Made by a program: the position numbers and the translations under genes
Notes under the pieces: model-generated
The model's database searches: none
Told to the model about the DNA's origin: nothing
The model's input: the letters and a program-made list of their open reading frames with translations, nothing else
In this document: in pieces, positions 1 to 20,000 of the stretch
How positions within the stretch are numbered: position 1 is the first letter of the stretch
Layout of the letters: the number at the start of each line of letters is the position of its first letter
Origin: an uncultured virus (IMG/VR IMGVR_UViG_3300044617_000645)
Lineage: Duplodnaviria; Heunggongvirae; Uroviricota; Caudoviricetes
DNA length: 20,000 bases
Reading direction: 5' to 3' (one strand)
Virus record (IMG/VR): IMGVR_UViG_3300044617_000645

Positions 1-1
1 C

Positions 2-178
2 GATCATATATACCCCGATCATTGCTTTAGTGTTGATACTGAAATGAAAATCACTCATTGGGCCTATGGTGGCTCAGATACAGTAGCCGAGACTGTATAT
101 CAGAGTGTGACCTACATGAATAACCCATATAAAAAGAAAGGGCCATATTGGCCCAAACGTGTTGGAATAGAGACTTAA
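2..178 (+). CDS. 3' end of a gene truncated by the window edge; possibly a degenerate calcineurin-like metallophosphoesterase
   Basis: Frame +2 is open from base 2 to TAA at 176-178 (DHIYPDHCFSVDTEMKITHWAYGGSDTVAETVYQSVTYMNNPYKKKGPYWPKRVGIET*). The W-x-Y-G...Y-x-N-N-P pattern resembles the phosphoesterase C-terminus (WxxGHxH...NPRG) but lacks GHxH. Its stop directly abuts the convergent clpS stop. Confidence 0.6.
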   Translation, partial: DHIYPDHCFSVDTEMKITHWAYGGSDTVAETVYQSVTYMNNPYKKKGPYWPKRVGIET

Positions 179-490
179 TTATTTCTCTGCTTCAACTTTG
201 ACTTGCAATGGATAGCCCTGTGATCTGGCTTCCAGGGTTACTTCAATACCTTTTTGTTCTGCAATCTCATAAGGAAGCACAGCAACTACTGCGCTACCGT
301 TATCATGAATATCTTTTGTGATAGTAGTGGCAGTATCTGGATTATAATTGAAATATTCAATCAATGAACCAACAACAAATTCCATAGTAGTAACTTCATC
401 ATTCATATAGATGATTTTATACATAGGTGGTTCTTGTAGTGCGTGATTGACTTTGATATGTTGTTTTGTTTCTGGATGTGCGTTTGCCAT
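179..490 (-). CDS. clpS: ATP-dependent Clp protease adaptor ClpS
   Basis: Motifs PPMYKIIYMNDEVTTMEFVV, IHDNGSAVV, YEIAEQK and ARSQGYPL. Start moved to the ATG at 490, which follows AAAGGAAACAAAGTA; the longer ORF start runs through a hairpin. Confidence 0.93.
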   Translation of the reverse strand: MANAHPETKQHIKVNHALQEPPMYKIIYMNDEVTTMEFVVGSLIEYFNYNPDTATTITKDIHDNGSAVVAVLPYEIAEQKGIEVTLEARSQGYPLQVKVEAEK

Positions 491-511
491 TACTTTGTTT
501 CCTTTGTTAAA

Positions 512-539
512 GTGTTCGCAGCCTGATGACTGCGAACAC
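512..539 (-). terminator. 10-bp perfect stem-loop between hsp20 and clpS (terminator, attenuator or mRNA stabiliser)
   Basis: Minus strand GTGTTCGCAG-TCATCAGG-CTGCGAACAC, followed by only a short U tract (TTTAAC). Confidence 0.5.
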
Positions 540-553
540 ATGCTACTACTATA

Positions 554-1000
554 TTATTTATTGTAGGAAATTGCAATCTTCTTGGGTTGCAACTCGTCAG
601 GTACTTGACGTTCAAGGGTGATTCCCATGATACCATTGTTAACAACGGCGTCAGATACTTCTACATGGTCGGCGAGAGTAAAAGTGCGGGTAAAATTACG
701 GGCACTGATACCACGATATAGATACTCAACATTACTGTCAAGATCCACGCTCTGGCTACCCTCAATAGTAAGTAGGTTCTTATCCACAGTCACGTTGATA
801 TCCCCTTCCTTGAAACCAGCAACGGCCAATTCGATAACAAACTTGTTGTCGCTATGTTTCACAATATTATATGGGGGATAGTTTGTGTCTTTTTGCTGAT
901 TGGATAGTCTTAGAATTTCATCAAAGACTCCATCAAATCCGACTGCAAACTTGTGAATCGACGGAATGTCGAAGGAACGTAGTGTTAATGTATTTGTCAT
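554..1000 (-). CDS. ibpA: Small heat-shock protein Hsp20 (IbpA-like)
   Basis: Motifs YPPYNI, IELAVAGF, YLYRGISARNFTRTFTL, NGIMGITLER and a C-terminal PKKIAI (IxI motif). Strong SD AAGGAG. Confidence 0.95.
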   Translation of the reverse strand: MTNTLTLRSFDIPSIHKFAVGFDGVFDEILRLSNQQKDTNYPPYNIVKHSDNKFVIELAVAGFKEGDINVTVDKNLLTIEGSQSVDLDSNVEYLYRGISARNFTRTFTLADHVEVSDAVVNNGIMGITLERQVPDELQPKKIAISYNK

Positions 1001-1006
1001 TTGTTT

Positions 1007-1062
1007 TCTCCTTTATTAAGCAAGATGACTATTGTAGACCCGACTATCGGCATCTACAACAG
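1007..1062 (-). promoter_or_regulatory. ROSE-like RNA thermometer leader of hsp20
   Basis: Two hairpins. The 5' stem is CTGTTGTAGATGCCGA-TAG-TCGGGTCTACAATAG (1029-1062). The 3' hairpin TCTTGCTT-AATA-AAGGAGA (1007-1025) pairs UUGCU with the SD and leaves a bulged G, the ROSE signature. Confidence 0.75.
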
Positions 1063-1075
1063 TATTTATTATAAC
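1063..1075 (-). promoter_or_regulatory. TATAATAAATA: overlapping -10-like and T4-late-like promoter element upstream of the hsp20 leader
   Basis: Minus strand TATAATAAATA lies immediately before the first leader hairpin; a second CTAAATA occurs at 1097-1103. Confidence 0.55.
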
Positions 1076-1106
1076 GTGTTTCGCAATAAATTAAAGTATT
1101 TAGGAA

Positions 1107-1328
1107 TTAAAACTTAGACTTAGGGAGATTTTGTTGGTCTATTTGTTTTTTCCAACGTCTTTTGGCTAATTCTCTAGCGAGTTTCTTTTTGACGCTAGGT
1201 TTAGTATATGTCTCTCTATCTTTAAGTTCTAATAGTAAGCCGGACTCCTGCACCTTTTTCTTTAGTTTTCTTAGTGCTTTTTCTACGTTTCCGTCTTTGA
1301 CTATTACTTTTCTACCGTATAAATTCAT
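1107..1328 (-). CDS. rpsU: Phage-encoded 30S ribosomal protein bS21
   Basis: 73 aa basic protein with VIVKDGNVEKALRKLKKKV...GLLLELKDRETYTKPSVKKK, matching the bS21 pattern (E.ALRRFK...G...E...RE.YEKP). ATGA overlap with the clpX stop. Confidence 0.9.
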   Translation of the reverse strand: MNLYGRKVIVKDGNVEKALRKLKKKVQESGLLLELKDRETYTKPSVKKKLARELAKRRWKKQIDQQNLPKSKF

Positions 1329-2542
1329 ATTAATGTCTCAGGATTTTTCACAAGGTCCTGAATAATATTTATCTCCGCAACGTCACTTTCCTTGTATCTG
1401 CTGATGTTAAACATGTGGGGCATGAGTACTCGTTCTAGTTCGCTTTGTATGCCCCTAGCACCGGTTTTTAACTTAAGACAGTTATCAGCCATCTGTTCTA
1501 TAGCACCCTTGCTAAATTTGAGTTTGATCTTGTCGATGCTGAATAGATATGTATATTGATCAATTAGATTGTTTTTGACCTTGGTCATGACTTCGACTAA
1601 CTGTTTCTTATCTAAATCCTCTACAGATATAGAAGTAGCGAATCTACCAACAAATTCAGGTATCAAACCAAATCGTGTCAAGTCGTCCGGACTTACTCTA
1701 TCTAAGAAACTTTCATCAGTATTTGGCTTTACTTCAGCATTGAAGCCTATGCTGGTTCCCTTGATGCGAGACTTGACGATATCGTTCAATCCTACAAACG
1801 CACCGCCCGCTATGAACAATATGTTCCTAGTATCAATCATATCCATCTTGCCGTCAGGGTGCTTTCTCCCGCCATTAGCAGGAATACGACAACGTGTTCC
1901 TTCTATCAGTTTCAGTAGTGCTTGCTGAACGCCCTCACCACTAACGTCACGGGTGATACTAGTGCTTTCGCTTTTACGTGCGATCTTGTCAATCTCATCG
2001 ATGAATATGATTCCACGTTCGGCTAGTTGTATATCTCCACCGGCTTCTTGTAATAACATAGCGATCATGCTTTCGACATCATCACCTACGTAGCCCGCTT
2101 CAGTTAAACTTGTAGCATCGGCTATGACAAAAGGAACACGCAAAAACTTAGCGGCTGTCTTAGCCAATAAGGTTTTACCGGAACCAGTAGGACCTAGCAA
2201 CAATACATTACCTTTTTGAATCTCAAGATTATCCGGCGGATGCATGATACGCTTATAATGATTAGCGATAGCGACAGACAAGGTAACTTTAGCGTTATGT
2301 TGCCCGACTACATGCCCATTTAAGTGATCATAAATGTTTAGGGCATCTACATCTCTTAACGCCTCTAACATCTGATGTTGTTTCTCATCATCAGGCTTTA
2401 TGTCTTTACTAACAAGATCGTGGCATAGATACGTGCAATAATCACATATTGCTACCTCACCGGACACAATTAATTTTTTTCTTTTATCCTTATGGGTACC
2501 ACAAAAAGAACAGGTTTCTAAATGTTTTTCTTCATCACTCAT
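1325..2542 (-). CDS. clpX: ATP-dependent Clp protease ATP-binding subunit ClpX
   Basis: C4 zinc domain (CSFC...ICDYC), Walker A GPTGSGKT, pore-1 GYVG, Walker B IIFIDEIDK, pore-2 RDVSGEGVQQALLK, RKH loop (GGRKHP), ClpP-docking IGF loop and sensor GARG. Confidence 0.97.
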   Translation of the reverse strand: MSDEEKHLETCSFCGTHKDKRKKLIVSGEVAICDYCTYLCHDLVSKDIKPDDEKQHQMLEALRDVDALNIYDHLNGHVVGQHNAKVTLSVAIANHYKRIMHPPDNLEIQKGNVLLLGPTGSGKTLLAKTAAKFLRVPFVIADATSLTEAGYVGDDVESMIAMLLQEAGGDIQLAERGIIFIDEIDKIARKSESTSITRDVSGEGVQQALLKLIEGTRCRIPANGGRKHPDGKMDMIDTRNILFIAGGAFVGLNDIVKSRIKGTSIGFNAEVKPNTDESFLDRVSPDDLTRFGLIPEFVGRFATSISVEDLDKKQLVEVMTKVKNNLIDQYTYLFSIDKIKLKFSKGAIEQMADNCLKLKTGARGIQSELERVLMPHMFNISRYKESDVAEINIIQDLVKNPETLI

Positions 2543-2571
2543 GACTTTACTTAGTGCCTTAAATTGTTATG

Positions 2572-3519
2572 TTATAATTTGCAATCACGTGCCGCAACAA
2601 CATCTACGTATATATCATATATGACATCTGCAGGTACTGTCAGTTTAATGCGCATGGTTCCTGCATTGCGGTCATTGCCGAATACAGTTAATCGATTATT
2701 TACGCCTATGCTGTAGAATATGCCGCCTGCTCGGTACTCAGGATTATAACAGATATTCAATACTTGTCTGCCGCGATCATCTCTAGCCTTTACCTTCAGA
2801 CGCAGTTCGTTTTGGTTTACAAACTTGCTTTTTAGATAATCAAGTCTATGTAAATCATCGATGAAATATTTATTGTGCTTACCTAACAATAAATCATTAG
2901 GATTTTTAGCAGAAACATTGATCACCCCACGGCCTATAGGAGTCTCTATCTCAGAGAATATCTCATTCATCGATGTGACAAAATTGTAATTCCATCTGAT
3001 ATCATAGGGTACCATCAGATAGAAGTTTCTATATGAATCTGTTGTAAAGTATGGATTTTTAGTTTGTTGCAAATTATAGGCACGATAAGGATAATCGCGA
3101 AATACTTCATCAATTAATCTATCGCCTTTCTGCTGTTCATGGCGAATAGTATGTACTTGTGCATTGACGATATTACTGTCAAATTGATTTTTAGAATTAG
3201 ATTTGCTGAACAATCTTTCGGATGTTTTGTTATTGGTCACCGTCACATTGATCTTTATTTGAGTACCAATATCCTCTAGTATCTCGTATTTCTCTACACG
3301 ACAACTACTGTATGAGATTACTTGATCATGAACCGTCTTTCCGTTGAAATGTTCACGGTCGCTTAACACGGCAGTACCGCATATATTTTCTATGGCAGTA
3401 CGGAAAGCGTCCTTCTTGGCAGATTCGCGGTCGGCACCATAACCATATACAGTTATAGATTCAGCACCGACCGCGATTCCCGCAAATGATAGAAGGATCG
3501 CAGTAGCGATCTTCTTCAT
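2572..3519 (-). CDS. Exported protein with signal peptide and LPP20/FlgT-N-like N-terminal domain
   Basis: Signal peptide MKKIATAILLSFAGIAVGA, then ITVYGYGADRESAKKDAFRTAIENICGTAVLS (G.G....A...A...A.E...G pattern). ATG at 3519 lies 1 nt after the upstream stop. Confidence 0.65.
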   Translation of the reverse strand: MKKIATAILLSFAGIAVGAESITVYGYGADRESAKKDAFRTAIENICGTAVLSDREHFNGKTVHDQVISYSSCRVEKYEILEDIGTQIKINVTVTNNKTSERLFSKSNSKNQFDSNIVNAQVHTIRHEQQKGDRLIDEVFRDYPYRAYNLQQTKNPYFTTDSYRNFYLMVPYDIRWNYNFVTSMNEIFSEIETPIGRGVINVSAKNPNDLLLGKHNKYFIDDLHRLDYLKSKFVNQNELRLKVKARDDRGRQVLNICYNPEYRAGGIFYSIGVNNRLTVFGNDRNAGTMRIKLTVPADVIYDIYVDVVAARDCKL

Positions 3520-3520
3520 A

Positions 3521-4159
3521 TTAGCCGCCAGCAATCAAGCCACGTACTTGTCGAATGTCATTACTATCATACTTGTTCCAATTGATAGTACATGCCACAG
3601 TCTTGGGATCTACAAGATTAGTCTTACTGATCGCAAAACCTACAAGACGACCTTGAGCATTAACAGTAACAGTTCTGACGATATCAATGTCAGTGTTGAT
3701 CAATGCTTCGCGGACGCTATAGTTGGTATCCTTGTTAGGATCATCGGGACTCATAGAAACATCAGGTCCGATCTCAGTTTGGCTCTTGAATCTATCCTTC
3801 TGATTCTCGTTCTGGTTGTTCTTAGTAATAGTACGGCGATTTTCGGAAACGTTCATACCAAACACATAAGCGACTACGTTAGCACGGGCATTATCACACG
3901 CCATACTAGTCGTAGACTTCTGAAGCAATCGGGTAGCACCAACACTAGGTTGCACACCTACAGCCTGAATGCCGATCACTTCGCACTGTTTGCTATTCCA
4001 TAGCCACCCGCACTTCTTATCAATCTTGATAGTCTCGCCGGGAACGTTTGTTGCGAAAGTTTGAGATTCGATTGTGGGAATCTCGCCCTTCTTAGGACCA
4101 TTACTAGAACAACCAGCAATAGCCAATGCAACACCTGCAACAATTAAACTAGACTTCAT
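3521..4159 (-). CDS. Lipoprotein (possibly LPP20-like)
   Basis: MKSSLIVAGVALAIAG-C lipobox; SD GGAGA before the ATG at 4159; own sigma70 promoter. Confidence 0.75.
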   Translation of the reverse strand: MKSSLIVAGVALAIAGCSSNGPKKGEIPTIESQTFATNVPGETIKIDKKCGWLWNSKQCEVIGIQAVGVQPSVGATRLLQKSTTSMACDNARANVVAYVFGMNVSENRRTITKNNQNENQKDRFKSQTEIGPDVSMSPDDPNKDTNYSVREALINTDIDIVRTVTVNAQGRLVGFAISKTNLVDPKTVACTINWNKYDSNDIRQVRGLIAGG

Positions 4160-4193
4160 AAACGTTTTCTCCATAGTTGTGAAACGTATAATG

Positions 4194-4222
4194 ATTATAG
4201 AATAGTCTACTGTTTAGGTCAA
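4194..4222 (-). promoter_or_regulatory. sigma70-type promoter for the lipoprotein/exported protein pair
   Basis: TTGACC-N17-TATAAT on the minus strand. Confidence 0.8.
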
Positions 4223-4845
4223 GTGTTTTGGTTACCTTTTAGATGTGCTTCTATCTCAGCCTTTTCGTCATCGCTGAATACATCCAAATCGTATTCGCCC
4301 GAATTCAATTTCTCAATCAAAAACTCAATGTACTCCTTGTTGTACATATAACTTTGGCTAGTGTTCTTATTTTGCTCTAACCATTTTTTACCGTCAAACT
4401 TGAATACACGATTTGGTAACACATCTACGCGAACGAATATATCACCTTTCGCGGCTATTTTGGGAAACTGTGTTCCAAATCCTGTACTCTTTTGAGCACC
4501 TAAATCTGCTTTGGCAGAGAATAAATCCGGACGCAATTCTTTCAGTGCGTTGCTCTGATATAAAGAACTATTGAATTCTACGTAGCCGTTACCTACATCC
4601 TTTAAAGGGGTAACACCCTCAGTTATTATTTCTTTGGGGGCAACAACTTCTTGAACAGATTTAATATCGGGCTTCGGCTCCAGTTTGTTAGGTTCTTCCA
4701 ACTTAACTTTTCTTTTACGTTTAGTTGGCTTAGGCTGGAACGTAACTTGCTTGAGAGGTTTGACGGGCTTAGTGACTTTATTTGGTCTAATCTTGGCAAC
4801 TTTAAGTTTAGGTTGCTCAACTTTAGCCTTTCGCTTAACTTTTTT
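4219..4845 (-). CDS. -1 frame ORF; likely frameshifted C-terminal extension of the upstream membrane protein (ORF track start is TTG at 4701)
   Basis: The frame is open from just after TAG (4855-4857) through the A9 run to TGA at 4219. It has no ATG or SD near its beginning. It encodes a Lys/Pro-rich linker and then a globular-looking domain (GFGTQFP...KGDIFVRVDVLPNRVFKFDGKKW). Confidence 0.75.
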   Translation of the reverse strand, partial: KKVKRKAKVEQPKLKVAKIRPNKVTKPVKPLKQVTFQPKPTKRKRKVKLEEPNKLEPKPDIKSVQEVVAPKEIITEGVTPLKDVGNGYVEFNSSLYQSNALKELRPDLFSAKADLGAQKSTGFGTQFPKIAAKGDIFVRVDVLPNRVFKFDGKKWLEQNKNTSQSYMYNKEYIEFLIEKLNSGEYDLDVFSDDEKAEIEAHLKGNQNT

Positions 4846-5831
4846 TTTACAGGACTATCCTGCTTTACTTCTTCTTTAACTAAGCCGCCGTCGGCAGTGA
4901 GTTCTGCATCCCCTGCTTTTGGCTCAATAGGCTCGCTTGTTTGTTCTTTTTCTTCAGGGGTTAATGGTAGATATCCTGCTGTGGTGGCCGGAACAAACTC
5001 TTCCTTCTTTTCAAATTCCCATTTATAACTACTGATTGCGGCGATCACAAGCATCAATGCTAATGGGTCAAATACAAAAATCAATAGTATGATTACCCAA
5101 CGGACGGCCTTTTCTAACAACGCATTGTCTGGGTTGTCACCATATATCAATGCCGCGATATATTTTATAGGACCTACTTCTGCTTCAATCTTACGAAACT
5201 GAGTGGCTAACGGAGCCTTTTCTAAACTCAATGCCTGTATAGTCTGATTTGATTTTTCTATACGGGACTGTGCATCATCAATCTCTTTTGTATATGCCTG
5301 TCTATCTCTACGCTGTGCGGCTCTTATCTGTACGGATCTTTCTGCACTTGCCTCACTAGTGCCGCGATCCAGTCTTGCGGACACTTGAGCATCCATCTGT
5401 GATAATGCTCTGCGGGCAGATTCTATATTTTCGCGCTCACTGCTTATCAATTCACGCTGAATAGCGATCTTCTCATCGATTAAACTTATCTGAGCAGCCA
5501 CATCGCCTGTAGGTATACCCTGATCCATATGGGCTTTGCTTAAGAAGCCGAATATGCCCATGCTTGTGACAAGTGCTAATACTGCTACAGCACCTGTCAA
5601 ATATGTTTTCATCAACCATCTACATCTTTCCCAATATCGGTGCAACCATATCGTTGTAACAATCTTGGCTACCTCGAGACTACCTCCCATGATGATCACG
5701 GGTATGACGGCGGCAGCGAATATAGCGGTCAAACCGACTACGCTATACCAGGCTGCTATGGCACTGAGCGTTAATGCTGTGATTAACGCTAATGTAGATA
5801 GGCTAAATACTTTCCTTATTAATAGTGGCAT
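4626..5831 (-). CDS. Multi-pass membrane protein with long coiled coil (phage hypothetical)
   Basis: Three N-terminal hydrophobic segments (ALITALTLSAIAAWYSVVGLTAIFAAAVIPVIIMGGSLE; YLTGAVAVLALVTSMGIFGFLSKAH), a heptad-rich middle, and a further TM segment (WVIILLIFVFDPLALMLVIAA). Start placed at the ATG at 5831, 5 nt after ATAAATA. Confidence 0.85.
   Translation of the reverse strand: MPLLIRKVFSLSTLALITALTLSAIAAWYSVVGLTAIFAAAVIPVIIMGGSLEVAKIVTTIWLHRYWERCRWLMKTYLTGAVAVLALVTSMGIFGFLSKAHMDQGIPTGDVAAQISLIDEKIAIQRELISSERENIESARRALSQMDAQVSARLDRGTSEASAERSVQIRAAQRRDRQAYTKEIDDAQSRIEKSNQTIQALSLEKAPLATQFRKIEAEVGPIKYIAALIYGDNPDNALLEKAVRWVIILLIFVFDPLALMLVIAAISSYKWEFEKKEEFVPATTAGYLPLTPEEKEQTSEPIEPKAGDAELTADGGLVKEEVKQDSPVKKKLSERLKLSNLNLKLPRLDQIKSLSPSNLSSKLRSSLSQLNVKEKLSWKNLTNWSRSPILNLFKKLLPPKK
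4839..4863 (-). other. Putative programmed -1 frameshift / transcriptional slippage signal
   Basis: Minus strand GCAGGA-TAG-TCCTGT-AAAAAAAAA-G. It contains an in-frame A_AAA_AAG heptamer (4845-4839) inside an A9 run, with an upstream hairpin and SD-like AGGA about 12 nt before the heptamer. Confidence 0.7.
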
Positions 5832-5870
5832 TAATATATTTATTACGAATTGCACCAAAATAAGTGCATA

Positions 5871-6104
5871 TTATTCTCTAGGTTCAGGAGCCTCTCCTTT
5901 ACCAAACAAATGCCCGTAATTGCCTAAAAACTCTGTAAGAGACTGCACAAGATTTCGTGGAATGCCTGGACCTTGTTGTACTAGATATCCTACAATAAAG
6001 TCTTCGTCACCGCGCCATTTGATATGCTTAACTTCAAGCCAGTCACCATCAGCGAACATATATCGCTGACCTACTAAATCTTCGTAGCCGCTGAGTTTAG
6101 TCAT
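5871..6104 (-). CDS. Hypothetical protein (77 aa)
   Basis: ORF in the packed minus-strand array; the ATG at 6104 overlaps the end of the upstream gene. Confidence 0.75.
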   Translation of the reverse strand: MTKLSGYEDLVGQRYMFADGDWLEVKHIKWRGDEDFIVGYLVQQGPGIPRNLVQSLTEFLGNYGHLFGKGEAPEPRE

Positions 6105-6387
6105 CTTCGCCGGGAACCTCATAGGCTACGTCATAGCCACCCTTGCGATCACTGAACCAATCATCATCACGGTCGTAATCGTAGTTTTCGATGAACTCTA
6201 AGAAATTATCATGCTCTTCATCAGTAGGTTCTTCACCTTCTGGTTCGTTCCAATCATTGCTAGTCATATGGCTAGCGATCTCTTTGAAACGTTCTACTGA
6301 ACCAAAGTTCTCAATGATATCTTCTTCAGGGATATCATAATTAAAATGACTATGTACTTGGTGATACTCAATTTTTACGAATTTCAT
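6097..6387 (-). CDS. Highly acidic small hypothetical protein (96 aa)
   Basis: SD AAGGAG before the ATG at 6387; about 30% Asp/Glu. Confidence 0.85.
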   Translation of the reverse strand: MKFVKIEYHQVHSHFNYDIPEEDIIENFGSVERFKEIASHMTSNDWNEPEGEEPTDEEHDNFLEFIENYDYDRDDDWFSDRKGGYDVAYEVPGEDD

Positions 6388-6398
6388 GGTTTTCTCCT

Positions 6399-6599
6399 TT
6401 ACCAACTATCTGAATGTGTGACGTTAACGCGAACAGTTACCGGTGTACTATTTAATACAAAATCAAACTCCATAGATAAAGTAGATCCGATATCGCTCTC
6501 ATTATCATAAATCAATTTTATAACACCGTCTACTTCATTCTCTCTTACGACATTAACTATAAAGTCTAATTCTTGTTTGGTTATATAAATTTCATTCAT
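6399..6599 (-). CDS. Hypothetical protein (66 aa)
   Basis: ATGA overlap with the upstream stop; GGAG upstream. Confidence 0.8.
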   Translation of the reverse strand: MNEIYITKQELDFIVNVVRENEVDGVIKLIYDNESDIGSTLSMEFDFVLNSTPVTVRVNVTHSDSW

Positions 6600-6829
6600 T
6601 CTTCAACTCCGAAATGTTCTTTAATATCTTTAAGATGTTTCATGGAACGCAAATACTTTTCAGTATTGTGGCCATCACGGGTAATACCCATCTGAATAGT
6701 TAGAATACATTCTTTCACAATCAACTGGGCAAACTTTTCTTTGTCAAAGATCCATCCCTCGCCACTGTTTGCTGTTGGCTCAATATAGGTAGTAGCCTGT
6801 ACGGCAAGTAGTTTAATTCGTTCGTTCAT
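6596..6829 (-). CDS. Small 'MNER...FAxLI...HFG' family protein, copy 3
   Basis: MNERIKLLA...EKFAQLIVKEC...IKEHFGVEE; ATGA-coupled. Confidence 0.85.
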   Translation of the reverse strand: MNERIKLLAVQATTYIEPTANSGEGWIFDKEKFAQLIVKECILTIQMGITRDGHNTEKYLRSMKHLKDIKEHFGVEE

Positions 6830-7041
6830 AGTTCAACGCCGAAATGTTGTTTAATCTGTTCACTGATCATCCGGCCTGTCCAAGCAGGATGATCCTCACA
6901 AGTCTGCAACATTTCCCGAACAATCAACTCGGCGAACTTTTCAGTATCAAAACGATCTACCATGTAACTGTTAAACGCAGTAGTACCTCGTTGTTCACGG
7001 ACAATGCATTGTGATTTTAATAATGCGATACGTTCATTCAT
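6826..7041 (-). CDS. Small 'MNER...FAxLI...HFG' family protein, copy 2
   Basis: MNERIALL...EKFAELIVREM...IKQHFGVEL; the start at 7041 overlaps the upstream TGA (TGATG). Confidence 0.85.
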   Translation of the reverse strand: MNERIALLKSQCIVREQRGTTAFNSYMVDRFDTEKFAELIVREMLQTCEDHPAWTGRMISEQIKQHFGVEL

Positions 7042-7205
7042 CAAAAGTGTTTCCCAAAAAGACAATACACAGCAAATCGTTTCCAAGTCTTAGGTTGTGT
7101 ATTACGTGTAGCAACTTGCATAGGATTCTGTCGCCATGTCATGCCATCAGGTCCCCACTGCCAGTGATATGTACCGAATCTGATATTGAACCATAAGTTA
7201 CTCAT
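7041..7205 (-). CDS. Small Trp-rich hypothetical protein (54 aa), absent from the ORF track
   Basis: MSNLWFNIRFGTYHWQWGPDGMTWRQNPMQVATRNTQPKTWKRFAVYCLFGKHF*. It fills the gap exactly, with start/stop overlaps at both ends. Confidence 0.8.
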   Translation of the reverse strand: MSNLWFNIRFGTYHWQWGPDGMTWRQNPMQVATRNTQPKTWKRFAVYCLFGKHF

Positions 7206-7429
7206 GATTTGAGTCCAAAATGTTCCCTTATAGCCTTGACGCTATTATTGATGGTATGCGATACCATACCTTGATCAAAGGTCGTATAAATGTGGTTAGT
7301 ATTTGTCTTAGACTCTACTGCTAGAATCGCTTCCTGTATGATCAAATCAGCAAACTCTTCAAGACGCACATGGCTTACACAATGTTCTACTTGCGCTTTT
7401 ACAGCAATCTCTTTAAGTCGTTCGTTCAT
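7202..7429 (-). CDS. Small 'MNER...FAxLI...HFG' family protein, copy 1
   Basis: MNERLKEIA...EEFADLIIQEA...IREHFGLKS; SD AAGGA. Confidence 0.85.
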   Translation of the reverse strand: MNERLKEIAVKAQVEHCVSHVRLEEFADLIIQEAILAVESKTNTNHIYTTFDQGMVSHTINNSVKAIREHFGLKS

Positions 7430-7551
7430 TCTTTTGGTTCCTTAATATAATCTTTTAATTTGAATTCTGTGAAATTAACAATCAATAAAAGAATATACAG
7501 GGCGAAAGGAAACAACATTCCAACCATCAATAATAATATGTCATATATCAC
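7426..7551 (-). CDS. Small single-pass membrane protein (41 aa), absent from the ORF track
   Basis: GTG start after AAGGA; MIYDILLLMVGMLFPFALYILLLIVNFTEFKLKDYIKEPKE*; ATGA overlap with the next gene. Confidence 0.7.
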   Translation of the reverse strand: MIYDILLLMVGMLFPFALYILLLIVNFTEFKLKDYIKEPKE

Positions 7552-7560
7552 ATTGATCCT

Positions 7561-8898
7561 TTATTTGTCATCACGGAATCTCACAAAGCGGGGAAATCGC
7601 AAACTATAAGTTCCGTCTTGATTTTGTGTAATCACATCACACAAGATTTCAACTGTGCGACCAATAACCAAACTACGGTTACCCCAAAGGCTATCTCTAT
7701 CACCATCAGTAAAGCCACTACCAACATTGACAGTAATAGTTTTCCCGTCGTCAACTCCGGAGCAAACAAGAGCCCCAAGTCGTCCCACATTTCTACCAGT
7801 ACCTTCTTCAAGATCAATTACCTCCAAGTCAACTGTGATAGTAGGCTTCCACTTCATCCAGAAAGTGTTGCGCTTGCACTCATAAGGACTATTGATGTCC
7901 TTGATCATGATGCCTTCGAACCCTGCGTTAACGTTATCCTTAGCATAACGCATCAACTGATCACGACCTTCGCCTGTATCAAGATCAACCATGATGTGCG
8001 GCAACAACTCTACGTTAGGCATAGTATCAATGACAGGACGCAACTTCTCAAGCAATTTTACACGCTTATGCAACTGTGCGTTCCAGTATCCACGCTCCCA
8101 GTCATCGATAGGAATGATATCAAAGATATTGAACACGCTATCATCAGCCTTGGCGTTGTCTTTGCGCCGTGCTTGTCGCATCAATTCTTGGAAACTGTTA
8201 CCGATAACTTCACCGTCAAGCCAGAAGCCATTGAATAGGCTACGATCACCTGAGGCACGGACTAATTTGAGATGATTATTTTGAATTTGTTGTTCGATAA
8301 TACTGAAGTTCTCAAAGATTTTACCATTGCGGCTATAGCAAGTAGTGACACATTCTCCTTGATCATTATGAACGACACGCATCAGTACACGCACACCGTC
8401 AAGTTTAGGCTCAAGACGCTTGAGTCCCTTCATCTCAGGACGACCCTCGCTATTCGTGGCCAACTGACAACCAAAGATAGGAATCTCGTACTCTGACTTC
8501 TTGACAACCTTGTTGAAAGTCTTATCGCTGATACCGCAACGCAAATCCTTGCGAATCACATTACGGCAGAAGTTATTCCATTCGTCAGTATCGAAACGCT
8601 TGCTCATCATATCTACGGCATCACGGGCACTATTGCCTGTGATATCACGGTTGCGCAATTTCAATAGCAAGTCTGTGAATTCTTCCCAAGGATTTTCCTG
8701 ATTGATCAGACCTTCAGTCTCTGGCACCTGGCGCAAGTGGAAATTGTCATAAGGATTATAAGCACTTTGCACATAACGCAAGAATCGAATGCTACTCTCG
8801 TTACCAAGCACAGCCATCTCATATGCCTGCTTGAGTACGTCTTCCTTGTGTAGACGGCTATCGCTCTCGTTTAGTTTGTGAATCCAGTATGCGCTCAT
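7561..8898 (-). CDS. lig: ATP-dependent DNA ligase (T4 gp30-like)
   Basis: Motif I EPKLDGVR, SRNGK, III LDGEV, IIIa FDII, IV EGIMIK, V WMKWK, OB-fold VGSGF and VI SLRFPRF. Start set at the ATG at 8898. Confidence 0.96.
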   Translation of the reverse strand: MSAYWIHKLNESDSRLHKEDVLKQAYEMAVLGNESSIRFLRYVQSAYNPYDNFHLRQVPETEGLINQENPWEEFTDLLLKLRNRDITGNSARDAVDMMSKRFDTDEWNNFCRNVIRKDLRCGISDKTFNKVVKKSEYEIPIFGCQLATNSEGRPEMKGLKRLEPKLDGVRVLMRVVHNDQGECVTTCYSRNGKIFENFSIIEQQIQNNHLKLVRASGDRSLFNGFWLDGEVIGNSFQELMRQARRKDNAKADDSVFNIFDIIPIDDWERGYWNAQLHKRVKLLEKLRPVIDTMPNVELLPHIMVDLDTGEGRDQLMRYAKDNVNAGFEGIMIKDINSPYECKRNTFWMKWKPTITVDLEVIDLEEGTGRNVGRLGALVCSGVDDGKTITVNVGSGFTDGDRDSLWGNRSLVIGRTVEILCDVITQNQDGTYSLRFPRFVRFRDDK

Positions 8899-8905
8899 GT
8901 ATTTC

Positions 8906-9412
8906 TCACTTAAAGGGCCATGCACTATTTGGGTCTAGTTTGGGCCGGGGTTCTAATTTGATATCTTCTTCAATGACTTCATTATACTCGTCCCCGTCAA
9001 CAATATCAACCTTGAACGGACCCGCAATCTCAATATAGTCTTCCTCTACCACCCAATCACTAAAATCATAAAGCCAGGCTGCTCCCGATCTTTCAAATTC
9101 ATCATCCGGATCTCCGTTACACCATAACTTTCCAATTTCTTCTTTTTCTTCTTCGGTAAAGTCATCATCAAATTCAAAATCAAGGCTAATCAAGTCGTCT
9201 AACTCTGATCCCCAACCTATACCTGGATCACAGATAATCCAGTTATCTTCAAGATAAACAGGTTCGTCAAGTTCGCGGAATCCCTGTCCCCAACGATATA
9301 GTTCACGTACTACGAAACCTCGGGTGTTACCCTCACTATCAGTTTTGTAAACATCATACACGGCATAGATAGATTTCTTATCTGTGGGCATGATGCGATA
9401 TAATTTAGCCAT
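8906..9412 (-). CDS. Acidic hypothetical protein (168 aa)
   Basis: Long ORF with SD AAGGA; about one quarter Asp/Glu; ends in AWPFK. Confidence 0.85.
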   Translation of the reverse strand: MAKLYRIMPTDKKSIYAVYDVYKTDSEGNTRGFVVRELYRWGQGFRELDEPVYLEDNWIICDPGIGWGSELDDLISLDFEFDDDFTEEEKEEIGKLWCNGDPDDEFERSGAAWLYDFSDWVVEEDYIEIAGPFKVDIVDGDEYNEVIEEDIKLEPRPKLDPNSAWPFK

Positions 9413-9413
9413 A

Positions 9414-9626
9414 TTAATCTTTCTTATTAATTGCGTTGGTCACACTACCAAACGTCACCATAGTTAACCAAGCCATAGCCAACCATGTCCAAAAAGTATA
9501 ATCGATACCTAGATTGAACAATGTGTTTAGTGACCAAATCGTTACCAGTGGGGCAAATATTAAAAGTGCTATAATTAGCAAAATTAAAACAGTGAAAGTT
9601 ATAGGTGTGAGATTTAATTTACGCAT
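9414..9626 (-). CDS. Small two-TM membrane protein
   Basis: Two hydrophobic segments (ITFTVLILLIIALLIFAPLVTIWSLNTLF; FWTWLAMAWLTMV). The ATG at 9626 lies 6 nt after a TATAAT. Confidence 0.8.
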   Translation of the reverse strand: MRKLNLTPITFTVLILLIIALLIFAPLVTIWSLNTLFNLGIDYTFWTWLAMAWLTMVTFGSVTNAINKKD

Positions 9627-9632
9627 GATACT

Positions 9633-9661
9633 ATTATACACTTACCAACTAGAATTGTAAA
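9633..9661 (-). promoter_or_regulatory. sigma70-type promoter, probably yielding a leaderless mRNA
   Basis: TTTACA-N17-TATAAT-agtatc-ATG. Confidence 0.65.
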
Positions 9662-10001
9662 ATACTTTACGACCCAAAAACAGTTCTGCTTTTGCGTTAA
9701 CGCAAAATTCTAGGTCATGATCACGATAGTGTTCATCGCTAGGATTACCGAAAAAGAATCCAGTTGTACCTAGTTTGGACACTTGACCTGACTTGATATC
9801 TTGCTCAAGTTTATGAACATCGTCCCATGTCAGTTCTACTTCAACACCGTTGAATGTGTCGCACACTCCACCCTTCTCAGCAAAGAGTTTTTCCATCCAG
9901 CCTTGCAAGTTGGGATGCTTGCGCCAGTAACTGATCTCTTGATGGTTGTTCCAATCCTCGCCTGCCTTGCTAGCGACATATGCGTATGCATCAAGTCCCA
10001 T
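9642..10001 (-). CDS. Conserved phage hypothetical protein (MGLD...YWRK...YxSSW type)
   Basis: MGLDAYAY, EISYWRKHPNLQGWME, GFFFG and VFYNSSW; SD GAGGA. Confidence 0.88.
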   Translation of the reverse strand: MGLDAYAYVASKAGEDWNNHQEISYWRKHPNLQGWMEKLFAEKGGVCDTFNGVEVELTWDDVHKLEQDIKSGQVSKLGTTGFFFGNPSDEHYRDHDLEFCVNAKAELFLGRKVFYNSSW

Positions 10002-10200
10002 TTTTAATCCTCTCTAAGATAGGTTGCACTAAATCTACCGAATCCACATTATCATAATATGCGGCTAACATCATGTTGTAAACTACTACCGCATCTTTAC
10101 CATATGTGCCTATGATTTCTTTTACTTCACTAGTATTCTTGGCTTTCCACAACAAATCAGCGATATGATGTTGTACCTTGTTTGCTAATTGCAATTCCAT
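9991..10200 (-). CDS. Hypothetical protein (69 aa)
   Basis: SD AAGGA, ATG start, overlaps the downstream gene start. Confidence 0.8.
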   Translation of the reverse strand: MELQLANKVQHHIADLLWKAKNTSEVKEIIGTYGKDAVVVYNMMLAAYYDNVDSVDLVQPILERIKNGT

Positions 10201-10209
10201 GATATTCCT

Positions 10210-10320
10210 TTATACAAAAGATTTTACAGTATCTACGAACTTTTGTAAAGACTCAGCGATACGATACATCCCAATTTCACCGATGATGATACCCACAATC
10301 ACGCCTATAAAAAATCTCAT
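10210..10320 (-). CDS. Small membrane protein (36 aa), absent from the ORF track
   Basis: MRFFIGVIVGIIIGEIGMYRIAESLQKFVDTVKSFV*; ATGA overlap with the upstream stop; GxxxG-type hydrophobic N-terminus. Confidence 0.75.
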   Translation of the reverse strand: MRFFIGVIVGIIIGEIGMYRIAESLQKFVDTVKSFV

Positions 10321-10976
10321 ATGACCTGCACCCTATTCAATTGTGTTTGGTTATTGTCCTGACGTTTCACTGTACCCTTGATAGATAACTTACTACCATA
10401 GTTTAGATCCTGCTTGTAACTGAAAAAGATCGATTGATCCTTATCGGTGATAGCAGTCACAAAGTACACGCCCCACTTCTGACTATAGATGCACTTCAAG
10501 ACCTCGATGTTGGCTGTGACACGATCCAACACTTTACCTAGATATCCGCCTTGTGCAAACTTAGCACGATTCTCACCTAAGTCACGTTGCACGCCTTTAA
10601 GATATGACGCAGGGAGACTGCTGGCTACTGCTATTTCATAGTTACCAACTATCTCTTCTTTCTCGACCAACTTCATAGCATTGCGGTCGAACTCACTCAT
10701 ATAACCACCGCCAAGAATCTTGAACGTCTTACCTTGATACCAGGCTTTGAGGCTAGCAGCCATGTCGTTGTCTTCTTTAGTGATAGTGCTAGGATCGGCA
10801 ATGAATTCCATGACCAACTGACGATTAGACTTGCGAGGATCCCCTTTGGTATCCTGTGTATTACCAATCTCGTATGCCACCTTGACATACATACCATTGA
10901 CACGTTGCGCGGCACATGCCGCCGACAACACAAGCATAGTAGGATACATTGCCTCAACCTTTTTAACTTTAGGCAT
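10317..10976 (-). CDS. Hypothetical protein with probable C-terminal OB-fold
   Basis: C-terminal beta-rich pattern YLGKVLDRVTANIEV...GVYFVTAITDKDQSIFF...IKGTVK...QTQLNRV. Start set at the ATG at 10976. Confidence 0.75.
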   Translation of the reverse strand: MPKVKKVEAMYPTMLVLSAACAAQRVNGMYVKVAYEIGNTQDTKGDPRKSNRQLVMEFIADPSTITKEDNDMAASLKAWYQGKTFKILGGGYMSEFDRNAMKLVEKEEIVGNYEIAVASSLPASYLKGVQRDLGENRAKFAQGGYLGKVLDRVTANIEVLKCIYSQKWGVYFVTAITDKDQSIFFSYKQDLNYGSKLSIKGTVKRQDNNQTQLNRVQVI

Positions 10977-11445
10977 TTTCTTCTTCTGCTTCTTTAGCAA
11001 AAGCCTCAGTCAACAAAATGTAGTCATCACCATGATCGGACACATACCAATTACCATCAGTACGCAGTATGTAATCATATTCCTCGGCTTGACCATTAGC
11101 CTTGAAATCTGCAAAGTCCTTGAAGTAACGTGCATAGACATTGTGTTCGCTACGGTCACGACCATAGAAGGTAGTCATGTTGCCGTACAATTCCTCAAAC
11201 TTACCATCCTTGCTCATTGGGCTGTCAGAGGGTAAGTCCAACACGCTAAAGGGATGCTTGGTTCCGATTGTAGGACGCAAACTTGAGACATCACCTAAGT
11301 CAATCAGGTCACGCAAGATGAAGGGATTTGAATAATTCTCAAACAGGATCTTACCGTTGTGAGACAAGTAACCGTCCCAGTGACAATACACTTGACCAAT
11401 AGTACCATCTGCAAATTCAAGAGAGATTGTAGAACGTGTAGCCAT
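10969..11445 (-). CDS. Conserved phage early protein (MATRS...YCHWDGY type)
   Basis: MATRSTI, QVYCHWDGYLSHNGKIL, LIDLGDVSSL, FYGRDR and EEYDY; own consensus promoter and SD. Confidence 0.9.
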   Translation of the reverse strand: MATRSTISLEFADGTIGQVYCHWDGYLSHNGKILFENYSNPFILRDLIDLGDVSSLRPTIGTKHPFSVLDLPSDSPMSKDGKFEELYGNMTTFYGRDRSEHNVYARYFKDFADFKANGQAEEYDYILRTDGNWYVSDHGDDYILLTEAFAKEAEEENA

Positions 11446-11479
11446 TTCGTGAGTCCTTTAATTAACTGTTTAAGATTCT

Positions 11480-11508
11480 ATTATATACCCAAACCGATTT
11501 ATTGTCAA
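11480..11508 (-). promoter_or_regulatory. Perfect-consensus sigma70 early promoter (cassette A)
   Basis: TTGACA-ataaatcggtttgggta(17)-TATAAT. Confidence 0.9.
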
Positions 11509-11512
11509 CCTT

Positions 11513-11743
11513 TTAGCCTACTTCAGCACCACAGAAAACTACTTCATATACTGCTTCCCGTACAGCGGTATCCATTGCTTCACCAAACTTGGGGTAGTCA
11601 GAATCGGCCAATGCCCGCAAAGCACTCTCGGTTTGGTCCCAAGTCAGTTTCAAAGTTTTAGCAGTAATCGCAATACCGTGAACTGCCAAGTTACCTTCGG
11701 TACTGAACATTTCGTAAGAGATATCGTATGTCAATGTAGCCAT
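11513..11743 (-). CDS. Small phage early hypothetical protein (76 aa)
   Basis: YEMFSTEGNLAVHGI...FGEAMDTAVREAVY; own promoter and SD AAGGA. Confidence 0.87.
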   Translation of the reverse strand: MATLTYDISYEMFSTEGNLAVHGIAITAKTLKLTWDQTESALRALADSDYPKFGEAMDTAVREAVYEVVFCGAEVG

Positions 11744-11776
11744 TTGTGAGTCCTTTTCTTTACTGTCTAAGATTCT

Positions 11777-11805
11777 ATTATATGCCCAAACTGACCCAAA
11801 GTCAA
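11777..11805 (-). promoter_or_regulatory. sigma70 early promoter (cassette B)
   Basis: TTGACT-ttgggtcagtttgggca(17)-TATAAT. Confidence 0.88.
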
Positions 11806-11834
11806 GCCTTTTATGCCATTATTTTTAGGATATT

Positions 11835-11859
11835 TTGTTGTTTAAAAACAACAACTTAC
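11835..11859. promoter_or_regulatory. Palindromic operator-like site TGTTG-N8-CAACA overlapping CAACAACTTAC
   Basis: TTGTTGTTT-AA-AAACAACAA is a perfect inverted repeat; a related site lies at 13358-13375. Confidence 0.5.
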
Positions 11860-12056
11860 GCTTCCTTAGGGTTCACGGTAAATTCCAGTCTGGCCAGTCT
11901 ACCTACGTAGAGTTTCCGTTTCTCATCTAGGGTCATTTCCAGTACCTGATTGGTCGGAAAACGCACCCAAATCTTGTTGGTTTCCATGTCAACTATGGGG
12001 CAATTCACTCCCTTGCCCCCTTCGCTACGGACAGTAATGTTCTCACCCTTACGCAT
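11856..12056 (-). CDS. Hypothetical protein (66 aa)
   Basis: ATG at 12056 after AAAGGAA, overlapping the upstream gene end. Confidence 0.8.
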   Translation of the reverse strand: MRKGENITVRSEGGKGVNCPIVDMETNKIWVRFPTNQVLEMTLDEKRKLYVGRLARLEFTVNPKEA

Positions 12057-12231
12057 GTTCCTTTTCCTTTTTTCCGGCAATAGTCAACAATGCGGCAATG
12101 CTAGCCTCGAGGTCACCGGTCATTGTGTAAAGATCCTCGCTACTAAGGTTTTCGTTTTCTAGTGCGATCATGTAACCAAGAGTACTAAGAACATCGCTAA
12201 CCTGAGTCAGAGTAAGATTTTTATTAGCCAT
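12049..12231 (-). CDS. Hypothetical protein (60 aa)
   Basis: Strong SD AAGGAG before the ATG. Confidence 0.82.
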   Translation of the reverse strand: MANKNLTLTQVSDVLSTLGYMIALENENLSSEDLYTMTGDLEASIAALLTIAGKKEKEHA

Positions 12232-12243
12232 TTTGTGTCTCCT

Positions 12244-13017
12244 TTATTTAAGTTCAATACTAGCAACTTTCAATCTAGCAAAAATGTCATCACCAAACTT
12301 CCATCCTTCGGGCATACTTGTCTGCATGTCCAATTCATTATCAAGTTTAACAGCCTCTTCGTTAGTAATCAAGACAATAGCCAAATTGTTTTTAATCATT
12401 TGGGCAATCTCAGTAACAGGACATTTTTCCATAGTCATCGTTACCGCTTGATTATAAATCATGATACAAGGAACGATATGCTCACGATAAGTATTTTCCT
12501 TAGTACGGTTTACACTCTCGCCGATAGTGATAAGATGGTCAATGCTATCACTCTCAAGTAATGACCTCGCATTCTCTAGACCAAATCCATCTTCGTTGTC
12601 AATCAAAAATCTAAAACGTTTGGCAATCTTTTCAAAGATGTTACGCTCACTAACCTCACGTGGTATAGGCTTGATTGCCTGTCCACGAACCTTTCTTACG
12701 ATTGTTTCAATAGATTCGATGATACTAACAAGTATCCAAAAATTTTCAAGGATATCACCGTCAAAATTGATAGTGATACATTTCTCATTATCCTTTCGTG
12801 CCTTTTCAGAAAATCCCTGCTCCAGCATACGCTTTCGCATTTCGGCAATATCTTCTGATCGTGCTAACCAACCAAAGGTATAATGCTTCTTCTTGATTTC
12901 ACATTTGACACCGTTGTTGGTATAGAGTACGCAATTATTTTGCTCCTCGTATACACGTTCAGTGTAGCCACGCTCCTCACATGAGGACTTGAATATATTG
13001 AAACTAATAGCAGCCAT
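12244..13017 (-). CDS. Two-domain protein with C-terminal His-Me finger (HNH-like) nuclease-type domain
   Basis: YREHIVPC...IVLITNEEAVKLD...SMPEGW...FARL: EH(I/V)VP active-site-like motif followed by a beta-beta-alpha-like arrangement. Confidence 0.6.
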   Translation of the reverse strand: MAAISFNIFKSSCEERGYTERVYEEQNNCVLYTNNGVKCEIKKKHYTFGWLARSEDIAEMRKRMLEQGFSEKARKDNEKCITINFDGDILENFWILVSIIESIETIVRKVRGQAIKPIPREVSERNIFEKIAKRFRFLIDNEDGFGLENARSLLESDSIDHLITIGESVNRTKENTYREHIVPCIMIYNQAVTMTMEKCPVTEIAQMIKNNLAIVLITNEEAVKLDNELDMQTSMPEGWKFGDDIFARLKVASIELK

Positions 13018-13021
13018 TATA

Positions 13022-13291
13022 TTAGTTCATGAGGTAAGTGCTGATGATCCACTTAGCACGATTGATCGCCTGACGGCCGTCTTCGGCTCGCATACTATCA
13101 ACTTCACCGTATTCGGTGTTGATCATTTCCTGCGCATCGCTGAGGATGCTCATTGCCATCATAGCAGGGCCACTGAAACGAAACGTGAGACTGTCCTCGA
13201 CCGCTTCACGCATCTGGGTCTCAGTGCAACCAAACATGCGAACTTGGCGTTTTTCTTGCTCGGTCAAACCACTGTAAATTGCTGTTGTCAT
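13022..13291 (-). CDS. Phage early hypothetical protein (89 aa)
   Basis: SD GGAG and own promoter; RMFGC...SILSDAQE...RQAINRAKW. Confidence 0.87.
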   Translation of the reverse strand: MTTAIYSGLTEQEKRQVRMFGCTETQMREAVEDSLTFRFSGPAMMAMSILSDAQEMINTEYGEVDSMRAEDGRQAINRAKWIISTYLMN

Positions 13292-13320
13292 CTCTATCTC
13301 CGTTCGTTCAGTATGTATAT

Positions 13321-13349
13321 ATTATGAACCCAATTAGCCCAAATGTCAA
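13321..13349 (-). promoter_or_regulatory. sigma70 early promoter (cassette C)
   Basis: TTGACA-tttgggctaattgggtt(17)-CATAAT; shares the TTGGG spacer repeats with cassettes A and B. Confidence 0.85.
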
Positions 13350-13357
13350 GCCTTTTT

Positions 13358-13402
13358 TGTTGTTTTTTTGCTACAAAAAACCTATATAAATCAACGACTT
13401 AC
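13358..13402. promoter_or_regulatory. Second operator-like site TGTTG-N8-CTACA plus CAACGACTTAC
   Basis: Same two motifs as 11835-11859, again upstream of a -35 box. Confidence 0.5.
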
Positions 13403-13414
13403 AAGAGCGGGATT

Positions 13415-14980
13415 TTACTGTACGGTTTTCACACCCTTGTAAAACTTGATAGCACCTTTTAACGACTTGTTATTCAACACGTTGTCCGGATACACAATGA
13501 TATCCATGATGCCGTCACCATCAAAGTCTGCCATTTCGGACATATGCTTATCAACATCATGCAATACAAACTTAGACAGATCGCCGATATCTAACTTTTT
13601 GAAAGTAGAGTCTTTCTGGTTGATATAGATACGACTGATCTCATTAGTCTTTCCTGGACCCACACTCATGACAAGATCATCATAACCATCTTTGTTGACA
13701 TCGATGCATTGCAGTCTGCCACCAGTGAGATTAGTTTCCCCGGGTATGTTTAGAGCAGTTCTAATAAGTTCCTTACCTTTGATCGTGTATGCAGTTAGTT
13801 CGACATCAAAATTAAGATTTTCAAACTTTAATTCCGTACCGGAAGCATATAACGTTTTTAATGTGGGCATGTATGTGACACCTACAGAGAAGGGCTCACT
13901 ATTACCCATTCTAACCGTGCAAAGATTTTCAACTCCGCCCATAGTACCGGCAAGTACATGCTTACCTTTATACTCATAGACATCAACTGGTTTTCTATCT
14001 CCGGCGTAATTGATTATAGATTGACCAGACGCTATTAATTTCATCTCAGGGTTCACATGATTAGTAGGGAACCATGAACCATTCTCCATATAGTAACCTT
14101 CTACACCATAATGTCCTCGAAAGAATGTTTGCTGTACCATCCTGTTCGATGATTTGTTATCAGTAGAATAGAAATTAAAAGTCACAGGACTGATGCCGGG
14201 AAGTATACCATCGTGTACAGTATGTAAACTCACTCCATTCCACATATATTTGTGATTCTGTCTATAGACTCCTAGATCGCTGGGGAAGCCGGCAGCGGTG
14301 ACGAATTGTTTTCCATAATAGTCAACACCGTGACCTATGCTACCATAGTACTTACCTTCACCAGTCCTGTGCATCTTATACTTTTTGTTAGGTTGACTTA
14401 CGTAAGCCACTACATAACCTGTGACTAACGAACCAGCATCGTTGCTCCTACCATCAGACTGATTAGTAGAGTAAAAGATATCTTTTAATCCGTCACCGTT
14501 GATATCAAGTATAGAATAAATGAATCCAGAACACGATTGGCTATCTCTGGTTCCCTCGATATACTTTTCGCTAGCGTCAACAAACTTGCCTTCACTATTC
14601 AATTCATAGATAACTGTCAAACTTTTGCAGGGCTCTGCTACATAACTACGCCATAATAGATCAGAACCTTTGCCCTTGTGAAAGGTCATGAGAAATTCAA
14701 GTTTACCGTCATTGTTGAGATCGACTGCTATGCTACCTGCCACCTTAGCGGGATAATTTTTACCCGAAAGATCAAGCGGCGCGCTAGCGTGTGCAGGATC
14801 AAAAAACCAGTACGTCAATGTAGGATCGGGGAAAGCACCTGCTACTTCTTGAAAGTAGTCTTTGGATACTACTGCGGCCTGAGTGACCGGGGCATTATTA
14901 GTAGTCGGGGCAGGATTACTTCCACCGCCACCGCATGCAGTAAGAATGATACTGCTAACAACATAAGCAACCTTGCGCAT
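13415..14980 (-). CDS. Lipoprotein with FG-GAP/VCBS-like Ca-binding repeats (probable beta-propeller)
   Basis: Lipobox ILTA-CGGGG; four DxxxDG repeats (DLNNDGKLE, DINGDGLKD, DVNKDGYDD, DFDGDGIMD). Confidence 0.85.
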   Translation of the reverse strand: MRKVAYVVSSIILTACGGGGSNPAPTTNNAPVTQAAVVSKDYFQEVAGAFPDPTLTYWFFDPAHASAPLDLSGKNYPAKVAGSIAVDLNNDGKLEFLMTFHKGKGSDLLWRSYVAEPCKSLTVIYELNSEGKFVDASEKYIEGTRDSQSCSGFIYSILDINGDGLKDIFYSTNQSDGRSNDAGSLVTGYVVAYVSQPNKKYKMHRTGEGKYYGSIGHGVDYYGKQFVTAAGFPSDLGVYRQNHKYMWNGVSLHTVHDGILPGISPVTFNFYSTDNKSSNRMVQQTFFRGHYGVEGYYMENGSWFPTNHVNPEMKLIASGQSIINYAGDRKPVDVYEYKGKHVLAGTMGGVENLCTVRMGNSEPFSVGVTYMPTLKTLYASGTELKFENLNFDVELTAYTIKGKELIRTALNIPGETNLTGGRLQCIDVNKDGYDDLVMSVGPGKTNEISRIYINQKDSTFKKLDIGDLSKFVLHDVDKHMSEMADFDGDGIMDIIVYPDNVLNNKSLKGAIKFYKGVKTVQ

Positions 14981-15012
14981 AATCGATATCCATAGTTACA
15001 ACAGATATGACT

Positions 15013-15041
15013 ATGTTAACAGATTACATGTAAAAGGTCAA
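15013..15041 (-). promoter_or_regulatory. sigma70-type promoter for the FG-GAP lipoprotein
   Basis: TTGACC-N17-TAACAT, with TG just upstream of the -10 (extended -10). Confidence 0.65.
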
Positions 15042-15208
15042 GACCCTCTGCCCGTTTTTCGGGTAACTGCAGGGCCGCCAAAACCCTTACTTACCTTACC
15101 CTTTTTTCCGTTATTAGGATTGAACTGTCCTTTATTATTCGCTTGTATCGCTTTCTTACGTGCTAGTAATTCTGCGATTGGGTTTTTTGTTTTATTATCT
15201 TCGCTCAT
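15038..15208 (-). CDS. Small basic Lys/Gly-rich protein (56 aa), absent from the ORF track
   Basis: MSEDNKTKNPIAELLARKKAIQANNKGQFNPNNGKKGKVSKGFGGPAVTRKTGRGS*; ATGA overlap with the upstream stop; SD AAGGA. Confidence 0.82.
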   Translation of the reverse strand: MSEDNKTKNPIAELLARKKAIQANNKGQFNPNNGKKGKVSKGFGGPAVTRKTGRGS

Positions 15209-16002
15209 GTGAATATAGGTCCTTCTGTTTCAGGTCTCAACGACCTGTTATTTTTAAAACTAAAGTTCTTGCAAAATACGCTGGTGCACCAAGCATTATA
15301 ATTATTCCAACCTGGACCCCAGAAATCTATTCGCTTATACCCTTTATCTATCAAGTACTGTTGCAAAGTGTTATACTGCCAGCGATCACTGTTGTCCAAT
15401 ATGATCAACGTATCGTCTCTTGCTCGTTCGACGGCTAACACACCGCTTAATGCTCTAGCCATACCGTCTAACACGATCACATCAAAATATCCTTGTGGAT
15501 AATTATATAAAGTGCTGGCGTAGCCAGCGAATTCGTTGTTAATCAATCCATGCCTGACATCGTGATCCCTGTCATCACTACGTATCTGCGGAAAGTTTGT
15601 AATGAAGTTGTTTACGACTTCCAATGCATCATCGTGTACTTTTGCATTTTGATCTACTACATGTATCACTGCATTAGGTGCCTTTTCTTTGACATGATCT
15701 ACCCAGGTGATATCATGCTCGACACTAACTGTTTCTCTCACGTAATTGTTAAAGAATAGTGTGCTGTATCCACAACCATATTCGAATACTTTACTTTCTT
15801 TTGACAATACATCTTTTAAGAATGCGATTGCTGGAAATGTCATCCACGGGGTCACACCTTCTTCATCGCAAGGATGATCATGGAACCATCCATGCTCTTG
15901 CAAATATAGGTATGCGTGTGTGCTTAAATGTGAACTAAGATCGTTGGTGAGACTTAAACGTTTTACACCTTCGTGTTCTACTAATACTATAGGTTTTTTC
16001 AT
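15205..16002 (-). CDS. Class I SAM-dependent methyltransferase-like protein
   Basis: PWMTFPAIAFL, SAM motif I VFEYGCGYST, SVEHD, FDVIVLDG and IILDNSDR. Confidence 0.85.
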   Translation of the reverse strand: MKKPIVLVEHEGVKRLSLTNDLSSHLSTHAYLYLQEHGWFHDHPCDEEGVTPWMTFPAIAFLKDVLSKESKVFEYGCGYSTLFFNNYVRETVSVEHDITWVDHVKEKAPNAVIHVVDQNAKVHDDALEVVNNFITNFPQIRSDDRDHDVRHGLINNEFAGYASTLYNYPQGYFDVIVLDGMARALSGVLAVERARDDTLIILDNSDRWQYNTLQQYLIDKGYKRIDFWGPGWNNYNAWCTSVFCKNFSFKNNRSLRPETEGPIFT

Positions 16003-16403
16003 GTCTTTGCTGATTCAAGATATTCTAAGAAACTGCCATATAATGTGATCATCATGGCAATTTTACTATCATATATGCGTATATATGCTGTTTTAGCCTG
16101 CTGATTTTTTAATCCTATATACCAAGGACATTTTATTTTTTTGCCTAGTTTCAGCGTGAACCTCTTTAGGTCTTCTTTTTTCAGACCTTTATGCTTGTCA
16201 CCCACAAACAAAGGAAAATCATAATGCTCTATCTCAGCGAGTGAGAAGGCATCCATACCGTCTTCAGTAAGGCGCAGGCCAGAACCACTGCGTCCTGTAG
16301 CCCACCATTTAAATAACAAATCGTTGATTGAGTTTTTAGGTTGAGATAAGTCTATCTCTAGTATTTCTATCAGTGCTTGTGTGATAAGTTCTTTATTCTT
16401 CAT
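15999..16403 (-). CDS. Conserved phage hypothetical protein (134 aa)
   Basis: Translationally coupled ORF; WW...R...GLRLTE.G pattern. Confidence 0.82.
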   Translation of the reverse strand: MKNKELITQALIEILEIDLSQPKNSINDLLFKWWATGRSGSGLRLTEDGMDAFSLAEIEHYDFPLFVGDKHKGLKKEDLKRFTLKLGKKIKCPWYIGLKNQQAKTAYIRIYDSKIAMMITLYGSFLEYLESAKT

Positions 16404-16689
16404 CTGGGTAAACTTGTCTACCCTGGTTCATGAACACCACTGTAAACTTATCAGTTTTGAATTGATTGTTTAACTTACGACACAAGTTTCTAGCATGTCC
16501 TGGATTACTGAAACTAGTCTTTTTATACTTAGGAGCCGCTTCGTTCGCTAGGTAATGCTGACTCTTGAGATTGATCGGTTGTCCCTCATAAAACACAGCC
16601 CAAATACCAGAAGCCTCTACTATCTGGTCGCACTTGTACGTTGTTTTGTCAACATGCTCAAGTATTATTTTTGGTTGTGTTCTGCTCAT
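16393..16689 (-). CDS. Conserved phage hypothetical protein (98 aa)
   Basis: WAVFYEGQPINLK and PKYKKTSFSNPGHARNL; ATGA-coupled. Confidence 0.87.
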   Translation of the reverse strand: MSRTQPKIILEHVDKTTYKCDQIVEASGIWAVFYEGQPINLKSQHYLANEAAPKYKKTSFSNPGHARNLCRKLNNQFKTDKFTVVFMNQGRQVYPDEE

Positions 16690-16889
16690 TTAAATTTTCC
16701 ACCTGTAATCTCTACTTTGATAACTTCCTCAGTTTTTTTATCCTCATTATTAAGTTCATGTAGATCAGCAAGTAACTTCGCTATCTCATCCCTCAATACT
16801 CTAGCCTCTGACATGGGTAAAACAAGATCCTTAGACCTTTTGCTGTCCAAATGAGAGACTTTATCCATGAATCTCTTTATCTGAATCAT
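16686..16889 (-). CDS. Hypothetical protein (67 aa)
   Basis: ATG 6 nt after ATAAATA with no SD; short coiled coil; ends in GGKFK. Confidence 0.82.
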   Translation of the reverse strand: MIQIKRFMDKVSHLDSKRSKDLVLPMSEARVLRDEIAKLLADLHELNNEDKKTEEVIKVEITGGKFK

Positions 16890-16894
16890 CTTAA

Positions 16895-17344
16895 TTATTT
16901 ATGTGTTTTGGCCTCATCTTCTGATTTAAACGGACCCTCATAGGGGTATCGCTGTATGAAGATGTATTTGGGGCAAAAAACTGTCTGATTATGTCCATTT
17001 TGATCTATATTAAACCATCCTGCTACATGATAACACTTGCTTTTTGTCGTTTTTGTAAAGATATGTAACTTACGCTTGACATCAAACATATTGTTATATG
17101 TCTTGTTAGTAGTAGGATATTCAGGATAAGGCATCTCTACCTTAGTCCTATTACTCTTCATAGGTTGAAAACTAATCTTAGTCTTCTTTTGTATATCCTT
17201 AGTATTGTTAAATTGTAGTGTGCTACCATTGATCATGACTTCATAGCCCGCGCTATTGGCCTGCACATTACCTACTTTTTTCTCACCGTCAGTCACGACC
17301 CAATATTGGTCTTTGATGATTGGTTTCGCTATTAGTTCTGTCAT
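16895..17344 (-). CDS. Conserved phage hypothetical protein (149 aa)
   Basis: SD GAGGA; LIAKPIIKDQYWVV and FCPKYIFIQRYPYEGPFK. Confidence 0.87.
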   Translation of the reverse strand: MTELIAKPIIKDQYWVVTDGEKKVGNVQANSAGYEVMINGSTLQFNNTKDIQKKTKISFQPMKSNRTKVEMPYPEYPTTNKTYNNMFDVKRKLHIFTKTTKSKCYHVAGWFNIDQNGHNQTVFCPKYIFIQRYPYEGPFKSEDEAKTHK

Positions 17345-17353
17345 ATTTCCTCT

Positions 17354-17956
17354 TTACGTTATCTCTATGAAATTAAAAATCTGTACTATCCTAGCATCTT
17401 CATCTTGCTCTCCGAACACCGGGCCTATGCCATGGAATTTGTTAGCAGGATATAGCAAGAATCTATTATAAACAATGTTTGATACAGTGTGTATAGTCCA
17501 TTTATCTAATTGGTTAAATTCATTATTTTGAATAATATGCTTAAGATGCTCTTTGCTCAATGCTCTATCTGAGTTGGTTGACTTTTGGTTATAAAAGATA
17601 GTACCGGGGGTGTCTTCTCTGTTTTTAGAAAGATACAACACACCCGCATAATAATTGGCATCAACGGAATCCGCATGTAACAAGTTTGATGATACCGTAC
17701 CTTTTTTACTAATCCTAAAAGAACCGTTATCCATCTGTCTCAACTGGCGCATATTCTTATTTAGAATCTTAGAAATTTTCACATCGATCCAAGTAGGGGA
17801 ATACGTATCCTTGCTCATTTTTCCTGGCCAAGGTGCATCACCAAACTTATAGCCTGATGATTTTTTATCTTCGTAATATTCGGAAGACAAAGCCATATCT
17901 CTGATACTATCAGGATCATCATAGAAATCATCGATTATGATTAATCCTAAATTCAT
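17354..17956 (-). CDS. 2OG-Fe(II) oxygenase-like protein (DUF6445-like)
   Basis: IIIDDFYDDPD N-terminus, HxD (LHAD), GVLYLS, GTIFY, YNRFLLY...KFH (distal His) and R-IVQ. ATG at 17956 overlaps the upstream stop. Confidence 0.8.
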   Translation of the reverse strand: MNLGLIIIDDFYDDPDSIRDMALSSEYYEDKKSSGYKFGDAPWPGKMSKDTYSPTWIDVKISKILNKNMRQLRQMDNGSFRISKKGTVSSNLLHADSVDANYYAGVLYLSKNREDTPGTIFYNQKSTNSDRALSKEHLKHIIQNNEFNQLDKWTIHTVSNIVYNRFLLYPANKFHGIGPVFGEQDEDARIVQIFNFIEIT

Positions 17957-18177
17957 TCTGATATGCTCTCCCAAAACAATTCGTTATCCTTGACATTTGC
18001 TATGGGTTTGAGCCAACCTCTATCAATACAATCTAGTAAAATTGATTTATATTCCCTAGGACATTTATCACTAATTTCAAACCCTGCTCTAGGTGCCATA
18101 ACTAATCCATCGATAATATGAAACTTTGGATCACCCGATTTAAGAGTTCGAATAGATGTTTGAGTAACCTTAAACAT
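17953..18177 (-). CDS. Hypothetical protein (74 aa)
   Basis: ATG at 18177 overlapping the end of the nuclease gene, after GGTGAG. Confidence 0.8.
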   Translation of the reverse strand: MFKVTQTSIRTLKSGDPKFHIIDGLVMAPRAGFEISDKCPREYKSILLDCIDRGWLKPIANVKDNELFWESISE

Positions 18178-19174
18178 TTGCCAACTCACCTGTATAAGGA
18201 TTGTTCAACCACTTTGCATAACTATCAGCCTGGTCGCTGATCTTTTGCAATTCATACTTGCCACAAAACTTCATGAAGTGAACACCAACTTGCGGTGTCG
18301 TCTTGAGGCGCACACCTGTAGTGATGCTAGCATCAACTATCTGCTTAATTTCATCAGGCTGCGCAGTCAGATCAATCAATAATCTATTACGTTCATAATC
18401 TTCACGTACACGATGTTCGACACCATCGGGGTCTACCCAACGCTGTAGCATCATGTTGTTCCAATTAAAGCCCTGCTTAGTGCGGTCAGCATATGCTTCG
18501 ATGAGACCGACTTTGTTCTTGCTACCCTTAGTACGCACTCCAGGATAAGCACTGAACACATTATCACCCGCGTCACCGCGCATGATCTTCTCAAACAATA
18601 CAAATTGTGGATCACCAAGCAACTTGGGTTCTTTAGTCTTTTTATCTTTGACTGGCTTACCCTTGTCATCAAAATAACCTTCAAGAGTAATTAGTTGGTT
18701 TGCGACACCGTTGTACTGCTTGACGTTGGGTGCGATCAATTGAATATAGTCTGTGTCGCTACTGATGATCACATGTTCATCGTTGGGATGTAGATGTACG
18801 AATCGTGCGATGAGGTCGTCTGCCTCAGCACGTTCATGTCGCAACACACTTACGTTAGTCTTCTCACGCAAAAACGTAGTGAACATATCATACGTTTCCC
18901 AGAACATCTTATTTTCTTCTGCTTCTGCCTCAGTGAGGCTTTGCTCTGCAACTTTACGATGTGCCTTATAAGGTGCATACACATCCTTGCGCCAACTACG
19001 ACCCTCAAGACAGAATACGACATGATCGATTCCATATTTGCGAACAGCCTGATTGACACTTGATAATGTCAAGTGCAGAGCCATGCCGATCTTTTCCCAA
19101 GTATCGCTATTGCGACTGGCAACATGTCGGGCACGGAAAAATGTATTAGCAGTATCAATCAGAGCATATTTCAC
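18170..19174 (-). CDS. rnh: T4 RNase H-like 5'-3' exonuclease / flap endonuclease
   Basis: LIDTANTFFR, SWRK...YKAHR, EADDLIA, IISSDTDY.QL, GDAGDNV and H3TH-like PGV. The start is GTG at 19174 or 19180. Confidence 0.93.
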   Translation of the reverse strand: MKYALIDTANTFFRARHVASRNSDTWEKIGMALHLTLSSVNQAVRKYGIDHVVFCLEGRSWRKDVYAPYKAHRKVAEQSLTEAEAEENKMFWETYDMFTTFLREKTNVSVLRHERAEADDLIARFVHLHPNDEHVIISSDTDYIQLIAPNVKQYNGVANQLITLEGYFDDKGKPVKDKKTKEPKLLGDPQFVLFEKIMRGDAGDNVFSAYPGVRTKGSKNKVGLIEAYADRTKQGFNWNNMMLQRWVDPDGVEHRVREDYERNRLLIDLTAQPDEIKQIVDASITTGVRLKTTPQVGVHFMKFCGKYELQKISDQADSYAKWLNNPYTGELANV

Positions 19175-19183
19175 AATCACACC

Positions 19184-19236
19184 TATTTAGTAGAATAATA
19201 TACGTATATTATACTAGGTGTTTGCGAACATGTCAA
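19184..19236 (-). promoter_or_regulatory. Tandem promoters for the nuclease operon: consensus sigma70 (19208-19236) and late-like CTAAATA (19184-19190)
   Basis: TTGACA-tgttcgcaaacacctag(17)-TATAAT, then CTAAATA just before the start. Confidence 0.8.
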
Positions 19237-19254
19237 CTAACTTAGGTACAGCCT

Positions 19255-20000
19255 TTACCCAAAGTTAAACAACATGATACCTGTGGGTTCGACTTTGTTT
19301 TTGGACAGTACCATTATGCTTTCATCTGTATTCAGATTTGATTTGGCACTAGGTCGTACCTTATTCTTAAGGTCAGTGGTCTGTATATGATGATAGCCCA
19401 AACTTTTTGCCAAGGATAAAGTATCCTCGTACAATTTATAATTTGAAAAATTCTTTATGTTAACTAGCAATTTACCTTCAGCAATTAGATATTTGTTGAT
19501 GTTCACCAATGTGGGCTTAAGATAATTGTCTAGCCATTGTTGATAAGTAGTTCCGGGTTTATACGATTGATTACCTACCCTATAATCTTCAAGATTAAAA
19601 TATGGAGGACTACTAAAAGCCAATCCAATCGTGTTCTCCCATTCAGGCACATACACCTCACTACCCTGGCATCGTATGTCGTATTTGCTATCTGTTAGGT
19701 TGGCTGTATCATAATCCTTTGCCATTTCAAATAATCTGTCAACCAACAAGTTATTAGGATCTGTCCCATAATACTCTACTTTATTTTTGATTGCGCTTAG
19801 TAATCTTACACCCCAACCACAACTAAAATCATAATACTTGTTATTCACATTGTAATATTTCAATATGTGGTCGGCAGTCTGCATTGGAAAGTTGCTCGGT
19901 TTCATAGCAACTCCCCCACCAGAAATTCTTAACGCCGTCTCTAAATTTTGTATATCAGTATTTGTTTTTGGATACACTTTTTCACTGGCTAATGTGCGGC
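19255..20000 (-). CDS. DNA amino-methyltransferase (N4-C/N6-A), 5' truncated by the window edge
   Basis: Motif I YYDFSCGWGVRL, YYGTDPN, catalytic motif IV FSSPPYF. The frame stays open to the edge (RTLASEKVYP...). Confidence 0.88.
   Translation of the reverse strand, partial: RTLASEKVYPKTNTDIQNLETALRISGGGVAMKPSNFPMQTADHILKYYNVNNKYYDFSCGWGVRLLSAIKNKVEYYGTDPNNLLVDRLFEMAKDYDTANLTDSKYDIRCQGSEVYVPEWENTIGLAFSSPPYFNLEDYRVGNQSYKPGTTYQQWLDNYLKPTLVNINKYLIAEGKLLVNIKNFSNYKLYEDTLSLAKSLGYHHIQTTDLKNKVRPSAKSNLNTDESIMVLSKNKVEPTGIMLFNFG

Follow-up and report, generated by a model that had tools for sequence, protein, structure and literature searches.

In an uncultured lake phage of the Caudoviricetes (IMG/VR IMGVR_UViG_3300044617_000645), a gene on the minus strand codes for a predicted membrane protein whose two halves lie in different reading frames. 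This raises the question of whether the break is an error or a programmed recoding site and, if the latter, at which level the frame is changed. The window analysed here is the whole 20,000-nt stretch of DNA that carries this gene.

Layout of the locus and its predicted products

Translation from ATG 5831 reaches a run of nine adenines (A9) at 4848-4840, within the codons GTA AAA AAA AAG (4850-4839; Table 1). Continuation in the 0 frame yields a short form composed of a membrane/coiled-coil module and a basic 70-aa tail rich in Leu, Ser, Lys and Trp, reading ...DSPVKKKLSER across the run. The -1 frame is closed by a TAG at 4857-4855, which forms the loop of a hairpin, and from there remains open until it stops at 4221-4219. 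A fusion of the two frames within the A9 run yields a long form of 331 + 206 = 537 aa with the junction ...DSPVKKKVKR. An AGGA sequence is located at 4861-4858, 12 nt ahead of the heptamer A_AAA_AAG. All coordinates given in a preliminary description for the codons, run, heptamer, TAG, hairpin and AGGA were reproduced. The A9 run is the sole run of at least nine in the 100-kb contig, and one run was seen versus 1.06 expected per 20 kb. Since an A9 alone is not improbable, its significance derives from its location exactly at the frame junction, where N- and C-terminal homology switch frame, and from its conservation in relatives. The other runs of at least eight in the contig (A8 at contig position 4277 and T8 at 6749) do not coincide with frame junctions. 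The contig's tRNAs are those for Ser and Gly only, and a Lys tRNA is absent.

Table 1. Features of the recoded gene, with positions in the window
Feature	Positions	Strand	Basis or remark
0-frame ORF, short form, 401 aa	4626..5831	-	stop TAA 4628-4626; ORF reading
Shared N module, about residues 1-275	5007..5831	-	hydropathy; AlphaFold model of in-frame relative L131
Hairpin GCAGGA-TAG-TCCTGT adjoining the A run	4849..4863	-	RNAfold, -6.3 kcal/mol
A9 run, slip site (T9 on the template side)	4840..4848	-	read directly; relatives, three assemblies
In-frame heptamer A_AAA_AAG, candidate ribosomal -1 site	4839..4845	-	direct from sequence
-1-frame continuation, 206 aa + stop	4219..4839	-	translated only after a shift; Lys/Pro linker, then C domain
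Dual-coding overlap: 0-frame tail (70 aa) and -1-frame Lys/Pro-rich linker on shared bases	4626..4838	-	
Conserved 0-frame motif LSWKNLTNWSRSPIL	4662..4706	-	both Trp codons retained while the overlapping -1 codon varies
TTG, first start codon of the -1 ORF; gene callers open a separate ORF there	4699..4701	-	
Conserved globular C domain, ~133 aa, beta strands then helices	4222..4620	-	sequence searches and models

Hydropathy places four hydrophobic helices in the N module (residues ~8-32, 31-63, 78-96 and 236-264), and a long helical hairpin of ~120 residues separates the third helix from the fourth. In the AlphaFold model of the in-frame relative L131, most of this module is modelled with a pLDDT >90. 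The N part matches Pfam DUF4407 (PF14362) with 19.1 bits, below the gathering cutoff of 31.3, and a Tetraspanin match is likewise weak and below its cutoff; a precomputed PF14362 match is present in 7/72 full-length relatives. These features indicate a membrane protein with four transmembrane helices, a coiled coil and a weak match to DUF4407. A literature search on the DUF4407-like family found no paper naming it in title or abstract. Next to the gene, an 83-aa gene and one resembling ClpX are conserved in the clade. A role in a lysis cassette, considered because of the glucosaminidase, chitinase and holin neighbours in the phages Mosig and immuto, finds no support in these conserved neighbours. 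The proposal that recoding here affects a membrane protein outside the tail-chaperone context agrees with this setting beside a ClpX-like gene and not in a tail module.

The -1-frame product comprises a predicted disordered Lys/Pro linker followed by a globular domain, as had been surmised, and this C domain is conserved. Searches with it against Pfam and PHROGs gave no significant match (best phrog_11591, E 2e-4), tblastn found no match among 50,697 records of cultured phages, and a profile search of PDB sequences returned nothing significant (best E 0.02). Foldseek against pdb gave no hit at E <= 1e-3, only long-helix look-alikes, and a wide VIA-align search with a poor C-only model (pLDDT 58) reached at best Z 3.5, no significant match. 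Within the L131 model the domain is of moderate quality, with block means of ~63-92. Matches in the ESM Atlas were only viral hypothetical clusters, and the ORF called from TTG 4701 is among the Atlas entries. In a big protein set, the domain occurs in 72 clusters, nearly all with proteins of 460-573 aa.

Conservation of the break and of both overlapping frames

A comparison of 161 sources identified 63 loci with the -1 break, 86 in frame, two with a +1 arrangement and ten without the N part, so that the same -1 break is present in 63/151 related loci having both halves. The run is A9 in 58 of these 63 loci, A8 in four and A10 in one. Reduced for redundancy, they represent 51 distinct -1 junctions, 48 of which are -1/A9; slip site and break are thus kept in the alignment of related loci that had been proposed as a check. 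The second proposed check, support for A9 versus A10, was answered at the level of assembled contigs: all three independent metagenome assemblies crossing the site (runs X1, X12 and X19, the last not flagged as a possible source) contain A9 without gaps. The one metatranscriptome run, X20, contributed a single contig of 154 nt, which maps to 5426-5579 and does not reach the A9. In 86 more distant relatives, the gene is one uninterrupted ORF of ~480-570 aa, and 47 distinct full-length ORFs measure ~450-570 aa; a fused N and C part is the normal form among these in-frame relatives. The forms of ~401 and ~537 aa that had been proposed for the recoding site were accordingly recovered as a conserved arrangement. 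A quick IQ-TREE tree served as the phylogeny. Among its natural variants, the site has A9 with the hairpin or A9 lacking it, A8 ahead of GG, A10, A11, A9 in frame (lineages L028, L143 and L030) or no run at all. The codon preceding the Lys codons ends in A in 31/31 distinct junctions, and GTA accounts for all 27 Val codons at this position versus 41% gene-wide.

The 0-frame tail had been regarded as resembling an off-frame read, which is not borne out. The tail measures 66-86 aa in all 51 distinct junctions, and its W..L..W core (consensus W..LT.W..SP.L) is found in 48/51. Both frames are open over ~70-80 codons, the -1 frame opening a median of nine codons ahead of the run. Synonymous resampling left the 0 frame open in just 0-5 of 2000 trials (eight sequences), and resampling of 0-frame codons left the -1 frame open in just 0-38 of 1000 (39 sequences); both counts overstate significance because the sequences are related and not independent. 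Synonymous divergence (pS) is 0.49 in the overlap, compared with 0.75 for the C and 0.67 for the N domain, values close to saturation, and overlap pS is below C-domain pS in 477/487 pairs (28/28 in the first set). Identity in the W-motif block is 0.69 in the 0 frame versus 0.52 in the -1 frame. Around a -1-frame motif, KQV.F.P, located upstream of TTG 4701 in 32/51 junctions, the relation is 0.63 in the -1 frame versus 0.44 in the 0 frame, the anchor having been picked in the -1 frame. Because the 0-frame tail is both open and conserved, the overlap is dual-coding, and the tail is predicted from this selection to be functional. The frame break is real and selected: in about 50 related phages the slip site has been preserved together with the two alternative tails, which identifies built-in recoding and not an error.

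Level at which the frame is changed

We favour, with a probability of roughly 55%, programmed recoding in which the shift occurs mainly by RNA polymerase slippage assisted by a nascent hairpin, yielding two, possibly three, isoforms of a single inner-membrane protein. Unslipped transcription of the A9 template would give the 401-aa short form, whose 70-aa basic tail contains two conserved Trp residues. On the T9 template the entire RNA-DNA hybrid of ~9 bp would consist of rA:dT pairs, and the small nascent-RNA hairpin directly behind it would help the transcript to realign with one A added (A10 mRNA). A fraction of expression would thereby be directed into the -1 frame at the run, producing the 537-aa long form with the same membrane/coiled-coil module, the disordered Lys/Pro linker and the conserved globular domain. 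Loss of one A (A8 mRNA) would instead truncate the protein immediately behind the run (…VKKS stop), and a ribosomal -1 slip on the heptamer may contribute as well. The break, its conservation, the selection acting on both frames and the conservation of the hairpin are observed, and we infer a mixed mRNA population, a stimulation of slippage by the hairpin, a cytoplasmic location of both tails and any fixed ratio of the isoforms.

The hairpin noted in the preliminary description adjoins the run, with its stem ending 0-1 nt before it, in 43 of the 48 distinct -1/A9 junctions and is missing from five. With 4-6 bp and -4.3 to -6.4 kcal/mol across junctions, the stem is a weak one; 89% of alignment cells are paired. 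The covariation score of 0.174 exceeds that of shuffles (0.091; 0/500 reach 0.174), a count that overstates significance, as the sequences are related. Most pairs are invariant. Of 39 distinct rows, 14 have AU and nine UA as the fifth pair, which is unpaired in the other 16, and the second pair is CG in 35 and GC in two. Codon choice within the element is fixed (CAG for 25/25 Gln, CCT for 28/28 Pro), the synonymous positions of CAG, CCT and GTA being invariant. Downstream, RNAalifold predicts 0 conserved pairs (27 sequences, ~80 nt), and the fold z-score of the window is -1.28, in agreement with the earlier impression that a strong 3' stimulatory structure is lacking. The retention of the full A9, the adjoining and covarying stem and the lack of a dnaX-type 3' stem-loop together favour transcriptional slippage. 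Efficient transcriptional slippage has been reported on runs of nine A/T, including that of Thermus dnaX (PMC5009743).

Somewhat unlikely, though the strongest competitor, is a dnaX-type ribosomal -1 shift on A_AAA_AAG of a uniform A9 mRNA, stimulated by pairing of AGGA or AGGT with the anti-Shine-Dalgarno sequence. The heptamer lies in the 0 frame, the run is followed by a G in 48/48 A9 junctions, and the A8 and A10 variants still provide A_AAA_AAA in phase. The 5' arm of the hairpin always contains AGG, 12-13 nt upstream of the heptamer, and the range of spacings of dnaX-type Shine-Dalgarno stimulators, about 10-14 nt, includes 12-13 nt. With AGG at this distance and the run in tandem-slip phase in every -1 variant, a ribosomal shift fits equally well on these points. 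It accounts less readily for two conserved A's outside the heptamer, one of them synonymous, for the missing 3' structure, and for the placement of AGG inside a stem whose partner arm covaries and has fixed synonymous positions. An upstream hairpin beside the shift site is moreover reported to attenuate -1 frameshifting (PMC6321510). SD-like motifs precede 10/34 window genes, which suggests that such signals are used in this phage, though modestly.

Phase variation at the DNA level, in which replication slippage would create A9 and A10 genomes with one form per virion and no recoding of RNA, is quite improbable. Two pairs of contigs differ in run length alone: L131 (A11, in frame) and L133 (A10, -1) have 0 mismatches in 1650 nt, and L122 (A8) and L023 (A9) are likewise identical apart from the run. 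Polymorphism among close genomes is limited to these pairs, however, and both may reflect misassembled homopolymers. In the -1 loci, as in every assembly crossing the site, the consensus is A9, and the A10 form of the A9G lineages was not recovered among related loci. Moreover, one and the same genome shows selection on its 0-frame tail and on its C domain, which implies expression of both from A9 genomes.

Still less probable are two separate genes, with the C part initiated at TTG 4701 and the membrane protein always stopping at 4626. The ESM Atlas ORF does begin at this TTG, and a start-capable codon (TTG, GTG or ATG) occupies the position in 39/41 distinct blocks. However, its T and G are fixed by an overlapping 0-frame Trp codon, while the first base varies and gives CTG in two blocks. 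The remark that the beginning of the -1 frame has neither ATG nor SD held true, the first start being this TTG without a preceding SD. In 49/51 junctions, 45-62 codons of open -1 frame with no start codon separate the run from the TTG position. The KQV.F.P motif belongs to this stretch, and N and C parts form one ORF in the 86 in-frame relatives. A sequencing or assembly error concealing a true A10 and a plain 537-aa gene can practically be dismissed: homopolymers are error-prone and the evidence comes from contigs rather than raw reads, but the identical A9 and break recur in 51 distinct junctions from many assemblies, and the conserved, open 0-frame tail is inexplicable by error.

Beyond polymerase slippage as such, it is tentatively proposed that nascent hairpin and A9 form a terminator-like module acting as a tuned slippage device for three membrane-scaffold isoforms with dual-coded tails across the clade. 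The A8 transcript would end at the run, A9 would encode the Trp-motif amphipathic tail, and A10 the linker and globular domain, the two long tails sharing a dual-coded overlap of ~75 codons maintained across a diversified freshwater clade. If so, the ratio of isoforms would depend on the hairpin and would differ in lineages that lack it or are in frame. With both tails predicted to lie in the cytoplasm, on a shared coiled-coil module that would span the periplasm, a stoichiometric mixed assembly is suggested, which would offer a handle on the function of the DUF4407-like family.

Known phage recoding mostly concerns tail chaperones, capsid proteins and some replication genes. The gene described here encodes a membrane protein of large freshwater phages, and its slip site has persisted throughout a diverged clade; it also contains a long stretch with both frames under selection, which is rare. 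Since callers split or truncate the gene, as with the second ORF opened from the internal TTG in the ESM Atlas, annotation of metagenomes overlooks what it really produces. The natural site variants of the family provide a ready comparative series on what sets slippage efficiency.

Comparison with known recoding systems

The dnaX gene of Thermus thermophilus also has exactly nine A's in its coding region and two products with a common N-terminal part. In that gene, the long product comes from the unslipped frame and translation of slipped mRNAs terminates immediately, whereas in the phage reading without slippage produces the short form, which has a long conserved tail of its own, and a hairpin adjoins the run. 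The phage gene furthermore encodes a membrane protein instead of a replicase subunit, and slippage is proposed here, not demonstrated. Escherichia coli dnaX reaches the same outcome as Thermus tau/gamma via ribosomal -1 frameshifting (PMC5009743). Its cassette shares A_AAA_AAG and an AGG-containing element ~12 nt upstream with the phage site, but in the latter a 3' stem-loop was not found, the upstream element is one half of a hairpin and the run is two A's longer.

Transcriptional frameshifting at a poly-A run has likewise been described for tssM1 of Citrobacter rodentium and tssM3 of Yersinia pseudotuberculosis, where an inner-membrane protein is made in two length variants and slippage yields the long form in one species and the short form in the other (PMC4256274). 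The phage family presents the same pair of arrangements in its -1 clade and its in-frame A9 lineages. The tssM run is an A11 with a stop just after it, with no dual-coded tail and no reported hairpin; such a site is also described there as rare among tssM genes, while the phage site is retained through the whole clade. In the Roseiflexus IS630 transposase, the nascent RNA forms a stem-loop immediately 5' of its slip motif in a terminator-like geometry (PMC5009743), as predicted for the phage. The Roseiflexus motif is a heteropolymeric T5C5 that undergoes a one-base deletion and relies on a 6-bp all-GC stem, in contrast to the self-slipping homopolymer, the stem of just 4-6 bp and the insertion needed here. 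Finally, G/GT of phage lambda also comprise a short and a C-terminally extended product generated by a -1 shift (PMC5009743), but the gene described here encodes a membrane protein beside a ClpX-like gene and combines a homopolymeric slip site with ~70 dual-coded codons.

Frame arrangement of the locus and its relatives

The window belongs to a 100-kb viral contig with a completeness rating of 27%, and every gene close to the recoding site lies on the minus strand (see table). On re-examination of the sequence, the coordinates in the preliminary description all proved correct. Because the gene reads GTA AAA AAA AAG at the junction, its run of nine A's (A9) occupies 4848-4840; the -1 frame is open beyond its TAG as far as 4219, and joining the 0 frame to it at the run gives a long form of 537 aa, next to the short form that ends in the 0 frame. 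By composition such a run is not improbable (1 observed, 1.06 expected), and it is the contig's only homopolymer of at least nine. The frame break is not an error: contigs from three lake-water DNA sequencing runs (X1, X12 and X19, the last not flagged as a possible source of the window) agree at contig level, crossing A9 without gap or substitution. Away from the run, a 154-nt freshwater metatranscriptome contig matches the N domain exactly at 5426-5579, which hints at expression but is no proof, DNA carry-over being possible.

Features of the recoded gene and its surroundings in the window
Feature	Coordinates	Strand	Basis or product
Gene start, ATG	5831	minus	sequence
Codons GTA AAA AAA AAG	4850-4839	minus	sequence
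End of 0 frame, TAA	4628-4626	minus	product 401 aa
TAG closing the -1 frame, also the hairpin loop	4857-4855	minus	sequence
Small hairpin	4863-4849	minus	sequence
TTG, earliest start codon of the -1 frame	4699-4701	minus	sequence
83-aa gene directly upstream, no known family	5871-6122	minus	synteny
217-aa lipoprotein-like gene just downstream	3521-4174	minus	N-terminal signal look (…VALAIAGCSS)
Protein matching PHROGs annotated 'ATP-dependent protease'	179-541	minus	PHROGs
Hsp20	554-1000	minus	
Ribosomal protein S21	1107-1328	minus	
ClpX-like AAA+ ATPase with ClpX zinc finger	1325-2542	minus	
521-aa protein with C-terminal FG-GAP repeats	13415-14980	minus	

Homologues of the N part (330 aa), the membrane and coiled-coil module shared by both forms, are proteins of 281-381 aa from large myophages and jumbo phages, including Pelagibacter phage Mosig, Flavobacterium phage immuto and XacN1. 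For the C part, the globular end encoded in the -1 frame, no homologue was found among cultured phages, and scans of viral and metagenome contigs yielded 160 loci. Among the 161 sources including the window (some contigs are counted twice, being in both collections), the C part stands in the -1 frame relative to the N part in 63, in the same frame in 86 and in +1 in two, and the N part is absent from the contig in ten. Homologues are thus not uniformly in frame, whereas uniformly in-frame homologues without a slippery site were what the preliminary description would have counted against recoding; the conservation of slip site and frame break, which it had raised as a check, is seen in 58 of the 63 -1 loci with A9, the others having A8 (four) or A10 (one). 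Removal of duplicates left 60 distinct junctions with a run of at least eight, 51 of them -1, one +1 and eight in frame. More distant in-frame relatives (N identity 46-62%) are without the run and form single ORFs of ~450-570 aa (47 distinct sequences aligned), and the C domain is carried by 72 clusters in a large protein set, nearly all of 460-573 aa. Fusion of N and C in one protein is therefore the rule, and members of the -1 clade can produce it only by shifting frame. According to a quickly computed maximum-likelihood tree of 90 distinct N-domain rows, the -1/A9 loci group in a single clade of 33 rows (SH-aLRT 92); its sisters are the in-frame lineages L028 and L143, likewise with A9 (joint support 99), and two -1 loci, L140 and L147, sit on long branches next to an in-frame group lacking the run. 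In one further locus, L031 (= L012), an extra frame change is due to a 25-nt tandem duplication in the N domain that L154, identical in other respects, lacks; the duplication lies ~485-460 nt before the A8 run of L031 (alignment columns 616-640 of 1825).

Dual coding in the overlap

Each of the 51 distinct -1 junctions is followed by 66-86 open codons in the 0 frame, and the closing stop falls at a similar position throughout. Resampling of synonymous codons according to the codon usage of the gene, with the -1-frame protein kept fixed, left a 0 frame of this length in only 0-5 of 2000 draws (8 sequences); with the 0-frame protein fixed, the -1 frame stayed open in 0-38 of 1000 (39 sequences). 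Because the sequences are related, these counts, like the others in this section, are not true probabilities. Measured in the -1 frame, synonymous differences per synonymous site amount to 0.49 in the overlap, compared with 0.75 for the C domain, which lies outside it, and 0.67 for the N domain; the overlap has a lower value than the C domain in 477 of 487 diverged pairs (32 sequences). In the first eight sequences this held for 28/28 pairs, and third-position variability dropped from 0.53 to 0.30 in the overlap. The 0-frame tail carries the motif K..L.W..LT.W..SP.L (90% consensus), and W..L..W is present in 48/51 tails. Among 41 distinct blocks spanning this 20-codon region, the 0-frame sequences have a mean pairwise identity of 0.69 and the -1-frame sequences one of 0.52, and the -1 codon above the first Trp varies (TTG 35, GTG 3, CTG 2, ATG 1) while TGG itself is kept. 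Conservation is higher in the -1 frame for a KQV.F.PK block further 5' in the overlap (0.63 versus 0.44), a comparison biased by an anchor picked in that frame. All overlap tests point the same way, indicating from sequence conservation that translation takes place in both frames and that each tail matters. The earlier view of the 0-frame tail as resembling an off-frame read is contradicted by its constant openness, its motif and the lowered synonymous change. In composition, the tail is rich in Leu and Ser, contains two Trp and is basic (15 K+R, 3 D+E); Lys and Pro abound in the -1 linker (23 K+R, 10 P), and the C domain is near neutral.

Protein and gene neighbourhood

Hydropathy indicates four hydrophobic helices (~8-32, 31-63, 78-96, 236-264), and Lys/Arg clusters lie at the N terminus, in the loop joining helices 2 and 3 and directly after helix 4. 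By the positive-inside rule, the 120-residue helical hairpin would be periplasmic and both alternative tails cytoplasmic. An AlphaFold model of L131, a natural in-frame relative (554 aa; alignment of 47 rows; mean pLDDT 72), matches the hydropathy reading: helices are predicted with confidence for the N module, residues 285-423 form a disordered linker, and in the C domain beta strands come first and helices after them (block-mean pLDDT ~63-92). Pfam gave only sub-threshold matches to DUF4407 and Tetraspanin, a precomputed DUF4407 match exists in 7/72 relatives, and profile searches against the PDB, Foldseek, a wide fold search and the ESM Atlas returned no fold or family match accounting for the C domain. 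A literature search, supplements aside, found no paper on the protein family or on recoding in it, and none with DUF4407 in title or abstract.

The conserved neighbours are the 83-aa gene upstream, syntenic in 45/63 -1 loci and 79/86 in-frame loci and possibly a functional partner, and the ClpX-like gene downstream. Between the latter and the recoded gene lie the lipoprotein-like gene and a 320-aa gene, both fast-evolving and sometimes absent; the 217-aa lipoprotein-like product, for which no family match was found, shows 26-38% identity in relatives and is present in 44/86 in-frame loci. At 179-2542, the minus strand carries a cluster of host-like proteostasis and translation genes.

Slip site, hairpin and possible routes to the long form

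Programmed recoding of some kind is assigned a probability of about 0.88. The long form would arise either through an extra A in the mRNA or through ribosomes slipping by -1 on A_AAA_AAG. A run of precisely nine A's with a G after it is shared by 48 distinct -1/A9 junctions, and in those examined the codon ahead of the Lys codons always ends in A: GTA in 27/27 Val codons (41% gene-wide), and CTA, TTA or CCA in the other four junctions. Conservation thus extends to two A's that the heptamer could do without, and one of the two falls at a synonymous position. Directly 5' of the run, (C/G)AGG-N3-5-CCT(G/C)T is found in 43/48 junctions. Over 40 distinct rows 89% of cells are paired, and the covariation score of 0.174 exceeds that of shuffles (0.091; 0/500 reach it), with the fifth pair AU in 14 rows, UA in 9 and unpaired in 16, and the second CG in 35 and GC in 2. 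At the hairpin, CAG is used in 25/25 Gln codons (42% gene-wide) and CCT in 28/28 Pro codons (36%). The stem is a short one, with folding energies of -4.3 to -6.4 kcal/mol. The long overlap selected in both frames and this combination of hairpin and homopolymer are the two unusual features of the system. Removal of one A leads to a stop within five codons in 48/51 junctions (…VKKS stop), and a transcript with A8 would therefore yield a third, truncated product.

We lean towards transcriptional slippage as the main route, which is supported by conservation of the whole A9 and by the missing 3' stem-loop of dnaX: RNAalifold found 0 pairs 3' of the run in 27 sequences and the local fold in the window is unremarkable (z -1.28), bearing out the earlier impression of no strong 3' stimulatory structure. 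In addition, the stem ends 0-1 nt ahead of a run equal in length to the RNA-DNA hybrid. A mainly ribosomal -1 frameshift is less likely, though the heptamer is ideal and always in phase and an AGG lies 12-13 nt upstream, within the SD-like spacing range for such stimulators. Against it stands the hairpin itself, as an upstream hairpin adjoining the shift site is reported to attenuate -1 frameshifting (PMC6321510). Both kinds of slippage could also act jointly.

Run length might instead vary at the DNA level: over 1650 nt, the run is all that distinguishes L131 (A11, in frame) from L133 (A10, -1), and likewise L122 (A8) from L023 (A9), each pair coming from different assemblies; these are two cases against a strong A9 consensus, reflecting either real population heterogeneity or homopolymer assembly error. 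Independent initiation of the C part at TTG 4701, from which gene callers read it, conflicts with a -1 frame that opens a median of 9 codons ahead of the run, is start-less for 45-62 codons in 49/51 junctions and is protein-conserved upstream of the TTG, and with fusion of N and C in 86 relatives; an ESM Atlas entry called as a separate ORF from this TTG illustrates that automatic annotation splits the gene and misses the long form.

Transcriptional slippage at A9 would have counterparts in the systems outlined in the review PMC5009743, where runs of nine A/T slip efficiently in vivo. Thermus dnaX, which relies on such a run, shares its length with the site described here, and Roseiflexus IS630, in which slippage is driven by a nascent stem-loop directly 5' of the slip motif, shares its geometry. 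Three lineages (L028, L143 and L030) keep N and C in frame around an A9 at the equivalent position and lack the hairpin, and a slip there would cut the protein short within 4-8 codons; this is the inverse arrangement, with the unslipped frame giving the full protein, as in Yersinia tssM3. By analogy with tssM, as presented in PMC4256274, our guess is that a membrane scaffold may be built from a set mixture of two tail types.
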